Source: a virus (taxonomy: Duplodnaviria; Caudoviricetes). From it: DNA of 64,000 nucleotides. The first letter of the stretch is position 1. Every line of letters begins with the position of its first letter. The notes under the pieces were generated by a model. That model saw nothing but the letters and a program-made list of their open reading frames with translations. It searched no databases and was not told where the DNA came from. Positions 1 to 64,000 of this stretch are shown piece after piece. Location of the stretch: the IMG/VR virus record IMGVR_UViG_2706795930_000001, positions 28,581-92,580 of that record; one strand, 5' to 3'. A program made the position numbers and the translations under genes.

Positions 1-288
1 AAGACAGTCAAGGTCCGGGACGCCTCGCCCTACGTGTTCGGCACAGACTACGACATCGGCCACCTCGTCGGATACGAGCTCGACGGCGTGATCTGGACCG
101 ACTACGTCACCGAGGCTACGTTCCGCGACGACCGAGAAGAGCGGGCGTTCTGGGACATCACCATCGGGGACGGCTCCGACGAAGAGTCGGGAAGCGTTCG
201 CGCACATCGAAAGATCTCGGGCCTGTTCTCGATCGCCAAGGATCTCGCGACCGATGTAGGCGCCGACCTGGGCCTGGGCGTGATCTGA
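1..288 (+). CDS. minor tail protein, C-terminal part (truncated by window)
   Basis: Open frame to TGA at 288; DYDIGHLVG...ITIGD resembles C-termini of actinophage Gp37-like minor tail proteins; tail-gene context. Confidence 0.6.
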   Translation, partial: KTVKVRDASPYVFGTDYDIGHLVGYELDGVIWTDYVTEATFRDDREERAFWDITIGDGSDEESGSVRAHRKISGLFSIAKDLATDVGADLGLGVI

Positions 289-416
289 GAGGCCTGTTTC
301 ACCTGGCCGGACGGCGATACGATCGTACTGAACGATCTGGCCGTTCGGCCATTCTCTGCGCTCACTCCATGCGAGTTCGACTGCGCACCCCTCATATTCA
401 CGATTGGCGGCTGCTT

Positions 417-1061
417 ATGGCTGACAGAGTCATTATCCTCCCGCATGTCTATCACGTTCAGCAGACCGGATGGACCTGCGGCCCTTCGGCTTTGAAGATG
501 GTTCTCTCGACGTTCGGCAAGAACGTGCCCGAGGCGACCCTCGCTAAGCAGTGTGGCACCACCCAGGACGGCACCGGCGACATAAACAACATCCGGCCAG
601 TCGCGAAGCGGCACACCGGAGTCGACTGGTCGCGACATGGTGCGCCATACGACCCTCCGACCCCGGCGCAGAAGGACCTGCTCTGGAAGACGTGCGTGGA
701 GACGATCGCCAACTCGCGCCGCGGCATGGTGATCAACATCTGGGCGCCGGCGGACAATCACCCGCCGGGATACCCGAACTACATGATCATGCACTACATC
801 TGCGCGGTAGGCATCGACCTCGACCGGCGGCTGATCTACATCGCCGACAGTGCGCGGTTCGGCGGCATCGAGCACTACTGGCTCGGCCTCGACAAGCTCG
901 CCAGCCTCATCCCCCCGAAGGCATGGATGGCATTGGCCAACCCTGTCACCCCGCGGCCGGCCGCCGAGCCCGACTTCTTCGACGGGTTCACCGCCGACGA
1001 GTTGCGAATCATCATCGCCGCGGCACGTCAGGTCGGCGACCCCCAGGAGGCGTCCGCGTGA
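417..1061 (+). CDS. lysin A, C39-like cysteine peptidase subunit
   Basis: QQTGWTCGPSA (catalytic Cys), HYICAVG, IYIADSA motifs; first gene of lysis cassette. Confidence 0.8.
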   Translation: MADRVIILPHVYHVQQTGWTCGPSALKMVLSTFGKNVPEATLAKQCGTTQDGTGDINNIRPVAKRHTGVDWSRHGAPYDPPTPAQKDLLWKTCVETIANSRRGMVINIWAPADNHPPGYPNYMIMHYICAVGIDLDRRLIYIADSARFGGIEHYWLGLDKLASLIPPKAWMALANPVTPRPAAEPDFFDGFTADELRIIIAAARQVGDPQEASA

Positions 1062-1993
1062 GCTTCCGCAGGGTCTACGGCAATGACTGGTCGGAAAACG
1101 GCTGGCGCATGTGCGATTCCAACGAGACCGTCGTCGTCACCGTCGCAGGGATGAAGCTGCGAGTGCGCGCCGGCTACGCCGCCACCGTCCTCGAAGCCTG
1201 GGCCCGTTGGTACCACGAGAATGTCGAACCCATCGACCTCTATAAGCCCACCGACGACTGGGGCTGGTCGGCCACGAACGACGTCGCGACGAGCAACCAC
1301 CTCAGCGGCACCGCGTTCGACCTGAATGCAACCCAGTACCCGTGGGGCGAGGATGCTCGCGACATCATGCCGGCCTCGAAGATCGCCAAGATTCGCGAGG
1401 GCCTAAAGCTATTCGAGGGCAACATCTTCTGGGGTCAGGACTGGTCCTACAAGGACCCGATGCACTACCAGCTCAACCACGGCACATCCGCCGGCACGGG
1501 CGCCTCGGACCGCCTCATCCAGTTCTGCAATCGGCGCATCCGTGACGGGCGCCTCATCACCGATCAACCCACGAAGGAAGAGGAAGGCCTGATGGCTGCA
1601 ATCTCCAAGGAAGACGCCACGACCGTAGTCGGCGCGGCAATCCAGACCGGCTCCCCGCAAGAGGACAACGGCAAGCGCGGCGACGACGCCGTGTTCGGCC
1701 CCCGTGCCATGCGGCATCCCGATCTGTACAACGTCGCCGGCGGTGCGCGACTGGCGAAGGCCCGCAAGAAGCTTGCCTATCTGCGCGCCATGGTCATGGA
1801 CATCTGGAACGAGGTGGTGTTCGACGGCTACGTCGCCGAGGTCGAAGATCCCCGGCTGGACGAGCGCAAGTTCGGCAGCCCGGTCGGCTTCATCCTGGCC
1901 GCACACGCGAACGCCCGCGAGGCCAACCTCGTCTCCCAGCGCGTCGCCGAGAACCTCGGCGTCGACATCTCCGACATCGTGAAGGAGGCCTGA
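1058..1993 (+). CDS. lysin A, M15 (L-Ala-D-Glu) peptidase subunit with C-terminal domain
   Basis: GTG overlapping upstream stop; SNHLSGTAFDLN and DPMHYQ zinc-peptidase motifs; SENGWRMCD N-terminus typical of actinophage lysins. Confidence 0.85.
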   Translation: MSFRRVYGNDWSENGWRMCDSNETVVVTVAGMKLRVRAGYAATVLEAWARWYHENVEPIDLYKPTDDWGWSATNDVATSNHLSGTAFDLNATQYPWGEDARDIMPASKIAKIREGLKLFEGNIFWGQDWSYKDPMHYQLNHGTSAGTGASDRLIQFCNRRIRDGRLITDQPTKEEEGLMAAISKEDATTVVGAAIQTGSPQEDNGKRGDDAVFGPRAMRHPDLYNVAGGARLAKARKKLAYLRAMVMDIWNEVVFDGYVAEVEDPRLDERKFGSPVGFILAAHANAREANLVSQRVAENLGVDISDIVKEA

Positions 1994-1995
1994 GC

Positions 1996-2409
1996 ATGGC
2001 CGAAATCAGCGTCCTCGACATCCGCTCCTGGTCCGACGTCCGGGCCTTCATCCACGTCGCCGCACCCACTGTCGGCGCGACCCTCATGGGCTCGTCTGCG
2101 TTCATGGGCGAGCACGGAGCCGCACTCACCGCAGTCATCGGCCTGCTCGTCGCACTGACCAGCCCCGCCCTCTCGGTCGCCAACACCGCGAGCGGCTTCC
2201 GAGCCTGGTTCTACCCGGTCCTCGGAGCCGGCGGCGCGGCCCTGGGCACCTTCGGCATCGTCACCGACACGCAGTGGGGCCTGTACAGCGCGATCGCAGT
2301 GATCCTCCTCGGCGCCGGCACCGCGAGCGCGAACACACCCACCACGTCCTCGTGGTCGATCAAGGCTGATCCGGCAGTCGTCGCCGCACGAGCCCCGATC
2401 TCCGAATGA
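1996..2409 (+). CDS. holin
   Basis: About 4 hydrophobic segments, directly after the lysins. Confidence 0.7.
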   Translation: MAEISVLDIRSWSDVRAFIHVAAPTVGATLMGSSAFMGEHGAALTAVIGLLVALTSPALSVANTASGFRAWFYPVLGAGGAALGTFGIVTDTQWGLYSAIAVILLGAGTASANTPTTSSWSIKADPAVVAARAPISE

Positions 2410-2418
2410 TCGCGCCAC

Positions 2419-2874
2419 ATGCTTATCACGAAGTTCCTCAAATGGGTTGACAGCGAGAGTCTTCGGCTGCCGCAGGCAATCATCTACTCCGCCTTCTGGC
2501 TGGCCGGGATCTACATGCTGACCCTCAACCGGACCCCATCGGTCGTCACCGAATCGATGGGGCCCGGTTGGCACTTTGCCTGGACCGCCATGCTCGCTCT
2601 CTGCCCGGTCGTCGTGCTCGTCGGCTACCGAATGACCGACCAATACACAGGCCTGTCGCTGCAGCTCGGCAACAACGCTGCGATCACCCTCTGCCTCCTG
2701 GGCTACGGCGGCGCACTGATCGAACAGGGCCAGCTCGGCAAGGGCACGTTCGCGCTGTTCACCACTCTCGCCCTGGTTCTCGTCACAGCCATCATCACCC
2801 TTCGCGACTGGCGCCGACTCCAGTTCATCGAGGCCGTCGCAAAGGAATTGGACGAAACCCCCCATGAGCTCTGA
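2419..2874 (+). CDS. 4-TM membrane protein of lysis cassette
   Basis: Hydrophobic helices; position after holin. Confidence 0.65.
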   Translation: MLITKFLKWVDSESLRLPQAIIYSAFWLAGIYMLTLNRTPSVVTESMGPGWHFAWTAMLALCPVVVLVGYRMTDQYTGLSLQLGNNAAITLCLLGYGGALIEQGQLGKGTFALFTTLALVLVTAIITLRDWRRLQFIEAVAKELDETPHEL

Positions 2875-3244
2875 ACTCGTCAACCTCTTCATCGGCCTCG
2901 GTGTCGGGTCGATCATCGTCGCCGTGATCAACGGCCTCTTCAACCGCGGCAGCAACAAAGCCGCGGCGGCCAAGCTGGTGACGGACACAGCCAAGGTCGC
3001 AAACGACATGGTCCGCGAGATCGCCGACGACATCCGCGAGGACAACGAGTTCCTCCGCACCGCGCTCGCTCAGCTCAACACCCGCTTCGAGGAAACCGAC
3101 CGCCGACTGGGGATCATCAGCGCCCAACTCGCTCTCGTTGTGCGCGAACTCGAAGCCTCGATCCCACTCCTCGATCAGGCCGGGCACCTCCAGCACGCCG
3201 ACCACCTCCGCCAAGTCGTTCACGACGTCCGCGACGAGAACTGA
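2864..3244 (+). CDS. single-TM coiled-coil membrane protein of lysis cassette
   Basis: N-terminal TM followed by heptad-like helix. Confidence 0.65.
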   Translation: MSSELVNLFIGLGVGSIIVAVINGLFNRGSNKAAAAKLVTDTAKVANDMVREIADDIREDNEFLRTALAQLNTRFEETDRRLGIISAQLALVVRELEASIPLLDQAGHLQHADHLRQVVHDVRDEN

Positions 3245-3258
3245 AGGACCTGTCACCG

Positions 3259-4332
3259 ATGACCACCTACGACGAACTGTATGGCCCGCCCGTCGATGTG
3301 CTGCACCCGACGATCAACGTCTACGCAGTCGACGACGGCGAGGGCCTGCCGATCAGGCACCTCGCGATCATGCTGACACCCGGCGAAGGCCGCATGGAGC
3401 TGCCCCGCGGTCGCAAGGGCGACAAAGGCGACCAGGGCGAACCAGCGCGGCCGTGGACGATCATGGGCGACAAGACCACCGAGGGAATCGCTGCACTGAA
3501 CCTCGGCCCGACCGACGCCGGCCTCGCATGGCGCAACTCCGACACGAACGCACTGCACTACTGGTCGGGTGGGGCCTGGGTCGTGCTCAGCGAAGCGTTC
3601 GGCACCGAAGGTCCCGTCGGGCCCGCAGGCTCGCTCCAAGGTGTGAGCATCGTGATGAAGGCCGCCGGCACCGAGCCCGAGGCATACGTGTCCGGGCCAT
3701 CCGGCAACCAGACCCTGAATCTGCGCATCCCGGAGAAGCCGGGCCCGAAGGGCGACACCGGACCGGCGGCCGCCATCTCGGTGGCCAGCGACTACGACAA
3801 CACGATCCCCGCCGCAACCGGCGACGTCCTGACTCGACAGACCAACGGCAAGTGGGCCCCTGGCAGTTCGCCGAAGATGCGCTACTACAGCATCCCCGAG
3901 GGCTCATTCACCGACACCGGTGAGATCTGGAGCGGCACCCGCCAGACGCTGACCAGCTTCTCCCTCGACCAGCTGTCCTACGCCTCGTGGCTGGAGATCA
4001 CAGGCCACCTGCGCGGCGCGTCGGGCATCCCGGCATCCAGCCTCGCGGTCGAGGTCCGGGTAGGCGACGCAGCCACCGGCGAGCTGATCGCCCGCGGCAT
4101 CACCACGACCCGCAACGGCGAGCACATCATCAACGTCCGGCCGCACTACTCGACGAACGCCCAGCCCAATCGCATCGCATCGCCCGGCACGGCCGTGGGT
4201 GTCATCCCCGCCAACCACACGGGCAACGCGGGCACGATCTACGTCACCGCCATCCGCACCAGCGGACTGGGTTCCATTCGCGTCACTGCCGACGACGCCC
4301 AGCTACTGATCAAGCGCTTCCCGGCGGCCTGA
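3259..4332 (+). CDS. minor tail protein with collagen-like repeats
   Basis: GRKGDKGDQGEP and GPKGDTGP Gly-X-Y repeats; LHYWSGGAW motif. Confidence 0.8.
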   Translation: MTTYDELYGPPVDVLHPTINVYAVDDGEGLPIRHLAIMLTPGEGRMELPRGRKGDKGDQGEPARPWTIMGDKTTEGIAALNLGPTDAGLAWRNSDTNALHYWSGGAWVVLSEAFGTEGPVGPAGSLQGVSIVMKAAGTEPEAYVSGPSGNQTLNLRIPEKPGPKGDTGPAAAISVASDYDNTIPAATGDVLTRQTNGKWAPGSSPKMRYYSIPEGSFTDTGEIWSGTRQTLTSFSLDQLSYASWLEITGHLRGASGIPASSLAVEVRVGDAATGELIARGITTTRNGEHIINVRPHYSTNAQPNRIASPGTAVGVIPANHTGNAGTIYVTAIRTSGLGSIRVTADDAQLLIKRFPAA

Positions 4333-4336
4333 TCCC

Positions 4337-6085
4337 ATGAACGACAACTCCCAGCGGTCCGCTGAAATGCTGCTCCGGCACTTCAGCGGACTCATGGACT
4401 CCCAGGCCGCCGACACCCAGGAGCTGTTCGACTCCTTCCTGCCCATCCAGGACTTCGTCAAGGCGGTCGTCGACACCCTGGGTGGCGACAGTGGGGCCCT
4501 CGGCCGGTTCCTGAGCACCTGGCTCGATTCGATCGACTGGCTGAACGTCGAGAACTGGGCCTTCGAGGTCCCCGGCCTCGACATGCTCCAGCGCGTCGTC
4601 AACCAGGTCATGGACATCCTGAACGGCCTGATCGTCACCCCGATCAACAACGCGGTGGCTGGAATCAAGGACTGGTTCGCCGGCCTGCTGGGGTGGCGCA
4701 ACAACACCGACACGGCGATCGCTGCGACCGACGGCAAGGCGGGCGATGCCAAGTCCCTCGCCGAGGCCGCGCAGGCGATCAGCAGCCAGATCGCGTCCAA
4801 CATCAACGCACTGGGCAAGGGCTCGGCCGTAGGCGAAGGCCCGGTGGCCGACATCTGGGGCACCATCGCCGACCTCATCTTCCGTGCATCCGACGCACAA
4901 CAGCGCGCATCTGACGCCCAGTCAACGCTCCAGGGACTACTCAACCGGGACGAGGCTGAGCAGTCGGGCGGAAACAGCGGCGGCGACGACTTCAACCGCG
5001 ACAACGCCGCATCCCTTGGGAGCAACTGGGCGCAAACGATATTCGGCCACGCCAGCGCCAACGTCATCGTCGAGGGCAACGCCGCGGTCGCCGCGCATGG
5101 CGGCGGCAACGTCCCCGACACCTGGATCTACAACCGATGGGTGGGGTCGGTGCGCCCCGCCACCGACTTCCATCAGGTGACGTTCATCGGCACCGGACGC
5201 TTCGGCAACCTGGGAGACCCGCACAACAGCGTTCTCGGACGGTGGGACGGCGCGTTCGTCGGCAACTCTCCGCGCAACGCGGTCATGCTCACCTACTCGA
5301 AGAGCCAGAACCTCACGCTCACCAAGTTCATCAACGGCGTGCAGACCGTGATCGCCCAGCGAAAGATCACCATCAACTCCGGCGATCGACTCCAATTGCG
5401 CTGCGGCACAATGTCCTCAGACAAGCAGTTCCAGGCGCTCGTGAACGGTTCCGCGGTACTGACGGTAACCGACAACACCACGCTGATGGGGGAGGGCTAC
5501 CGCGAGACCGGGATGGTCCACTTCATCTCGAACTCGTTCGGTATCGGCCACCTCCCGGCAGCCATCGCCGATTGGTCTTTCTCGGACATCCCCGGCGCGG
5601 GTAGCATCAGTGGCAACGGATTTCGGGTCTACCGGACATCCGCCACGGCAGTATCCGTCTCGGCAGCCTCGCAGGTCCCGAGCGGGTTCTTCGACAACGC
5701 CGACATCGCTCCCAACCTGAACGCCAACCTGTCCGACCGCGGCCGCGGAGTCTTCACCATCCCCAAGTCCGGCTGGTGGGACATCGAGTTCAAAGTCGAT
5801 GGCCAGAAGACCTCAACAACACAGGGCACCTGGGTCGTGGACATGCGCCTCTACTACGGCGCGAACCTTGAGTTCAACACGCTCATCGGCAAGCCGGCGT
5901 ACGTCAAGACCGCCGACAACAGCTCGACCTACCAGATCCCCGGTGGGCTCGAATCGCGCTGCCGCCGATACTTCCCGGCTGGCTACAAGATCGCCCCCGG
6001 CTTCGGCGTCGACTGTGACATCACCCAGGTGATCGCCGAAGCCAGCGGGTCGATGGTCAGCTTCTCAGCAGTTCTCCTCTCCTAA
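4337..6085 (+). CDS. minor tail protein
   Basis: 582 aa; helical N-terminus, DDFNR...LGSNW beta-sandwich domain common in actinophage tails. Confidence 0.8.
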   Translation: MNDNSQRSAEMLLRHFSGLMDSQAADTQELFDSFLPIQDFVKAVVDTLGGDSGALGRFLSTWLDSIDWLNVENWAFEVPGLDMLQRVVNQVMDILNGLIVTPINNAVAGIKDWFAGLLGWRNNTDTAIAATDGKAGDAKSLAEAAQAISSQIASNINALGKGSAVGEGPVADIWGTIADLIFRASDAQQRASDAQSTLQGLLNRDEAEQSGGNSGGDDFNRDNAASLGSNWAQTIFGHASANVIVEGNAAVAAHGGGNVPDTWIYNRWVGSVRPATDFHQVTFIGTGRFGNLGDPHNSVLGRWDGAFVGNSPRNAVMLTYSKSQNLTLTKFINGVQTVIAQRKITINSGDRLQLRCGTMSSDKQFQALVNGSAVLTVTDNTTLMGEGYRETGMVHFISNSFGIGHLPAAIADWSFSDIPGAGSISGNGFRVYRTSATAVSVSAASQVPSGFFDNADIAPNLNANLSDRGRGVFTIPKSGWWDIEFKVDGQKTSTTQGTWVVDMRLYYGANLEFNTLIGKPAYVKTADNSSTYQIPGGLESRCRRYFPAGYKIAPGFGVDCDITQVIAEASGSMVSFSAVLLS

Positions 6086-6099
6086 CCCGAAGGGTCACA

Positions 6100-6270
6100 G
6101 TGGAATCCGTCCAGTTCACTTTCGACAGCCTCCCTGGTGTCACGTTCACGGCGACTCGGGGTGGCGACAACGGCGACCAGTGGATCGACATCGTCTTCCA
6201 TTCTGATGCGGACGGCGAGTTCCTTGGGCAGGTCGGCACCACCGGCCCTGGCCTGCAGCCGAATCAGTAA
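6100..6270 (+). CDS. small tail-region protein (56 aa, not in ORF track)
   Basis: GTG after GAAGGG; VESVQFTFDSLPGVTFTATRGG...; fills the gap between tail genes. Confidence 0.6.
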   Translation: MESVQFTFDSLPGVTFTATRGGDNGDQWIDIVFHSDADGEFLGQVGTTGPGLQPNQ

Positions 6271-6282
6271 GGGAGCCAGACC

Positions 6283-6987
6283 ATGGCCGACATCACGTTC
6301 ATGCACGTCACGGGGCAGTGGGGTCACGTCATTGACGACACCACGCTCGACCCCGACTCCGACCCCGACGAGGTGCGCCCGACCGGGTCGATTCGATTCA
6401 CCCCGCAGGTCGACTGGCTCCCAACCGGGACGCCCACCCGCTCGGTCTCGGCCAGTCCCGTCTCGGCCACGATCGAACAGGGCGAGATCCGGGACCTGCA
6501 GGGCCGTAACGGCGTCCGCCTCGTCGCGACGATCGGCGGACAGCGCCTCCGATGGAAGGCCGAGATCTCCATCAAATACAAGGGCACCGCCCTCATGACG
6601 CAGACCGTCACCTTCCGAGCTCCTGCCGACGGGTCAACCACGCTGCGACTCAACGACGTCGCAGCCGACAACGCCCCAGTTGACGACGGCCGCCAGCCCA
6701 CCCCGGTCGCCGATCTCAACCTCCCCACGATCGGCGACTACGTCTACAGCTACAGGCTCAGCTCCGGCGAGTTCCCCGCCGGCTCGGAGCTGTACTACGC
6801 CATCGGTGCCGCCCCCACCCCGGATGTTCGCTGGGACTTCACGATATCCGGTGGTGAAGCAACCATCCGCGTTCCGGGCGCCGACATCGCGGAGGTTACA
6901 AGCGCCGAGTCCTACTGGCTCATGTTCCGGCAGTCGGCCACCGGGCCGGTCATCGAGCTGCTCACTGGAAAGGTCCGCAAGAAGTGA
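6283..6987 (+). CDS. tail-associated protein
   Basis: SD AAGGGAG; DDTTLDPDSDPD...GSIRFTP motif seen in actinophage tail regions. Confidence 0.7.
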   Translation: MADITFMHVTGQWGHVIDDTTLDPDSDPDEVRPTGSIRFTPQVDWLPTGTPTRSVSASPVSATIEQGEIRDLQGRNGVRLVATIGGQRLRWKAEISIKYKGTALMTQTVTFRAPADGSTTLRLNDVAADNAPVDDGRQPTPVADLNLPTIGDYVYSYRLSSGEFPAGSELYYAIGAAPTPDVRWDFTISGGEATIRVPGADIAEVTSAESYWLMFRQSATGPVIELLTGKVRKK

Positions 6988-9900
6988 TCCTCATCGGCGC
7001 CGACGGCGCGAATGTCGCAGTAGCCGACGACACTTCAGGAGTCGTGCGGCCGCCGAGCACACCCCGCACCATCCTGATCCCGGTGCCGGGAACGAAGGGC
7101 GACACGGGTGAGCGGGGAGCGAAGGGCGACAAGGGCGACCGCGGCGACAAAGGCGACCTGGGCCCCAAGGGCGACAAGGGCGACAAGGGCGACCAGGGAA
7201 TCCAGGGCCCGGCGGGGCCCGCGGTCTCCGAGGCTGACCAGGTCGCTATCGCACTGCGCCCCGAGGGCGTCTACGCCTGGCACGACCACCTCGCATTCGG
7301 CAAGTTCGTGCCCTACCCGACCTACGAGCGCCGCACGGGGTCTACCTGGGCAGCGGTAGCCATGAACGATGTGCTGAAGCAGGCGTTCGACTCGCGGGAG
7401 CTGACCTCCGCCGAGTATATGGCGGCAGACTCGGCATACGACGCAATCAGATTCACCTGGAACAGCTCGAACCTGGCCTATGCCGGAATCAAGTACTTTC
7501 TGATCGCACTGGCGCACAGCGCCGTGGCCCGCACGATCAAATTCTCGGTAGAGGATTCCGTAGACGGCGTCACGTGGGTCGCGAGAGGCACGCTCACCAC
7601 TAGCGCCAATGCGTCCACGGTGTTCGTCCCCTGCACTCAGGGCGGGTCCGGACAGACCTGGCTCAGGCTCATCGCGGAACGCATCGCCGGCACCGGCAAT
7701 GTCAACTTCGCGTCGATCCAGACCATGACACAGCGCAAGGGCAACCAGGGTGGCGGCAAGGAGAATGAACTCCCGTTCTCCTGGGATGTCAACCGCACCG
7801 TTGCATTCGACGGAATCAAGATTGCCCGGGCTGATGCCGCCGCGGGTCGGTATCTCCGTGCCACAGGTACGGATGGGTCGGTGGAGTGGAGCGACGCCCC
7901 CGTCGTCACCTCGGGCAACCAGAGCATTGCGGGCGAGAAGACATTCACTGGCCTACTTCGGGCATCGGGCGGCGCCAACCGAAGCCTGATTATCGACGGG
8001 GTCAACGGCAACCACTCGATCGAGATCGGACGCCAGGACGGCGCCGCCTCCACTCCGTTCATCGATTTCCATTCAGGCGCAACTGCGGTCGACCACGACG
8101 CCCGCATTATCGCATCAGACGGAAACGGCACACAGGCCGGCGGAAACCTCCAAGTCAACGCCAACCGATTCCGAACGCTGGCGTACTTCGAGCCGCTTCG
8201 CCCCACGATCCTGAGCCCCGACACCCGGTCGATCACCGGCGAGATGACGACAATCAGTCGCCCCCTCACGGTGTGCAGCCCGTCCACGGCCGACATCACC
8301 ATCACCCCGCCGAGCACCGCCGCCGAGGGCCTAGTGTTCACGCTCATCAAGAACCTCGACAACCCGCACAAGGTGACCATCCCCGGGGTGTTCATCGGCT
8401 ACGGCAGCGAGGTTGTTCTTCGGGCTCAGGGTGACACGGTCACGTTCATGACCACAGGTGTAGCGGGGACATTCCGCATCCTCAGTCGCACCATCGCCGC
8501 CGACGTGGCCGGGTTCGAGGTCAAGTCCGCGAAGGGCGCAGCCAATGGCTATGCTGCCCTCGACGCCGGCGGTAAGGTGCCGATCGGTCAGCTGCCGTCG
8601 TCGATCATGGAGTACAAGGGCGTCTGGAACGCCTCGACGAACTCGCCCACACTGGCCAACGGGACCGGCGACGCGGGCGATGTCTACCGCGTAACCACCG
8701 CGGGTACACGCAACCTCGGCGCCGGGAATATCGAGTTCACCGTCGGCGACTACGTGGTGTACAACAGCTCCGGCCAGTGGGAGAAGTCCGACACCACCGA
8801 CTCGGTCGCGAGCGTGGCCGGGCTCGTCGGCGTCATCACTGTGGCCGGCCTGAAGACCGCCCTCGCGCTCAGCAACGTCGACAACACCCGCGACGTCGAC
8901 AAGCCAATCAGCACCGCGGTGCAGGGCGCGCTCGACGCCAAGGTCGACCGCCTCACTGAACCCTGGAAGATCTACTCCACCAGCGACACCGGGCTGCACG
9001 GACTGGACTTCGCCGGGAATGCCGCGACGCCGTGGACGATCGCGCAGCGCGGCGAAGGTGGGCGTACGAAGGTCGGCGACCCGCTCGTGGCCGATGACGC
9101 GGCACCCAAGGGATACGTCGACACCGCGGCCGCCTCGAAGCTGGACAGGGCCAGCGCGGGCGTGTTCAGCGTGCGGGACTACGGTGCCGTCGGCGACGGC
9201 GCAGCGAACGACCAGCCAGCGATCATGGCGGCCATCGCCGCGGCCCAGGCCGCCGGCGGAGGTGAGGTGTTCTTCCCCGCAGGTGCATACAAGGTCGCGA
9301 GCACGGTCGGCACCGGCTCGACGGCGATCACGAACGTGGTTCTGCGCGGAGCCGGGAACTCGGCGTCGAAGATCGTCGCGGGCGGCAACTTCCCGCCCAT
9401 CTCGGGGTCCTTCTACCGGTCGACGATCAAGGACCTCACCGTCGACGCCGCCGGTCTCGGCGGCCCGGGGATGAACCTGCACATGGTCGAGTCCCGGGTG
9501 TCTGGCGTACTGATCGATCGCTGGACCACGTACGGGATGGTCCTGAACGACGGCAGCTTCGGCGACGTCGGGCTTCTCAACGTCATCGACAACTGCCACA
9601 TCGTGCAGGGCACCGGCATCGGCATCTTCCAGACCTACCGCTGGGTCGACTCGTGGATCTTGAACAACAACATCGGTTCCACCGACGCGAACCTGTCGCT
9701 GGAAGGTGGCCCCATCCGCGTCATCGGGAACCACCTGGACGGCTCCCCGCTGCGGAACATCGACCTTCGCGGAAACAAGCGCATCACGATCACGGACAAC
9801 ATCCTGGAAGGCGCTCGGCGTGAGGCGATCCGATACGTCATGCCGTCGTGGCTGACCTCGGACTCACCGCAGATTCAGATCACCGCCAACAACTTCTCGA

Positions 9901-10235
9901 ACGGCGGCAAGGAGGCAGCGGGCAGCTTCCCGGCCATCGCCTTCACCGGCGTGAGCTCGACGGCGCGGCTGTCCGGGCTGTCGGTGACCGGCAACATCTT
10001 CGCCTGCGAGGATGCGGGCTCAGGATGGTCGCACTGCGTCAAGGCCGAGTACGCCGACGGCATTGCGGTTTCGAGCAACCAGTGGGAGCTGGGGTACACC
10101 GTCAGTCCGGTGAGCTACGGCGACGGACAGCACATCTCACTGGCCGGCAATACGACCGACGCCTCGGTCGTGATCGGAGCCCTGCCCACCGTTGGCCGCC
10201 CCGGCGTGCTGTACGTCGTCCCGGCGGTGGCCTGA
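6984..10235 (+). CDS. tail fibre/spike: collagen repeats plus C-terminal pectin-lyase-like beta-helix
   Basis: (GDK)n collagen repeats; SVRDYGAVGDG...AIMAAI...VFFPAGAY start of pectate_lyase_3 fold; parallel beta-helix repeats. Confidence 0.85.
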   Translation: MILIGADGANVAVADDTSGVVRPPSTPRTILIPVPGTKGDTGERGAKGDKGDRGDKGDLGPKGDKGDKGDQGIQGPAGPAVSEADQVAIALRPEGVYAWHDHLAFGKFVPYPTYERRTGSTWAAVAMNDVLKQAFDSRELTSAEYMAADSAYDAIRFTWNSSNLAYAGIKYFLIALAHSAVARTIKFSVEDSVDGVTWVARGTLTTSANASTVFVPCTQGGSGQTWLRLIAERIAGTGNVNFASIQTMTQRKGNQGGGKENELPFSWDVNRTVAFDGIKIARADAAAGRYLRATGTDGSVEWSDAPVVTSGNQSIAGEKTFTGLLRASGGANRSLIIDGVNGNHSIEIGRQDGAASTPFIDFHSGATAVDHDARIIASDGNGTQAGGNLQVNANRFRTLAYFEPLRPTILSPDTRSITGEMTTISRPLTVCSPSTADITITPPSTAAEGLVFTLIKNLDNPHKVTIPGVFIGYGSEVVLRAQGDTVTFMTTGVAGTFRILSRTIAADVAGFEVKSAKGAANGYAALDAGGKVPIGQLPSSIMEYKGVWNASTNSPTLANGTGDAGDVYRVTTAGTRNLGAGNIEFTVGDYVVYNSSGQWEKSDTTDSVASVAGLVGVITVAGLKTALALSNVDNTRDVDKPISTAVQGALDAKVDRLTEPWKIYSTSDTGLHGLDFAGNAATPWTIAQRGEGGRTKVGDPLVADDAAPKGYVDTAAASKLDRASAGVFSVRDYGAVGDGAANDQPAIMAAIAAAQAAGGGEVFFPAGAYKVASTVGTGSTAITNVVLRGAGNSASKIVAGGNFPPISGSFYRSTIKDLTVDAAGLGGPGMNLHMVESRVSGVLIDRWTTYGMVLNDGSFGDVGLLNVIDNCHIVQGTGIGIFQTYRWVDSWILNNNIGSTDANLSLEGGPIRVIGNHLDGSPLRNIDLRGNKRITITDNILEGARREAIRYVMPSWLTSDSPQIQITANNFSNGGKEAAGSFPAIAFTGVSSTARLSGLSVTGNIFACEDAGSGWSHCVKAEYADGIAVSSNQWELGYTVSPVSYGDGQHISLAGNTTDASVVIGALPTVGRPGVLYVVPAVA

Positions 10236-10939
10236 TGCCTCTGAACCTCATGGTCGGCGGGCAGATGACCGAGCACGTCCCCAAGATCGTGAACCCCAAC
10301 ACCGGCCAGCTCGTCGACCCAGAGCAGCTCGCGATCTGGGACGGCACGAAGTTTGTGCGTGTGTGGCCGCCGGCGCAGCAGGGGGTCGCATACACCGACC
10401 CCCTCGATTCGCTCGCGGCGTTCACGCAGACCAGCACTGGATCTGGCGTCGTCATCAGCAACGGCGAGGCGGCCTGGACCGGAAGCAACAACGGCGAGGC
10501 CACCGTTCTCTACAACCAGGCGGCGCAGACCGACGACCAGTATGTGCGCGGCACGGTCGGCAGCAATACCCGGAACGACCGAGCCTCCGGCCTGATCATG
10601 CACTGTGGGGCCACGCTCGACTCCTGGTACGGCGTACTCGTCGAGAGTGATCGGCTCACCCTGGTCAGCGGGTACGGCCGGTGGCTACAGGACACCTTGC
10701 CGACCTACGGCCAGTACACCGGCTCCGTATCCACCGGCGACGTCATCGAGCTCTGGAACAAGGGCACTACGTTCTACGTGACCCAGAACGGCACCACTCG
10801 ACTGAGCGTGCCCATTCCGGGAATCGCATTCTCCGCCGACCGCCGGCGCCAGGGCTTCGGCATGTACCGGACCGCCTTTTTCAGTTCGGGCCGGTGGGCG
10901 GACTGGGCCGGCGGAGACGCGAAGGCCTTCGGCAAGTAG
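10235..10939 (+). CDS. minor tail protein
   Basis: ATG overlaps upstream TGA; IWDGTKFVRVWPP and beta-sandwich similar to the 4337-6085 domain. Confidence 0.75.
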   Translation: MPLNLMVGGQMTEHVPKIVNPNTGQLVDPEQLAIWDGTKFVRVWPPAQQGVAYTDPLDSLAAFTQTSTGSGVVISNGEAAWTGSNNGEATVLYNQAAQTDDQYVRGTVGSNTRNDRASGLIMHCGATLDSWYGVLVESDRLTLVSGYGRWLQDTLPTYGQYTGSVSTGDVIELWNKGTTFYVTQNGTTRLSVPIPGIAFSADRRRQGFGMYRTAFFSSGRWADWAGGDAKAFGK

Positions 10940-10952
10940 GTCCCGCGGGCAG

Positions 10953-11315
10953 CTACCCGGCCGCCGCCTCATACTGCTCGATGATGGCATCGGGGACTCG
11001 ACCCTTCGGGTTGACCTCGATGTCATTGTTCTTTGCCCACTCGCGGACATCCTTCATGGTGTACGAGCCATTGCTGACCGCCCCGCCGCCTCCGTTTGTC
11101 GGGGCGCCTGTGGCGGGCTGTCGCTTCCGTCCGCCGACACGGGTTGCGGTCTCGGTCATCTTCTTGAACTGCTTCTCTAGCTTTGCGAAATTACTCGGGC
11201 TGACCTGGAGTTCGTAGTCGATCCCGAGCCATGAAACCGGCACGCGCACCATGGTTTCCTCGTCGAGCAGCTTGCCGTCCATGTCGTCGTAGTATTCGAT
11301 TCGGTCGCGACGCAC
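10953..11315 (-). CDS. lsr2: Lsr2-like nucleoid-associated protein
   Basis: DDMDG...IDYELQVS N-terminal domain; VREWAKNNDIEVNPKGRVPDAIIEQYEAA C-terminal DNA-binding domain; GTG with AAAGGA SD. Confidence 0.9.
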   Translation of the reverse strand: MRRDRIEYYDDMDGKLLDEETMVRVPVSWLGIDYELQVSPSNFAKLEKQFKKMTETATRVGGRKRQPATGAPTNGGGGAVSNGSYTMKDVREWAKNNDIEVNPKGRVPDAIIEQYEAAAG

Positions 11316-11359
11316 GTCTATATCCTTTCGGTAAGTTTCATTAGCCACCCTACAAATCG

Positions 11360-11396
11360 GCCCCGGACGGATCTCACTGGGTGATCCGGCCGGGGC
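11360..11396 (-). terminator. GC hairpin between mini-ORF array and lsr2 (putative attenuator/terminator)
   Basis: GCCCCGG-CCGGATC/GATCCGT-CCGGGGC inverted repeat; weak U-tract. Confidence 0.5.
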
Positions 11397-11397
11397 A

Positions 11398-11418
11398 CTA
11401 TGGTGGCTCTTCCTGCAC
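11398..11418 (-). CDS. mini-ORF 4: MQEEPP
   Basis: GAGGA-6 nt-GTG CAG GAA GAG CCA CCA TAG. Confidence 0.35.
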   Translation of the reverse strand: MQEEPP

Positions 11419-11427
11419 TTGCGGTCC

Positions 11428-11481
11428 TCACGTTGCACGGCGATTGTCGAGTGCTCGTGATGGTGGGTCTCGGGCGTTCAT
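11428..11481 (-). CDS. mini-ORF 3: MNARDPPSRALDNRRAT
   Basis: GAGAGGAG SD, ATG, TGA. Confidence 0.55.
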   Translation of the reverse strand: MNARDPPSRALDNRRAT

Positions 11482-11490
11482 ATTCTCCTC

Positions 11491-11538
11491 TCACTGTCGG
11501 GCCGGCGATTCGTTTCCTGGTGGGTCTCGTGCGTTCAA
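11491..11538 (-). CDS. mini-ORF 2: MNARDPPGNESPARQ
   Basis: GGAAGGAG SD, TTG, TGA. Confidence 0.55.
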   Translation of the reverse strand: MNARDPPGNESPARQ

Positions 11539-11556
11539 TCCGTCTCCTTCCTCTCG

Positions 11557-11604
11557 TCATCTCTGTCGGGGCGGGTGGGCTGGTGGGCCTCTCGGGTTGA
11601 ACAT
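11557..11604 (-). CDS. mini-ORF 1: MFNPRGPPAHPPRQR
   Basis: GAGG SD, ATG, TGA. Confidence 0.5.
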   Translation of the reverse strand: MFNPRGPPAHPPRQR

Positions 11605-11665
11605 GAACCTCATCTCTAAGTGACTGTGTTGCGTAACTTGTGAGACAGACATTAGACGAGGTTTC

Positions 11666-11745
11666 CGAGACATGCAACAGGTGGGCCAGTGTTTGCTGCG
11701 TCACTATCCGAAGAAGGGGTCCGACTGGCACTGTTGCGTGTCTCA
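11666..11745. promoter_or_regulatory. divergent promoter region with two outward-facing 14-bp operator motifs
   Basis: CGAGACATGCAACA 11666-11679 (-) and TGTTGCGTGTCTCA 11732-11745 (+). Confidence 0.7.
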
Positions 11746-11803
11746 TGCGTGCTAGGTTAGAGTCGCCAACGACGCCAGATCACGTACACGAGGAGGCACA
11801 CAC

Positions 11804-12115
11804 TTGCCAGAAGCGCAGCGCAGGAACATCGAAGACCTCAGCGCCCCAGAGATTTACGCGGGGTTCGAGGCGGTCCTCACATGGATGGACGCCGCCGGCC
11901 GTATCGTCAGCATGCTCGACGGCTTCGGCGAGAACCAGCCCGCAGAACGCATCGAGGCGGTGCTCGATCGACTCAACACCGTCATCAACAACGCGGTCGA
12001 GGGGGTTCCCAATAGCACCCCGATCAAGGACGCGAAGGCCCCGGTTCTGGTCAGCGATGGCCGCGAGCACGACATCGTGGTCGACCTGATGGCGCGCAGG
12101 GGGCCCAGTGCCTGA
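11804..12115 (+). CDS. hypothetical protein
   Basis: TTG with GAGGAGG SD; first gene of operon. Confidence 0.65.
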   Translation: MPEAQRRNIEDLSAPEIYAGFEAVLTWMDAAGRIVSMLDGFGENQPAERIEAVLDRLNTVINNAVEGVPNSTPIKDAKAPVLVSDGREHDIVVDLMARRGPSA

Positions 12116-12368
12116 GATGCCTGCGCTTCCAGACGGGATGCGCTGGGAGATAAAGCGGTCCAACTCGCGTGCGTTCACCCATGCGCTTTGCCTGCAGTCC
12201 GCCGACCCCGGCTATTGGTTCACCCTAGAGTCGCGCCACTTCGATGTCGGCGCCGACGAACGCGAGAACGCCGAGGAGATCTTGAGCCTGGCGGAAGAGA
12301 TCCTCGCACACCTGACACCAAACTTCGGCGGCCTCACCGGATTCCACATGGACGGCAAGAAGTATTGA
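12108..12368 (+). CDS. hypothetical protein
   Basis: Overlapping start, coding-like codon use. Confidence 0.6.
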   Translation: MPEMPALPDGMRWEIKRSNSRAFTHALCLQSADPGYWFTLESRHFDVGADERENAEEILSLAEEILAHLTPNFGGLTGFHMDGKKY

Positions 12369-12547
12369 GCCCGTCGCTCGGTCCGATCACTCAGATCTTC
12401 ACCCACGACGAGAAGCGACGCCTGGGTCGATGCCAGGACTGTGAGTGGCACCTGCGCACCCAGGGCCACCACCCGCACTGCACGCAACGCAAGCCGAAAC
12501 CGAGGAAAGGAGGAGGACGCCAATGGCCACGATCGCAGAAGCGGTAG
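12365..12547 (+). CDS. small Cys/His-rich protein
   Basis: TTGA overlap; CxxC...HHPHC. Confidence 0.5.
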   Translation: MSPSLGPITQIFTHDEKRRLGRCQDCEWHLRTQGHHPHCTQRKPKPRKGGGRQWPRSQKR

Positions 12548-13908
12548 CCGCCCAGTCATCCTCGTCGCCATCACAGGGCGGGGGACCACGACCAACGGTC
12601 ACCACGCCCGACAATCCGATTCGCGTCAAGGAGCTGAACGCGAAACTCGGCTCCTGGATCTCGCGACTGGGGCACATCCACGTCGAGGGCCAGGTCACCC
12701 AGATCAACAAGAAGCCCGGACAGCGCACCGCGTACCTCACGCTGCGTGACCCCCAGGCGACCGCGTCCATCAACATCACCACCGACCCGGGCAAGATCCC
12801 TGCCGGACTCACCGACGGCGACCGGGTCATCATCTTCGGCAAGCCCAACCTCTGGCAGGGCCGCGCCAGCCTGTCGCTCCGGGCCCAGTCCATCGACCAG
12901 GTCGGCGAAGGTGATCTCCTCCAGCGCATCGAGAAGTTCCGCCAGGTCCTCCGCGCCGAGGGGGCAACACGCCCCGAGCTCAAACGCCTTCTGCCACTTC
13001 TTCCGCGGCGGGTTGGCCTCATCACCGGCTCGGACTCCGCGGCCCAACGCGATGTCATCGCCATGGCCTCCGAGCGCTGGCCGTCGGTCGACTTCCACGT
13101 CATCAACACTCCCGTCCAGGGACCGGCCACCGAGCGCGAAGTCGTTAAGGCTCTGGCCGCGCTCGACCGCATGCCCGACATCGACGTCATCATCGTCGCC
13201 CGCGGCGGCGGCAGCGTCGAAGATCTCCTGCCGTTCAGCGGCGAGAAGATCGTGCGCGCCGCGATCTCCTGCACCACGCCTGTCGTCTCGGCCATCGGCC
13301 ACGAGCCTGACAATCCCGTCCTGGACGACGTCGCCGACTTCCGAGCCGCAACACCGACCGACGCCGCGAAGAACGTCGTGCCCGACATGGTCGCCGAGCT
13401 GTCCGAGATCCTGGTCAAAGAGGAGAACATCGGGAAGGCGATCGCCCGGAACATCGCAGCCGAGCGGACCGAGCTGAGCATCAAGCACACGCACGTCGAC
13501 AGCCTCGGCGTCGCGATCGTCGGCCGAGAGCGGGATTCCCTGGCCACCAGTCGATCCAGCCTGCAGTGGATCATGGAGCGCAACGTCACGGCCGAGCGCA
13601 ACAGCCTCGTCCGTCTCATCCAGCAGGCGCGCTACTGCAACCCCGGCAACCGCATCGAGAACGAGTACGCCTCACTCGCCGGCATCCGCGAGCACCTCGA
13701 CGCCGTATCCCCGCGGTCCGTCATGGAACGCGGATTCTCCATCGTCGCCGACGCCAAGACCGGCTCGGTCATCACCGCCGGCGACCAGGTGTCCGGCGGC
13801 GCACGACTCACCATCACCTTCGCCGACGGCTCATCCAGAGACGTCATGGTGATGGCCGCTGCCCACGCAATCGTGGGCGTCACAACCGAAGGGAGCGAAC
13901 AGCAATGA
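12523..13908 (+). CDS. xseA: exodeoxyribonuclease VII large subunit
   Basis: OB fold (YLTLRD), VGLITGSDSAAQRD, ARGGGSVEDLLPFS, SAIGHEPD, AATPTDAA, SPRSVMERGFS. Confidence 0.95.
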   Translation: MATIAEAVAAQSSSSPSQGGGPRPTVTTPDNPIRVKELNAKLGSWISRLGHIHVEGQVTQINKKPGQRTAYLTLRDPQATASINITTDPGKIPAGLTDGDRVIIFGKPNLWQGRASLSLRAQSIDQVGEGDLLQRIEKFRQVLRAEGATRPELKRLLPLLPRRVGLITGSDSAAQRDVIAMASERWPSVDFHVINTPVQGPATEREVVKALAALDRMPDIDVIIVARGGGSVEDLLPFSGEKIVRAAISCTTPVVSAIGHEPDNPVLDDVADFRAATPTDAAKNVVPDMVAELSEILVKEENIGKAIARNIAAERTELSIKHTHVDSLGVAIVGRERDSLATSRSSLQWIMERNVTAERNSLVRLIQQARYCNPGNRIENEYASLAGIREHLDAVSPRSVMERGFSIVADAKTGSVITAGDQVSGGARLTITFADGSSRDVMVMAAAHAIVGVTTEGSEQQ

Positions 13909-14081
13909 CGTACGAAGAGGGCAAGGCCAAGCTCACCGCCATCGTCCAGGAGATCGAGCGTGGGGGACTCTCCCTCGACGACCAGCTCGCGAAGTGGAAA
14001 GAGGCCGGCGAGTTGATCGACGAGCTGGAGAAGATGCTCGGCACGTACGAGACCCGCGTCAAGGAAGGGGCTGCAGCGTGA
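13905..14081 (+). CDS. xseB: exodeoxyribonuclease VII small subunit
   Basis: TYEEGKAKLTAIVQEIERGGLSLDDQLAKWKEA; coupled to xseA. Confidence 0.9.
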   Translation: MTYEEGKAKLTAIVQEIERGGLSLDDQLAKWKEAGELIDELEKMLGTYETRVKEGAAA

Positions 14082-14290
14082 ACCCACGTAGCTACACCCG
14101 GTTCATCGTCGTCCCCGGCCTGGCCTTTTGTGCCGTCCTGGGTCTCATCGGCTACACCCAGGCGTCAAGCGGCGGAGGTCAGGTCGCTCTCGCGACCGTG
14201 ACGCTGCTCCTCCTCGTCACATTGCTGGCCGTCAGCTTCATCGTCAGTGGAGTGTTGCGTGTCTCGTACAGAAGGGTCGGCCGCCGATGA
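14078..14290 (+). CDS. 2-TM membrane protein
   Basis: GTGA overlap; two hydrophobic helices; contains an operator motif at 14253-14266. Confidence 0.6.
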   Translation: MNPRSYTRFIVVPGLAFCAVLGLIGYTQASSGGGQVALATVTLLLLVTLLAVSFIVSGVLRVSYRRVGRR

Positions 14291-14508
14291 GCACCATCTT
14301 CACCGCGGCCAATCCGCTCGGCGACTCGATCACCGTGTCGAAGAACTCCGACGGCGAGTTTGAGTTCCTCACCGCGCTCGCGGGGGAGTGGAGTGCTGCG
14401 GTCTACGCGCTCCCGCAGGTCGAAGCCGCCCGCCTGTTCGCCACCGTCTTCGCCGAGATGGATGGCTCCACACAAGCACTGACCCGTACATGGATGGGGG
14501 ACCGATGA
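14287..14508 (+). CDS. hypothetical protein
   Basis: ATGA overlaps. Confidence 0.6.
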   Translation: MSTIFTAANPLGDSITVSKNSDGEFEFLTALAGEWSAAVYALPQVEAARLFATVFAEMDGSTQALTRTWMGDR

Positions 14509-14906
14509 AGTACCTGCACACCCGCTGGCGTCGCAACAGGGACGACGTGGTCATCACGATCGTCGGCGACTCGGAGGCGGGCTTCGACCGCACCAACCGA
14601 TCCCTCCTCGCCCAGAATGTGGACACCCGGCGCAACTTCTGGATCACGCCCGAGGGCCTCTGGAAGAAGTACGAGCAGATCGCCGACACGTCCGACGAAG
14701 AGGTCTTCGCGATCCGCGACGACGACGGCGGACTGGTCATCAATAGGGACGGCGACGAGTTCGAGTTCTACATCGACTTCGACGACATGCCCGCGGTCGC
14801 CTACCTCCTCGACGAGGTCGAGACCACCTACCTCATGTCCTCGCTGTTCGAGCACCTGACCGAGGATGCCCAATCGTCCTTCCTCGGTCTGATCGGAGAA
14901 CGATGA
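14505..14906 (+). CDS. hypothetical acidic protein
   Basis: ATGA overlaps. Confidence 0.65.
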   Translation: MKYLHTRWRRNRDDVVITIVGDSEAGFDRTNRSLLAQNVDTRRNFWITPEGLWKKYEQIADTSDEEVFAIRDDDGGLVINRDGDEFEFYIDFDDMPAVAYLLDEVETTYLMSSLFEHLTEDAQSSFLGLIGER

Positions 14907-15157
14907 CCGACACCACCGCCGGCCTAATCGAAGGCTGGGCCCCGATGCACAGCACACAGCGGAGATTCCACTACTACCGCCAGAAGAACGCCAGCGAGAA
15001 GTTCACCCGGGCGCTATGTGGGAACTGGCGCGCACACCATACCCAGCTCGAATCATTCGAGCTGCAGCCGTACATCCCCGGTGCCCTACACATCTCGCCG
15101 GATGACTGTCTGCGCTGCTCGCGCAAGCTCCGCGCCAACGAGAAGAAGGAATCATGA
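14903..15157 (+). CDS. hypothetical zinc-binding protein
   Basis: H..LCG...CxxC. Confidence 0.6.
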
Positions 15158-15420
15158 CCGCCCCGAAGAAGTACCGCAAGAAGCCAGTCGAGATCGAGGC
15201 GTTGGTGTTCGACGGCACCAACGCCCAGCAGATCGCCGAGTGGACGGGACAGTGGCGCCCCGGCGACATCAAGTGGGGGACTGACTCGGACTTCTTCGTG
15301 ATCGAAACACTCGAAGGCGCGATGTACGCCAACGTCGGCGACTACATCATCCGCGGCGTCCAGGGCGAGTTCTACCCATGCAAGCCGCACATCTTCGCTG
15401 CGACATACGAGGAGGTCTGA
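15154..15420 (+). CDS. conserved phage protein ([10 protein letters not shown]...[16 protein letters not shown] family)
   Basis: Widely seen phage motif. Confidence 0.8.
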
Positions 15421-15785
15421 TGCTCTACCGAGTCACGAGCGTGAACGTCACCGACTGGACCGAAGAAGTCGAGGCCGACTCGGTCGAGGATGCCATGTTC
15501 CAGATCGAAGGCGGCGGCTACCTCTGCCATCAGTGCGCGCATGAGCGGAACGACGGCGAGTGGGAGCCGGAGATCGTTTCCGACGTGAACGGCAACGTGC
15601 TGTTCGACAAGGCCGCCGAGGATCAGGCCGAGCTCCGCAACGCCCTCGAAGTCATTCGTGGCGTGCGCGAGTATGCCGAGAAGCTGGCATCGGCGAAGAC
15701 CTGGGATGGGCGAGAGGCTGTCGTCGAACGGGCTCTCGGCCGGAGCATCCTGGAGAAGCTGGAACATCCCGGCGGTGGCGAGTGA
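15420..15785 (+). CDS. hypothetical protein
   Basis: TGATG overlap. Confidence 0.65.
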   Translation: MLYRVTSVNVTDWTEEVEADSVEDAMFQIEGGGYLCHQCAHERNDGEWEPEIVSDVNGNVLFDKAAEDQAELRNALEVIRGVREYAEKLASAKTWDGREAVVERALGRSILEKLEHPGGGE

Positions 15786-16177
15786 TGACCAGCCGGCCGA
15801 AGCGCATCCTCGTCACCGGCGGCCGCGACTGGACCGACAAGTTTGTCATCGAGCGGGCCCTTCATGAGGTCTGGATCGAATCGGGTCGACCACGCGACGC
15901 CATCCTCGTCGAAGGTGAATGCCCCGACGGTGGCGCCGACATCATCGCCCGGGACATCTGGCTCGGACAGAGGTTCCCCGTCGAGAAGGTCCCGGCCAAC
16001 TGGAAGTGGCTCGGGGCCCAGGCGGGCAACGTCCGCAACCAGGTGATGGTTGACCGCGGCGCCGACATCTGCCTCGCCTTTCCGACCACCAAGTCCCGCG
16101 GCACCTGGGACTGCGTTCGTCGCGCCCGGGAGGCCGGGATTCCCGTTCGAGTCTTCCATGAGAGGAGCGCGGCGTGA
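15785..16177 (+). CDS. SLOG-family (YspA/DUF2493-like) nucleotide-binding protein
   Basis: ILVTGGRDW...GGAD...AGNVRNQVMVD...SRGTWDC. Confidence 0.8.
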   Translation: MTSRPKRILVTGGRDWTDKFVIERALHEVWIESGRPRDAILVEGECPDGGADIIARDIWLGQRFPVEKVPANWKWLGAQAGNVRNQVMVDRGADICLAFPTTKSRGTWDCVRRAREAGIPVRVFHERSAA

Positions 16178-16374
16178 GCGCACGATCGATCGAGGTCGCC
16201 AGCACTACCGCCGGAGTCATCGTGGCCATCATCGGCGCACTGAACGCGGCCGCATGGGTGGGGGGCCACGAGTCGATGTACCTCTTCATCGCGGTCTTCG
16301 ACATGGTCGCAGCGAACATCCTCTTCGCCGTCGGTCACTGCCTCAGTGAGAAGTCGACGGGGGACGTCCAGTGA
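16174..16374 (+). CDS. membrane protein
   Basis: Two hydrophobic helices. Confidence 0.55.
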   Translation: MSARSIEVASTTAGVIVAIIGALNAAAWVGGHESMYLFIAVFDMVAANILFAVGHCLSEKSTGDVQ

Positions 16375-16456
16375 CCGGCCTCTGGGTGGTCTTGCTGATC
16401 GCTGGAGCCGTCGTCGCATTCACCATCTGGTGGGTCATCGACCGACGGGAGCAGCG

Positions 16457-16780
16457 GTGACATGGGAGGGGCGGCACGACCGCGTTGAGGGGTTGTACCA
16501 GTTCATCCGCAGCTCATGGCCGGAGTACCACTATGTGTCGCCGCACATGGTCTGGGACAACCCGATCTTCCCGCCGCGGAACCGCCCGGTCGAAGTGCCG
16601 TACGTCCCGGGCGCCCTGCACACGGCGTCCGGCAGAGCGATGGTCGGCGTCGACAAACCGTGGTGGCTGGAGCAGATGGACGAGGTGCGCAAGCTGATCC
16701 CCGATCGAGCACAGTTCGAGCGCGTGCTTCAGGAGGCGAAGAGGAGGTGGGTCGGTGGCCGACGAAGCGACGATTGCTGA
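16457..16780 (+). CDS. hypothetical protein
   Basis: GTG with GGGAG SD. Confidence 0.55.
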   Translation: MTWEGRHDRVEGLYQFIRSSWPEYHYVSPHMVWDNPIFPPRNRPVEVPYVPGALHTASGRAMVGVDKPWWLEQMDEVRKLIPDRAQFERVLQEAKRRWVGGRRSDDC

Positions 16781-17321
16781 AGTCGGCCGACGCCTCATCG
16801 AGAAGCCCATCGTCGGGGCGATGATGACGGCGCCGGCGGCCCATTCTGAACACGTTGGGTGGACGGCCGAGAGGGATCTGTTGGCGCAAGTGGTTGCGGC
16901 CATGGAGTCGCTTCGCGACATAGGGGTTGCGCTCGACGAAGACCCGACAGCAATCTGGCCGCCGCCCATCGCGAAGATCCCCCTCACCCCCGACACGTCG
17001 ACATATCGGAAGGCGACAATGGAAGCACTCGGCATGCCGGTCGACGCCTACGAGTGGAGCAACTCGTCGCGCAAGATCGGCGACTCGGAGATCTCGACGT
17101 GGGGCGGCATGGAACGCACTCTCACCGAGAAGTACCGGACGCTCCATGAGCCCCTTCGGGACTTCTACGCCCACAACACGTGTCCCCACTGCGACAACTG
17201 GGACTGCCACTGGATCAACCTCATTCCGGTACCCGAGGGGCAGCGCGACGAATGGGGGGCTGATGAAGTGCTCGCCCGCATCTGTAGAGCGTGTCACCTG
17301 AGCTGGCGAGAAGCGCCGTGA
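16755..17321 (+). CDS. hypothetical protein with C-terminal zinc ribbon
   Basis: CPHC...CRAC. Confidence 0.65.
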   Translation: MADEATIAEVGRRLIEKPIVGAMMTAPAAHSEHVGWTAERDLLAQVVAAMESLRDIGVALDEDPTAIWPPPIAKIPLTPDTSTYRKATMEALGMPVDAYEWSNSSRKIGDSEISTWGGMERTLTEKYRTLHEPLRDFYAHNTCPHCDNWDCHWINLIPVPEGQRDEWGADEVLARICRACHLSWREAP

Positions 17322-17358
17322 TCAATTACGCGCTTTTCTTCCCCGAGAGTAGGTCGAT

Positions 17359-17763
17359 TTGTCAGGAATGATGCACCGCAATTGTTCCCGCGGATGCTGC
17401 CTCACAGGATCTCGCGCCGGCGACCGCCGAGACGCCCGCCGGGAAATCGACCAGGAATTGTCAGATACCCCTGATTACATGAAAGGCCAGTCGATGGGAA
17501 TCAAGACCCAGCTACTCCTCGACGAGGAGGCAAAGACCTACTCGATCGCAGTGGACCCCAGTTCGACGACCGACGTCGCGATGGACACAATGCCGGGGCG
17601 GAGCACCGCACAAAGCATTGTGCGACAGGAACTCTCACGCCACCTCGCGTTGAGGACCAAGGTCGCCGAGGACGCCGCCGCCGTGGCCGTCACTGGGCTC
17701 ATGGAGTGCTTCCACCTCACACCGAAGACCATCGAAGAGTTCGAGAAGGGGCGGCAGCGATGA
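17359..17763 (+). CDS. hypothetical protein (start uncertain)
   Basis: ORF track; ATGA overlap with next gene. Confidence 0.5.
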   Translation: MSGMMHRNCSRGCCLTGSRAGDRRDARREIDQELSDTPDYMKGQSMGIKTQLLLDEEAKTYSIAVDPSSTTDVAMDTMPGRSTAQSIVRQELSRHLALRTKVAEDAAAVAVTGLMECFHLTPKTIEEFEKGRQR

Positions 17764-17984
17764 CGACCCGGCAAGGACGTTGGGTGCGGTGCGCCTGCGG
17801 GAAGCGCGGGTACGAAACTCGCAAGCAGGCCAAGGAATCTCGCAGCACCATGGGCGGAGCGAAGGGCACGAAGATGAACGCCTACCGCTGCCCCCGGGCC
17901 CCGGAGTCGAACCCCTGGCACCTCGGGCACCTCAACAAGCAGTCGAAGATCTACGGCCGACCACACTGGCTCGCCGACCGCTGA
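17760..17984 (+). CDS. small basic zinc-binding protein
   Basis: CACGKRGY...AYRCP...WHL. Confidence 0.65.
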   Translation: MTTRQGRWVRCACGKRGYETRKQAKESRSTMGGAKGTKMNAYRCPRAPESNPWHLGHLNKQSKIYGRPHWLADR

Positions 17985-17996
17985 CCCACAGACCAC

Positions 17997-18029
17997 GAAG
18001 GCCCCCTGTCATCGCGACAGGGGGCCTTC
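17997..18029. terminator. bidirectional hairpin terminator
   Basis: Perfect 14-bp stem GAAGGCCCCCTGTC/GACAGGGGGCCTTC between the converging operon and tRNA. Confidence 0.8.
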
Positions 18030-18033
18030 TGCG

Positions 18034-18107
18034 TGCCCCGGGCAGGGCTCGAACCTGCGACCTAGTCATTATGAGTGACCGGCTCTAACCGACTGAGCTA
18101 CCGGGGC
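18034..18107 (-). tRNA. tRNA with CAT anticodon (Ile2 or elongator Met), no encoded CCA
   Basis: GCCCCGG acceptor, GCTC D-stem, GGTCA-CTCATAA-TGACT anticodon arm, GCAGG-TTCGAGC-CCTGC T arm, discriminator A; C4/C5 acceptor pairs hint at Ile2. Confidence 0.92.
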
Positions 18108-18130
18108 GCCGGACTACCGTACCGCGAGCG

Positions 18131-18409
18131 TGCCCGCAGTTGCCCGCAGCCCCGCCCTCATTTTGCAGCCCGCCCTCATTCGAGATTGCGGCAACATTGC
18201 GGGCAGGAGGCCCTCGGGAGCCCCGGAAAGCTCGTCTACCAGGCCAGACTGTGCGCCGAGGTTTCTTCTAGCGAAGGATTATGAGTTCGTGGCATAATGA
18301 ATGCATACGCTGCATCTTCCTGTCAAACGTGCAGGTCAAGAGGCATATTGTATGATCTAGGTATGACAAAGAGTGCCTTGAGATTGCGGGCAACATTGCG
18401 GGCAGAGGA
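18131..18409. other. putative attP: arm-type repeats flanking a short tRNA-anticodon-like core
   Basis: TGCCCGCA pair 18131-18149; GAGATTGCGG(G)CAACATTGCGGGCAG at about 18182 and 18380; GGATTATGAGT 18276-18286; next to integrase. Confidence 0.65.
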
Positions 18410-18422
18410 GATAGCCGTGGGG

Positions 18423-18632
18423 ATGCTGGGGGCGAAGGTCTACCGCGGGCAGCTCGACGAGCCCACGAGCCGCGGCGAGCGGCGGTCCCTCAAGCGGCGG
18501 TGGCGGCGCGTCGAGAGCGCCCAGGCCCGGGACTGGGAGGCCGAATACATCGAGCGGGAGCCTCCGCCATGCCCCTTCGATTCGCCGGCCCTCGACGTAG
18601 ATAACCCCCCTTTCACTTTTTGTACTCATTAG
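18423..18632 (+). CDS. hypothetical basic protein (start uncertain)
   Basis: Arg-rich ORF between attP and int. Confidence 0.35.
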   Translation: MLGAKVYRGQLDEPTSRGERRSLKRRWRRVESAQARDWEAEYIEREPPPCPFDSPALDVDNPPFTFCTH

Positions 18633-18643
18633 GAGACTTACAA

Positions 18644-20029
18644 ATGGACGAGAATGGCAATCGCTCCGAATACGGCACCGGTGGCGTTCGATACCGAGCT
18701 GATCGGGATGTGTGGATCGCGGCGAAATCTGTCGAGGACGGCCGTGGCCGAAAGAAGCGGATCGAGGGCCAGGGCCCGACGAAGACTCAGGCGATCGCTG
18801 AACGTGACAAGAAGATCCGCGACTTCATCCGCGGCAAGCAGAAGACAAAAGGCAAGGGCACTGTCGCCGAGTGGCTAGAGAAGTGGATGAACGAGATCGC
18901 GGTCGACAACGTCCGCCCGACAACACTGAAGAGCTACGCGTCGGCGATCAAGTATCAGATCGTCCCGACCATCGGGCACATGAAGCTGAAGGACCTGGAG
19001 CCGGCCGACGTTCGCTTCATGCGCAAAGAGGTTGTCAACTCGTACCTAGACAAGAAGAAGGGCGTGAAAGGAGTGAAGCCTCGCGACGAGGGGACCGGTG
19101 CTCGCCGAGCGCGCTACGCGCAGGTGGTGTTGAGCAAGGCCCTCGCCGACGCGGTGACTGAAGAGATCCTCGACCGCAACGTGGCGGACAGCGCGTACGT
19201 GAAGAAGACCGCGGTGGTGGCCAAGCCGCAGAAGGCTCTGAATGCCGAGCAGGCGAAGCATCTGCTCCGCACTTCAATCGAGAACCGTGACCGGTACGCA
19301 TCGCGTTGGGCAACCGCTCTCATCACCGGCACGCGCCAAGGAGAGGTTCTCGGACTGACGTGGGACCGCGTGGACTTCACTCGCAAGGAGATCCACTTCA
19401 CCCGCCAGCTTCAGGTGCTAGAGAACGAGCACGGCTGCGGAGAACAGATTGGTGACCGCGTGTACCCGTGTGGCATGAAAGTCCCGCGTGCATGCCCTGA
19501 GCGCAAGTTCAAGGTGACCGAGGAGTGGCGCGACCAGATCGATGTTCTCGAAGGGTCGCTCGCGATGACGCCGACAAAGACGAAGATGTCCGCCCGGGCG
19601 CTGCCGATGCCCGCGCCGCTCGAACAGATCCTACGGGCGCATCAGTTGGATACCGCCGGCGAGCCGAACCCGCACAACCTTGTCTGGCACCAGGAGAACG
19701 GAAAGCCGATTCAACCGCGTGCCGACTACGAGGCGTGGGTAGAAGCGCTCGACAAGGCCGGGCTGGATCGAATCAAGCTCCACTCCACGCGTCACTCAGC
19801 GGCGAGCATCATGAGCGACATGGGTATCGACCGACAGGTGATCATGCAGATCCTCGGGCACACGAATCTGAACACCACGGCCGGTTACGCCGCGGTCGGC
19901 GACAGCTTCCGTCGCGAAGCACTCGGTCGCATGGGCGGCCTGCTGGATTTGTTCAGCGCAGCGCCGCGGGAAGTCGAAGGTGATGTGATCACCGACGACA
20001 GCCGCCAGCAGAACGTCATCGGAGCGTGA
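18644..20029 (+). CDS. int: tyrosine integrase
   Basis: TGTRQGEVLGLTW (R), TKTK (K), HSTRH, LGHTNLNTTAGY catalytic residues; N-terminal arm-binding and SAM-like domains; AGGAGA SD. Confidence 0.95.
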   Translation: MDENGNRSEYGTGGVRYRADRDVWIAAKSVEDGRGRKKRIEGQGPTKTQAIAERDKKIRDFIRGKQKTKGKGTVAEWLEKWMNEIAVDNVRPTTLKSYASAIKYQIVPTIGHMKLKDLEPADVRFMRKEVVNSYLDKKKGVKGVKPRDEGTGARRARYAQVVLSKALADAVTEEILDRNVADSAYVKKTAVVAKPQKALNAEQAKHLLRTSIENRDRYASRWATALITGTRQGEVLGLTWDRVDFTRKEIHFTRQLQVLENEHGCGEQIGDRVYPCGMKVPRACPERKFKVTEEWRDQIDVLEGSLAMTPTKTKMSARALPMPAPLEQILRAHQLDTAGEPNPHNLVWHQENGKPIQPRADYEAWVEALDKAGLDRIKLHSTRHSAASIMSDMGIDRQVIMQILGHTNLNTTAGYAAVGDSFRREALGRMGGLLDLFSAAPREVEGDVITDDSRQQNVIGA

Positions 20030-20783
20030 CGGCGCGATGACGCTTGAACTCTCGGGGGCGCACCTCTCGCCGGCGGATGATGATGGTCATGATGAGCGCG
20101 ATCGCGAGCATCGCACCCACTCCGAACCACAGGTAGCGTCCGGTGAGCTTGAACGCCTCAGGGGGCGGCATCGTGTTGTAGACGAAGCCCAGGGTGATGA
20201 ACTGCTGGCCGACGAGCGTCATGATCCCACCGAAGCAGAAGTAGGCGGCGAGAGTGAGCCGCTCCGGGAGGTTGTCGGTCTTGGTGGTGATGCTCGCGTA
20301 GATGAAGAAGATGCCGGCCATCACGCCGTAGATCCCGAGGGTGACGAAGTAGAGGTTGAGTGCGGCGTCGGATGGAACGAGCCGGTAACTGGGGATCTGT
20401 CGATTGCTCGCAATCGGCGAGATCGCGTAGCAGAGGCTCATCAACCCGATGCCGGCCGCGCCGGACGCAATGATGGACGTGAGCAGATCCTCGCGGTCGA
20501 GGGAGACAGCTACGTGACAGAGCAGCAGGATGCACATCGCGACCGAAATGAGGTCGGACAGCAACTCGGGGAGGTTGGGAAGTCCAGTGAGGGACTGCAA
20601 GGCGGGATCGAGAATGCCTTCGCCGAGTCCGGGACTGAGAAGGATCGAAATGATCGGCACCGTGAATGCCACGGCGGTCATATACCAGGTAGTCCGGTCG
20701 CGCCAGTAGAGCACGGCGCGGGTCGTAGCGATCGTGATCAGAGCCAACAGCACGACCCAGCGAACTGGGTCCTCAGGATTCAA
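20016..20783 (-). CDS. multi-pass (about 7 TM) membrane protein
   Basis: Hydrophobicity; TTGA overlap with upstream HTH gene. Confidence 0.75.
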   Translation of the reverse strand: MNPEDPVRWVVLLALITIATTRAVLYWRDRTTWYMTAVAFTVPIISILLSPGLGEGILDPALQSLTGLPNLPELLSDLISVAMCILLLCHVAVSLDREDLLTSIIASGAAGIGLMSLCYAISPIASNRQIPSYRLVPSDAALNLYFVTLGIYGVMAGIFFIYASITTKTDNLPERLTLAAYFCFGGIMTLVGQQFITLGFVYNTMPPPEAFKLTGRYLWFGVGAMLAIALIMTIIIRRREVRPREFKRHRAVTLR

Positions 20784-21145
20784 CTCAAGAACCTCTTTCC
20801 TCGTGACCTCTTACGTCCGGCCGGCTGCTCACCTCGCTCTCGGTCTACAGCGCGGGCAGTCAGCTCCCTGAGCAATGCAACGTCAGGCAGGGATTCAATA
20901 GGCTGTTCATTCACCCCCGCAGTAGCAACTACGTCGTCCATCTCAAGGTGCCCGAGCTCGATGAGCATGAAGCACCGAGAGACATGGAAGTAGTCACACA
21001 TCACCAGGACCTCTTCGATCCTGAATCCCTCCCGGCCGGTGATCCTGCGCGAGATCGTCGAGACGTGAACATCCAACGCGTCGGCGATCTCGTTGCGGGT
21101 GACCTCCCGGCCCAGCGATCTAGCAAACACTTCTAGGGATTGCAT
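20780..21145 (-). CDS. HTH transcriptional regulator (immunity-repressor-like)
   Basis: TRNEIADALDVHVSTISRR HTH; GGAG SD before ATG 21145. Confidence 0.75.
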   Translation of the reverse strand: MQSLEVFARSLGREVTRNEIADALDVHVSTISRRITGREGFRIEEVLVMCDYFHVSRCFMLIELGHLEMDDVVATAGVNEQPIESLPDVALLRELTARAVDRERGEQPAGRKRSRGKRFLS

Positions 21146-21388
21146 CGCACCACTCCAATCCATCGTTACATGTGGGTTAAATCTGGAACTCGCCCCACCG
21201 GGGCTGTGCGCAAAATCTGTGACCAGATGTGCACACCTGCACCCGCGAAGGCGCTCCATTATTGCAGGTCAGTGCCACATCTTGACACTCGGGTTAACGC
21301 AGTGTTCACTCTGTGTGCGGACCTGCACACCCCCGGCAGGTCGTGCGAGCCCCCTCGCTTGAGCCTTGCCAGAAAGAAGCACAGTTCG

Positions 21389-21604
21389 ATGTCGATCCAC
21401 CCCCATCTCGCGCCAGAGACCCCCGTCACCACGCTGGGCGAGCCCATCCTGCAGAGCACAGAAAACGTAGACGGCGAACTCCTCTTCGTGTTGGAGGTTG
21501 GAGACTTGCTTATCGACATGGATCGTCCCCAGGCCGAATTGCTGTGGTCGCAGATGGGCGCCCTACTCGGCCTTGCGCCGACAGCCGCTCCCGAGGCGGC
21601 CTAG
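21389..21604 (+). CDS. hypothetical protein divergent from HTH gene
   Basis: ATG after AGAAAGAAG; 71 aa. Confidence 0.55.
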   Translation: MSIHPHLAPETPVTTLGEPILQSTENVDGELLFVLEVGDLLIDMDRPQAELLWSQMGALLGLAPTAAPEAA

Positions 21605-21620
21605 TAGCGCACACTACAAA

Positions 21621-21678
21621 GCCGGCGGCCAGTTCTGAACCATCCCCGCTTATCGGAGAGTCGGAACCGGCCGCCGGC
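21621..21678. terminator. long hairpin between convergent transcription units
   Basis: GCCGGCGGCC-AGTTCTGA / TCGGAACC-GGCCGCCGGC. Confidence 0.6.
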
Positions 21679-21710
21679 CTATTGTGCAGGAAGCTGATGT
21701 TAGTTACTTG

Positions 21711-22292
21711 TCAGGACACTGTGTCTTGGCCCGCATTTGCTGCATCCTCGATGGCCTCAAGCTCTTCAAGGAGTGCGCGCTGAGCCTTGAGTCGGGACTT
21801 GCCCAAGGCGAAGAGTCCGGTGGGAGTGTGCGTAGCGCGGAACTTCGTTCGATCCTCTTCGTCCTTCGCAATGACTATGTCATCAGGATCGACATAGTCG
21901 ACCGCGTCGAGAGAAGGCCATGTTCCATCCTCGTTGCGGGTGATGTAGACACCTTGGTCATACTCGCTCACCCGACCACCCATGCCGGCCGATGGAATCC
22001 AGCGAACAACCTCGTGCTCGGGAAGGCGTCGGTAGCCGGCGTCCCAAAGGGCATCAGCAAGCCGAAGCCACCCGCCATCGGCGAGAAATACTTCAAGGCT
22101 CGGCAAGCGGCCACGCGCAGGTGCCCGCATGTTCTTGAGGCGCTCGTAGAAGAACTCGCGCCCTTCGACCGGCTGAAGAAACGACCCGCCGTCGATGGCC
22201 TCGGACTTCGCTTTGGCGATCTTCTCCGCGGCGTTGAACTCGATCCTTTTCACCACGCGGCGGTTGGGGTGGCCTTCTACTGGATCGGTCAT
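21711..22292 (-). CDS. hypothetical protein (possibly DUF2744/gp29-like)
   Basis: LADALWDAGYRR...VRWIP resembles that family; not verified. Confidence 0.55.
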   Translation of the reverse strand: MTDPVEGHPNRRVVKRIEFNAAEKIAKAKSEAIDGGSFLQPVEGREFFYERLKNMRAPARGRLPSLEVFLADGGWLRLADALWDAGYRRLPEHEVVRWIPSAGMGGRVSEYDQGVYITRNEDGTWPSLDAVDYVDPDDIVIAKDEEDRTKFRATHTPTGLFALGKSRLKAQRALLEELEAIEDAANAGQDTVS

Positions 22293-22546
22293 CGCCTGCC
22301 TCGGCGCGTTTCCATGGCCCGGTTCACTTGGCGACGCTGCATTGCCTTGAATCGTGCTTCAGCCTCGTCGCGGACCGTGATGTCCACGAGGGTAACCGGG
22401 GCACCGGGAGGGTTCTCACTGCCCCGCACCTCACCGAGGACGTGGCGCTGAGGGAAGCGGAGCGCCTCTTCGATCTGCCCGAGCCTCTCGGCGACAACCG
22501 TCAGGAGCGCCAGCACTTCCCGCTGAAACTCGACATCGGCACCCAT
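22289..22546 (-). CDS. hypothetical protein
   Basis: Coupled overlaps. Confidence 0.6.
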   Translation of the reverse strand: MGADVEFQREVLALLTVVAERLGQIEEALRFPQRHVLGEVRGSENPPGAPVTLVDITVRDEAEARFKAMQRRQVNRAMETRRGRR

Positions 22547-22917
22547 CAGTAGATCTCCAGGGTGGTCAGTGAGACGCCTTGCTGAAGCTCTTCAGCGAGA
22601 CGGTTCCCCCGCTGGAGTGCGGCCTCCTGTGTCGTGAATGCCTCACACGGAGTTCCGCCGATGGAGAGGATGTGAACCTTCGGGGAGTCGTAGCTCACCG
22701 GAGTGGACGCGTCGACGGCCTTGTCCATCTCGCGGGAGGCGGACATGATGTCGGCAATGGCCTCGTCGACCGTCCGAGCCCGCGGCTCGACCGGGCCAAG
22801 CAGTATGTCGAGATCGTCCAGGCTATAGGCCGGTGCATGGGTGCCCGGCTGCCGGAAGTAGCCGTCTGGCCACTCCTCCCAGACGCCCCCGAGGCTGTCA
22901 TCGACAGTGAACGGCAT
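22546..22917 (-). CDS. hypothetical protein
   Basis: SD AGAAAGG. Confidence 0.6.
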   Translation of the reverse strand: MPFTVDDSLGGVWEEWPDGYFRQPGTHAPAYSLDDLDILLGPVEPRARTVDEAIADIMSASREMDKAVDASTPVSYDSPKVHILSIGGTPCEAFTTQEAALQRGNRLAEELQQGVSLTTLEIY

Positions 22918-23548
22918 CGCGCTCGCCTTTCTGAAGAAATGGGTTGGCGCCGATGAGGGGCGGCGCGAGCTGAAGGAATGGTTCGCGGCCGTCGAGCCCG
23001 CACGAACTGACGCTGGCCGCCGTCGCCTGAATGCAGTCGATGAGCACCCGGGCCGGCGACACTGTTGGTCGGATCACCCCGGTTGTGGCGTAGAGGAATC
23101 CGAGTGCGAAATCGTCACCGCTGCCGATCGCGGCGTATTGGCGGTTGGGCTCCATGGCCCCGTGGTCGAGGAGGACGAAGATCCGGCTGCCGACAACCAT
23201 CAGGAACTCGCCGTTGATGCCGCTGCTTTCGCCCTCGTACGTCATCATGGGCGGGTTCGTCGTTGCCATGATCGTCTCGGTCACCAGCTGGCCGACGCTT
23301 TCGGCCCACTCGATGGTGGGTTCGCCGTCGTCGGGCAGCGCGGGCAAGACCATTCCGGACAGCCTTGCCGATATGGATGCCTCGCCGGCGATTCCAAGCA
23401 GCGCGGGCGTCTCGCTGCCGAAGATCGGGAACTCGCGGACCTTCGGCGTGCGGTCATAGAACACCACGTCGGTCTCTTCGTATGAGCATGCCCAGTCCGC
23501 GGCGATGTACGCCTTCCGGCCGTCGGTGTAGGCGGCGATGATTGTCAC
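22898..23548 (-). CDS. Ntn-hydrolase, HslV/proteasome beta-subunit-like peptidase
   Basis: N-terminal (M)TIIAA...IAAD, K in RTPKV, GIAG, AAIGSGDDFALGFL. Confidence 0.75.
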   Translation of the reverse strand: MTIIAAYTDGRKAYIAADWACSYEETDVVFYDRTPKVREFPIFGSETPALLGIAGEASISARLSGMVLPALPDDGEPTIEWAESVGQLVTETIMATTNPPMMTYEGESSGINGEFLMVVGSRIFVLLDHGAMEPNRQYAAIGSGDDFALGFLYATTGVIRPTVSPARVLIDCIQATAASVSSCGLDGREPFLQLAPPLIGANPFLQKGERDAVHCR

Positions 23549-23910
23549 CAGAGGTCCTCTTCCATGGTGCGAAGCCGGCGGATCAGTCGGAGGTAGTCGT
23601 CGAGGTGCAGCACGGCGAGGTGGAGCGCCGGCCGCCCGCCGACGCCGCGGCGCTTGACAACCAGGGCCGCGGTCTCGGCTTGCGCTCGGTCCTTCTGGTC
23701 AGCGAGGCCGTCGAGGAACTCGCGCCAGTTCGGGCTGGCGACGTCTTTGGTCTGCAGGATGTCCAGGGCCGCCCTCTGGAGATGGATGTCGCCCTGGTCC
23801 TCGACGCGACCAGGCCGGGTCCGACGGGCTTCGTCGAACCCGGCCTCGATCGCTACGGCAAGGACGTCACGTTCATAACGATCCCCCTTGGCCTTGTTGG
23901 GGTTGGCCAT
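23545..23910 (-). CDS. Holliday junction resolvase (PD-(D/E)XK)
   Basis: ANPNKAKGDRYERDV...DQGDI...QTK. Confidence 0.8.
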   Translation of the reverse strand: MANPNKAKGDRYERDVLAVAIEAGFDEARRTRPGRVEDQGDIHLQRAALDILQTKDVASPNWREFLDGLADQKDRAQAETAALVVKRRGVGGRPALHLAVLHLDDYLRLIRRLRTMEEDLW

Positions 23911-24221
23911 CAGAACGCTTGCGACGGCGGGAGGCGCCAACCCTCTGGTCGCCAGTCGTCGCTGGGCCCGATCCAGTTCGGTGCGTCCACGGCGGGCGAC
24001 TCGGGCACGACCATCCAGTAGGCGCCTCGATCGGCGTCATGGAGAATCTTCGCGAGGACCTCCGGTTTCGGAAAGCCATCGGGGATTCGCGTGTAGCGGT
24101 ACGGCCGGCCGGCGGACAGATCCTCGTCCCGCGTCGCGAGCACGTGCCGAACGAAGTCCCGGAAGATCAGGACGCCTGGGTCGACGACCTCGTCGGGAAC
24201 GCCGGTCTTGAAGACGTTCAC
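23910..24221 (-). CDS. hypothetical protein
   Basis: GTGA/TGATG overlaps. Confidence 0.55.
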   Translation of the reverse strand: MNVFKTGVPDEVVDPGVLIFRDFVRHVLATRDEDLSAGRPYRYTRIPDGFPKPEVLAKILHDADRGAYWMVVPESPAVDAPNWIGPSDDWRPEGWRLPPSQAF

Positions 24222-24652
24222 TTCCGGAGCTCCGCGATCTTCTCGGCCACCGCGCACCAGTCGCCGCCGCGCCTGGCTTCGGCGTACGCCGGGATCTCCT
24301 TCGGGTATCCGCCCGGGGCGACGATCTTGGCCTCGAAGATGTTGGCCATGCGCCGGTTGTAGTCGGTGCGGATGTTGAAGTACGTCGCGGCGTAGGCGAG
24401 CGCGGGGTCCTCGACGAGGAGCGGACCACCGTTGCCGGAGTTCGTCTGCCCGGCTGCGCACGCGTTGTTCGCGGCGTCCTGCAATGCGCTGAACCGCTCG
24501 TGGATCTGCGTGTGCTGCATCTCGACGTTGTCGGCGCCGACGACCTGGCCCGCCTTGTCGGCGTATCCGCCGATGATGCCGCAGCCGATCACGAGGGGGA
24601 GGAGGCCCGCCGCACCGATGGATGCGACGGCGACCTTAACGCGGTTCTTCAC
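24218..24652 (-). CDS. putative lipoprotein/secreted protein
   Basis: Basic N-terminus, hydrophobic stretch, LVIGC. Confidence 0.65.
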   Translation of the reverse strand: MKNRVKVAVASIGAAGLLPLVIGCGIIGGYADKAGQVVGADNVEMQHTQIHERFSALQDAANNACAAGQTNSGNGGPLLVEDPALAYAATYFNIRTDYNRRMANIFEAKIVAPGGYPKEIPAYAEARRGGDWCAVAEKIAELRK

Positions 24653-24891
24653 TGGCTCTCCTGGTTCCTGGCGATGGCGGCGTTGCCCCAGAACATCGCC
24701 TCTTCGAGATGAGTAATGGCGAGGGACTTCTCGCGGCCGGGCGGCACGTTCGCGTCGATGAAGTGCGCGACGTGCTTGAGTGTTTCGCGAATGCTCGCGT
24801 GGTCGTTGCGCTTCTCGATCGTGGTGGCCGGGTGGAAGTCGAACCGATGATCGATGTCCTTGGTGCTCACCGAGCTGGCGAAGGTGCTCAT
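24649..24891 (-). CDS. Acb2/Tad1-like helical-hairpin protein (putative immune-signal sponge)
   Basis: RFDFHP...PPGREKSLAITHLEEAMFWGNAAIAR. Confidence 0.65.
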   Translation of the reverse strand: MSTFASSVSTKDIDHRFDFHPATTIEKRNDHASIRETLKHVAHFIDANVPPGREKSLAITHLEEAMFWGNAAIARNQESQ

Positions 24892-25508
24892 CGAGGCGTT
24901 GCCCCTTCGAGGATCTTCTGAGCACCGTCGACGTCACCCTTGGCGAGCGCTTCCTGTGCGCGCTTCTGGGCGTCGGCGAGGCCCGGGTCGACCGACAGTG
25001 AGATCTCGGTCTTCTCGCGTTGGAACTTGGTCGGCTGGGTCGTGCAGAAGGTCTCCAGGCCGAAGAAGTCGACGTACTCACCGCCCGGGGTGAAGCCGTA
25101 CCGGTACGGCGGCGGGGAACCGTGGTACATGCCGTCGACGGAGCGCGACTCAGCGGTCCAGGGATCGGTGTTGCGGTCGAGGCGCTCCTGGCCGCGGAAG
25201 TAGCTCACCGACGAGCTGGTCAGCTTGCCGCGGATGGGCACAGTGAACAGCGGCGAGCTGTCGTTGGGGAACGAGGCGGAGCACCAGATGATGGTGTTGG
25301 GGCTGTCGTACAGCTCCTGCGCCTGGTTGTAGTTGTTGAACTCGACGTTGTTCTTGGGGATGTAGGCCCCACCGCGCTGGTCGACCTGCTTGTTGACCTT
25401 GTCCTGGTCGGACTGCACGGCTGGGTCACTCGCGCCGGCGCAGGCAGTCATGGTGCCGGCGAGTCCGAGGGCCATCACGCTTGCGATGACCTTGTGCTTC
25501 AACTTCAC
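24888..25508 (-). CDS. lipoprotein
   Basis: Lipobox MTAC after signal peptide. Confidence 0.75.
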   Translation of the reverse strand: MKLKHKVIASVMALGLAGTMTACAGASDPAVQSDQDKVNKQVDQRGGAYIPKNNVEFNNYNQAQELYDSPNTIIWCSASFPNDSSPLFTVPIRGKLTSSSVSYFRGQERLDRNTDPWTAESRSVDGMYHGSPPPYRYGFTPGGEYVDFFGLETFCTTQPTKFQREKTEISLSVDPGLADAQKRAQEALAKGDVDGAQKILEGATPR

Positions 25509-25518
25509 TCAGATCTCC

Positions 25519-26040
25519 TTATCTGATAACCACGTGGGTTCTGGGCGACAGGACGATCGTCTTCAATCCATGCGGGGTGTTGATGACGATGTGCATGTCG
25601 ACGTACTTGCGATGCCCAGCGCTTGGTCGAATCCGCGGGCGGGCTTCGTGAATCACTCCACCGATCTGGCCGACGCGAATCGTCTTGCCGAGGTGCGACT
25701 CGTTGAGTTCGCCGGCGGTCATGTCGGCGGTGTCCTCGGGTGGACCTTCATCTGGGGCGTCTCCCTCTGCGATTGCGCGGACCCGTTGGAGTGCGCGCTG
25801 ATACGAGTTCTCGGATGTGTCTTCGCCGAGTGAAACCCCGGCGATGACAACTCCGATCGGGAGATCGTTGAAGCTCAATGCGTATGCGGCGCAGGGCTGG
25901 TGCATGGCGCAGGGCGCGCACAGCTTCCTCGCGTAGTTCTGCATCGGGCCCCGGCGAGAGTCGGTGAACCAGCGGTTTCGATCCTCGGCGTCCCGACAGA
26001 ACGCTCTGGTCATCCAGTCGGGGTCGTGTGGCTTCGGCAT
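25519..26040 (-). CDS. whiB: WhiB-family transcription factor with C-terminal extension
   Basis: WMTRAFC...WF...ARKLCAPCAMHQPCAAYAL...GVVIAG. Confidence 0.85.
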   Translation of the reverse strand: MPKPHDPDWMTRAFCRDAEDRNRWFTDSRRGPMQNYARKLCAPCAMHQPCAAYALSFNDLPIGVVIAGVSLGEDTSENSYQRALQRVRAIAEGDAPDEGPPEDTADMTAGELNESHLGKTIRVGQIGGVIHEARPRIRPSAGHRKYVDMHIVINTPHGLKTIVLSPRTHVVIR

Positions 26041-26059
26041 CGTGCGTTCAGCCTATCTC

Positions 26060-26074
26060 ATGAGACACGCAACG
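26060..26074 (-). promoter_or_regulatory. 14-bp operator motif upstream of whiB
   Basis: TGAGACACGCAACG on + strand. Confidence 0.7.
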
Positions 26075-26111
26075 CACCGGATCTTGGGAACCGGTGCGCT
26101 GCGTAGTTGTC

Positions 26112-26537
26112 TCAGAAGTCCCAGGGGTCACTGACGACCGTCTGGGTCTGCGCGATGGCGTCCTCATGCTCGATGTCGATGACCAGCGGCGGCCCGGCGG
26201 CGCCCTCGAACAGCGACCGAGACTCCACGACCTTCGCGTTGATCCACAACGTGATCCGGCCGCCCTTGCGCGACTTCGCCGACGACCGGAGGTCTCCGAT
26301 GCGACGGATGCGGCCTTCCGCGTTGAGCTGGGCGAACTTCTGGCCGATGGCGTTGCGGCCGGCGGCCGGGACCATGTCGTGCACGTCGTCGGCCGAGAAC
26401 GGGTAGCCGTAGCCGATGAGCGACTCCAGTGCGGCGTCGAGGGTCTTCGGCCGGAGCTTGAGCGTGGGATCGATCCAGACGCTCTTGTTCTCTGGCTGGT
26501 ACTCGATCTTGTCCGGGGCGGTGAGGGTGGCGGTCAC
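26112..26537 (-). CDS. hypothetical (winged-helix-like) protein
   Basis: FSADDVH...NAIGQKFAQLNAEGRIRRIG...SRKGGRITLW. Confidence 0.65.
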   Translation of the reverse strand: MTATLTAPDKIEYQPENKSVWIDPTLKLRPKTLDAALESLIGYGYPFSADDVHDMVPAAGRNAIGQKFAQLNAEGRIRRIGDLRSSAKSRKGGRITLWINAKVVESRSLFEGAAGPPLVIDIEHEDAIAQTQTVVSDPWDF

Positions 26538-26827
26538 TGTTCGGCCTTTCGGTCTTGTGCTTCAATCTCCGTGAGTTCGGTGGCGAAGTCCTTGAGCAGC
26601 TTGCGAGCGTGCGCATGCGCATCGACCAGCCGCTGGCGAGCACGTTCGACCCGGACCTGCTCGATGCGAACGCGGGCGTGCGCCTGGGTGAGGTCGGCGC
26701 CGGCTTCGCCGAGCTCGGCCGCGGCCTCGTCAATGTCGATCTTCGCGTGCGCTTGCTGCGATTTCACCCGCTCCAGATGGTCGGGATCGAGGTTCGGCTG
26801 CTTGCGGGCGAGGGGTTTGTCGCTCAT
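26534..26827 (-). CDS. coiled-coil hypothetical protein
   Basis: ORF, overlaps. Confidence 0.6.
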   Translation of the reverse strand: MSDKPLARKQPNLDPDHLERVKSQQAHAKIDIDEAAAELGEAGADLTQAHARVRIEQVRVERARQRLVDAHAHARKLLKDFATELTEIEAQDRKAEQ

Positions 26828-27135
26828 GGGGTTCCTGTTCGGTCAAGGGATGGGGTTTCACGATCCGGAACACAGCACCCGCAGCATCCGTGGACCTTCT
26901 GCCACTCGTTGCCGGTGCGGTCCCAATACGCGAACTGGTCGGGATCTGGATGGCCCACGCCATGGGCGGGGCATAGGCGCTCGAAGATCGCCCGGTCGTC
27001 ACGCCAGTGCAGGGGCCAGAGCCGCATGTGGTGGTCAGACGGGCTATGGATGACGCACCCGCTGGCGCAATCGGGGGCCTCGTCATGGACATTGGCCAAG
27101 GTGATCCACCGGGTTGCGAGTGTCACTTCATTCAC
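26824..27135 (-). CDS. Cys/His-rich conserved actinophage protein
   Basis: CVIHSPSDHHM...ERLCPAHGVGHPDPD...HGCCGCC. Confidence 0.7.
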   Translation of the reverse strand: MNEVTLATRWITLANVHDEAPDCASGCVIHSPSDHHMRLWPLHWRDDRAIFERLCPAHGVGHPDPDQFAYWDRTGNEWQKVHGCCGCCVPDRETPSLDRTGTP

Positions 27136-27304
27136 TGGGGACCTCGATCTTCGAGAAGATGGTTCGCAGAGCCTGCTCGATCTCGTCGCGCATGCCGGTG
27201 GGTAGGTCGACGCCGATGTTCATCCAGGCCCAGGTGTCAATGTCATCGGCGACGTCGGAGGCGTACCTGATCGCGTTCCGCCGGATCTCGACCCGGCGCG
27301 CCAT
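27128..27304 (-). CDS. hypothetical protein
   Basis: Gap-filling coupled ORF. Confidence 0.5.
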   Translation of the reverse strand: MARRVEIRRNAIRYASDVADDIDTWAWMNIGVDLPTGMRDEIEQALRTIFSKIEVPSE

Positions 27305-27306
27305 GT

Positions 27307-27573
27307 TCACGGGCGCTCCATTCGTTCCCAGGCTGCCGGCTCGTCGAGGAGCCGCTTCTGCTCGCCCTGGATCGCGAGGAGTCCTTGCATGAGCGCGGCG
27401 GCCGCGGGATTGCCCTGCCGCGCTTGCTGACCGGCGAGACCCATCATCTTGTTGAAAGCGATGGTCACCGCCAGGTACCGCTCGCGGACCTGTGCGTCGG
27501 AGAGGGCGTCCGTGCGGGAGTGGATGTTCGCGAGGATGTCTGCGCGGATCTCGACCTGGGCGAGGGTAGACAT
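27307..27573 (-). CDS. hypothetical protein
   Basis: TGATG overlap. Confidence 0.6.
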   Translation of the reverse strand: MSTLAQVEIRADILANIHSRTDALSDAQVRERYLAVTIAFNKMMGLAGQQARQGNPAAAALMQGLLAIQGEQKRLLDEPAAWERMERP

Positions 27574-27830
27574 CAGGCCTCGCCCCGTGAGGCCATGAAG
27601 TGCGCCTCGCTGTAGTTGACCACGGTACGGATCGCCCGTGCGGCAGCGTCACGCTCGGGGCCATCCGGGAGCTGCGCGGCGATGGCTGCCACGGTGGACT
27701 TCAGGTAGACCAGGAGCAGGAAGAGCTTCGTGGACTTGACGTCCGGCGGAAGCTGCTCAACGGTCGTCGCGAGCTTCTCGGTATCTTCCCGGCTCAGCCC
27801 ATGCTCGGTGAGGTCGAAGATGTCGGCCAT
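27573..27830 (-). CDS. hypothetical protein
   Basis: AGGAG SD, ATG 27830. Confidence 0.6.
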   Translation of the reverse strand: MADIFDLTEHGLSREDTEKLATTVEQLPPDVKSTKLFLLLVYLKSTVAAIAAQLPDGPERDAAARAIRTVVNYSEAHFMASRGEA

Positions 27831-27851
27831 GAAAACTCCTGCGGGATATGG

Positions 27852-27897
27852 AAAAGCGCACGCCCGATGCACGCGTTGTGCATCAGGCGTGCGCTTC
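27852..27897 (-). terminator. intrinsic terminator downstream of ssb
   Basis: AAGCGCACGCCTGATGCAC/GTGCATCGGGCGTGCGCTT followed by TTCC on - strand; second hairpin at 27910-27942. Confidence 0.65.
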
Positions 27898-27955
27898 ACT
27901 GGTTGGCCTGGCGGGAGGTGAAAGGAGGAAAGCCCTCCCGCCGCTGGGCCTGGTC

Positions 27956-28519
27956 TCAGAAGGGTGGCTCGTCGGAGCCGCCGCCGAAGCCGCCGCCACC
28001 GAACCCGCCGCCGTTGCCGCCGAAGCCGCCCTGGCTGGCGCCGCCCCACGGGTCGTCTGCGCCCTGCTGCCGGTTCTGCTGGCCGCCGAATCCCTGTTGC
28101 GACGCGGCATTCGACACCGACTGCTGGCCGAATCCGCCGCCGTTGCCGCCATTCTGGCGGTCGCGCTTCTTCCAGATCTGGAACATGCGAATGGTGATGA
28201 CGTCCTTCGACCGCTTCCCGCCGCCGTTCTTGTCTTCCCATTCCTGGGTCTCGATCTCGCCGACGATCTCGATCTGGTCCCCGACGTCGAGGCCCTGGTT
28301 GTAGATCGCCTCGGCGGTCTCGCTCCATGCCTGCAGATTGGCCCACTGGGTGGCCACGGTCTTGTAGTCGCTCCCGTTGTCGCCGGTGCCGGGGTCGACC
28401 TTCTTGTTCTTGTTCGACGCGGCGCGGATCTCCAGGAGGGGAGTGCCGTTCTGGCCGACGTTCTTCGCCTCGGGGTTGCTGACGACGCGGTACGTGTGGT
28501 GAATGACGGGCAGAGCCAT
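27956..28519 (-). CDS. ssb: single-stranded DNA-binding protein
   Basis: OB fold, Gly/Gln-rich linker, DDPW and acidic SDEPPF tail. Confidence 0.92.
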   Translation of the reverse strand: MALPVIHHTYRVVSNPEAKNVGQNGTPLLEIRAASNKNKKVDPGTGDNGSDYKTVATQWANLQAWSETAEAIYNQGLDVGDQIEIVGEIETQEWEDKNGGGKRSKDVITIRMFQIWKKRDRQNGGNGGGFGQQSVSNAASQQGFGGQQNRQQGADDPWGGASQGGFGGNGGGFGGGGFGGGSDEPPF

Positions 28520-28534
28520 AGGTGTTGTCTCCCT

Positions 28535-28801
28535 TTACTTCTTGAAGTGCTGACTGAGCTTGGTGTCCTTGTGGCCGGACCAGACATCGATCTGCGCGCC
28601 ACTGGCGTCTTTCAGTTCGACGACCGGGGCCTGAAGGTGGCCGAGGGCCTTGAGTTTTTCCAGGGCCCCTTCGTCGACCGTGATGTCGATGTACTCGAAC
28701 TCGATGTTGCGCTTGCGGAGCCAGTACTTCGTGGCTCTGCATTGCGGACACATCTCGTCCGGTTTGGAGAAAACGGTGACGGTGACTGCTGGGCTGGACA
28801 A
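28535..28801 (-). CDS. nrdH: NrdH-like glutaredoxin
   Basis: CPQCRATK...GHLQAPVV...WSG. Confidence 0.88.
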   Translation of the reverse strand: MSSPAVTVTVFSKPDEMCPQCRATKYWLRKRNIEFEYIDITVDEGALEKLKALGHLQAPVVELKDASGAQIDVWSGHKDTKLSQHFKK

Positions 28802-28842
28802 TTCGCTCCTCGAAACTCTCTGGGTCCATACCCTAACACGTA

Positions 28843-28856
28843 TGAGACACGCAACA
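28843..28856 (-). promoter_or_regulatory. 14-bp operator motif upstream of nrdH
   Basis: TGAGACACGCAACA on + strand. Confidence 0.7.
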
Positions 28857-28882
28857 GTGAATCTCGGGAAGCGGTTGAGGGT

Positions 28883-30496
28883 CTATCTGATCGAGGCGCG
28901 GTACGGGCGCCAGTCGAGGCTGTGGGTGGTGAGGGGTCCGGTGCGGTTCTTGCCCAGGATGAAGTTGACCTCACCGGTGGGCTTGCCCTCAAACTTCTCG
29001 TGATGGATCAGGAAGATCACGTCAGCGTCTTGCTCGATCGAGCCTGATCCGCGCAGGTCGGAGATCTCCGGCGGTCGACTGTCGGTCGCGGTGTTGCGGT
29101 TGAGCTGGACGGCGGAGACTGAGGCGGCGTTGCACTCCTTGGCGACCTGGCGGATGCCCTGGCTGATCTCTTCGAGCTGCTCGTGCCGATCCTTCTTGCC
29201 GCCGGTCTTCATGAGCTGCATGTAGTCGAACATGAAGAGGTCGATGCCCTCCTGCTCGTGGATGCGTCGGCATTCGGCCATGACCTTTTCGATCTTCAGG
29301 CCGGTGCGATCGGAGATGAACAGGTGCTTGCCTTCGACCTCGCCGATGAACTCTCCAGCCCGGACGACGTTGTGGTCGTCCATCTCGCGGCGGGTGATCT
29401 GCCCATACTCGACGTCGCCACCGGCCGCGACGACGCGGGAGACGATCTCGTTGCTGTCCATCTCTAGGGAGTAGATGACCGACTTGAAGTCATTGCGCAT
29501 CGCCTCGACAGCGATGTTGGTGAGAGACAGAGACTTTCCCTCGCCCGGACGGCCCGCGAACAGGTACGAGCGCTTGCGGTGGAACCCTCCGGAGATGGAG
29601 GAGTTGATGAAGTCCCAGGGCGTCGGGATCACATCGGCGGGATCGGCATTCTCATACCAGTCCCACCACGCGCCGGACGCCTCATCCCAGGTGACGAATG
29701 GTCGCTTCTCCTCGCGCACGACCTTGACCGTGGCGCGGTCGAGGGCACGCTGGAGGTGGGCGACCATCTCCTCGGGTGGCAGCTCGGAGGCGACCTTGAA
29801 CTCACCCCAGATCTCGCTCAGGACAGCCCGCTTCGAGAGCTCCTGGTCGGCGACAAACTCCGCGGGGTCTCGGCCCGCGGCGATGTGATCAGCCGCATCC
29901 TTACCGACCGCCGCCTGCACGACCTCGACCTCGCAGTGTGGGGCAAGGAGATCGACGATGTCCTTCGCGTGCTGCTCGCCCTTGAGGTCGTTGTCGCGGA
30001 CGATCACCACCCGGCGGCCGAAGAGGGGGGACCAGTCGAACATCTTCGCCTTGCCGGCGCCCATTGCGGTCGACACCGCGGTGACGCCGCTGGCCTCCAG
30101 GGCGTGCACGTCCTTCTCGCCCTCGACCACGTAGACCGTATCCGCGTCGCCGAGGCGTTCTACCCGGTAGAGCTGGTCGCCCTTGGTGTTTCCGGACTGG
30201 CGGAAGTCCTTGCCGGGTGAGCGGTGCACCCGCCGGCCGTCGGAGTACTTGTACTCGACCCCACGGTCCGAGTCGAAGAGATCCTTCATCTCCAGGCCGA
30301 GGCGTTCGAGGACGACCTCGGTCTCGTCGGAGTGTGAGTGGATCAGGACCTGGCCGCCGATGTCGGTGATCGTTACCGATCGGTCCTGGGTCGAGTGGCC
30401 GGGGGCCTGTGCGGCGTAGCGGTTCGCGGACTTCTGATCGAGGATCAATCCCTCGTCCCGGAACCGGTCGACGACGCGGTCGAATGCGACACCCAA
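28883..30496 (-). CDS. DNA primase/helicase (TOPRIM + DnaB-like)
   Basis: VVEGEKD, DNDLKG, KDAADH; AGRPGEGKS Walker A, FDYMQL, QLNR, DLRGSGSIEQDAD, KNRTG. Confidence 0.93.
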   Translation of the reverse strand: MGVAFDRVVDRFRDEGLILDQKSANRYAAQAPGHSTQDRSVTITDIGGQVLIHSHSDETEVVLERLGLEMKDLFDSDRGVEYKYSDGRRVHRSPGKDFRQSGNTKGDQLYRVERLGDADTVYVVEGEKDVHALEASGVTAVSTAMGAGKAKMFDWSPLFGRRVVIVRDNDLKGEQHAKDIVDLLAPHCEVEVVQAAVGKDAADHIAAGRDPAEFVADQELSKRAVLSEIWGEFKVASELPPEEMVAHLQRALDRATVKVVREEKRPFVTWDEASGAWWDWYENADPADVIPTPWDFINSSISGGFHRKRSYLFAGRPGEGKSLSLTNIAVEAMRNDFKSVIYSLEMDSNEIVSRVVAAGGDVEYGQITRREMDDHNVVRAGEFIGEVEGKHLFISDRTGLKIEKVMAECRRIHEQEGIDLFMFDYMQLMKTGGKKDRHEQLEEISQGIRQVAKECNAASVSAVQLNRNTATDSRPPEISDLRGSGSIEQDADVIFLIHHEKFEGKPTGEVNFILGKNRTGPLTTHSLDWRPYRASIR

Positions 30497-30501
30497 AGTG
30501 C

Positions 30502-31047
30502 TTATCCCTCCAGGGATTTGACGCTAACTGAACCGAGCGAACGAGAGTCGCCGGCGGAGGCAAGAACGCGACCTTCGATCTCGATGAGATTCTGGCCGAT
30601 CCATGCCTGGAATTGCCCCCGGTGGAACTGGCGAACTGCCTGAGTGCCCGCGGCCGCGACCTCAGCGGGCGGCTCGGGGGGAGCCCAGTGTAGCCCACAC
30701 TTTTCCTGAATCACGGTCGAGTAGGGAAAGTAACTCCACTTCCGCAGCCAATGACGAACTCGCTCAGGGGAACTCGTGACGGGGAGCCGGTTCACATATC
30801 CGATCACGTCGCCCGGCATGATCGGGAATGCGTTCGGCTTGCGATAGTGTGCTGCAACGGCATCCAGCCCCTCCTGGAGGAAAACATCGCTATCCCGGAG
30901 GAGCTCGGCCCAGGCGGCGACCTGCGCTGCGATGCCGCCGAGTTCGTCCGAGACGCGCACCCGGGGGTCGACGATCGCGGCCTTGGTGAGGATCGCCTGA
31001 GCGATCGGCGTGACCTCGGCCATGGTGCGGGGCTTCGGGGTCGTCAT
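30502..31047 (-). CDS. hypothetical protein (helicase-loader-like position)
   Basis: AWAELL...AVAAHY...IMPGDV motif between repA and helicase. Confidence 0.65.
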   Translation of the reverse strand: MTTPKPRTMAEVTPIAQAILTKAAIVDPRVRVSDELGGIAAQVAAWAELLRDSDVFLQEGLDAVAAHYRKPNAFPIMPGDVIGYVNRLPVTSSPERVRHWLRKWSYFPYSTVIQEKCGLHWAPPEPPAEVAAAGTQAVRQFHRGQFQAWIGQNLIEIEGRVLASAGDSRSLGSVSVKSLEG

Positions 31048-31964
31048 CAGAACGGCCTCTCATTTTCGATCTGACGGTCGCTTTCGGCGAATTGGTCCGC
31101 GAGTGCGCGAACGTCCACATTCATCACCGCACGGGCCGCCTGGGCCCCGCGAACGGTGCCGTCCGCTCGGCCGCCGCGGTTGTGCATCTGAAGTTTCAGG
31201 GTGTCGAACTTCTTGCGGAGCTTCGGGACGCTGAGGATGTTCGACTTCCAGAAGCTGTCGTTCTGGCACCAATCGATGACCGCGTGGATGTCCGACTCGG
31301 GGATCTTGTCGTTGTCGAGCAGGCGCCGGGCTTCGTCTCGCCACGACTTGGTGATGGCTGGTTTGCGGGTGCCGTTGTCGAGCATCCGCTGCGCCAGGTG
31401 ACCGCAGACGCGCTCGACGTCGGGCCGATCTTCCTCGACACCACGAAGCTCGATCTCCTTGGATTCTGCCGGTGTCGGGCTCGACTCCGACGAAGGAGGA
31501 GGCGAGGGACTCTTCTGTTCCCCTGTTCCCCTGTTCCCCTGTTCCCCTGTTCCGGGCAATGAATCCTCGCGAGTATTCGTGTAAGACTCGCGATCGACGT
31601 CCTCAGAGAACTCCAAAGTGCCGTCTGGCCTGGGGAAACGCCCCTTGTTGGGTCGGTCGATGCGCTGCCACGTCTTCCAGCGGTCGACATAGATCAGATG
31701 TTCGCCTGCGGCCTCGTATCGGATGAGGATTCCGGCGGCCGCGAGCTGCAAAAAACCGTCCTCAACCCTCGCGAGGGTGTCGCGAGAGTCTCGCGCAAGG
31801 TCGTGCGGGAAGACGTCTGCGGCGAACAGGACCGGTGAATCCTTGCCGACTCCGTTGTCGTCAACGTAGGACTCGATGCCCTTGAGAACGAGCCTCGTGG
31901 ACCAGTCGAGTCGGCTGATTGTCTCGGACCGCCAGAACTCCGGCTTGGTGCTTCGGATGCGCAT
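31047..31964 (-). CDS. RepA-like replication initiator
   Basis: MRIRSTKPEFW...DDNG N-terminus; IDWCQNDSFWKSNILSVPKLRKKFDTL C-terminus. Confidence 0.85.
   Translation of the reverse strand: MRIRSTKPEFWRSETISRLDWSTRLVLKGIESYVDDNGVGKDSPVLFAADVFPHDLARDSRDTLARVEDGFLQLAAAGILIRYEAAGEHLIYVDRWKTWQRIDRPNKGRFPRPDGTLEFSEDVDRESYTNTREDSLPGTGEQGNRGTGEQKSPSPPPSSESSPTPAESKEIELRGVEEDRPDVERVCGHLAQRMLDNGTRKPAITKSWRDEARRLLDNDKIPESDIHAVIDWCQNDSFWKSNILSVPKLRKKFDTLKLQMHNRGGRADGTVRGAQAARAVMNVDVRALADQFAESDRQIENERPF
31515..31554. repeat. 5 x 8-bp tandem repeat CTGTTCCC inside repA
   Basis: Directly visible; last copy CTGTTCCG. Confidence 0.9.
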
Positions 31965-31973
31965 TGTGTCCCC

Positions 31974-32801
31974 TCAGGCCGCGGCGGTGAGCAGTTCGGC
32001 GAGCTGTTCGACTTCGCGGTTCCAGACGTCCTGGTGCCGTTCGGGATCGACCTCGTGACGCGGTGGTCGGTACTCCTTGCTCACCGCGGTCCTGAGGCGG
32101 TCGATGGTGTATTCGTCGTACTGCAGGGGGAGCAGCCAGCCGGCCGCCTTCGCCATGTCTCGCGCTTCGTCGGACGGCCCGGGGATCTGCTCCAGTCGGC
32201 TGAAGAGCGGATGGATTGCCCGGGCCACGGATGGCAGAACCTCGTCGGCGCCGACGAGCATTTCGTCGACGACCGACTCGGAGACACCGAGTTCGTCGGC
32301 GAGCATCGCGGGGGTGTATCCCCAGCGAACGAGTGCCTGTAGTCGGCGCGTGGTCCCGAGTGGCGTGGCGATCTTGCGGCGGAGGTCGGCGGGGATCGCT
32401 TCGAGGCGGTCGGCGATCACCTCGCGCATCGTCCGTCCGAGTCGCCCGTCACGGATGTGCCGGATGAGGCAGCGATCGGCGCCGGACAGGTCGCACAGCT
32501 GAGTCAGGTCATAGCCGCAGTCGTCGAGCAGCGTCCGAATGTGTTGAGAGATGGCGGCCTTGCGGTCATCGTCGATGTCACCACGGCCCTCGTCGTCGCC
32601 GTGGTAGACCATCCAGCGAGCGCACGCATCCTCGATGCGGTCGGCCACGGCGTCGTCGACGTCACCGATCCTTCCGTCGTAGATGCGTTCGATGGACGCG
32701 ACACTCAAGCCACTGAGGGTGGCGATGTCGGTGATCATGGCGGTGTGGTTGAGGGCGGTGTCGATGGCGGTCACGGCCACTCGGGTGGTGAGGGTGATCA
32801 A
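31974..32801 (-). CDS. multi-HTH DNA-binding protein
   Basis: Three HTH-like repeats; GTTRRLQALVRWGYT motif. Confidence 0.75.
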   Translation of the reverse strand: MITLTTRVAVTAIDTALNHTAMITDIATLSGLSVASIERIYDGRIGDVDDAVADRIEDACARWMVYHGDDEGRGDIDDDRKAAISQHIRTLLDDCGYDLTQLCDLSGADRCLIRHIRDGRLGRTMREVIADRLEAIPADLRRKIATPLGTTRRLQALVRWGYTPAMLADELGVSESVVDEMLVGADEVLPSVARAIHPLFSRLEQIPGPSDEARDMAKAAGWLLPLQYDEYTIDRLRTAVSKEYRPPRHEVDPERHQDVWNREVEQLAELLTAAA

Positions 32802-32965
32802 GCTGCACGCTCCTTTGCGATGTGTCGGGCAAGTTCGTCGCGGTGGTCGGCGCAGAGCCATTGCTCTCCGCCCCAGCGCTTTTCGTGTCTAACAAGCTCC
32901 GACGCCTGCTCTCCGCACTCGGAGAACAGGTCGCGGAACTCGCAGACTGGGTTGGGGTCAGGCAT
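32798..32965 (-). CDS. small hypothetical protein
   Basis: C...C...LCADH. Confidence 0.5.
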   Translation of the reverse strand: MPDPNPVCEFRDLFSECGEQASELVRHEKRWGGEQWLCADHRDELARHIAKERAA

Positions 32966-33089
32966 CGCGTTCGTCGAGGTAGGCCGGCGCATAGTCCTCG
33001 ACGTACTCGCTGAGGGGTTGCCAGTCCTCGTCGTCGTAGCCGCTGTTGTCGTCGTAGTCATCCGCGGTGCTGTCGTAGATGATCGCCAC
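32958..33089 (-). CDS. small very acidic protein
   Basis: GTG after GGAAG; D/E/Y-rich. Confidence 0.45.
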   Translation of the reverse strand: MAIIYDSTADDYDDNSGYDDEDWQPLSEYVEDYAPAYLDERDA

Positions 33090-33091
33090 GG

Positions 33092-33415
33092 TCAGATCAC
33101 TTCCGGCTGCCCGTACGAGACATGCATCACCCGGCGCACGAGAGAAGGTGCGTAGCCCTGAATCCCAAACCTCTGCGCGTCGGCGATCAAGTCTCGGAGC
33201 AGGTCGAAAGCAGCATTCCGGTCGGAGGTCCACCACTCGTCGCTCCAGCGGTCGGCGCCGGATGGTCGCTCGTCGGCATTGACGATCTGGCCGGATGGCA
33301 GGCGAACGGAGTACTGCGAAGAGGTTGCTACGACCGGTGGCTCCGTCGCCGGGGGAACCTTGCCCGGCGCCTTGTATGGGTGGGTGGTCAGAAGCATCGT
33401 CTTGCTGGCGTCCAT
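33092..33415 (-). CDS. hypothetical protein
   Basis: AAGGGG SD; degenerate operator at 33116-33129. Confidence 0.55.
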   Translation of the reverse strand: MDASKTMLLTTHPYKAPGKVPPATEPPVVATSSQYSVRLPSGQIVNADERPSGADRWSDEWWTSDRNAAFDLLRDLIADAQRFGIQGYAPSLVRRVMHVSYGQPEVI

Positions 33416-33425
33416 GAAGTGCCCC

Positions 33426-33626
33426 TTACTCTTCGTTGGCAACTGCGGATGGGAGGGCCTCGAACCAGGCCTTGAGTTCGACGTCGGGGATGATCGTCCG
33501 GCCGCGGACCTTCACGGCCCCGAGCTCGCCGTCGTCGATCAGACGCTGGATGGTCTGCTCGCTCACGCCGACGATGGCGCCGGCTTCCTTCTTGGTGTGG
33601 CCGAGCTTCATGCTTGCCGGGGTCAC
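33426..33626 (-). CDS. excisionase-like HTH (MerR-type) protein
   Basis: TKKEAGAIVGVSEQTIQRLIDDGELGAVKVRGRTII. Confidence 0.8.
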   Translation of the reverse strand: MTPASMKLGHTKKEAGAIVGVSEQTIQRLIDDGELGAVKVRGRTIIPDVELKAWFEALPSAVANEE

Positions 33627-34453
33627 GCCTCGATCTCCCCTGCAACGATCTCGCCGTCGATGACGTTGGACTGGTCGAGCACGACCGTCGGGTCATCCGG
33701 GGGAGAGATGGTGGCGGTGGTGAAGGGTTCGGTGGCCGCGGCGATGTTGCCGAGCTGGTTGCGCAGATCCTCGGTCGAGGTGTCGACGAACTCGATGAGT
33801 CGGCGGATCGCGGTCTTGAGGACCATGGTCTCGTCCCAGTCCTGCCAGACCTTGCCCTTGGACAGAGCCCGGGCCTTGCCGACGGCGCGGGGGTCAGCGA
33901 TGGCGACCGCGGTGGTGGTGCCGTCGAAGCGCACGGCGTACGCGTAGGACATGATCGGCTTGGCGTCGCGAGTGCGTGCGGCCCAGTCGATCTCGTGTCG
34001 CGGACGGTCGTCGGTGTTGCGGTCGTACTGGAACTTGCCGGCGGCGTATTCGGTGTCGTAGACGACCTCGGCGACGACGCGGCTGTACTGGCCGGAGCGC
34101 AGGATGCGCTGGATCATGCCCTTGTAGGACTCGGCGCCCTGGATCTTCCCGGAGCGGATGGTGAGGTAGTAGTCCTCGGTGCCGGGGATGTGGCCGAGTC
34201 GGGCGCATTCGAGGAGTGCGCGCATGAGGGCCGCGTAGTCGTTCGAGGCGGCGCGCTCGATCTCGGGCTTGGCCTTGACGGCGGCCTGGGCCATACGGAG
34301 CCAGGTGCGGTGATCGACCTGGGATGGCATGACCTTGAAGAAGTCGTCCGAGCGACTCTCGATGAGGCTGAATGGGGAGTTCTGCTGCTGTGCGGGTGCG
34401 TTACCCGATGGCTCGCCCTGTTGCTGGGCGATGGCATTGCCGATGAGGGACAA
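33623..34453 (-). CDS. recT: RecT-like ssDNA annealing protein
   Basis: ECARLGHIPG..YYL...SYKGMIQRILRSG...WDETMVLKTAIRRL. Confidence 0.88.
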   Translation of the reverse strand: MSLIGNAIAQQQGEPSGNAPAQQQNSPFSLIESRSDDFFKVMPSQVDHRTWLRMAQAAVKAKPEIERAASNDYAALMRALLECARLGHIPGTEDYYLTIRSGKIQGAESYKGMIQRILRSGQYSRVVAEVVYDTEYAAGKFQYDRNTDDRPRHEIDWAARTRDAKPIMSYAYAVRFDGTTTAVAIADPRAVGKARALSKGKVWQDWDETMVLKTAIRRLIEFVDTSTEDLRNQLGNIAAATEPFTTATISPPDDPTVVLDQSNVIDGEIVAGEIEA

Positions 34454-34492
34454 CGTGTTTGATCCTTTGCTGGTGAACGAGGAGCGATTGGG

Positions 34493-34537
34493 ACTCTAGT
34501 GTCGCACGTCTCGTAAGTCAACACGAGACATGCAACA
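34493..34537 (-). promoter_or_regulatory. SigA-like promoter for recT with flanking and internal operator motifs
   Basis: TTGACT (34521-34516)-17 nt-TAGAGT (34498-34493); operator 34524-34537 and a degenerate inverted copy in the spacer. Confidence 0.75.
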
Positions 34538-34543
34538 CAGAAA

Positions 34544-35572
34544 TCATGCGGCGGCGAGCGCCTCGCGGATGGACTCGGGGTAGGGCTCTTCGAGGCCGAG
34601 ATACCGGAGGTAGAGCTTGTTCCCGCGGGCTGGTCGTTGACGCCGAGCGATCTTCTCGACCGACACGTCGAACTCGCTCTCACCCTCGCGCTCGACGTAG
34701 ACGTACTGCGCCCGGCCGGCGAGGTGGAGCACGGTGGACTCCATGAAGGTGCGCTCTTCCTTGGCCTCGTCGTACGCCTTCATGGCGGCCATGTAGCGCG
34801 CCGCGGTGTCCGGATCGAGAGTGATCCCTTCGCCGGGGTCCATGTCGGGGTGGATCTCGCGGAGGATCTCGTACGTCGCCATGTGGCGGTCGAGGTTTGG
34901 CTCGATGCCGGCTGCCAGGTTGTCCATGAACTGCTGGCCGGCGTCGATGAGCATCTGTGCATCCTCGGCCGAGTAGTCGAACTCGTACACGCGGTAGTCC
35001 CAGCCGCTGATGAGCACCGCGACGTAGATCTTCGGCACCCGCATCACCGCGGCGTAGTACATGACCTGGCACAGGTAATAGATCGGGATCTGCTTGGACC
35101 CCTTCGGTCCCCACCCTGTGCCCTGCATGGAGGTCTTGATCTCCAGCAGCGCGACACAGTTGCCTTGTTCGTCCCAGATCAAGCCGTCGGGGTTGACGTT
35201 CATCCATGGTCGATTCAGGTCACGGAAGGTGTCGCCGGTCGTCATGGTGTGACCGGCAGGGAAGAGCGTCTTGAGGGTGGGGCCGAATCTTCCATCACCC
35301 TCGGCGAACTCGCGGTAGATCGTCGGCTCGTGCGCGGTGCCCCAGTGCATGACATCGCTCTCCTCGACGGGCGCGATGTTCGCACCGTCGCGCTTCCGGT
35401 AATAAAGCGAGAAGTAGCTCTCCCACGGGTTGAGACCGACGACGGCCGAGATCTCAGATCCGCCAATGGCATTGGCCCGCGCCGCGTGCCACTCGGGGGA
35501 GCCTGCCGGCCACCGGCCGATGGCGACCGCGTTGTCGTTGATGACCTCGCCAACCTCGATGGAGTCACGCAA
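34544..35572 (-). CDS. RecE-like YqaJ exonuclease
   Basis: WHAARANAIGGSEISAVVGLNPW, NPDG, LEIKT, YYLCQVMYY. Confidence 0.9.
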   Translation of the reverse strand: MRDSIEVGEVINDNAVAIGRWPAGSPEWHAARANAIGGSEISAVVGLNPWESYFSLYYRKRDGANIAPVEESDVMHWGTAHEPTIYREFAEGDGRFGPTLKTLFPAGHTMTTGDTFRDLNRPWMNVNPDGLIWDEQGNCVALLEIKTSMQGTGWGPKGSKQIPIYYLCQVMYYAAVMRVPKIYVAVLISGWDYRVYEFDYSAEDAQMLIDAGQQFMDNLAAGIEPNLDRHMATYEILREIHPDMDPGEGITLDPDTAARYMAAMKAYDEAKEERTFMESTVLHLAGRAQYVYVEREGESEFDVSVEKIARRQRPARGNKLYLRYLGLEEPYPESIREALAAA

Positions 35573-35792
35573 TTGCGTACTCCTGAACCCTCGACTCGTG
35601 AACCTCGGTGCGGATCTTCGCCCACCCGGCGTCCCGCACGAGCTTCACGACGATCCCGGATGGCGGTCGCTGTCGCGTCCGCCGAGTGGCAATCGACACG
35701 CGCATCCGTGCGCCTTCGACGACCCAGATGAATGGCTCGCCCTTGATCCGAACGGTGTCGCCGGGTTTGAACCGGCCGGGCATGACGTTCAT
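35565..35792 (-). CDS. small SH3/KOW-like hypothetical protein
   Basis: FKPGDTVRIKG; AGAGGGA SD. Confidence 0.55.
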   Translation of the reverse strand: MNVMPGRFKPGDTVRIKGEPFIWVVEGARMRVSIATRRTRQRPPSGIVVKLVRDAGWAKIRTEVHESRVQEYAIA

Positions 35793-35805
35793 AGATTCCC
35801 TCTGG

Positions 35806-35910
35806 TTGACGTTGCGTGTCTCATACGCTATCACGCGAGGGTGACAAGAATCGCTGGCATTGGCCCGCCCGGGGGATTGGCTTGACGTTGCATCCCTCAT
35901 GAGACATGAT
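35806..35910 (+). promoter_or_regulatory. two tandem SigA-like promoters with operator motifs in their spacers
   Basis: TTGACG(35806)-17-TATCAC with GTTGCGTGTCTCA inside; TTGACG(35882)-17-CATGAT with degenerate GTTGCATCCCTCA inside. Confidence 0.75.
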
Positions 35911-35917
35911 TGCCGCC

Positions 35918-36391
35918 ATGTCTACGTCTAGTGATCTGCCCGAACCCTGGCATTCCGCGCTGCTCGATGCGGGATTCACGGGTCCATCGGGCGCACCGTC
36001 ACTGCGTCGACTTGCCGAGGCAATGGACGTTCATCCCTCCACGGTGTCTCGCGTAATTCGTGGCACGAATGCCCGGGGCGCTCGGCCCGAGTTCGTCCGA
36101 AATCTCGCGAAGGCGCTGAAGCGTAAGCCCGAGGTCGTCGCCGGTTGGGCGGGGGAGCAGTGGGAGTCGGGCCTGGAGGCGTATGTCCCGCCGGACGGCT
36201 CCGAGACCCTCACGCTGCGCCAGCGCGAAGCGGCCGACCGAATGATCCGCGCCTTCATCGACATCAACCGACGCGAGCGCAGTCGTCGGGCGCTCGACTC
36301 CAAGATGGTGCGCGGTCTCGCCGAGCGTCTCGGCAAGACTCGTGCCGAGGTGGCGGATGCGCTGGAGGAGATCGAGACCGTCGACGAGTAG
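35918..36391 (+). CDS. XRE-type HTH regulator, candidate immunity repressor
   Basis: SLRRLAEAMDVHPSTVSRVIRG HTH; probably leaderless (ATG 7 nt after -10); own terminator. Confidence 0.8.
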   Translation: MSTSSDLPEPWHSALLDAGFTGPSGAPSLRRLAEAMDVHPSTVSRVIRGTNARGARPEFVRNLAKALKRKPEVVAGWAGEQWESGLEAYVPPDGSETLTLRQREAADRMIRAFIDINRRERSRRALDSKMVRGLAERLGKTRAEVADALEEIETVDE

Positions 36392-36422
36392 TGGCTGCGC
36401 ACAACAGAATACGAGAAAACTG

Positions 36423-36460
36423 ACACAACCCCCGGGAATGTTCCCGGGGGTTGTGTTTTG
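36423..36460 (+). terminator. intrinsic terminator after HTH gene
   Basis: ACACAACCCCCGGGAA/TTCCCGGGGGTTGTGT + TTTG. Confidence 0.8.
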
Positions 36461-36496
36461 CCCACTCGCTATGTGTATAGTGGCTCGTGCATCGCA

Positions 36497-36510
36497 TGAG
36501 ACACGCAACA
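36497..36510 (-). promoter_or_regulatory. 14-bp operator just downstream of a TATAGT -10 element
   Basis: TGAGACACGCAACA on + strand. Confidence 0.7.
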
Positions 36511-36525
36511 TGGAGGAGGACGGGA

Positions 36526-36738
36526 ATGGCAGAAGAAGGTTGCCCAGCCCAGCTGGGCCGGACCGTCAAGGGCGAGCGATTCCTGCTCGACTGCGCGATC
36601 AAACCGGACGAGCACGCCGGCCGCAGCCACGAGCTCGCCAACGGAATCCGCTGGCAGGACAACACGACCCTGGTCGCTGAGCATCAGCTCGCCGGACTCC
36701 CGCGCCCGGATGCCAACCGCCGCAACAAGGGGGCGTGA
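36526..36738 (+). CDS. hypothetical protein
   Basis: GGAGGAGG SD. Confidence 0.6.
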   Translation: MAEEGCPAQLGRTVKGERFLLDCAIKPDEHAGRSHELANGIRWQDNTTLVAEHQLAGLPRPDANRRNKGA

Positions 36739-37418
36739 TGCCGCACACTCTCCTGTCCGGCGTTGTCGGCAGTCAGGCGTACGGCCTCGCGACGCCCGAG
36801 AGCGACGTCGACACGATGAGCGTTCACGTCGAGCCGACCATGAACCTCGTCGGGATCAACAAGGCGCCCGAGGCCACGATCGAGACCAAGAACCCTGACT
36901 CTGTGAGCCATGAGGTCGGCAAGTTCTTGTGGCTCGCCCTGGAGGGCAACCCGAACATCCAGGAGCTTCTGTGGCTCAAGGACTGGACCCACCTGACCGG
37001 ATACGGGGAATGGCTCATTTCGATCCGCCAGCACTTCCTGTCCCAGCAGGTCAAGGAGCGGTACCTGGGGTACGCCAACAACCAGTTCAAGAAGTTCGAG
37101 AGCTCCGGCGGTAGCCGATTCGGGAATGTGCCGGTCAACCGCAACGAGAAGAACGCTCGCCACCTCCTCCGGCTCGTCAGGCAGGGGAAGCGGATCTGGT
37201 TGACGGGTCGCGTCGAGCTCGAAGTGCCGAATCCCGAAGAACTCCGCGCCGAGGCGAGATTCATCGCTGCCCACCCCGCCGGCCCTACACACGCGCTCCG
37301 CGTACTCGCCACCGCCGAGAAGTTCTTCGACGAGACGCCCACCAGCCTGCCTGAACTGCCCCGACGCGACCGGGCTGAGGAACTTCTCGCGCACATCCGA
37401 CGCACCCACATGAACTGA
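36738..37418 (+). CDS. DNA pol-beta superfamily nucleotidyltransferase (YcgL/RlaP-like)
   Basis: VVGSQAYGLATPESDVD, HEVGKF, GNPNIQELLW, KNARHLLRL. Confidence 0.88.
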   Translation: MPHTLLSGVVGSQAYGLATPESDVDTMSVHVEPTMNLVGINKAPEATIETKNPDSVSHEVGKFLWLALEGNPNIQELLWLKDWTHLTGYGEWLISIRQHFLSQQVKERYLGYANNQFKKFESSGGSRFGNVPVNRNEKNARHLLRLVRQGKRIWLTGRVELEVPNPEELRAEARFIAAHPAGPTHALRVLATAEKFFDETPTSLPELPRRDRAEELLAHIRRTHMN

Positions 37419-37434
37419 AAGGAACTGCGCCACA

Positions 37435-37641
37435 ATGGAACCGAACCTCGACGGCATGGTGCCGACCAGCGTCACGACAGTGGCCATCACGCCGACCCCG
37501 TACGACATCCGGCTGACCGCGCTCGGTCGGGCCCTTGAGCTCGCCCGCACGAATATCGAGTACGACGACCCGTCGCACGGGGAAGCGATCGTCGCCACCG
37601 CCCGCGTCTTCGAGACCTACCTGAACGGAGAATCCAAGTGA
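37435..37641 (+). CDS. hypothetical protein
   Basis: RALELA...IVATARVFETYL. Confidence 0.6.
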   Translation: MEPNLDGMVPTSVTTVAITPTPYDIRLTALGRALELARTNIEYDDPSHGEAIVATARVFETYLNGESK

Positions 37642-39017
37642 CCCTCACCTTCGAGCGACCACTCAACCCGAACTACGCCGCCACCGTCATCGAGCTCGGC
37701 TCGCCCACCACGCTCGCGAACCTCGACAACCTCGTCGGCTTCCCGGTCTACGGACTCCAGGCGCTGACCACCAAGGATCACTTCGCCGGCGAGCTGATGG
37801 TCGCGTTCACCGCGGAGACGCAGCTTTCCGAGGAGTTCGCCCGGGAGAACAACCTCTTCCGCAAGACCGAGCTCAACGCCGACCCCGAAGCCGACCGAGG
37901 CTACCTCGAAGAGAACCGACGGGTTCGAGCCATTCGCCTCCGTGGGGAGAAAAGCAGCGCTCTACTGTTGCCTGTCTCGTGCCTCACATACGCCGGTGTG
38001 GACCCATCCGATCTCGAGTCGGGCATGACGTTCGACCAGGTCAACGGTCACGAGATCTGCCGCAAGTACGTCGTTCCGGTCAAGGGCGGCAACGCGAATC
38101 GCGCCGCCAAGCAGGCCGAGAAGGTGTTCCGCCAGGTCGACGAGCGAGTCTTCCCGCGGCATGTCGAGACCGCCAACTTCTGGCGCTCACTCAACGAGCT
38201 GAAGCACTACGCCAGCGAGCTCATCATCACCCAGAAGCTCCACGGGACCAGCGTCCGCGCCGGCAACGTCCCCGTGCTCAACCCGCCGATCGAGCCGCGC
38301 TTCAACGGTCTGCGGCGCTCGCTGGGCCTCAAGCCGAAGCCCGCGGTCCCGGCGACCACCGTGTGGGCCGAGGACACCCGGTTCACCGTGGGCTCCAAGC
38401 GAGTCATCAAGGACGAGAACGCCACCCAGGGCTTCTACGGCGACGTCGACGTCTTCACCGTTGTCGCCGAGGAGCTGCTCGCCGGCAAGATCCCCGAGAA
38501 CTACATGGTCTACGGCGAGATCATCGGCTGGGTTCCCGGCACCGACAAGCCGATTCAGAAGGGCTACACCTACGGGCTCCCCGAAGGCCGAGCCGATCTG
38601 TACATCTACCGCGTCGCCACCATCAACCGCACCGGCCAGATCGCCGACCTCCCCTGGGATGCGGTCAAGACCTTCTGCCGTGAGCGCGGGCTGAAGTGGA
38701 CGCCCGAGCTGTTCCGCATTCCCGCCCGAATCCTGCAGGAGCGGGAGGACCGAGAGATTCTCGTGTTCAACATCGAGGACATCCTCGACCACCGCTTCGA
38801 GGATGCCTACCTCAGGGACGGTCTCGACTGGGCCGACAAGCCCGTGCCGCTCTCCGACCCGAAGTCGGTCGACGAGGGCGTGTGCATCCGCCAGGACTAC
38901 GGCGTCGTGCCGACCATCCTCAAGGCGAAGAGCCCGCTGTTCTTCGAGTACGAGACCAAGCAGGCCGACAAGGGCGAGATCGACATCGAGACCCTGGAAT
39001 CCGAGGCCGCAGCGTGA
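37638..39017 (+). CDS. RNA ligase (Rnl2/DRB0094-like with N-terminal OB domain)
   Basis: TQKLHGTS (motif I), VYGEIIG, EGVCIR, LKAKS; N-terminal RVRAIRLRGEKSSALL. Confidence 0.88.
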   Translation: MTLTFERPLNPNYAATVIELGSPTTLANLDNLVGFPVYGLQALTTKDHFAGELMVAFTAETQLSEEFARENNLFRKTELNADPEADRGYLEENRRVRAIRLRGEKSSALLLPVSCLTYAGVDPSDLESGMTFDQVNGHEICRKYVVPVKGGNANRAAKQAEKVFRQVDERVFPRHVETANFWRSLNELKHYASELIITQKLHGTSVRAGNVPVLNPPIEPRFNGLRRSLGLKPKPAVPATTVWAEDTRFTVGSKRVIKDENATQGFYGDVDVFTVVAEELLAGKIPENYMVYGEIIGWVPGTDKPIQKGYTYGLPEGRADLYIYRVATINRTGQIADLPWDAVKTFCRERGLKWTPELFRIPARILQEREDREILVFNIEDILDHRFEDAYLRDGLDWADKPVPLSDPKSVDEGVCIRQDYGVVPTILKAKSPLFFEYETKQADKGEIDIETLESEAAA

Positions 39018-39592
39018 CCGAGGAGTGGCGACCAGTCCCGGGTTGGGAGACGCACTACCAGGTGTCGAGCGCCGGCAATGTGCGGTCCATCGATCGCGTG
39101 ATCGATGATGCCCGCGGGTACCAGCGAGCCATGCGCGGCAAGGACCTCTCGCCGGCCACCCACCGCGACGGCTACCGGTTCGTCAACCTCCGCCGCGGTG
39201 ACGAGCAGCTCGTCATCAACGTCCGGCAGCTCGTGGCGGCCGCGTTCCTCGATCACCCGCTGCATGACAAGTCGAGGATCATCGTGAACCGCGACGAGTC
39301 CAGCCCGGCGGACGACAGCGTCGACAACCTCAAGCTCGTCGACGCGCTGGAGTTCCGTCGCGCCCAGGCCGAGCACGCCCGTGAAATGCGACCACGTACC
39401 GGGGCGTGCCGGCGCGGACACCAGATCGCCGGCCCCAACGCGGCGAACCATGGCGGCCGGGAAGTCTGCCGCTCATGCCACCTGGCGCGAAACTACGTCA
39501 GCCGCAACGGGTTGCCCAAGGATCAGCTCACAGCAGAGGCGGATCGGTACTACCAGCGCCTCACTGGTGCAGATCAGGCGGTTGCCGCATGA
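39014..39592 (+). CDS. NUMOD4/HNH-like protein (degenerate HNH)
   Basis: EEWRPVPGWETHYQVSSAGNVRS; CRRGH...CRSC C-terminus. Confidence 0.8.
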   Translation: MTEEWRPVPGWETHYQVSSAGNVRSIDRVIDDARGYQRAMRGKDLSPATHRDGYRFVNLRRGDEQLVINVRQLVAAAFLDHPLHDKSRIIVNRDESSPADDSVDNLKLVDALEFRRAQAEHAREMRPRTGACRRGHQIAGPNAANHGGREVCRSCHLARNYVSRNGLPKDQLTAEADRYYQRLTGADQAVAA

Positions 39593-40056
39593 GGATGGTC
39601 CGAGTCACGATCGACGACAAGGATCGAGCGAAGGCCGTCATCACGGCCCAGGAGATCAAGCTCAAGGCGGGCCGGGGGATCTTCACCGCACCGATGGCGA
39701 ATCACGTTGCGGGGGAGATCGCCCGGGTCGCGCCCCGGTCGTCGTACCGGCTGGAGGGCTACTTCTCGTCGTGTCGATCGGGTGGCTTCCAGCTCGGACT
39801 CGCCACCGAGGAAGATGCCGGGTCCTGGCGCGGCCTCACGATCACATTCGACGTCGACGGCAACGTCACCGAGTTGCGGCGGGTTTACCCGGACGCGTGG
39901 GACTACGGCATCGACGTCGAGCACGGCGACGAGGGTGCATGGCCGCCGTTCGTCGACCTCATGCACGCCGACGATGTCCCCGACCGACTCTGGGCCGACG
40001 AGTGGGACTTCTTCGTCGCCGACTGGCGCGACGACATGATGAAGGGGCTGTACTGA
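39589..40056 (+). CDS. hypothetical protein
   Basis: ATGA overlap. Confidence 0.6.
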   Translation: MRMVRVTIDDKDRAKAVITAQEIKLKAGRGIFTAPMANHVAGEIARVAPRSSYRLEGYFSSCRSGGFQLGLATEEDAGSWRGLTITFDVDGNVTELRRVYPDAWDYGIDVEHGDEGAWPPFVDLMHADDVPDRLWADEWDFFVADWRDDMMKGLY

Positions 40057-40057
40057 C

Positions 40058-40321
40058 ATGACCTACGTTCTGATCGTCCTCCTTGTCGCCGCGGCCGTCG
40101 GGATCTACAGCCAGCAGTCGCGAATCGAGGGCCTGCAGGACTATGTGCGCCACCTCGAATACGACCGGTCGCGCCAGGAGGACCTCGCCTACCGTCGCGG
40201 CGAGGTACTCCGAGAGATCAAGGCCCTCATCGAAGCTGGGCCCACGATTGGGACAGGGTTCATCCCGATCCGGGCGTCCATCGAAGGTACGTTCCGCCGG
40301 GCCGGGGGCAAGCTGCTCTGA
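40058..40321 (+). CDS. membrane-anchored protein
   Basis: N-terminal TM. Confidence 0.6.
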   Translation: MTYVLIVLLVAAAVGIYSQQSRIEGLQDYVRHLEYDRSRQEDLAYRRGEVLREIKALIEAGPTIGTGFIPIRASIEGTFRRAGGKLL

Positions 40322-40647
40322 TGGAGACCGTCTGCGACGAGTGGCCGAAGGCGCGAACGAAGCACCGATGCGGATTCTGCGGTCGGACAATCGATCCGGG
40401 CGAGCGCTACCGCCGTCAGTTCAACAAGGATGGCGGGGACGTCTGGACGTGGAAGAACTGCGCCCACTGCGACGCCGCCGCGGTCATGCTCGACCTCTAC
40501 TACGACTGGGATGACGGCATCACCTCAGACCACTTCGTCGACCATGACCCGGAAGACGCCCGCGAGGAGTTCCTCCTCGAAAGCTGGCGGGCTCAGTGGC
40601 GATACCCCAGCGGCCGGCTCATGCCGGTCCCCAGCACGAAGGAGTGA
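40321..40647 (+). CDS. zinc-ribbon phage protein
   Basis: KARTKHRCGFCGRTIDPGERY...CAHC. Confidence 0.7.
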   Translation: METVCDEWPKARTKHRCGFCGRTIDPGERYRRQFNKDGGDVWTWKNCAHCDAAAVMLDLYYDWDDGITSDHFVDHDPEDAREEFLLESWRAQWRYPSGRLMPVPSTKE

Positions 40648-40649
40648 AC

Positions 40650-40844
40650 ATGAACCGATTCGAGATCGTCATCTCCGGCGACCTCGACGTGGAAGCGCTC
40701 AATCACGAAGCGGCCGAGGGGCTTGCATCGGAACTCCAGGACAAGATCCGGGAAGTTCTGACCCGCAAGAAGTACCAACCGCTGTCCATCGAGGCGCTGT
40801 ACGTCGACGCATACCCAGTCGAAAAGGAGGCCTCTGGTGGGTGA
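40650..40844 (+). CDS. hypothetical protein
   Basis: AAGGAG SD. Confidence 0.55.
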   Translation: MNRFEIVISGDLDVEALNHEAAEGLASELQDKIREVLTRKKYQPLSIEALYVDAYPVEKEASGG

Positions 40845-41160
40845 GGAGCGGAAGCGGATCACGAAGCTGCCGGACTACCGCACCGGCGCCAGGGCAACGC
40901 GCTGGATTGGCATGAGCTACGAGGGTGGCCGGGAAGCCGCTGACGAGCATGTCGGAACGGACCTCTGGGTCTCGACCGAGCCAGACTCGGGCCTGCTCCA
41001 GACCGCGATGCTCCTCGAAGAAGCGCTGCGCCGGCTGCAGGAGATCGAGGCGTACGTGTCGATCTATGAGCTGCCTGACCGGGAACGGCCACCGCGGTCC
41101 TTCGAGGCCGACATCTGTGCCATGGTGCGCAAGGGCTCGTGGGGGAGGGATGTCGCATGA
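40837..41160 (+). CDS. hypothetical protein
   Basis: AGGAGG SD. Confidence 0.55.
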   Translation: MGEERKRITKLPDYRTGARATRWIGMSYEGGREAADEHVGTDLWVSTEPDSGLLQTAMLLEEALRRLQEIEAYVSIYELPDRERPPRSFEADICAMVRKGSWGRDVA

Positions 41161-41762
41161 TCCCCGACCCGCACCGAACCGTGGTTGCCAACACGACCGA
41201 GCATCGGATGACTGTCCTTCGCCACGACGGTCTCTACCGCCACCTCCGGTTCGCCAAGCCCGGCACCGGGATCTGGCGCTTCGACCTGATCACGTGGCCC
41301 GGGCACCTCGTCATCACTGGCGACCTCGAAGACTTCCATTTCAGCCGGATCGACGACATGTTCCAGTTCTTCCGTGGCCCCGTGGGGAGGATCAACCCCG
41401 GGTATTGGCGCGAGAAACTCCGCGGGCCGGTGCAAGTCCGGGGGTACTCACCCGAAGCTGCCCGGCGCGAGGTGGTCGAGCAGTTCATGCATCAGCGCCA
41501 CGACCTCGATGAAGCAGCGCCGGTGTGGCGAGAGATCCGATACGAGATCCTCGACGACGACTACGTGATGGGCGACGAGGTGCTGTTCCGGCAGGCCGTC
41601 GGCCGATTCCGCTACGAGGACTTCGAGTTCCACTACGTGTGGGAGTGGGACCTGCGTGAGTACGACTTCCACTACCTCCTGTCGCTCCACGCGATCGTGT
41701 GGGGAATCAACGAGTACGACAAGCAGCTTTCGGGCAACCTACCGCAAGGCGACGCGGGGTGA
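41157..41762 (+). CDS. conserved phage protein (DGLYRHLRF...FDLITWPGHL family)
   Basis: Recognisable family motif. Confidence 0.75.
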   Translation: MIPDPHRTVVANTTEHRMTVLRHDGLYRHLRFAKPGTGIWRFDLITWPGHLVITGDLEDFHFSRIDDMFQFFRGPVGRINPGYWREKLRGPVQVRGYSPEAARREVVEQFMHQRHDLDEAAPVWREIRYEILDDDYVMGDEVLFRQAVGRFRYEDFEFHYVWEWDLREYDFHYLLSLHAIVWGINEYDKQLSGNLPQGDAG

Positions 41763-42115
41763 CCGGCCCGGAATGGCGTCCGATCCCAGGCTACGAGGGG
41801 TTCTACGAGGCGTCCGACGCCGGCCAGATCCGGCGGCTGACCCGGATCGTCGCCCGGAAGTCCGACGGCGAGGCCACCCACTACGGCCGCGAGCTCACCA
41901 TCTCGTACAACGACCGCGGCTACCCGCAGGTGCGCCTCAGCCGAGAAGGCACCACCAAGCTCCACATGGCCGCCCGACTGATCCTGTCCGCATTCCGGGG
42001 TCCGGGCGACTGGGATGAGGTCGCAGTACCCATCGACGGCGACTGGACCAACCTCGACGTCGACAACCTGGCATGGATGAGCCGAATGCAGCTCGCCGAC
42101 AACAAGAGAGGATGA
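41759..42115 (+). CDS. NUMOD4/HNH-like protein (degenerate HNH)
   Basis: EWRPIPGYEGFYEASDAGQIR; IDGDWTNLDVDNLAW. Confidence 0.75.
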   Translation: MTGPEWRPIPGYEGFYEASDAGQIRRLTRIVARKSDGEATHYGRELTISYNDRGYPQVRLSREGTTKLHMAARLILSAFRGPGDWDEVAVPIDGDWTNLDVDNLAWMSRMQLADNKRG

Positions 42116-42321
42116 CCATGGAGCCATCAGAACTGCGTCAGAGCGACGTGGGCCGAGCCCTGGAGATCGCCACCAAGGTGAAGTCGAAGCCGATCCGCGG
42201 GACGATCCTCGAACTCCTGCCACCGAAGGGCGGGGTTGTCCGCGTCCTCCTGCGTCAGGGCTTCGGGAACCGTTGGCACACACTGACGTCAGTGGACAGC
42301 GTTGAGCTTCCCGCTAACTAG
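42112..42321 (+). CDS. hypothetical protein
   Basis: ATGA overlap. Confidence 0.5.
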   Translation: MTMEPSELRQSDVGRALEIATKVKSKPIRGTILELLPPKGGVVRVLLRQGFGNRWHTLTSVDSVELPAN

Positions 42322-42335
42322 TGTTGCGTGTCTCG
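42322..42335 (+). promoter_or_regulatory. 14-bp operator motif upstream of MazG-like gene
   Basis: TGTTGCGTGTCTCG. Confidence 0.7.
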
Positions 42336-42379
42336 TACGTGCTAGAGTCGCATCCGAACAAGAGAAAGGGGAGCAGCCA

Positions 42380-42865
42380 ATGAGCGTGTTCACCGATGTG
42401 CAGAAGTTCCACGACGCGGCCGAGGTCGAGCGACCATCCGGTCCCGTCGTCCATCCGATCCCGTACGGCGTCAGCGCCCATCAGGCCAAGATGGTTGCCA
42501 TCCACCTGGAGCTGGCCGCCACCAGCGCATTCCATGCGAGCAAGTCCAGCCCCGACAGTGTCGCCCTCCGACGCATCCGCCTCATGGTCGAGGAACTGCA
42601 CGAGACCATCGACGCGATGATCAAGGGCGACCTTCCGAAGATCGCCGACGGCCTCGCCGACTGTGGCGTCGTGAACGCCGGCACCGCCGACGAGTACGGC
42701 ATCGACCTCGACGCCGTCCATGCCCTCGTCCAGGACGCGAACATGGCCAAGGCCAACCCGGAGACCGGGAAGTTCGACAAGGACCCGGCCGGCAAGATCA
42801 TCAAGCCCGAGGGCTGGACCGCCCCCGACGCCGCGATCGCAGAACTCGTGGGGGTGGCAGCGTGA
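42380..42865 (+). CDS. MazG-like NTP pyrophosphohydrolase
   Basis: RIRLMVEELHE...IADGLAD...VQDANMAK...GKIIKPEGW. Confidence 0.88.
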   Translation: MSVFTDVQKFHDAAEVERPSGPVVHPIPYGVSAHQAKMVAIHLELAATSAFHASKSSPDSVALRRIRLMVEELHETIDAMIKGDLPKIADGLADCGVVNAGTADEYGIDLDAVHALVQDANMAKANPETGKFDKDPAGKIIKPEGWTAPDAAIAELVGVAA

Positions 42866-43125
42866 GCGCCGCCTCCTCGGGAAAGAACCTCCGCCGCGGG
42901 CTGTTCTGGGGTGCAGCCCTCGTGACTTCGCTGCTCGGCGCAGCCAAGCTCGGTGGCGCTGACATCGCACTGTGGGCCGTCTTCATCCCGATTTACGTGT
43001 GGGTCGGCATCAAGACCGTCGCCAACCTGATCCTCGGATTCCTGGTCACCATCTACATCCGGACGAACTCGGTCGGCGAACTCACGAAGATCCTCGACGG
43101 CTCGGCACAGAAGCGCCGCCGATGA
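42862..43125 (+). CDS. membrane protein
   Basis: 2 TM; WAVFIPIYV. Confidence 0.6.
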   Translation: MSAASSGKNLRRGLFWGAALVTSLLGAAKLGGADIALWAVFIPIYVWVGIKTVANLILGFLVTIYIRTNSVGELTKILDGSAQKRRR

Positions 43126-44039
43126 CCACCCTGACCTGCATGCGCGGGTACCCGGGATCAGGGAAGTCCACCCTGGCGCGGCAGATGGCATCAAAAAACC
43201 ATGCCGTCGTCGTCGGGCGGGACTACCTTCGGCAGATGTTGGGCGGGGTGGACTACTCGTACGACTCTGAGTTCGAGGACCGAGTCACGATCGCACAGAA
43301 GGCCCAGGTAACCGCGCTGCTCAAGTCGGGCGTCGACGTGATCGTCGACGACACCAACCTGAACTCGGGGTACCTCAAGGCGTTCCGCGATCTCGCTCGT
43401 CGCGCCGGGGCTGAGTTCCTCGTCGCTGATGTCCGCACCGACGTCGATACGTGCATCGCTCGTGACTTCGCACGCTTCGAGCAGGGCGGTCGGTACGTCG
43501 GCGACGCGGTCATTCGCAAGATGGCCAAGCGTTGGCCGATGGACAAGTGGCCGGCCATCAAGCCGCGGCGGCCGATCATCGTCGAACCGCTGGAGCCGGG
43601 GGAGAACGACCCCTCGAAGGCCCCGGCGGTCATCGTCGACATCGACGGAACGCTCGCGGACATGGCCGGCAAGCGCAGCCCGTACGACTACTCGAAGGTC
43701 TCCGGGGATCTGCTTCACGAGGACGTTGCGTATCTCGTACGCAAACTGGCGGCCGGCAACACGATCATCATCATGTCCGGTCGGGACGACTCCTGCCTCG
43801 GCGACACCGTTGTGTGGCTGCAGCAACACGGGATTCCGTTCGACGAGCTGCACATGCGTCCGGCCAAGTCCTCCGGGAAGGACGCTGATCCGGACTGGAT
43901 TGTGAAGCTCGCGCTGTTCAACGAGTACGTCCGTGGTCGCTACCACGTCCGGATGGTCATCGACGATCGCGATCAGGTCGTCGAGCTCTGGCGGAAGCTC
44001 GGACTGCGCTGCCTGCAGGTCGCGCCGGGCGACTTCTGA
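43122..44039 (+). CDS. polynucleotide kinase/3'-phosphatase (T4 Pnkp-like)
   Basis: GYPGSGKST P-loop, DDTNL; HAD DIDGT, SGR, DDRDQVV. Confidence 0.93.
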   Translation: MTTLTCMRGYPGSGKSTLARQMASKNHAVVVGRDYLRQMLGGVDYSYDSEFEDRVTIAQKAQVTALLKSGVDVIVDDTNLNSGYLKAFRDLARRAGAEFLVADVRTDVDTCIARDFARFEQGGRYVGDAVIRKMAKRWPMDKWPAIKPRRPIIVEPLEPGENDPSKAPAVIVDIDGTLADMAGKRSPYDYSKVSGDLLHEDVAYLVRKLAAGNTIIIMSGRDDSCLGDTVVWLQQHGIPFDELHMRPAKSSGKDADPDWIVKLALFNEYVRGRYHVRMVIDDRDQVVELWRKLGLRCLQVAPGDF

Positions 44040-44074
44040 CCCGCCACATCACCCTCGCGCTCAGCATCGTGCTG

Positions 44075-44206
44075 ATGCCTCCCCGCTCGGTCGAGGGGGC
44101 ATCAGCACGCCTGTGCCGCTACTACGGCCACAAGTGGACCGAAATGGCCGAGGGCCCAACACGTTCCGAATGCCAATTCTGCAACCAGACAAGGAGGATC
44201 GCATGA
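44075..44206 (+). CDS. 43-aa Cys/His micro-protein (not in ORF track)
   Basis: LCRYYGHKW...ECQFC; ATGA overlap with next gene. Confidence 0.5.
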   Translation: MPPRSVEGASARLCRYYGHKWTEMAEGPTRSECQFCNQTRRIA

Positions 44207-44442
44207 CCGAAACCGACAAAGACTTCCGCAGTCTCATCGACGACGTCCGCGAGATGAACGACCCCATCGATCGCGAGATCCGGATCGCCGACTTCACTGC
44301 CGAGCACCTCATCGAGAAGCGCGTAGACCGCAACCTCGACATGTCCCGCATCGCCGCCCGCATGGCCGAAGACGGCGAGGAGATCCGCCGGCTGTGCGAG
44401 ATGCTCTACGGGCTGGGGGTGGACCCATATGCGCACGCGTAA
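44203..44442 (+). CDS. hypothetical protein
   Basis: AAGGAGG SD. Confidence 0.6.
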   Translation: MTETDKDFRSLIDDVREMNDPIDREIRIADFTAEHLIEKRVDRNLDMSRIAARMAEDGEEIRRLCEMLYGLGVDPYAHA

Positions 44443-44656
44443 TCGACACAAGACCGCGGGGGCAGCAGTGGCCCTCACCGCCGCCGCCCTCATCCTCACC
44501 GGGTGCGCCGTCGACAACCACAACGGCGAGGGCGACTGGGGCGAGGAGCCGAAACTCGTCGAGATCCACCTCGACGACGGCCGCTCGCTACCCTGCCTGT
44601 TCGTCGGCAGAGGACATACCCGAGCGATGTCCTGCGACTGGGGGGCTGCGCACTGA
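44429..44656 (+). CDS. small lipoprotein
   Basis: Lipobox LTGC; DGRSLPC...MSCDW. Confidence 0.7.
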   Translation: MRTRNRHKTAGAAVALTAAALILTGCAVDNHNGEGDWGEEPKLVEIHLDDGRSLPCLFVGRGHTRAMSCDWGAAH

Positions 44657-45237
44657 TGGCCCGCATCATGCTCGATCTCGACGGTGTCATCTTCGACTTC
44701 GTTGGCGCCCTGCGCGATTTCATGACCGACGACCTCGGCTTCAATGCCGACGACTTGCCCGAGCCGACCGAGTGGGCGTTCTACGAGGAGTGGGGCCTCA
44801 CCGCCAAGGGCTTCGAGATGGTCTACAACAACGCCATTCTCAACGGTGAGCTGTTCACTCAGTTGCCGGCGCGAGAGGCGGACGTGACGGCCCTGCATTG
44901 GCTGCGCGATCGCCTCCACACCATCCACATCGTCACCGCCCGAGGCATGGGTGCAAGCGCACCGGTGGCTCACCTGCAGACCGTCGAATGGTTGCGCGTC
45001 AACAACATCCCGTACGACACCCTCACGTTCGCCTCGGACAAGACGCTGATCCAGACCGACTACGCGCTCGAAGACCGACGCGAGAACTACAAGGCCCTGC
45101 GCGCCAACAAGACCGAGGCATTCCTGTTCGACCAGCCGTACAACCAGGACGTCCCGGGCTGCAGCAAGCGCTCCCGTCGGGTCCGCAGTGTGTACGAGTT
45201 CGCGCAGGCCATCAGCCGCGAGAACCAGCCCTTCTGA
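44656..45237 (+). CDS. HAD 5'(3')-deoxyribonucleotidase
   Basis: LDLDGVIFDF, IVTAR, DKT, LEDR, DQPYN. Confidence 0.85.
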   Translation: MARIMLDLDGVIFDFVGALRDFMTDDLGFNADDLPEPTEWAFYEEWGLTAKGFEMVYNNAILNGELFTQLPAREADVTALHWLRDRLHTIHIVTARGMGASAPVAHLQTVEWLRVNNIPYDTLTFASDKTLIQTDYALEDRRENYKALRANKTEAFLFDQPYNQDVPGCSKRSRRVRSVYEFAQAISRENQPF

Positions 45238-45247
45238 AGGAGATGAA

Positions 45248-45877
45248 TTGAGCACCCTCACCGGCGAAGAAGTTCGCCAGACATCGTCCACCGGCGCCCA
45301 GAAGGGCCAGAAGATCCAGCGCGTTGACCTCCTGCCCGTCGGCCCCCTCCTGAAGGTCGCCGAGCACTACGGCCGCGGCGCCGAGAAGTACGCCGAGCGG
45401 AACTGGGAAGCCGGGTACGACTGGAGCCTCAGCTACCAGTCGATGATGCGCCACGCCCTGCAGTTCTGGGCCGGCGAGGACATCGACGAGGAGATCGGCA
45501 CGCCGCACCTGGCCGCCGTCATCTTCCACGCCCTCGCCCTCCTGGAGTTCATGGAGACCCACCGCGAGTTCGACAACCGACCATCGGTGAAGTCGAAGAA
45601 GAGCGCCGGCGCCATGCCAAAGGTCGCGACCAGTGGCTTGTGGGACACCCCCGGCCGGGCACCGGGGAACGTGGTCTGCCTGGTTGACGAATACGGCTGG
45701 CACTGGCGCCGGATCGATGGGCGGTGGTATCACGCCGCCACGAAGAAGATTGCCCCGGGCCATCCCGAGTTCTGGGACATGTCGAGCTGGACTCCCGCCG
45801 GCGATCTCGAAGATCACATGTGGGCCTATCGGAAGCCGTTCAGGGCAGTTGGCATCGCAGAAGGGCTCACCCCGTGA
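45248..45877 (+). CDS. dATP/dGTP diphosphohydrolase-like (DUF5664) protein
   Basis: SSTGAQK...DLLP...GAEKYAERNWEAG...RHA...GEDIDEEIGTPHLAA. Confidence 0.8.
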   Translation: MSTLTGEEVRQTSSTGAQKGQKIQRVDLLPVGPLLKVAEHYGRGAEKYAERNWEAGYDWSLSYQSMMRHALQFWAGEDIDEEIGTPHLAAVIFHALALLEFMETHREFDNRPSVKSKKSAGAMPKVATSGLWDTPGRAPGNVVCLVDEYGWHWRRIDGRWYHAATKKIAPGHPEFWDMSSWTPAGDLEDHMWAYRKPFRAVGIAEGLTP

Positions 45878-47484
45878 GCGCCCCCACTGCCGAGCGCGTC
45901 GCCACCACCGACGCGCTCGCCACGCTGCTGATCATGCGCCTCGACCCGCTCGGACTGCGCATCTCACGACCGGAGGCTGAAATGCTCGCCCACGCAATCG
46001 AGTTCGACTTCGAGGTCGAGTTCAAGAACGAGGCGTTTCGAGGTGTGGCATGAGGGGGATCGGCAGCCTGGCGAATGCGATCTGGCGCGAGTACGACCGG
46101 GCCCTCGACGACCTCTTCGACGACCTCGTTCGAGTCCTGGAGGACTTCGGACACGACGAGTCGGAGTGGGTCAGCATCGTCGCCGACGAGTTGCCGGGGG
46201 ACATCGCCGACGCGTTCGAGGAGTGGATGGCGTGACCGGCCCGCACCCGAACGAGGAAGGCCTGACGCCCATCCTGCGTCTCTACTACGACGCACCGATC
46301 GAGGACCCCGCGGAGTGCGGTGGCTGCCGCAGCCTTGGGGCCCACTCCCCGCGGTGCTGGACGCAGCCAGGCGCTCTCTGGAAGCGCCTGGCTGACAGGG
46401 CAGAAGACCTCGCCGACACGATCGGGCCCAACGATCATGAGGCGGCGAACATCGCGTATGACCTCGCCGGTCGATTCCGGGCACGGTGCCGAGAAGAGGG
46501 CGGCAATGGCTGACGAGAAGCCGAAGCATCCGCACTGCATCAAGTGCCTGGCCCTGACCAATCGCTGGGGCGGCGTCTGCATGGACTGCCAGCTCGGGAA
46601 GAAGAAGTCCTCGTGATCGCCTGTGGCGCTGCCTGTATGGGTCAGGTGAACAGCAACAACTTCACCTCCGTTGCCGGCGGCCGACCGCCGGACTGGGGTG
46701 CCCTGATCTTGTTCCTCATCGTCGTCGCGAGCATCCTCGCGATGATCGGCTACGCAGTATGGGAGATGTACCGATGACCGACAGCAGCAGCACGATCTAC
46801 GTCGCCACGACCACGGGCGGCCAGGTCGCCTTCAACGCGACCGACCGATGGGCCGGTCCGCGGTGCTACGCCTACAACACCACCGGCCCCGCCCGAGCGA
46901 TCGCGAACAAGGTCGACGGCAAGGTCCTCGCCGTCACTATCCACGACGACGGCGTGGTCACCACCGAGTGGCTGCCGGCGAAGCGCGGCCGGTGAGCGTG
47001 CGCATCGCGACCTATCCCGAGTCGACCAAGGCGCTCCTGTCCGCACTCCTCACCCGCATGGATGGGGAGTACTCGGTGGAGACGGTCACTGACGAGTGGG
47101 GCGTTGTCGGGACATTCCTCGAAGGTCGGGTTGATCTGTCGGCCCTCTCGATGTGCTTCCTCGACGAGCTCGAACAGTTGGTGAGGGAGCGCATCAGCAC
47201 GCGGGAGGTGCACCGTAACCGCGAGATCGCCGCGATGCTTGCCGACGCCAAGGTCACCATCAGGGCCATGGCCAGCACCGCCGCCATCCCGCCGCAGCTC
47301 TACGGAAGGAATGACCGTGGCTGACGTCTACGAGGTGACGCTCTACGTCACCGAGACGATCGAGGTCGTCGCCGACAGCGAGGACGAGGCGTACGCAGAG
47401 GCTGAGTCCATGGCCGACCTGGACACGTGGGACTACCACGACGTCGTCCGCGTCGGGCCCTCACCCTGGGACGAGGACGACTGA
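45874..47484 (+). CDS. run of eight small coupled hypothetical genes (45874-46053, 46050-46235, 46232-46513, 46506-46616, 46613-46777, 46774-46995, 46992-47324, 47317-47484)
   Basis: Consecutive overlapping start/stop codons. Confidence 0.55.
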
Positions 47485-47882
47485 TGGCTCAATCCTGGAA
47501 GCATGCAGAGGCATCCGCCCGGCACTTCGGCGGGGTGCCGGAGGACTACATCGCGATCCATGAGTGGATCGATCAGTTCAAGAACGTCGTAGGCGACGTC
47601 ACCCACCGCCAGTACCTCCACCACTCCTCGGGTCCATGGATGGCCCAGGAGGTGTTCGGCCGAACGATCCGGAACTCGGCTGGCAAGCAGATCGTGGTCC
47701 GCGACATCGCAGAGAACCACATCACCGAAGACCTCGGCTGGATTCCATCGCCAGCTGACTGGTCCGCCTGCCTCACCTGCAAGGTGTGGATGGGCGGCAA
47801 GCGCAACAAGTTCATCGGCCGCGAGGAACTTCTCAAATCCTCACTGCCGCACCCGAATAAGTCCCGAAAGGAAGTAGAATGA
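47484..47882 (+). CDS. DUF6915-like His-rich protein
   Basis: HAEASARHFGGVPEDYIAIHEWID...HRQYLHH...VRDIAENHITEDLGWIPS. Confidence 0.7.
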   Translation: MAQSWKHAEASARHFGGVPEDYIAIHEWIDQFKNVVGDVTHRQYLHHSSGPWMAQEVFGRTIRNSAGKQIVVRDIAENHITEDLGWIPSPADWSACLTCKVWMGGKRNKFIGREELLKSSLPHPNKSRKEVE

Positions 47883-48376
47883 CGACCGCTCCCGACACCC
47901 TCCTCGGCCGTCCGATCCGTGGCGACATCAGCCACTACAGCGGCAAGAAGATCGTCGAGCAGAAGCCGATCGAGATGCTCCTCGACGCGCTCGACACCCT
48001 TTTCGCCGACCCGTACGTCGTCAGCGTCCGGTGGAAGCAGTACACGCCCTACTTCAACGACGGCGACCCATGCGAGTTCGGCGTGAACGACATCGGAGTT
48101 CGGTTCGCAGACACGGCCGACGACGCCGGCGACTACGAAGACGGCTACATCGACGCCTGGTCCATCCGGTTCGATCGTCAGTATCGCGTTGCTCGCGACG
48201 GCAAGGACTCCGAGTACCCGGGCATCTCAGACGAACTGCATGACGCCATCGCGGCACTGAACGACGCAGTCGCCGGCGGCGCGCACGAGGTCGACCTCCG
48301 CAAGTTCTTCGGCGACCCGGCCGAGGTGACCGCCACCCGCGAAGGGTTTGACGTCGAGTTCTACGACCACGACTGA
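47879..48376 (+). CDS. conserved acidic phage protein
   Basis: WKQYTPYFNDGDPCEF...FGDPAEVTATREGFDVEFYDHD. Confidence 0.75.
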   Translation: MTTAPDTLLGRPIRGDISHYSGKKIVEQKPIEMLLDALDTLFADPYVVSVRWKQYTPYFNDGDPCEFGVNDIGVRFADTADDAGDYEDGYIDAWSIRFDRQYRVARDGKDSEYPGISDELHDAIAALNDAVAGGAHEVDLRKFFGDPAEVTATREGFDVEFYDHD

Positions 48377-48394
48377 TTCCTGAGCGCACATCGC

Positions 48395-48430
48395 AAGTCC
48401 TGTCCCTCGGTTGGGGGACAGGACTTGTTC
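48395..48430 (+). terminator. hairpin terminator
   Basis: AAGTCCTGTCCC/GGGACAGGACTT + GTTC. Confidence 0.65.
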
Positions 48431-48456
48431 TGTTGCAGGGGGTCTCGGATCTTTGT

Positions 48457-48486
48457 TGTTGCATGTCTCGCGACTAGTGATAGAGT
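48457..48486 (+). promoter_or_regulatory. operator overlapping a putative promoter
   Basis: TGTTGCATGTCTCG; TTGCAT-16-TAGAGT. Confidence 0.6.
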
Positions 48487-48530
48487 TTCTGAGTTCAACC
48501 TGAGATTTACCTGATTGGAGACCCCGCACT

Positions 48531-48959
48531 ATGAACATCCGCACTCGGCTCGCTGCCGTCGTCGCCAGCGTTGTCGCTGCCACCTCGATCGCCACCGGTG
48601 TCGCGAACGCGAGCCCGTCCTCGCCCACGACCGGCGACATCATCCGCTACGAGTTCAGCTCGAACAATCGCAACGTGGACAGCATCTACTGGTACGACGG
48701 CTGGAACGAGGACCACCGCTTCCCGGAGAGCTACGACCGGTACGCGGTGTTCAACACCTCGTACAAGAACGCCAATGGACACACTCTGTGGCTGGCCAAG
48801 AGGACCGTCCGGTCGAACTCGACGTACCAGATCACCGGCGGGTACATCTCCGCGCATGACGACGTCTCGCGAGCGTACGTGGCATGCAGGGTCTACGTGA
48901 ACGACGTGCTGATCGAGTCTGACTACGCCACAGGTAAGTACGCGACGGCCTACTGCTGA
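48531..48959 (+). CDS. secreted protein
   Basis: Sec signal ending ANA; C-terminal C...C pair. Confidence 0.7.
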   Translation: MNIRTRLAAVVASVVAATSIATGVANASPSSPTTGDIIRYEFSSNNRNVDSIYWYDGWNEDHRFPESYDRYAVFNTSYKNANGHTLWLAKRTVRSNSTYQITGGYISAHDDVSRAYVACRVYVNDVLIESDYATGKYATAYC

Positions 48960-49426
48960 TGCGTCGCCTGATCTGCGCTGTGCTCGTGGCCGCCGGGCTG
49001 TTACTCACCGCGGGGTGTGGAAGTGACAGGCCGGGCTACTCGCACACGTTCGAGACCGGGACGACCGGCACGTACGCGCCTTCCCGGGTGCCGAGCGACC
49101 TCGTTGTCGACGGCTTCCGAGCGGGGCGCGTCATCGAGACTGTCACCGAAAAGGCCGGATACTCCGTCCACAACACTACGGGCCGGGTCATCTTCCCCAA
49201 GGGTCCGCGGCAGCTAAGCCCTGGCGTCTACATCGTCGAGGGGCGCAGCTCGTCAACGCCCGGTCAGTGGTACTCCTGCTCGCAGTGGTGCCCGAATGCG
49301 TCGTCGCCGTACGCCATTGGCAGTGGACTGGTCCTGGCCGGCGAGGGGGATCTCCTGTCCGTGAACAACGACGTCGACCTCATTGTCCTCCAGGACGTCG
49401 TCCTACGGGAGATCGCCACACAGTAG
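48959..49426 (+). CDS. lipoprotein
   Basis: Lipobox TAGC. Confidence 0.7.
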   Translation: MRRLICAVLVAAGLLLTAGCGSDRPGYSHTFETGTTGTYAPSRVPSDLVVDGFRAGRVIETVTEKAGYSVHNTTGRVIFPKGPRQLSPGVYIVEGRSSSTPGQWYSCSQWCPNASSPYAIGSGLVLAGEGDLLSVNNDVDLIVLQDVVLREIATQ

Positions 49427-49438
49427 GAATCCGGCAGC

Positions 49439-49480
49439 CGAAACCCCCCGAAAGCGCCCAGCGCCGGGGGGTTTCGTCGT
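49439..49480 (+). terminator. hairpin terminator
   Basis: CGAAACCCCCCG/CGGGGGGTTTCG. Confidence 0.65.
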
Positions 49481-49500
49481 ATCCGGAGAGCCCTCGTGCC

Positions 49501-49541
49501 TGTTGCCTGTCTCGAATAGGCTCAGCTTGAGACAGGCAACG
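49501..49541. promoter_or_regulatory. inverted pair of 14-bp operators upstream of lysin B
   Basis: TGTTGCCTGTCTCG 49501-49514 and TGAGACAGGCAACG 49528-49541. Confidence 0.75.
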
Positions 49542-49553
49542 AGAGGGATTGCA

Positions 49554-50276
49554 GTGAAGATCAGGGTCATTCGCATTCGCGGAATCGGTGAGCCGACCGA
49601 GGGCCGCACGATGCTGCACTCCGTCACCGCGGCACTGCCGCAGGATCGGTACGAGTTCGTCGATCTCGACTGGGCGGCGCAGTACGGACCGGTCGGCGCC
49701 AAGGGGATGCTCGGCTCGGACTACGAGACCGCGCTCAATGAGGGGCTGGCGCGCCTCCTCTATCTCCTCGCCGAGAAGCCGGCCGTCATCATCGGCTACT
49801 CCGGTGGCGCCCACCTCGCCCACAAGGCGGCCTTCCTCGGCCATCCCAACATCGTCGCCGCGGGGTTCGTCGCCGACCCAGCCCAGCCCCGCGGCCTCGC
49901 CAACGCGGGCTTCGGCATCACCGGTGAGCATCTGCCGATCGCCCGGGACCTGCCGACGCGCTGGATCTACAACCCTCGCGACATCATCTGCTGCGCACCG
50001 GCCGACTCGCCCCTGCGCACCATCTCCGACGTCACCGGCAAGTTCGGGGTCTACAACTTCTCCGCGTGGGGCTGGGACATCATCGACCGGCTCAAGACCG
50101 GTCGCTGGCAGACGTTCGCCAAGCACATCTTCGCCGACCCTGGCTATCAGCTGGAGCGGTACAACCTCGCGATCCAGGGCGCCGGCGGATACCTCGGCCG
50201 CTTCGAGCACGAGACGGCGTACCTGACAGGCCGGACACGGCAACTCGCAATCTGGATTCAGGCGGTCACCCAGTGA
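49554..50276 (+). CDS. lysin B-like cutinase/serine esterase
   Basis: RGIGE N-terminus, IGYSGGA nucleophile elbow, VADP, DIICC, C-terminal H..Y. Confidence 0.8.
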   Translation: MKIRVIRIRGIGEPTEGRTMLHSVTAALPQDRYEFVDLDWAAQYGPVGAKGMLGSDYETALNEGLARLLYLLAEKPAVIIGYSGGAHLAHKAAFLGHPNIVAAGFVADPAQPRGLANAGFGITGEHLPIARDLPTRWIYNPRDIICCAPADSPLRTISDVTGKFGVYNFSAWGWDIIDRLKTGRWQTFAKHIFADPGYQLERYNLAIQGAGGYLGRFEHETAYLTGRTRQLAIWIQAVTQ

Positions 50277-50533
50277 AGGTCGAGGACATCACACAGTTCC
50301 ATACGCTCGACGATGCCGAACGCGAAGTCATCGCGTCCATCTCGGAGCTGAACGGCCGTGCGAAGCGAGCGGGGGAGGCGGGTGCGGTCGAGTCCTGGAC
50401 GATCCTGCACCGGCTCATCGACGAGGATCTCGAAGTCCTCGACGTCATACGCGAAGGCCGGCGGGAGGAGTATCGGAAGCTGCACCGGCAGCTCACCCCG
50501 AAGTTCTCCAGCCCGCCGACCGGCGTGCAGTAG
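50273..50533 (+). CDS. hypothetical protein
   Basis: GTGA overlap. Confidence 0.55.
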   Translation: MKVEDITQFHTLDDAEREVIASISELNGRAKRAGEAGAVESWTILHRLIDEDLEVLDVIREGRREEYRKLHRQLTPKFSSPPTGVQ

Positions 50534-50543
50534 CGCCCGGCAG

Positions 50544-50807
50544 TCACCGGGCAATGGCGGTGTAGTTCACCCGCCGTTCCATGCAGTGCTCGTAGTACCG
50601 CACCGCCGAGCCGAGATCGTTGCGGATCTGGATGAACCGCTCGTACGGGTCCTCGTCCTTCTCGGCCTCGTCGTAGAGCGCCGTGAGCCGGGCCAGCTCC
50701 TCGCGTGCCTCCTGCAGCGACAGCGAGGAGAACCGGTCCATGTAGCTCATCTCGGCGTCCTCGCGCCGCGCTGCCGGCGACTGGCCGATCAGCGAGTACA
50801 GGCTCAT
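50544..50807 (-). CDS. hypothetical protein
   Basis: TGATG overlap with toxin gene. Confidence 0.55.
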   Translation of the reverse strand: MSLYSLIGQSPAARREDAEMSYMDRFSSLSLQEAREELARLTALYDEAEKDEDPYERFIQIRNDLGSAVRYYEHCMERRVNYTAIAR

Positions 50808-51196
50808 CAGGCCCCCCTTCCGTACAGTTGACGCAGACCATCTGCGATCTCGGTCCACTCGTCGATCACGCCCTTGGCGACGTCATTGACGAACGCCTCC
50901 GCCCGGTCGACATCGAGGGCCCCGGTCGGTGTGATCCCGTTGATGTGCAGGAACACGCCGGCACTCGCCCAGGCTGTGCGTTTGTTGCCGTCCACGAACG
51001 GGTGATTGCGCGCCAGGGAGTGCATGAGCGACGCGGCCTTGTCCCAGTGAGTGGGGTAGGCGTCGAGCCCGAACGCTGTCGCACGCGGCCGGGCGACAGC
51101 AGCCTGCAGCAACCCCTCGTCGCGAACGATCACCTGCTCACCGCACGCCACGGAGCCCGCGGTGAGGACATCTGTCCGATCCAGAAACTCCGTCAC
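50807..51196 (-). CDS. doc: Doc/Fic-family toxin
   Basis: RDEGLLQAAVARP, KAASLMHSLARNHPFVDGNKRTA. Confidence 0.92.
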   Translation of the reverse strand: MTEFLDRTDVLTAGSVACGEQVIVRDEGLLQAAVARPRATAFGLDAYPTHWDKAASLMHSLARNHPFVDGNKRTAWASAGVFLHINGITPTGALDVDRAEAFVNDVAKGVIDEWTEIADGLRQLYGRGA

Positions 51197-51390
51197 CGCA
51201 GCCTTTCGTTAAGTTCCGAGGACCAGGCCGCGACCGACTGCGCGGCCTCCATGACCCGGCGGCGGTGCTGACTCGACCGATCAACCGCGGCGTCGTGCAC
51301 GAACGGCTTGAGTGAGACACCCTCGCTCTCGGCCGCGGCCTTGATCTGGGCGTGCTCCTCGTCGGTGAACTCTACGTTTAGTGATGGCAT
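51193..51390 (-). CDS. ribbon-helix-helix antitoxin
   Basis: MPSLNVEFTDEEHAQIKAAAESEGVSLKPFVHDAA; C-terminal ELNERLR; coupled to doc; TGGTACC repeats upstream (51415-51433). Confidence 0.85.
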   Translation of the reverse strand: MPSLNVEFTDEEHAQIKAAAESEGVSLKPFVHDAAVDRSSQHRRRVMEAAQSVAAWSSELNERLR

Positions 51391-51658
51391 GTCAACTCCT
51401 CTCGTTGAACTCGATGGTACCCGATCTGGTACCAATCCGGCACCTGTCATTTGATGAGCCCTCGCATCTTCACTCGTTGGTGGCCGATCGCCGTATGGCC
51501 GACCGACATATTGCTTCCGGTGCCGGCCATGGTGAACGCCGCGAACTCCTCGTCCCGCCGCCGGCACATCCGTTCCCGCCGCCGGGCGGCCGCCGCAGAC
51601 CTTGCGAGTCTGCTGGAGCGGCCGCCCTTCCGGTTCCTGTGGCTGATCTTCGAGCCCC

Positions 51659-54600
51659 CTATCCGTATGCGATCTCGCCGAACATGGCGATCTGGAGGAT
51701 GCAGTCGGCGTCCCAGGCGTCGTAGTCCGAGTCCCAGCCATCGGTCTCGTCGAGGAGCTTCATGCGGGCGGCCGTCGGCTCCCGTCGATACCCGGGGTTG
51801 AAGAACTCGATCTCGCCCAACTTCACCAGGTTCAGTGCACCCTCGATGTCGCCGAGGGTGATCGCCTTCGGCTCGAAGTCGCACGGCTCCAGCGGGCCCA
51901 GCGTGACGCTCAGGTAGACGATCCCGTGCTCGCCGTGGTCGACCGTGACCTCGTCGATGTCGACGGCCCAGTAGTTCGCCGCGGCAACGCCGGTCACCAA
52001 CAGGCTGGAAAGGAACTCCAGGCGACGGTCGGAGCGGGCGCGTGTGGTCTCACTCATTGATCAGTACCTCCTCGATGATGATTTCGGTCTTGCGCTTGAT
52101 CTCGTACTCGGCTGCCAAGTCCTTGCGCAGCTTGCGAATTGCACCCTCGGCGTCGAGCGCCTGGATGTACGTGGTGTGCGACCAGTCGCCCCAGTCGCCC
52201 GGGTACCGGCCGCGCCAGTAGATGACGTACTCGCGCTTCTTGCGCCGCGGGGCCTTCACTCGACCCCGCCGATGTGATTGCGGTCGACCGGGTCACAGCA
52301 CTCGCAGATGCAGCCCTCGGAGTGGGTCTCGCACTCGCGCCCAGTCTCGGTGTGCCACAGGTAGTGCAGCTTCGCCTCGCCGTCATCGACGACGTACCTG
52401 CCCTCCTCGGCGTTGCCCTCCGCGCTCGCCAGTGAGCCCGACAAGGCGCAGGTGCCGATGTGCTCCAGTAGCGTCGGGTAGATCAGCTTCTGGAAGCCGA
52501 CCTCCGGCATGGTCGAGTGACCCCAGCGGCTCTCGTAGAGAACGATGCCGATCTCGTCGTGTGGGCAGCTCACTTCTTGCCCCCCTTCGGGAGGGCGACC
52601 AAGATGGAGATGCCGGTCTTGTCGAAGACCTGGTACTCGACGAGGTCACCAGCCTCGTTCGCAGCCAGGCTGATCGAGGTGTGATCGGCCGAGTGGTAGA
52701 TCTGGCGGAGCTCGCCGGTGACAGTGATGTCGACACGCTCAGCTCGACCGAAATCGGCGTGCGTGTCGAAGCGGATGATCTCGTCGATGTGGCCGCCGTG
52801 AAGCGTCTCGGCGTCGATGACCTTGTCCACGACCATGTCTGGGAATGCCTTCTTCATCAGTTCTCCTTCGGGTTCCTGCGGGCGTGTGACCGCTCCGCGA
52901 TGTTCATGAACATGCCTGCGATGATCGCGTCGGCTTGACGCTGCGCCCGCCGGGCTGGGGCAGCCTCCTTGCGCAGCTGACGGCCGCGACTTCTCTTCTC
53001 TCCCATGTCAGTACTCGCCCTTCCCGCGCACCCAGGTCACATCGACCCCGTCCGCCGGGAGGCCGAACAGGATCGCGTCCATCGCCCGGGTTCGGACGGC
53101 ATCGCGGATGTCGGCCGGCGACATGTCCAGTCCGCCGATCACGCTCTTCCGGTACTGGCTGGGGTCTACCTCGACCGTGAACTCCACGTTGATCTTCATC
53201 ATCAGCCGATCCACGCCCGATCCCAGTCGCCGGCGTCGTAGAGCCGTGCGAGCCAGTCGTCGATCTCGTGCTCGTCGATCTCGTAGCCGATATGCTGCTC
53301 GAAATCCTCGACGGCGTAACCCATCTCCTCGACCACCTCGCGGACGATCGAGTGCGGGCTCGCATCCTGGTGCCAGCGCGAACCCTTGATCATGCCTGCG
53401 ATCTGTCGGGCCAGATCCGCCAGTTGCTCCGGTGTCGCGTCGGACGGGCAGTCGTAGATCGCGTCCTTGACGCCTTCGACGTGGTACCTCCACCGGGCCA
53501 TGTCAGTTCGCCTCCATCCACGCCCGCAGATCGGCGAGCTCGACGACCGGGTTCCAGCCGTGGCCGGGTGTCGAGTTCTTCCAGACCGTCGGCAGGCACA
53601 CGATCGCGTGGTGCAGCTCGTCGGTCTCCTCATCCAGGTCGAAGCCCTCGAAGCTGTCGATGCTCTTCGGCTCGTCCGGGCGGTGATACCCGCGGGCACT
53701 GCACGGTCGCTTGTTCTCGTCGTCGACGTAGATGACCTCGATGCCCAGCTTCGTCATCCAGTCGATGACCGTCTGCACCGCGGCGTGGGTGCGCACGATG
53801 CCGGTGATCGCGTCCTCGGCCTGCTGGAGGGTGTCGTGCGTGCTCACGATCGTGTCGGTCCTGATGTCGAAGACGTCGAACGTCCCCTGGGTGAACTCGA
53901 CCGCGTTGAACCGGCCCAGAGCGGGCGGGGGAGGGGTCCAGTCGACGCCCTGCCAGAACGCGAGATCGTCGTCGTCCTGGTCGCTGAACGGTGGCATCGC
54001 CGGTGGCGCAACCGGAGCCAGCGCGATGTTGATGAACTCCAAGACGTCCCCGCTCCAGTTATCCTCTGCGCCGAGACGGGCGATCAGCTTGGCGCAGGTG
54101 ATCTGGGCCTTGCGGGCGTCGATCTTGTTCGCGATGTCGATGATGCTGGTCATGTCAGTTGTCTCCCTTGCGGTCTGCGATCTTGCGAAGCTCGGATGCG
54201 CGGCTTGCGATCTTGCGAAGTTCGGACACGGAGACGTAGTTCTCCATGTTGTAGTACTTGTTCTCCCGCTGTTCTGCGATGGAGGCGTCCCACATCGGCT
54301 GGAAGGGCAGCCGCTGGGCTATGGCGTGCCATAGGCGCACGTCGACCTTGGGCGACCGGGGAAGCTCATCCCACCGATCGACCTCCTCGCCATCCATGAC
54401 GAACCCGCCGTCAACCAGCTCGACGATGTTGCCCTCGTCCTCGTCTGATGACGTTGTGAAGACCAGGAACTCGGTGCTGGGGTAGTGCTCGTCGATGATC
54501 TCCAGCAGCGCGGCCACGGCAATCTGGCTCGCGGCATCCTCGAACCGCTTGACGACCTCGACGCATTTCGCGAACTTCTCCGTAGCTGTGTCCATGTCAG

Positions 54601-55122
54601 TTCTCCTGTCCGGCCGGTGTCAGGACCGACCATTCTTCGATTTCGGACCCGGTGACCTCGCCGGTGACGGTCTCGCCTTCGAGGCCCGAGAAGTCGTGCT
54701 CGAAACGAAGCCCGTCGAGGAACTCCTCCTGCACATCGGCATCCCAGGTGGCGAAGTCGGCCGGCACTTCCAGCTCGGCCTCGTATCGCGTCGAGAGGAC
54801 CTCATCCTCGACCCACTGCAGACGGACCTTCATGTCAGTTCTCCTTGCATCCGAGTTCGGCGCACATGGGCGACCGGTAGGTGTTCTTTTTGCGGTGTGC
54901 GGCAACATGTCCGGCGAGTGCCAGCTCGTCGAAGAGGGTCTCGAAGTTGCCCCTGTTCAGCAGCATCTCGATCAGCTCTTCGATCACCGCGGTCGTGTCG
55001 GCACGTCGGTCATGACGCTCGCGGATGAGCTCGGTGTGGTCCCGCAACTCCAGGATCTCGTCGGCGAAGATCGCCAGCGTCTCGGCGGGATTCCAGTTCG
55101 CCAGCTCGTCGATGTGCGTCAC
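51659..55122 (-). CDS. run of small coupled hypothetical genes (51659-52057, 52050-52259, 52256-52573, 52570-52857, 52857-53006, 53008-53202, 53202-53501, 53503-54153, 54155-54595, 54597-54833, 54835-55122)
   Basis: Overlaps or TGAC-ATG junctions with GGAGAACTGAC-like SD; mostly acidic. Confidence 0.65.
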
Positions 55123-55895
55123 GCCGCACCCGCCTCGGCCGCAGCCTTGCGGGCTTCCATCGCCGCGAGGAGAGTGCGCTCAGTGAAGCGTGCAACCTCG
55201 TCCGGATCGGCACCGGCCGCGATCGCAGCAGCGGCACCCTCCTCTGTGAGCGTCACCTGGCACATGTCCATCTCGACGGCGTCGGTCGTCATCTGCTCCC
55301 AGATCGCGTGCTCGTACTCCAGGTCTCCTGGGAAGACCTCGCGGGACAGGTACTCGCGGATCGCCCGTGCCATGTACCAGGTCTCGTCATCGGCGGTCCG
55401 GATGAAGCCCGAGATTCCGCGACCATCCTCGATCGTGATCTCGTTGTCGTCGAGCCACCGATTCAGGGCGTCGGCGTCGATCGTCCATCGCGCCATATAG
55501 CCGTCGGTCGTGAAGTTGTACTCCCGCGGGGACCAGGTCTCGCCGGTCCACTCGACGTCCAGGATCACGGGGTCAGTCGACTTCCAGATCGGAGCCTTGT
55601 CGCCATTCCGGATCAGCTCGTGGGGGAGGGCCTGCTGGATCGCATAGATCGACGCCTCGGCCAGCCACTCGATGAATGACTGCATGTCCCAGTCGATGTC
55701 GAAGTACTCCCACCAGGTGACATCTTCGATCGCGGCGAAGTCGACGCCCAGCCACTCTGCGATGTGGTCCTGCTCGCCCTCGATGTGGTTGTCCGAACCG
55801 AGATCGAAGACCGAGTAGGTGTCGATGTGGTTGACGTGGGTCATCGTCGAGCCGAAGTCCTCGACCACAACGCCGGTCTGAAGTACCTGTCCCAT
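55119..55895 (-). CDS. acidic hypothetical protein
   Basis: SPREYNFTTD motif; GAAAGG SD. Confidence 0.7.
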   Translation of the reverse strand: MGQVLQTGVVVEDFGSTMTHVNHIDTYSVFDLGSDNHIEGEQDHIAEWLGVDFAAIEDVTWWEYFDIDWDMQSFIEWLAEASIYAIQQALPHELIRNGDKAPIWKSTDPVILDVEWTGETWSPREYNFTTDGYMARWTIDADALNRWLDDNEITIEDGRGISGFIRTADDETWYMARAIREYLSREVFPGDLEYEHAIWEQMTTDAVEMDMCQVTLTEEGAAAAIAAGADPDEVARFTERTLLAAMEARKAAAEAGAA

Positions 55896-55972
55896 GGTTG
55901 CCTTTCCGTTGCGCGACCTTCGCGAACAACAAAGGCGCCGAACGGTGCTCGGCGCCAATGCAATTCGTGTGG

Positions 55973-58900
55973 TCAGAGATTGTCGAGCTCGTCGACTCCG
56001 GGCAGGGGATTCTCGTCATCGAGCCGGGACTGGTTCACAACCCACTCGCCATAGCCCAGGCGCGTCTCGTCATTCCAGACCTCACGACGCCAGTCCTCGA
56101 TCGGGTAGTCCGGATGCTCGATCCAGTTGTTCCAGCCGCCAGCCGGTTTCGTCATCAGAACATCCCCCGGATCTCGGCCTCGTACGGCCTGAAGTTGTTG
56201 ACGGCGCCCCAGTCGATGCCGGCTAGATCCGCCAGGTGCCTGAGGTTATTGAGCAGGTCGCCCATCGCGGTGGCGACCGACTCGTAGGGGTAGACGCCGG
56301 TGTGCTCCCCGAACGCTCGCAATCCGATGAGGCCGAACGCCGCCCGGGTCATGTTGTCCTCGGCGCACCGCCCGAAGTCACCCCAGATGCATTCCGTGTC
56401 GCGCTCGGCGTAGCCGTTGAGCGCACGTTCGACCTCATCGAACGACGCGCCGTCATCATCGGCGTCGTCGAGCTGCGCGGCGATCGAGTTGAGCTTGGAC
56501 GGTGTTTCGTGGTGGGACATTTCATTACCTCCAGGGTGAGTAATCGAGTGACAGCACGAGACAGGCAACGGTCGCACCGCAGACCAGCTTCACGTGAGTC
56601 ATGAACGGGGACTGCATGAAAGGGGAGTGCAGGAACATCTGCCAGCGGATCACCATGCGAGGGGCGCCGTGATCGGAGCGTCGCAGTCCTCGCAACCCTC
56701 GGGCGTGAGTTCCATGTCGCGACAGACCGGGCAGACCTCGCCGATGTCGGCATTGGGGTCATCAGGGTACCGGACGCACAGGGTCGCGAACGCCTCCTCC
56801 TCGGACCAGAAGTCGCCCGCTATCATCCCCTCGTCATTGAAGATGCCGTACTCGGTGGATGCCATCAGTTCCCGCCCTCCGTCCGAGGCGTGATGGTCAG
56901 CGAGTTGACGAAGAACCCGAGGGCCTCGATGGCTTCCCAGATCTCGTCGGCGTGATCCTCGGCCGTGTTTGGGGCCGAGGTGATGATCTCGATGTCCATG
57001 TCAGATCTCCCTGGAGTCGATGGTCGTGATGTCGTCGATGTGAGTCCCCGGCGCGAACCGCAGGCACAGCGCCTCCTGGGCCCGCTGTGCCGCCATCGAG
57101 CACGCGCCCTCGTAGTCGTCGTCGGGGTAGTAGCCCTCGACGGTCAGCTCGACCTGGAGGGTCACCGTGTGCCGGAGCTCGACCTCGGTGGTCTCATCGT
57201 CGATGTCGTTGTCGTGCATGGCTTTCTCCTAGAAGTTCTTCGCACCGCACAGGTCGCACGACCCGTCGGTGATCTGGTGTAGGCCGCCGGTCCGCAGATC
57301 GGGGCAGGGGGTTTCGATGCCGGGGAGGTAGAAGCGCTCCCACATGTGGATCAGCGTGCCGACGTTGTCGCCGTCGTACGCCTCGTACGCCTCCACGAAG
57401 TCGTTGAGCGTGGCCATGTCAGAAGTCGTAGTGCGCGGAGATCGCGCAGAAGAGGGGAATTTCGTCGTCGTCCTGCGCGGTGTAGCCGAGCGCGTCGTCG
57501 AATAGGCGCAACTCGCGGATGAACGGTTCGTTGCGCGGGTCCGATGACCTGCGCCCGAAGAACACTCGCGGGCCGAAGAAGGTCTCCGGATCGACGACAG
57601 CCAGTTCCTGGATCATGGTCAGTACCCCTCCGGCGTGAGCACTTCGAGGTCGAAGCCGTCGGCGGAACCCTCGGGCATGTCGGACACCTCGATACCCTCG
57701 CGGGTCAGACCGTCGAAACCGCTGTCCTCCAGCTCGGCGAGCCCGTTGGCGAAGTCGTAGTCATCAGGGTTGTCAGCGACCTCTTCGGGCACGAGGATCA
57801 TGCGCGAGTGCTGCGAGACCTCAGTCCAGGTGACGCACACGGCGCGCATCAGACAGCCGCCTTGCGAATCTGGGCGATGCGGACCGGCAGAACCTGGCCG
57901 TCGCCGTACTTCGCGATCCGGGCCTGCCTGCGCCGGATGGTCTCTGCTCGTGCCTCTTCGCGGGTGCGTCGTGCCATGATGACTTCCTCCTAGCTATAGG
58001 TTTGCGACCGTCGCAAACAACAAGACCCCCGACACCTGTTCGGGGGTCATGCAATTCGTGCGGTCAGGCTTCGGTTGTGACGACCAGATCCTCGGCGCGG
58101 TTCAGGTAGGTCGGATACCAGTCGACCACGATCTCGCCGTTCAGGTCGATGTGGACAACGCGCCCCCGGTGCCAACCGTGAGCTTCCTCGACCTCATCGC
58201 CGACTCGGATGTCGTGGGGCATCATGCGAGACCCGCCATCTCCAGCACGTCATTCCAGCCAGCCTGGTCGATGTCGAAGTAGGTCATCAGCCCGACCGCG
58301 TCATGACAGCTCGCGAAGATCAGGCGACCGTCGTCGAGCTTGTACAGGTAGTACTCCATCTCCAGCTCGGGGCTGTAGGCGTACTCGTCGTACTCGGCAT
58401 CTTCGATCTCAGCCGGGGTGCGGATGCCTCGTCGGGAGATCATGCTGCCTTCGCCTCTCGAATCTGCGCCGAGACCTGCTCGATCGCCCACTTGAGCTCG
58501 CTCACAACCTCGCTGATCACGTACTCGTCGCCGACAAAGCCCCACACCGATGAGTCGATGACGTCGCCAAGCGGGCTCTCCAGGGTGATGACGTAGCCAT
58601 AGACCTCGCCGTCCCAGTACTTCTCCATTTCGTCGGCGACGCCGTTCTCCTCGACCCCGGCCGGCATCACCGAGATGACAGGCAGCCAGTCACTCGGCCC
58701 CTCGCCACTGAACGTGCGGAACTCGACGTTGAGACCCAGCAGCTCGCCGTACCGGGTCAGCACCCTGTGGACGTAGTCGCGGTCGATGCAGTACTCCCTG
58801 TGGTCGGGGTAGATGCGCTCCACCGCCCGCTGAAACGCGGCCAGAGACTCGTTGTGCTCGTCGTACAGGTCGGTGCAGGTGTAGTTCGCCGACTGCGACC

Positions 58901-59640
58901 CCGGCTCGATGAACAGGGCAACCGCGCAGCTCTCCATGTCGCCGCAGATGTCCTGCCAGGTGTGATCGGTGTCGCGGATGACCTCGACCCGCCCGATGTC
59001 ACCCGACCCGAACATGCCCGACAGGCGATTGACGTCGACCCCGGTCAGGGTTGACAAGGTCTCGGGCGTGAGGTCGAGAACGTAACCCTCGCCGGTGAAG
59101 TCGAACTCGTACAGATGCATGATTCCTCCTATGTCGCGACCATCGCAGACAACAAAGGGCACGAGACTTGCTCGTGCCCAATGCAATCGGTGTGGTCGAT
59201 CAGCCGCGCACCATCGCGACCTTGCGCATGTTCACCGGCTTCCGAAGACTCACCTTCGGTCGCTTGATCAGACTCACTGCCATGTCACTCACCACCTTCC
59301 AGCTCGTCGATGCGATCGTTGACGTCCTGGAGATCCCAGGACAGCTGTTCGTGATTGCCGCTGCCCACGACTGCCCGTGACGCTCGGCGCTCCAGTTCCT
59401 CGCGCCACTCTCGCGCCTCGGCCAGGGTCATGTCGGCGACGTACATCAGATGCCCCCTCTCGCCTTGCCTAGTTCGCGTTTTAGCTGCTCTTTCATCCAC
59501 TGCCAGTGCCAGTCTCCGTAGCAGTCCCCGCTCTGGAAGTCCTCAAGGGCCGCCAAGGTTCCCACTCCCTCGTTTGTCCATATGTCGAGGAATGCGGCTA
59601 GGCCCTTATCCTTAAGCGATACCGCTTGGTCCTTGTGCAT
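55973..59640 (-). CDS. run of small hypothetical genes (55973-56155, 56155-56520, 56650-56865, 56865-56999, 57001-57219, 57229-57417, 57419-57616, 57619-57849, 57849-57977, 58064-58225, 58222-58443, 58440-59120, 59200-59283, 59285-59446, 59446-59640)
   Basis: Coupled starts/stops and SD sites checked by reading. Confidence 0.6.
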
Positions 59641-59641
59641 G

Positions 59642-60184
59642 TCAGTCGACGATCTCGTAGATGCGGCCGCCGTACTCGACGAAGTTGCCCTCGATGTCGA
59701 GGTCCCGGGCGAACGATTCGTAATCGAAGTACGTCTCGATGGTCTGCCTCACTGCCTCGTGGATCTCGGGCAGGATGAACTCGGATACGTGCTCACCGGC
59801 GACCTCTTCCATCGTGCTGCAACCGGTGTCGATGACGTCAGCCTCGGCGAAGCTGTCGGCGTAGTGCTCGCCGTGATGCTTGACGTAGGCGAAGTACAGG
59901 TCGGGCTCACCGCCCATCCGCTCGACGTGCGCCAAGACCTCCGAGATCGGGTCGTACTCGCCGATCTTGATCGGCCCAAACCCGTCGTAGTCGTGGATCG
60001 CGAACTCCTCGTGCGGCCCCGACCATTCGTTGACCTTGCGCAGTAGCTCATCGCCGCGAGCAAGGATCTCCTTGATCTTCGCGTAGACATCCTCGGCGTC
60101 GGTGTCGGCGTCCAGCTCGACCCACTCGCCGACCAGGTGACCCGCGTTGTATGCCGCGAGATCGGCAATCCAGATGCTGGGCAT
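59642..60184 (-). CDS. ardA: ArdA-like antirestriction protein
   Basis: IWIADLAAYNAGHLVGEWVEL, EEFAIHDYDGF, YFDYESFARDL; highly acidic. Confidence 0.9.
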   Translation of the reverse strand: MPSIWIADLAAYNAGHLVGEWVELDADTDAEDVYAKIKEILARGDELLRKVNEWSGPHEEFAIHDYDGFGPIKIGEYDPISEVLAHVERMGGEPDLYFAYVKHHGEHYADSFAEADVIDTGCSTMEEVAGEHVSEFILPEIHEAVRQTIETYFDYESFARDLDIEGNFVEYGGRIYEIVD

Positions 60185-60262
60185 TGTTCCTCCAGTTGTG
60201 TTGTGACTCATGCGAACAACGCACACGGCCAGACATGCTGGCCGCGACGCAATCGGCATGGA

Positions 60263-62460
60263 TCAGGGGAGAAGGGCGGAGTACTCCGCATGGTCGATCT
60301 CGGCGAAGATGTACCGGCGCATGATCTCGGCCGCATCGGTCGCCGACATGCCCGCCGGGACATCCTTCCCGTGGCCGAACATGAAATTGCCGATCAGCTT
60401 TGTGGGGATACCGAGATCGCGCACCCGCTGGGCAGCCTCCGGCCCCAGGTCGATCCATAGCTGCACCCGACCCACCGACTCCAGGTGCAGGACGTTGTAG
60501 CGCGTCGAGACGTTGTTGCGATCGAGGGTGAAGTCGGCAACAGGCGTGGGCATGATTCCTCCAGAATCGTTGGGAGAGTCTGCGATTGTTCGCGAGACAA
60601 CACGCGGACCCGTTACCATGAGAGACAGGCAACGGGTCCGATGCAATCAGGCGATCAGGCAGCGATTAGGGCGCGCTTGCGGAGATCGAGAGTCCTCGGC
60701 CGATACCCGCCGAGATGAACCACGCGGCCCGCTCGGCTCGCGATCCACTCGACGATCTCGTCGATGTGGAAGTTCACGTAGGACGAATCGACCATCTCGG
60801 GCCATTCGTCGGTCACGCCGGTCCCGTCGAATGCGACGCTCTCCAGGAGGTCGAGCACACCGTCGGCCAGGTTGAACTCGTCGATGCCGAGAGCGTCGGC
60901 CAGGGCGCTACGGGCATCCCGCCGAGCGTAGATGTCCCAGTGTTCGGCGATCTGTTCCATCTCGACTGTCGAGTACTCGTCGTCATCCAGGACCGGGTAA
61001 GCCTCCAGTGACCGGAGGACATCGACCAGGTCGTGAGGTGCGATCGAGTCGAGGTCGAGGGCGATGTGGTCCGAGCCGGAGTATGGCCCATCAGTCAGAC
61101 CCTCGCAGTCGGACCAGCGATCGGCGAGCACGCGATAGTTGCTGATGTCGATCACGTCCGCATAGCCGTGGACGTCCCGGCCCATCGTGTGGCGGAGGAC
61201 CAGGACCTCGACCTCGTCGACCGTGAAGTCCCGGAATCCGCGATCGTTGGTGAAGTGCTGGTAGCGGCGAGAGATCGCGAGATCGGCGAGATGGTCGACC
61301 GCCGTTGTCCAGCTGTCGCCGTAGGTCTCGACCATGACCTCGCGAACCGTCATCGCCTCGATCAGGACGCACGGATGGTCCCAGTAGTCGAGATCGCGGA
61401 GATCGCAGTACGAACGGATCGCGTCATCTTCGGTCCAGCCCTCGACAGGCGTGCCGCAAACCTTGAACATGATTCCTCCAGGTAGTGGGTTTGGAGAGTC
61501 CGTGTGGACAACACGCGGCCCGATGCGAGATCGGGCCCATGCAATGCACACGAGACAGGCAACAGTCAGGCGTAATCGAACATGAATCGGTATTCGAGTG
61601 TCCCGCTCAGCGGGGTGTCGATCGAGACGAACACCTCGTCGCGGCCATCGAGTACGTCATCCTCGAAGACCTCCACCGAGACAGTCGTCTCCTCGTCGTC
61701 GCGCATCTCCAGGTCGATCAGCATCGCCTCGCGAGTCGTGAGATGCTGCTGTCCCCAGCCCCAGCCAGCCTCGCGGTAGGCGACCCAGATCTCACCGCCG
61801 GTCGGGGCGAGCGATGCACGTAACGCGAAGTCGAGAGTCGAAGCGGCCATGATGGATACCTCCAGGTAGTGAGATGGATTGCCCGTGTGGACAACACGAG
61901 ACCCGCGATGGTGGACCACGGGCCTCATGCAAAGCACACGAGACAGGCAACAGGTCAGAGCGCGATTGTCGCCACCGGCGCGTTCCAGTCGGTGCGAACG
62001 TGCCGCGCCGGGCCCTGCAAGACTCGACCGCGATTGATCTGGTAATGGCGAGTCGCCAGGTGGCGGTAGAAAGCGCGCAGAGCGGGAGTGACATTCGTGC
62101 GAGATGAGTGACGAGCCATTTTTCCTCCAGTTGTGGCGAAGTGATACGAGACAGGCAACGCTGTCAGTATGCGGCAGCGAGAGCCGCCGCGAGAGCCTTA
62201 CGGTTGCGGATCGGTGCCGACGAGAGCACCCGACCGCCCTTTGTGCGAATCGTGACGAGACCAGCGGCGTCGACGCTGCCTTTCCCATGGAAGTCGGCCG
62301 AGATTTCGACAATCCGGCCGCCGTTGGTCTTGACCGTTTTCGAGGCGTGGAATTTCTGGACATCCAGGTGTCCACCTCGGCCGACACTGGTCGCAATGTT
62401 CGCAGACCAGCCCGTTTTCACGGCCCGATCACGTTCGATCTGAATCGCCTGACGTTTCAT
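60263..62460 (-). CDS. five hypothetical genes (60263-60553, 60655-61470, 61566-61850, 61955-62119, 62164-62460)
   Basis: The four genes ending at 60553-62119 have a CTGGAGG SD; 62164-62460 has AAAGGGGA. Confidence 0.65.
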
Positions 62461-62500
62461 AATGGTCCCCTTTGTTCCGAAAGTGACATTGTGCTTGCCA

Positions 62501-62550
62501 CTTTAGAGAGAGCGCCCATTGGAATTGTCACAATGGGCGCCACTCTAAAG
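62501..62550. other. long hairpin upstream of the leftward operon
   Basis: CTTTAGAG..GCGCCCATTG/CAATGGGCGC..CTCTAAAG. Confidence 0.6.
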
Positions 62551-62695
62551 ATTGACATGCGTAGTTGTTACACACTTTCACAGTTTGACCAGCACAAAGC
62601 TGGCAGCGTGTGGCGGATTACGCCGCCCGTCTGAAGTATTTTTTGCCGCTATTCTCCCCACGATAAGCAAGCCTAAATGCGGTCCCGATTAGTCA

Positions 62696-63170
62696 CACAA
62701 TCCACCCCTAATCAGGATTGTGCAGGTCTCGGTCGCAAAGCATGTTCGCATAGGCATCACTGCCTACATGCTGGCCCTACCGGCGTGAGTTGCGTCGACG
62801 TGGGTACCCGTTACCCGGACCGCGTGAACGGTCGGTGCAGGGGAGTCGGCGCGGTATCTCGCGGCACACTGTTGAGTTCTCAAGGATCACGTAGGCACGA
62901 CAGCTCAAGCACCGGGGAGTGACGCCGTGCCAGGTGTCACCCGGTGGTAGTTGATTGGTCCCCTGCACGCTTGCTAGGCGTGTCGCATCAGGTGCCGCGT
63001 TGGCCGACTACCAGCCGTGCGGAGTGAGGGATGACCGGGAACTGTCCCGGCCCGACCGTTGCGCGACTCTCGACTATCGGTGACCACACCTGCACACCTT
63101 GTGCAGGACGTTACTGGTCCGAACCGGTAGACCCTTGGCCGCTGGTCGGTAGGCGCCTAGGTAGGCGGTC
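62696..63170. ncRNA. candidate large multi-branched structured RNA (strand probably +)
   Basis: At least 10 mutually compatible nested helices found by eye; no credible ORF. Confidence 0.55.
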
Positions 63171-63177
63171 CCCGTGA

Positions 63178-63368
63178 CGTTGCGTGTCTCATGCGAGTCA
63201 CGTTAGCCGCTCTAGCGCTAGTGCGCAAGTCGCGGGTTGTGTTGCGTGTCATGGGGTCTCACCTGCCTTTCGGGTTGCTGGTCGGTTGCTGCGGTGACAT
63301 CAGACAACGGCACCGGGCCCAGGACGTCAAGCACGACCCCCGAAATCGGGCCCACGTTGCCTGTCTCG
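63178..63368 (+). promoter_or_regulatory. two 14-bp operator motifs near genome end
   Basis: CGTTGCGTGTCTCA 63178-63191; CGTTGCCTGTCTCG 63355-63368. Confidence 0.65.
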
Positions 63369-63491
63369 CGAGCCACCTGACCAGGCCAAATGAGGCCAAA
63401 TGTGACGCTCGTCACACCGCCCTGAGAACCAGCGTTCTCGGCTCGTTGTTACCGTTTCGTTACCGACTTCTGAGGGTGTCCTAAGTTCGGT

Positions 63492-63875
63492 GTTTCCGCA
63501 GGTCAGGGGCGGTTTTTGCCCTCGCGAGGCTCTGACCTGCACTTATGCCCTGTTCTCGCAGGTCAGACGCGGTTTTCGCACTAAAACCATGCCTGACCTG
63601 GGCAAACGAGGCATCGTCGCAGGTCAGGTACCCTAACGGTGCCTAAGCGGACCGCAACCGCGTCCGGCGAGTGCATCGCCGCAGGTCAGAGCGGGTGCGC
63701 AACCGGACCGCGCAGGTCAGGCGGCCGACGGGCGCCCGCGTGCCCAGTCGGTGCCCTGACCAGCGCAAACGTCGCATCGTCGCAGGTCACGGGCGGTTTT
63801 CGGGCTGCCTTAGGTGAGTGAGGAACACGCGCACGCGAGGGGAGCCGCGTTTCCGCAGGTCAGACGTGGTTTTCG
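63492..63875. repeat. cluster of about 10 (C)GCAGGTCA(G) repeats in both orientations
   Basis: Forward at 63497, 63557, 63618, 63680, 63711, 63781, 63854; reverse or degenerate at 63532, 63593, 63757. Confidence 0.85.
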
Positions 63876-64000
63876 GGCGGTCCGGGTGGCTGGAGGGTTG
63901 CGCCTACCGAAACTTGCAAGGGTGCCCTAACTTAGCCTGCCCTAACCGACCCGGGGGTGGGAGCCCCCTCCCCCCTGCGGCCCGCGGGCACGCAGCACTC

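Follow-up and report, generated by a model that had tools for sequence, protein, structure and literature searches.

Tandem mini-ORFs carrying a candidate RxPP ribosome-arrest motif upstream of lsr2 in a Gordonia phage and its relatives

Ribosome-dependent attenuators include the proline-codon leaders mgtL and mgtP of Salmonella and the drug-sensing leader ORFs of the erm, msrD and vmlR type. In phage lambda, the bar minigenes were reportedly studied by Guarneros and colleagues, and to our knowledge their physiological role was never established. Minigenes, or rare codons located early in an ORF, inhibit translation by sequestering tRNA as peptidyl-tRNA (PMC2490762), and drop-off is frequent during early elongation (PMC10192219). 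The RAPP-like arrest peptides include ApdA, ApdP, ApcA, SecM (which carries RAGP), CruR and the products of seven Streptomyces lividans uORFs that contain RAPP or RGPP and arrest on Streptomyces ribosomes (PMC7897499, PMC10987492, PMC10951233, PMC12992588). Mutagenesis of ApdA and ApdP found the Arg to be irreplaceable, while at the following position (x) Gly performed at least as well as Ala, and Ser, Asp, Pro and Glu were partly permissive; the arrest of these two peptides is not relieved by EF-P, and RGPP, RAPP, RDPP and RSPP are among the tetrapeptides that bacterial proteomes most avoid (PMC12992588). The known RAPP-like arrest peptides are 50-300 amino acids long and use 6-12 residues upstream of the motif (PMC10951233), and the same paper, discussing Woolstenhulme 2013, reports that a minimal RxPP is sufficient for arrest, with upstream residues modulating it. 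Ribosomes can also prevent terminator hairpins from forming, and PPX motifs affect this coupling (PMC5021804). The main papers on RAPP-type arrest that were consulted make no mention of bacteriophage.

The window, by which we mean the whole stretch of 64,000 nucleotides that was analyzed, makes up the right-hand end (64 kb) of a Gordonia phage genome of 92,580 bp. It is 98.6% identical across the window region to SpeedDemon, a Gordonia phage of the genus Bantamvirus; DatBoi, Daredevil and Mollymur are further relatives. Since both a tyrosine integrase and an HTH protein are encoded (Table 1), the window phage is probably temperate. ARAGORN found a single tRNA-Met gene in the window, away from the locus described here, and the idea that the array is a tRNA was accordingly dropped. 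An array of four mini-ORFs lies on the minus strand of a 490-nt divergent intergenic region. The gene downstream of the array is labeled Lsr2-like in the records of the relatives, and on the opposite side of the intergenic region a rightward operon starts at 11804 and extends into phage xseA/xseB.

Table 1. Positions of the mini-ORF array and associated features (window coordinates)
Feature	Position	Strand	Details
lsr2	10953-11315	-	120 aa; Pfam Lsr2 dimerisation and DNA-binding domains
Terminator-like GC hairpin	11360-11396	-	14-bp arms, 93% complementary; 9-nt loop; weak U-rich tail
Unit 4, terminal (QEEPP after GTG)	ORF 11418-11398; with SD 11398-11431	-	SD GAGGA; EEPP without Arg; TAG 11400-11398
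Unit 3 (MNARDPPSRALDNRRAT)	ORF 11481-11428; with SD 11428-11493	-	SD GAGGAG; ATG 11481; RDPP; stop 11430-11428
Unit 2 (NARDPPGNESPARQ)	ORF 11538-11491; with SD 11491-11553	-	SD AAGGAG; TTG 11538; RDPP = CGA GAC CCA CCA; stop 11493-11491
Unit 1 (MFNPRGPPAHPPRQR)	ORF 11604-11557; with SD 11557-11618	-	ATG 11604; RGPP = AGA GGC CCA CCA; stop 11559-11557
Putative leftward promoter	11649-11677	-	-35 TTGCAT 11677-11672; 17-nt spacer; -10 TAATGT 11654-11649; read from sequence
Operator copy, 14-bp motif GAGACAYGCAACAG	11667-11680		Exact match; overlaps -35 of leftward promoter
Second operator copy	11731-11744		Over -35 of divergent rightward promoter; inverted pair with 11667-11680
Tyrosine integrase	18620-20029		Window phage
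HTH protein	35906-36391		Window phage

Re-reading the sequence bore out the earlier description of this locus as four minus-strand mini-ORFs, each with its own SD, start and stop, and each encoding Pro-Pro as CCA-CCA. A purine-rich SD lies 3-7 nt ahead of the start in all four units, and the SD of unit 3 overlaps the stop codon of unit 2. The ending that units 1 and 2 had been said to share was recovered in our repeat analysis as CCGACAG, and the last stop does lie 1 nt from the hairpin. The Arg codons of units 1 to 3 are AGA, CGA and CGA, while the RGPP of unit 1 is kept in Daredevil and Mollymur with CGG as its Arg codon. The earlier note had considered the codons of the motif to be rare. 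Judged against a crude set of 62 phage genes, this is correct for CCA (8.2% of Pro codons) and for AGA (1.4% of Arg codons), whereas CGA, at 12.9%, is only moderately rare; within the same crude set CCA-CCA accounts for one of 65 Pro-Pro pairs.

The clustering of the motif was compared with chance expectation. CCACCA occurs 56 times on the two strands of the 92.6-kb genome, and only five of these occurrences have an SD together with an in-frame start at most six codons upstream; four of the five are those of the array. In 200 first-order Markov simulations, a 200-nt stretch of one strand never held more than three CCACCA, one short of the array. A search of four whole relative genomes for start-x-x-R-x-CCACCA returned 10 matches, nine of them in the lsr2 leader, compared to one match for the reversed control.

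The same mini-ORF design was found in 10 of the phages examined, which represent at least five genera and in which Lsr2 identity falls to approximately 35%; the phages of distant genera, at that level of Lsr2 identity, carry the module at the equivalent place. Together these phages have 31 units with 23 distinct 21-nt cores. The window phage, SpeedDemon and DatBoi have four units each, Daredevil and Mollymur five each, OneUp and BrutonGaster two Arg-containing units plus one terminal unit, and ClubL, Culver and WilliamBoone a single unit each. Nine more Smoothievirus phages should have the module, judging from the at least 98% identity of the region. Downstream and co-directional in 10 of 10 phages is lsr2, or a membrane-protein gene followed by lsr2, and in each lineage the module, as read from the sequence, would occupy the 5' end of the transcript. 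The units are annotated in none of the 10 phage records; the record of BrutonGaster has an opposite-strand CDS (gp51) annotated over them, which is probably spurious.

Every one of the 31 units has an in-frame ATG, GTG or TTG located 3-6 codons before the Pro-Pro with no stop in between, and all but one (the weak unit 5 of Daredevil) have an SD-like purine run. The spacing from start to Pro-Pro is 9, 12, 15 or 18 nt, always a multiple of three. Of the 23 distinct cores, 19 have an Arg two positions ahead of the first Pro; this Arg is encoded by five of the six Arg codons (AGA, CGA, CGG, CGC and AGG) and is preceded by Ala (using all four GCN codons) or Thr, or in first units by Pro or Ser. The x residue in these 19 cores is Gly (six), Asp (six), Glu (five) or Ser (two), all within the set found permissive in ApdA and ApdP; the Ser is encoded by AGC in one phage and TCG in another. 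The Pro-Pro itself is CCA-CCA throughout (46 of 46 codons, against the 8.2% usage in phage genes). In every multi-unit array the unit that lacks Arg is the last one (EEPP twice, KHPP and PAPP).

Conservation is concentrated at the head of each unit. From the SD to the Pro-Pro, identity is 91% in DatBoi, 62% in Daredevil and 61% in Mollymur, compared to 79%, 49% and 37%, respectively, for the tails, which vary in length and overlap the next unit or fuse with it. Run-on units occur in DatBoi, Daredevil and Mollymur, and in DatBoi and Mollymur fusion produces ORFs of 37-95 amino acids that retain the internal SDs and starts, so that the five units of Mollymur share one 95-codon frame and each still has its own SD and start. 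A single long ORF on either strand was considered and rejected: stop-free frames are usual in high-GC DNA, and since the units of Daredevil follow one another at 56, 60, 61 and 68 nt, distances that are not consistently divisible by three, neither strand has a long frame that is kept.

Since the Arg, Ala and Ser codons vary while the residue is kept, selection appears to act on the peptide, and this comparison indicates that the mini-ORFs are under selection as coding sequence. The earlier note's proposal that these are SD-led, translated mini-ORFs acting through a stalling Pro-Pro would have been refuted, by its own criterion, had related phages conserved the DNA repeat but lost starts, frames or Pro-Pro. 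The comparison clearly shows the opposite, since even distant relatives keep start codons, reading frames, Arg and Pro-Pro alike. The earlier suggestion that related phages be searched for such arrays was likewise rewarded, with copy numbers from one to five and synonymous changes at Arg, Ala and Ser. We therefore think it likely that the mini-ORFs are translated and have been selected for a ribosome-stalling motif.

Pattern scans revealed no further arrays beyond these phages. Three pattern scans of IMG/VR gave true matches only in Daredevil and OneUp, the rest being tandem repeats or chance matches within genes. A three-unit pattern run over 185,579 species genomes hit 58 loci, of which only a few had the array signature throughout; these few were among 10 loci inspected, and all 10 were rejected, lying inside long ORFs such as those for His-rich repeat proteins. 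A two-unit pattern with SD gave six matches in 401 genomes, no more than expected by chance, as the reversed control gave approximately 17; we take these 401 genomes to be the order where GTDB should place Gordonia, the presumed host. The Nevillevirus phages Rabbitrun and Neville have lsr2 and lack the array; upstream of their lsr2 are an immunity repressor and a membrane-protein gene.

The region upstream of the array has the appearance of a repressor-controlled divergent promoter region. The earlier note had placed an operator motif facing the array transcript at 11666-11679; the motif is present, with its coordinates shifted by one base (Table 1). It occurs 18 times in the window at up to two mismatches, against one occurrence expected, and copies also flank the HTH gene on both sides. 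The copy overlapping the leftward promoter is invariant in five phages. The 14-bp motif is probably the operator of the phage repressor, in which case the leader would be made upon derepression. A strict promoter consensus scan did not call the putative leftward promoter. Hexamers at the same spacing are found in Daredevil and Mollymur, and BrutonGaster has an equivalent (TTGACG-17-TATAGT). Transcription would start near 11641-11646, giving a leader from approximately 11641 to 11316, or roughly 325 nt. Inspected by eye, the 44 nt that separate the window hairpin from lsr2 showed no promoter consensus; OneUp and ClubL, also inspected by eye, have a possible promoter-like site after the hairpin which, if real, would turn the array into a small transcript of its own.

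The leader is U-poor (7-11% T) and, apart from the hairpin, folds no better than shuffles (z = -0.8), and a structured RNA repeat was rejected on this basis. No alternative antiterminator or competing helix was found in the leader fold. Rfam at a permissive threshold returned nothing relevant between 9000 and 14000, excluding a known RNA family, and a rut-like, Rho-loading leader was rejected on the basis of a C/G ratio of approximately 0.7-1.3 with no C-rich, G-poor bubble.

The hairpin that follows the array has a predicted free energy of -37.8 kcal/mol with its flanks (z = -4.0). It is enclosed by an outer helix, formed by 11408-11399 with 11352-11343, that takes in the CCACCA of unit 4. 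A simple terminator consensus scan did not call the window hairpin. The stem is kept within the Bantam-like group, with one compensatory pair, and each lineage has a strong hairpin (-35 to -50 kcal/mol, z from -4 to -9) after its array, although those of the Bantam-like, OneUp-like and Smoothie-like groups share no homology. OneUp has a good U-tail, whereas that of Daredevil is weak, as in the window. In seven of the 10 phages the last unit ends at the hairpin, its stop codon lying either 0-1 nt ahead of the 5' arm (1 nt from the stem in the window phage, SpeedDemon and DatBoi) or within that arm (Daredevil, Mollymur, OneUp and BrutonGaster). In the three Smoothievirus phages the single unit stops 19-50 nt upstream of the hairpin and is followed by the degenerate remnant of a second SD and start. 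A ribosome holds about 12-15 nt of mRNA downstream of its A site, and with this geometry one positioned on the final stop codon would keep the greater part of the 5' arm unpaired. Geometrically, such direct blocking is the only way in which ribosome position could control the hairpin.

Tentatively, and with somewhat more doubt than belief, we propose that ribosome occupancy of the leader sets hairpin formation and hence the expression of lsr2. The leader would be the 5' part of an early leftward transcript, probably under the phage repressor. Each internal unit (SD, start, x, Ala or Thr, Arg, x, Pro, Pro) would load one ribosome and arrest it five to six codons in, by a mechanism of the RAPP/RGPP type in which the two Pro codons would occupy the P site and the A site, respectively. 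The parked ribosome would cover its own start site, so that a second ribosome could neither load nor collide. At the terminal unit, with its Pro-Pro and no Arg, there would merely be a transient pause or slow termination, during which the ribosome at the terminal stop would hold the 5' arm of the hairpin open; hairpin formation would limit transcription or translation into lsr2, or in other genera into the membrane-protein gene and lsr2. Only three to four residues precede the Arg, and arrest on a six-residue chain is inferred, as are termination at the hairpin and the direction of regulation. The links to EF-P and to tRNA-cleaving host defences that had been put forward in the earlier note are hypothetical, and for RGPP the one to EF-P is doubtful because RAPP/RGPP arrest is described as refractory to EF-P (PMC12992588).

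Several observations speak against the proposal of a leader switch. It does not need several Arg-containing units, nor does it explain the constant CCA. The abutment of stop and hairpin is not universal, given the three Smoothievirus phages, the U-tails are weak in the window and in Daredevil, the terminator scan did not call the hairpin, and no antiterminator fold was found. The short stretch ahead of the Arg, compared to that of known arrest peptides, and the possible promoter-like site after the hairpin in OneUp and ClubL also count against it.

A second possibility, which we regard as doubtful and yet deserving of a hearing, is that the array acts in trans as a short, terminated early RNA that parks ribosomes in the manner of bar. 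Each unit would capture a ribosome and two of the minor tRNA-Pro(UGG), one in the P site as a six-residue peptidyl-tRNA-Pro and one in the A site as Pro-tRNA-Pro, or alternatively drop-off would free the peptidyl-tRNA. Early in infection this would deplete or gauge the host's supply of this tRNA, its ribosomes or its rescue factors and so alter host translation. This is the only explanation that directly accounts for the constant CCA-CCA, and it is in keeping with the variable copy number, the loose geometry between unit and hairpin in Smoothievirus, the strong hairpin ending the array in every lineage, an operator-controlled promoter that would switch on at repressor loss, and the tRNA sequestration and early drop-off described above. 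Against it, the phage genes themselves use CCA (8%), and no tRNA-Pro, Pth or EF-P encoded by the phage was found. A few parked ribosomes per RNA would also make a small sink unless the RNA were very abundant, and the retention of the terminal stop at the hairpin in seven of 10 phages suggests a role in cis.

It is unlikely that the units serve chiefly as a 5' mRNA stabilizer, with parked ribosomes shielding the leftward early transcript, including lsr2, from RNase J or E. Parallels exist in the stalled ribosome of erm leaders and the polypurine stabilizer of phage SP82. A very strong polypurine SD with arrest close to the start would keep one ribosome over the site, several units would provide redundancy, and the otherwise unstructured, U-poor leader and the 5'-terminal placement of the module in all lineages would also fit. 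Such a function nevertheless leaves unexplained the hairpin, the Arg-free last unit that adjoins it and the constant CCA.

More improbable still is a repeat that functions untranslated, either as DNA, with 20-nt repeats about 60 bp apart binding a protein in the manner of an iteron, partition site or operator, or as an RNA sponge, the mini-ORFs being incidental. CCACCA is invariant at the nucleotide level, the spacings of 57-69 nt are near whole helical turns, and the divergent regulatory region is rich in operators, all of which such a repeat would lead one to expect. It would not be expected to accumulate wobble-type changes that preserve the residue at Ala, Arg and Ser codons, to vary its start only among ATG, GTG and TTG behind an SD and never acquire a stop before the Pro-Pro, to change the distance from start to Pro-Pro only by multiples of three, or to confine x to an arrest set defined by experiment; nor did it give an Rfam match or a structure signal. 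Finally, the idea in the earlier note that short Pro/Arg-rich peptides act in trans, for example on the ribosome like proline-rich antimicrobial peptides, is scarcely credible. In its favor, three lineages have unit 1 peptides rich in Pro and Arg. Against it, conservation is lowest in the tails (37-79%, against 61-91% for the heads), which differ in sequence, in length and even in frame, units fuse or run on freely into the longer ORFs of DatBoi and Mollymur, and OneUp-type peptides are only 8-9 amino acids long.

If the units do arrest ribosomes, with a nascent chain of six residues, no shorter natural RxPP arrest peptides would be known, and neither a tandem arrangement nor a phage example would have been reported before. 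An RxPP core with almost no tunnel context would then be enough for a regulatory stall on actinobacterial ribosomes, and the units would offer a compact natural tool to park ribosomes. The absolute choice of CCA-CCA points to an undescribed role of the tRNA isoacceptor in arrest. Should the leader control lsr2 as proposed, expression of a nucleoid-silencing protein of the phage would depend on how host translation stands when derepression occurs; should the array instead capture ribosomes and tRNA in trans, a natural translation trap that is isoacceptor-specific and works through the nascent chain would be seen in a virus for the first time. The element is unannotated in more than 20 sequenced SEA-PHAGES genomes, and the hosts are easy to grow.

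The earlier note knew of no described phage system like this. That statement needs qualifying, as the lambda bar minigenes and the RAPP/RGPP uORFs of bacteria come nearest to it. The bar and synthetic minigenes are likewise SD-led ORFs of a few codons with a rarely used codon, for which peptidyl-tRNA on a minor tRNA is expected. The bar ORFs have two codons, however, and act through termination and drop-off without an arrest motif, whereas the phage array has a conserved motif for nascent-chain arrest, tandem repetition and a hairpin and gene linked in cis. With attenuators such as mgtL, mgtP, erm, msrD and vmlR the array shares a short SD-led leader ORF and a pause site just before a hairpin (a terminator in the attenuators, terminator-like here) and gene. 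It differs from them in having several independent ORFs, in that no alternative antiterminator or anti-antiterminator fold was found, and in that its motif is one of intrinsic arrest, where leaders of the mgtL and erm type sense a drug, an amino acid or Mg2+.

The closest likeness is to the RAPP-like arrest peptides, which have the same R-x-P-P core with an essential Arg and x drawn from the permissive set, and which likewise precede a gene of the same orientation, in an actinobacterial setting. In that family the motif lies near the C-terminus of a secreted or membrane protein and translocation frees the arrest. This trait is absent from the phage units, which have only 6-17 codons with the motif at residues 4-8 and contain no signal peptide or membrane segment, so that no pulling force could release them. 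Three to four residues precede the Arg, in contrast to the approximately 6-12 that contribute in RAPP-like peptides, and the units are followed by a terminator-like hairpin and not by the SD-masking helix of RAPP-like systems. They also differ from these peptides in being carried by phages, in their tandem arrangement of one to five units and in their invariable use of CCA-CCA. Taken together, and judged from the sequence, the array looks like a set of RAPP-like arrest peptides reduced to 6-17 codons and arranged in tandem, which phages carry next to a hairpin and which use a single Pro codon.

Across the 10 phages compared, the Pro-Pro of every mini-ORF unit is written CCA-CCA (46 of 46 codons), while synonymous variation occurs at the Ala, Arg and Ser codons adjoining it. 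CCA accounts for just 8.2% of the Pro codons in a crude set of 62 phage genes. This invariance is unaccounted for by any reading of the cis-switch, in which ribosomes parked on the leader would control passage through the hairpin into lsr2. The Pro-Pro-Ala codons of unit 1 are also the reverse complement of GCTGGTGG, the E. coli Chi octamer. Since no Chi of this sequence is known from Gordonia, the match is probably coincidental.

Past their single Arg unit, the three Smoothievirus leaders (L014, L093 and L094) contain a conserved AAAGGAG followed by (C/T)TG-(A/C)AC-GC. This element is similar to a second unit's head with the RxPP lost, and it looks like a decayed copy. In BrutonGaster a CDS, gene 51, is annotated opposite the array, and because its reading frame is not kept in relatives it is probably a mis-call.

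The asymmetric 14-bp motif GAGACAYGCAACAG was found in 18 copies over the window vs approximately one expected, and copies lie on both sides of an HTH gene. In its pattern the motif resembles operators, or 'stoperators', through which the phage repressor would act across the genome. Elsewhere, genes for the two exonuclease VII subunits (Pfam Exonuc_VII_L and Exonuc_VII_S) are present in the phage; in relatives they are annotated only as 'exonuclease'. ARAGORN reported a tRNA-Met and, outside the window, a tRNA-like gene whose anticodon was left undetermined.

Locations of the features described, in the window unless another locus is named
Feature	Location	Remark
CCA-CCA units	11398-11604	minus strand
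Chi octamer match	11579-11586	plus strand
GAGACAYGCAACAG, full spans	11667-11680, 11731-11744	
GAGACAYGCAACAG, further copies	14252, 26062, 28844, 33117, 34525, 35809, 36498, 37965, 42321, 48456, 49500, 56558, 60622, 61552, 61940, 63177	
HTH gene	35906-36391	
Exonuclease VII subunits	12445-14081	
tRNA-Met	18033-18107	
tRNA-like gene	genome 5072-5144	
AAAGGAG element	L014:~855-890	
BrutonGaster gene 51	L012:666-896	76 aa; strand opposite array
Membrane-protein gene, Oneupvirus/Smoothievirus	L011:993-1466, L012:979-1479, L014:1032-1478	
Nevillevirus arrangement	L010:622-1410	

Gene order around lsr2 was also compared with that in other genera. Oneupvirus and Smoothievirus carry, downstream of the hairpin and ahead of lsr2, a gene for a membrane protein of approximately 150 amino acids. 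The temperate Nevillevirus phages lack the array, and genes for an immunity repressor and for a membrane protein come before their lsr2; the array therefore sits in the slot taken by the repressor gene in Nevillevirus.

Follow-up and report, generated by a model that had tools for sequence, protein, structure and literature searches.

Long covarying RNA hairpins in the gaps of an early operon of Gordonia phage Bantam and its relatives

Seven intergenic elements of Gordonia phage Bantam are each predicted to form one interrupted hairpin of 23–29 bp (about 26 bp) in the sense-strand RNA, and the explanation that fits them best, to which we give slightly less than an even chance, is that they punctuate one long early transcript as T7-like RNase III processing or insulating sites. 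The window analysed was 64,000 nucleotides of the 92,580-bp (92.6-kb) Bantam genome. A search with the pattern TTGCRT-N16-40-YGTTGT gave seven matches in the window and the same seven in the whole genome, compared with 0.32 expected by chance, and 0 of 100 shuffled sequences reached that number. This search confirmed the coordinates and minus-strand orientation of the seven TTGCRT sites listed in a preliminary description of this DNA, whose core stem sequences were also correct. All seven elements (Table 1) lie on the minus strand in gaps of the right-end leftward operon, each of them intergenic and on the sense strand of the flanking early genes. The family extends to 34 further copies in four relatives, confined to the same operon. 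Across the five phages this makes 41 copies, every one in sense orientation within the right-arm operon, and the rest of those genomes contains none. When the Rfam covariance models were run against 54–64 kb at E ≤ 1, only two chance-level matches were obtained (CRISPR-DR and snoRNA), neither at an element, and our searches of the literature and Rfam found no family or paper describing the Bantam hairpins. Nothing of the kind has yet been reported from phages of actinobacteria, in which the post-transcriptional organisation of early operons is essentially unstudied.

Table 1. Positions in the window of the hairpin elements and associated features, with predicted folds
Feature	Position	Strand	TTGCRT motif	YGTTGT motif	Downstream ATG	Predicted fold	Local hairpin of 3' arm	Remark
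Element 7, long RNA hairpin	61878..61951	-	TTGCAT 61927-61932	TGTTGT 61891-61896	61848-61850	26-30 pairs, -41 kcal/mol	61878-61895	
Element 6, long RNA hairpin	61498..61556	-	TTGCAT 61539-61544	TGTTGT 61508-61513	61468-61470	24 pairs, -35.1 kcal/mol	61498-61509	
Element 5, long RNA hairpin	60587..60657	-	TTGCAT 60641-60646	TGTTGT 60597-60602	60551-60553	28 pairs, -40.1 kcal/mol		operator within upper stem-loop; upstream stop codon 60655-60657 in 5' arm
Element 4, long RNA hairpin	60204..60265	-	TTGCGT 60247-60252	CGTTGT 60216-60221	60182-60184	25 pairs (RNAalifold)		directly upstream of ardA
Element 3, long RNA hairpin	59137..59198	-	TTGCAT 59181-59186	TGTTGT 59149-59154	59118-59120	23 pairs, -33.6 kcal/mol	59132-59151	
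Element 2, long RNA hairpin	58005..58066	-	TTGCAT 58049-58054	TGTTGT 58017-58022	57975-57977	24 pairs, -35.7 kcal/mol	58000-58018	stop codon 58064-58066 in 5' arm
Element 1, long RNA hairpin	55914..55975	-	TTGCAT 55958-55963	TGTTGT 55926-55931	55893-55895	24 pairs, -35.4 kcal/mol		weak SD (GGAAAGG)
ardA, gene served by element 4	59642..60184	-						ArdA PF07275, E = 7e-29, 101.8 bits; phrog_2059 anti-restriction protein
Operator-only gap	62148..62159	-						GTTGCCTGTCTC upstream of second gene; no hairpin element
Second operator-only gap	56558-56569							no hairpin element

The preliminary description had placed a short hairpin between two single-stranded motifs. Instead, these flanks are paired, both to one another and to more distal sequence; because TTGCRT pairs with YGTTGT, a pairing that had been missed, and the stop-codon region pairs with the 10–13 nt that follow YGTTGT, there is one long hairpin per element. 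Its 5' arm starts at the stop codon of the upstream gene, and its 3' arm stops a few nucleotides short of the SD of the next gene. The core is a GC-rich hairpin of −15 to −26 kcal/mol with an upper stem of 8–13 pairs, separated from TTGCRT by a constant spacing of 0–1 nt, and the conserved module sits midway along the helix (medians of 13 bp above it and 13 bp below). The module consists of 5'-UUGCR-3' opposite 3'-GUUGY-5', that is, a U·G wobble, a U×U mismatch, a G·U wobble and two Watson-Crick pairs. The preference for minus-strand RNA suggested earlier is borne out, as the sense RNA is more stable than the antisense RNA in 37 of 37 copies (mean fold energies of −35.8 and −27.8 kcal/mol, respectively). 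GGAGG serves as the SD in six of the seven elements, as noted before, and the context of the SD is alike among copies (CTGGAGGAATCATG). Folding energy is a weak criterion, however, since 888 windows of 76 nt give minimum-free-energy hairpins of 21 or more pairs in this genome of 65% GC, and the case for the hairpin therefore rests on covariation.

Covariation was present in the upper, middle and lower helices, with consensus structures of 20–25 pairs. Within the module, position R5:Y1' was paired in 37 of 37 copies (26 A-U and 11 G-C), and the switch between these two pairs was seen within two orthologous groups; the Mollymur copy of element 5, for example, has G-C in place of A-U. Copies found by model alone add C-G at R5:Y1', U-A for C4-G2' (once) and G-C for G3·U3'. 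The U1·G5' wobble and the U2×U4' mismatch were constant throughout, and six positions (U1, U2, G3, U4', G5' and U6') were invariant in 41 of 41 copies while the adjoining pairs covary. In the lower stem, a6:b5 was paired in all 37 copies with four pair types. A permutation test of the lower stem over 18 non-redundant groups showed that 70 of 90 cells pair, compared with 51.3 ± 3.1 after permutation, and none of 5000 permutations reached 70. RNAalifold, applied per class, gave 24–25, 24 and 20 pairs with compensatory changes in the lower stem. Eight of the 25 pairs of element 4 are changed on both sides, including CG/UA and AU/CG/GU in the lower stem; the upper stem of element 5 carries double compensatory changes among orthologues, and that of element 1 carries two independent ones. 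Among five orthologues of element 3, the loop is variable and the stem constant. The covariation check proposed in the preliminary description thus found compensatory pairing in the module, the upper stem and the lower stem alike, and its core claim, that these are strand-specific RNA structures under selection, is upheld.

The second hairpin described earlier does exist as a local fold of the 3' arm, but it is not a separate unit; rather, it is an alternative fold of that arm of the long hairpin. When folded alone, the 3' arm was more stable than its shuffles (mean z = −2.2) and the 5' arm was not (mean z = 0.07), so the 3' arm can, according to the folding model, refold into this smaller hairpin and would then be bistable. 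In most elements, the SD lies outside both folds.

RNase III-type punctuation is textbook for T7, and the comparison with Bantam is close in several respects. Both phages carry their hairpins between the genes of a single early polycistronic unit, presumed in the case of Bantam, whose first genes have anti-restriction functions; T7 has five (R0.3, R0.5, R1, R1.1 and R1.3) in about 7 kb, and Bantam has seven in 6.1 kb. One site is directly upstream of an anti-restriction gene, which is 0.3/ocr in T7 and ardA in Bantam. The hairpins of both are about 20–28 bp with a conserved central motif or irregularity, and a U-rich stretch after the hairpin mimics a terminator. The five T7 early gaps, folded in the same way and compared by way of the T7 cleavage positions, also showed a conserved central motif between variable upper and lower stems. 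On the other hand, there is no sequence similarity between the two sets, and the central irregularity is a symmetric U×U between two wobbles in Bantam but an asymmetric internal loop in T7. Furthermore, the host of Bantam is an actinobacterium, and RNase III cleavage is putative here; in addition, Bantam is temperate, and three of its elements overlap repressor-type operator sequences. We found no report of RNase III-type punctuation in phages of Mycobacteriales. In a phage of a Gram-positive host, Bacillus phage SP82, early-mRNA processing sites are reported to be cut by Bs-RNase III (Panganiban and Whiteley, 1983). These sites, likewise conserved stem-loops in early transcripts acted on by host RNase III, are taken here as a lead only.

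The geometry agrees with this reading. For the E. coli enzyme, the idealised substrate has 22 bp (PMC3867540), and where the target site contains mismatches, RNase III is directed to cut a single strand, leaving stabilising 3' hairpins (PMC3867540). With 23–29 predicted pairs, the Bantam hairpins have the two turns or so (about 20–22 bp or more) of an RNase III signal. RNase III targets lie about one turn from each helix end and are often marked by an internal loop, bulge or mismatch; in Bantam, the invariant module, with medians of 13 bp to the loop side and 13 bp to the base, would be the candidate site of the cut. RNase III is present in Corynebacterium, which belongs to the order of the host; the Bantam genome itself encodes neither RNase III nor a dsRBD. 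A scan of 54–64 kb for sigma-70-like promoters found none, and the downstream genes would therefore depend on read-through. Together with the hairpin geometry and with pairing that continues past the supposed U-tract, this lack of internal promoters is what makes T7-like RNase III signals the best fit. Of the roles offered in the preliminary description, T7-like processing or stabilising sites fit best, conditional terminators are weakened and attC-like sites find no support.

We suggest that an early transcript would be read leftwards from the right end of Bantam, presumably as a single RNA from one promoter, and that a double-strand-specific endoribonuclease, most simply host RNase III, would bind the two-turn helix and cut at or beside the irregular central module. 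Such cutting would divide the polycistronic message into separate units. Once released, the 3' arm could refold as the small local hairpin (HP2), close to the new 5' end (a few nucleotides away), where it would shield the downstream message, and every unit would receive the same short leader and strong SD. Alternatively, a cut in a single strand, as at T7 R1.1, would leave the whole hairpin as a 3' stabiliser on the upstream message. The net outcome would be context-independent expression of small, often exchanged early genes such as ardA.

If this is correct, the elements would explain how mosaic early and anti-defence genes are expressed autonomously after exchange, would show which sequence an actinobacterial dsRNA nuclease prefers or else bring to light a new RNA-binding factor, and would serve as natural insulators when synthetic operons are built for Gordonia, Mycobacterium and their relatives. 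They would also carry a warning for annotation, namely that hairpin-plus-U-rich motifs in these phages need not be terminators. As a compact RNA family (41 copies) that covaries strongly, they offer a precise and testable core in the six invariant nucleotides around the U×U mismatch, and the two-state 3' arm suggests a route to a protected 5' end of the downstream message.

The elements might instead be leaky intrinsic terminators or attenuators, in which the GC-rich upper stem and a U-rich tail would stop some polymerases after each gene block; expression would then be graded along the operon, or distal genes would depend on a phage antiterminator, and in the lysogen the elements and operators together would silence leaky transcription. 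The resemblance is real for elements 1–3, which are terminator-like in a simple scan (a stem followed by UUUGUUGU), and upper stems of 8–13 pairs with −15 to −26 kcal/mol would suit such a role; a small Arg/His-rich protein encoded upstream of the first element could, in our own reading, be an N-like factor. However, the tails of elements 4–7 are interrupted by G/C (GCGUGUUGUCC-type) and were not called, which leaves a U-rich tail, expected within 0–2 nt of the hairpin of an intrinsic terminator, in three of seven, and one conserved module common to all elements leads one to expect one function. The scan as a whole gave 6 sites against 4.8 expected, which is no enrichment, and the T7 RNase III sites likewise resemble a hairpin followed by UUUAU. 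Moreover, the 5' arm pairs with the tail, the module is conserved on both sides, and the covariation (b1–b12 after YGTTGT) runs 5–12 nt past the tail into sequence that terminated RNA would lack. Since covariation continues beyond the would-be release point, the RNA under selection is the read-through RNA. Seven terminators in series without internal promoters would also starve about 30 downstream genes. We consider termination unlikely, and the conditional terminators of the preliminary description lose ground accordingly.

The invariance of the module exceeds what E. coli RNase III requires and could be the mark of a dedicated binding protein instead. According to this alternative, which we regard as quite unlikely, a phage or host protein would bind the U·G / U×U / G·U module in the helix with no cleavage and would regulate translation, stability or antitermination per block, perhaps by favouring either the long hairpin or the local one that the 3' arm can form. 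The six positions that do not vary while their neighbours covary indicate sequence-specific recognition, the bistable 3' arm would provide the two states, and there are uncharacterised early proteins with no Pfam matches. Yet none of the ten early proteins tested gave an RNA-binding domain, the genome encodes no dsRBD, and a direct translational switch is not evident, given that the SD of most elements is outside either fold.

A broader version has a similarly low probability: the elements would be the cis parts of an undescribed phage control system, in which the module is read by an early phage protein, or by some host factor that is not RNase III, and units are toggled between the long and the 3'-arm hairpins, thereby setting processing, read-through or translation of all blocks. 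In three units the sequence would double as a DNA repressor operator, coupling lysogenic repression to control at the RNA level. The operator (12–14 bp) is placed as described earlier: elements 6 and 7 each have it immediately upstream, and element 5 has it within the stem-loop. The lower stem of element 7 uses operator sequence at 61940–61951, and that of element 6 (CUCGUGUG/CACACGG) overlaps the 3' part of the operator at 61552–61563. At the operator-only gap upstream of the second gene, the model of the hairpin family (R1) gave no match.

Cleavage by RNase E at UUG|CRU, leaving a GC hairpin 3–4 nt from the new 5' end as a stabiliser, appears very improbable. Mycobacterial RNase E prefers RR|CNU, in which a purine precedes the cut, C follows it and position +3 is U (PMC10641625); the element motif matches this preference, the one base of TTGCRT that varies corresponds to N, and the spacing to the upper stem is constant at 0–1 nt. 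However, RNase E needs single-stranded RNA, while covariation places the C and the R, as well as the G before them, in base pairs, and such a cut would leave the upstream message with no 3' hairpin.

At the level of DNA, the elements were considered as recombination sites, either attC-like folded single strands cut by a recombinase or homologous linkers for cassette shuffling. Like integron attC sites, they form imperfect, strand-specific hairpins, conserved at the base and variable in the centre, after the stop codons of promoterless genes; the same element type is found upstream of different genes in different phages, RecE/RecT-like proteins are encoded (by the DatBoi annotation), and four breakpoints of homology between Bantam and SpeedDemon are at the edges of elements 6, 5, 3 and 1. 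These breakpoints, however, are at start or stop codons and not within the module, and element-free gene boundaries break equally often, accounting for most of the DatBoi breakpoints and 10 of the 14 for SpeedDemon. A cassette boundary at G|TT was rejected, as homology with SpeedDemon takes in entire elements, either stopping at the ATG that follows or setting in at the stop codon that precedes. The complementary attC core boxes RYYYAAC/GTTRRRY (R''/R') are absent: the 5' motif TTGCRT lacks AAC, and it pairs with the 3' motif YGTTGTY through wobbles and a mismatch. A search for IntI with TIGR02249 gave a best score of 20.5 bits against a cut-off of 265 bits, on an ordinary phage integrase about 40 kb away that is the sole tyrosine recombinase. 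In addition, variable stems lower rather than raise the homology between copies, and the conserved G·U and U×U positions argue for RNA. The attC-like cassettes proposed earlier, which would need core boxes, IntI and boundaries inside the element, and recombination sites in general are therefore extremely unlikely.

Among repeats of actinobacteriophages, the SAS/ESAS sequences of Cluster K mycobacteriophages (PMC3203893) are similar in being confined to non-structural genes and in lying just upstream of starts, with the RBS included, as inverted repeats round a variable spacer whose function is unassigned (PMC3203893). Their authors found little support for an ESAS hairpin in mRNA, departures from pairing being uncompensated (PMC3203893). 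ESAS conserves its two 17-bp arms (PMC3203893), whereas only the 6-position central module is conserved in Bantam and compensation is pervasive. An assignment to this repeat type, with its 13-bp RBS sequence and uncompensated 17-bp repeats, was rejected, as the variable and compensated arms of the Bantam hairpins show the opposite pattern.

The pattern TTGCRT-N16-40-YGTTGT matched seven times in the window, and these are also the only matches in the whole 92,580-bp genome of Gordonia phage Bantam (0.32 expected). All seven (elements 1–7, the intergenic hairpins of the early operon) lie on the minus strand, and in every case the gap opens at a stop codon and closes at a strong SD followed by ATG. 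Folding energies of the cores are −15 to −26 kcal/mol, and an operator-like 12-bp motif directly precedes elements 6 and 7 and lies within the loop region of element 5. The preliminary description, made from the sequence alone, was accurate as far as it went. It had, however, drawn TTGCRT and YGTTGT as separate flanks around a hairpin. The motifs and the hairpins stand, but the flanks are not unpaired: folding of the whole gaps and motif-anchored counts showed that they pair with each other, giving one long hairpin.

The fifth base of TTGCRT and the first base of YGTTGT (R5:Y1′) are paired in 37 of 37 copies, as A-U in 26 and as G-C in 11. The switch between the two occurs within two groups of orthologues: element 5, for which Mollymur has a pair type unlike that of Bantam, DatBoi and SpeedDemon, and the element-3 type, in which one Daredevil copy is likewise switched. 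Four further copies, recovered by the covariance model only, carry informative variants of this module: TTGCCT with GGTTGT (a C-G pair), TTGTGT with CATTGT (U-A in place of C4-G2′) and, in two copies, YGCTGT (G-C in place of the G3·U3′ wobble). The U1·G5′ pair, the U2×U4′ mismatch and A:U6′ are near-constant across copies. Beneath the module, a lower stem forms between the sequence preceding TTGCRT (a-positions) and that following YGTTGT (b-positions). The a6:b5 pair is present in 37 of 37 copies, in the types CG, UA, GC and AU, and among the 90 cells of a2–a6/b1–b5 in 18 non-redundant groups, 70 were paired, as compared with 51.3 ± 3.1 when the 3′ arms were shuffled among groups; none of 5000 permutations reached 70.

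RNAalifold, run separately on three sequence classes, returned one long hairpin for each (25, 24 and 20 pairs), with compensatory changes in the lower stem. All 37 copies fold as a single hairpin of 23–29 pairs, with the conserved module at its centre (medians: 13 pairs above it, 13 below). The sense-strand preference noted earlier was seen in 37 of 37 copies: stability is higher for sense than for antisense RNA because several of the conserved pairs are G·U. A genome-wide scan of minimum free energy was uninformative as a test for long hairpins, since, at 65% GC, the genome has hairpins of at least 21 pairs in 888 of its 76-nt windows; energy therefore proves nothing alone, and the case rests on covariation. 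In a single alignment based on the covariance model (A1/A2, R1), 74% of the upper stem was paired, a value that understates the structure because the register differs among paralogues, and this alignment was replaced by the motif-anchored counts and the per-class RNAalifold runs. We conclude that the elements are a real and strongly supported family of RNA structures.

Copies in relatives, detected by the pattern together with covariance model R1, numbered 8 in DatBoi, 9 in SpeedDemon, 10 in Mollymur and 7 in Daredevil. R1 was run on five complete genomes, and all of its significant matches were sense-strand matches within the right-arm operon, with none elsewhere. A BLAST search with two elements against 50,697 phage records returned the Bantam group only, and pattern scans of IMG/VR returned Daredevil only, plus one non-folding chance match; ArdA relatives in IMG/VR were without elements. 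The 16 scattered single matches to the pattern among 185,579 species genomes of GTDB came from unrelated phyla and were taken as chance. Within the collections searched, the elements thus appear to be private to the Bantam phage group. No Rfam family matched them, no paper describing them was found in the literature, and the hairpin family appears to be without an earlier description. The start-associated and extended sequences of Cluster K are start-proximal repeats of non-structural genes, in which, according to their authors, no compensation speaks for an mRNA hairpin (PMC3203893). The Bantam elements are also start-proximal and in non-structural genes, whereas compensation is their main signal.

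Bantam is a temperate phage of Gordonia terrae (PMC5559632). The elements are located in the right arm of its genome, in an operon that runs leftwards from near the right end. In DatBoi, the closest annotated relative, this arm contains ~39 small leftward genes, almost all hypothetical apart from those for an ArdA-like protein and, towards the far end, a toxin-antitoxin pair. The identity of Bantam ArdA was confirmed (PF07275, E = 7e-29), and nine other early proteins of Bantam that we examined had no Pfam family. The promoter scan found no sigma-70-like promoter inside the operon, against 1.8 expected. Promoter readings of the elements themselves were rejected. For sigma-70, the spacing from TTGCAT to TGTTGT varies from 25 to 38 nt, the scan gave no sites, and element 1 has no TANNNT whatsoever. 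TTGCW resembles a sigma-54 −12 box, for which the −24 GG is missing; RpoN is not known from Actinobacteria, which also counts against this reading. Frpo-like single-strand promoters would need a −10 box, which is absent, and Bantam is a cos phage with a dsDNA genome.

What selection has maintained is a sense-strand RNA helix of two turns whose irregular centre is invariant. Repeated in the gaps of an operon in which no internal sigma-70-like promoter was found, it has by analogy the design of the T7 early RNase III signals. In its idealised form the substrate of E. coli RNase III has 22 bp, a mismatch or loop where the enzyme acts directs it to cut a single strand and leave a stabilising 3′ hairpin, and the 7-kb early precursor of T7 contains five RNase III signals (Nicholson, PMC3867540). 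Folded in the same way, the five T7 gaps showed a central conserved motif, CAAGG...CCUUUAUGAU, with upper (~10 bp) and lower (~9 bp) stems that both vary. Like the Bantam elements, the T7 sites are superficially terminator-like. The T7 cleavage coordinates used in this comparison are consistent with the annotated gaps. The phage genome encodes no RNase III and no dsRBD, and RNase III is present in Corynebacterium, a member of the host's order (control panel). Together with the helix design, these findings favour processing by host RNase III.

The 3′ arm alone forms a local hairpin that begins 0–4 nt into YGUUGU and corresponds to the “second hairpin” of the preliminary description. This arm folds better than shuffled sequences (mean z = −2.2, 18 groups); the 5′ arm by itself is no better than they are (mean z = 0.07). 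Because the 3′ arm folds both locally and with the 5′ arm, it has two partners. We infer that host RNase III would cut at the central module and that, once released, the 3′ arm would form a 5′-proximal hairpin on the downstream message. Among the roles offered previously, T7-like processing is the best explanation, given the helix design and the lack of sigma-70-like promoter sites in the operon, with host RNase III as the putative nuclease and the module as the putative cut site; the elements are most likely, by analogy, the Gordonia-phage equivalent of the punctuation of early mRNA in T7. Elements 6 and 5 also have CUCUCC 15–20 nt upstream of the SD, and it is predicted to pair with GGAGG; this anti-SD hairpin is a possible extra translational control.

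Leaky intrinsic terminators or attenuators are an unlikely reading. Three elements pass a simple terminator scan, whereas four fail it, the would-be tail is itself base-paired, and the covariation runs on 5–12 nt beyond it. Pairing past the tail could not be selected in a terminated RNA, which argues against terminators, including the conditional ones proposed earlier. That a dedicated RNA-binding protein reads the module is plausible, because the six nucleotides that never vary across the 41 copies exceed what E. coli RNase III would require, although no candidate domain turned up in the ten early proteins searched and no dsRBD in the genome. It is very improbable that the elements are RNase E sites with a 5′ stabiliser: UUG↓CRU resembles the mycobacterial preference RR↓CNU (PMC10641625), but its bases are demonstrably paired.

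The proposal of attC-like sites in a gene-cassette array fails, since the elements have no R boxes, IntI is absent (20.5 bits against a cut-off of 265 bits), and breakpoints fall at start and stop codons, not within the element. Nor was an enrichment of mosaic breakpoints at the elements supported: of the 14 breakpoints between Bantam and SpeedDemon, 4 touch the edge of an element, a proportion close to that expected for gene boundaries generally, and in DatBoi most breakpoints lie at boundaries that have no element. SpeedDemon (compared at L009:8098-8170) lacks the 258-aa gene that follows element 1 in Bantam; there the same element and SD lead into the orthologue of the next Bantam gene, with the junction exactly at the ATG. 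Past elements 6 and 3, too, genes are swapped ORF-for-ORF in SpeedDemon.

Window coordinates of the hairpin elements and of other features discussed in the text
Feature	Position	Strand
Hairpin elements 1–7	55896-61954	-
Gene after element 1	55119-55895	-
Part of element 6 with CUCUCC	61471-61500	-
Part of element 5 with CUCUCC	60554-60585	-
GTTGC[C/G/A]TGTCTC, example site	37967-37978	+
GTTGC[C/G/A]TGTCTC, example site	49502-49513	+
GTTGC[C/G/A]TGTCTC, example site	49529-49540	-
GTTGC[C/G/A]TGTCTC, example site	56558-56569	-
GTTGC[C/G/A]TGTCTC, example site	62148-62159	-
GTTGC[C/G/A]TGTCTC, example site	63356-63367	+
Second operon gene	61958-62119	-
Palindrome, CTTTAGAGTGGCGCCCATTG ... CAATGGGCGCTCTCTCTAAAG	62485-62560	-
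Array of CTGACCTGCG copies	63497-63863	mostly -

An asymmetric 12-bp motif, GTTGC[C/G/A]TGTCTC, has 20 sites in the window (0.4 expected), five of them in the early operon. Judged from the DatBoi gene map, the sites are oriented mostly along the local direction of transcription, and they are reminiscent of the “stoperators” of Cluster A. The second operon gene directly precedes the first hairpin element; its 54-aa product, which includes 9 Arg and 5 His, had no match in Pfam or PHROG and is a candidate RNA-binding or N-like factor. A near-perfect large palindrome (28 pairs, −39 kcal/mol), which is outside the hairpin family, occupies an AT-richer stretch directly before the first leftward gene. 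Its left arm overlaps a promoter-like GTAACA-18-TAGAGT, and the site is a candidate early promoter accompanied by an operator or a 5′ stem-loop. The 1.5 kb of non-coding sequence at the right end contains ten copies of CTGACCTGCG within ~370 bp, six exact and four with one mismatch, spaced 25–70 bp apart; these repeats may be a protein-binding array near cos, for the terminase or a regulator.
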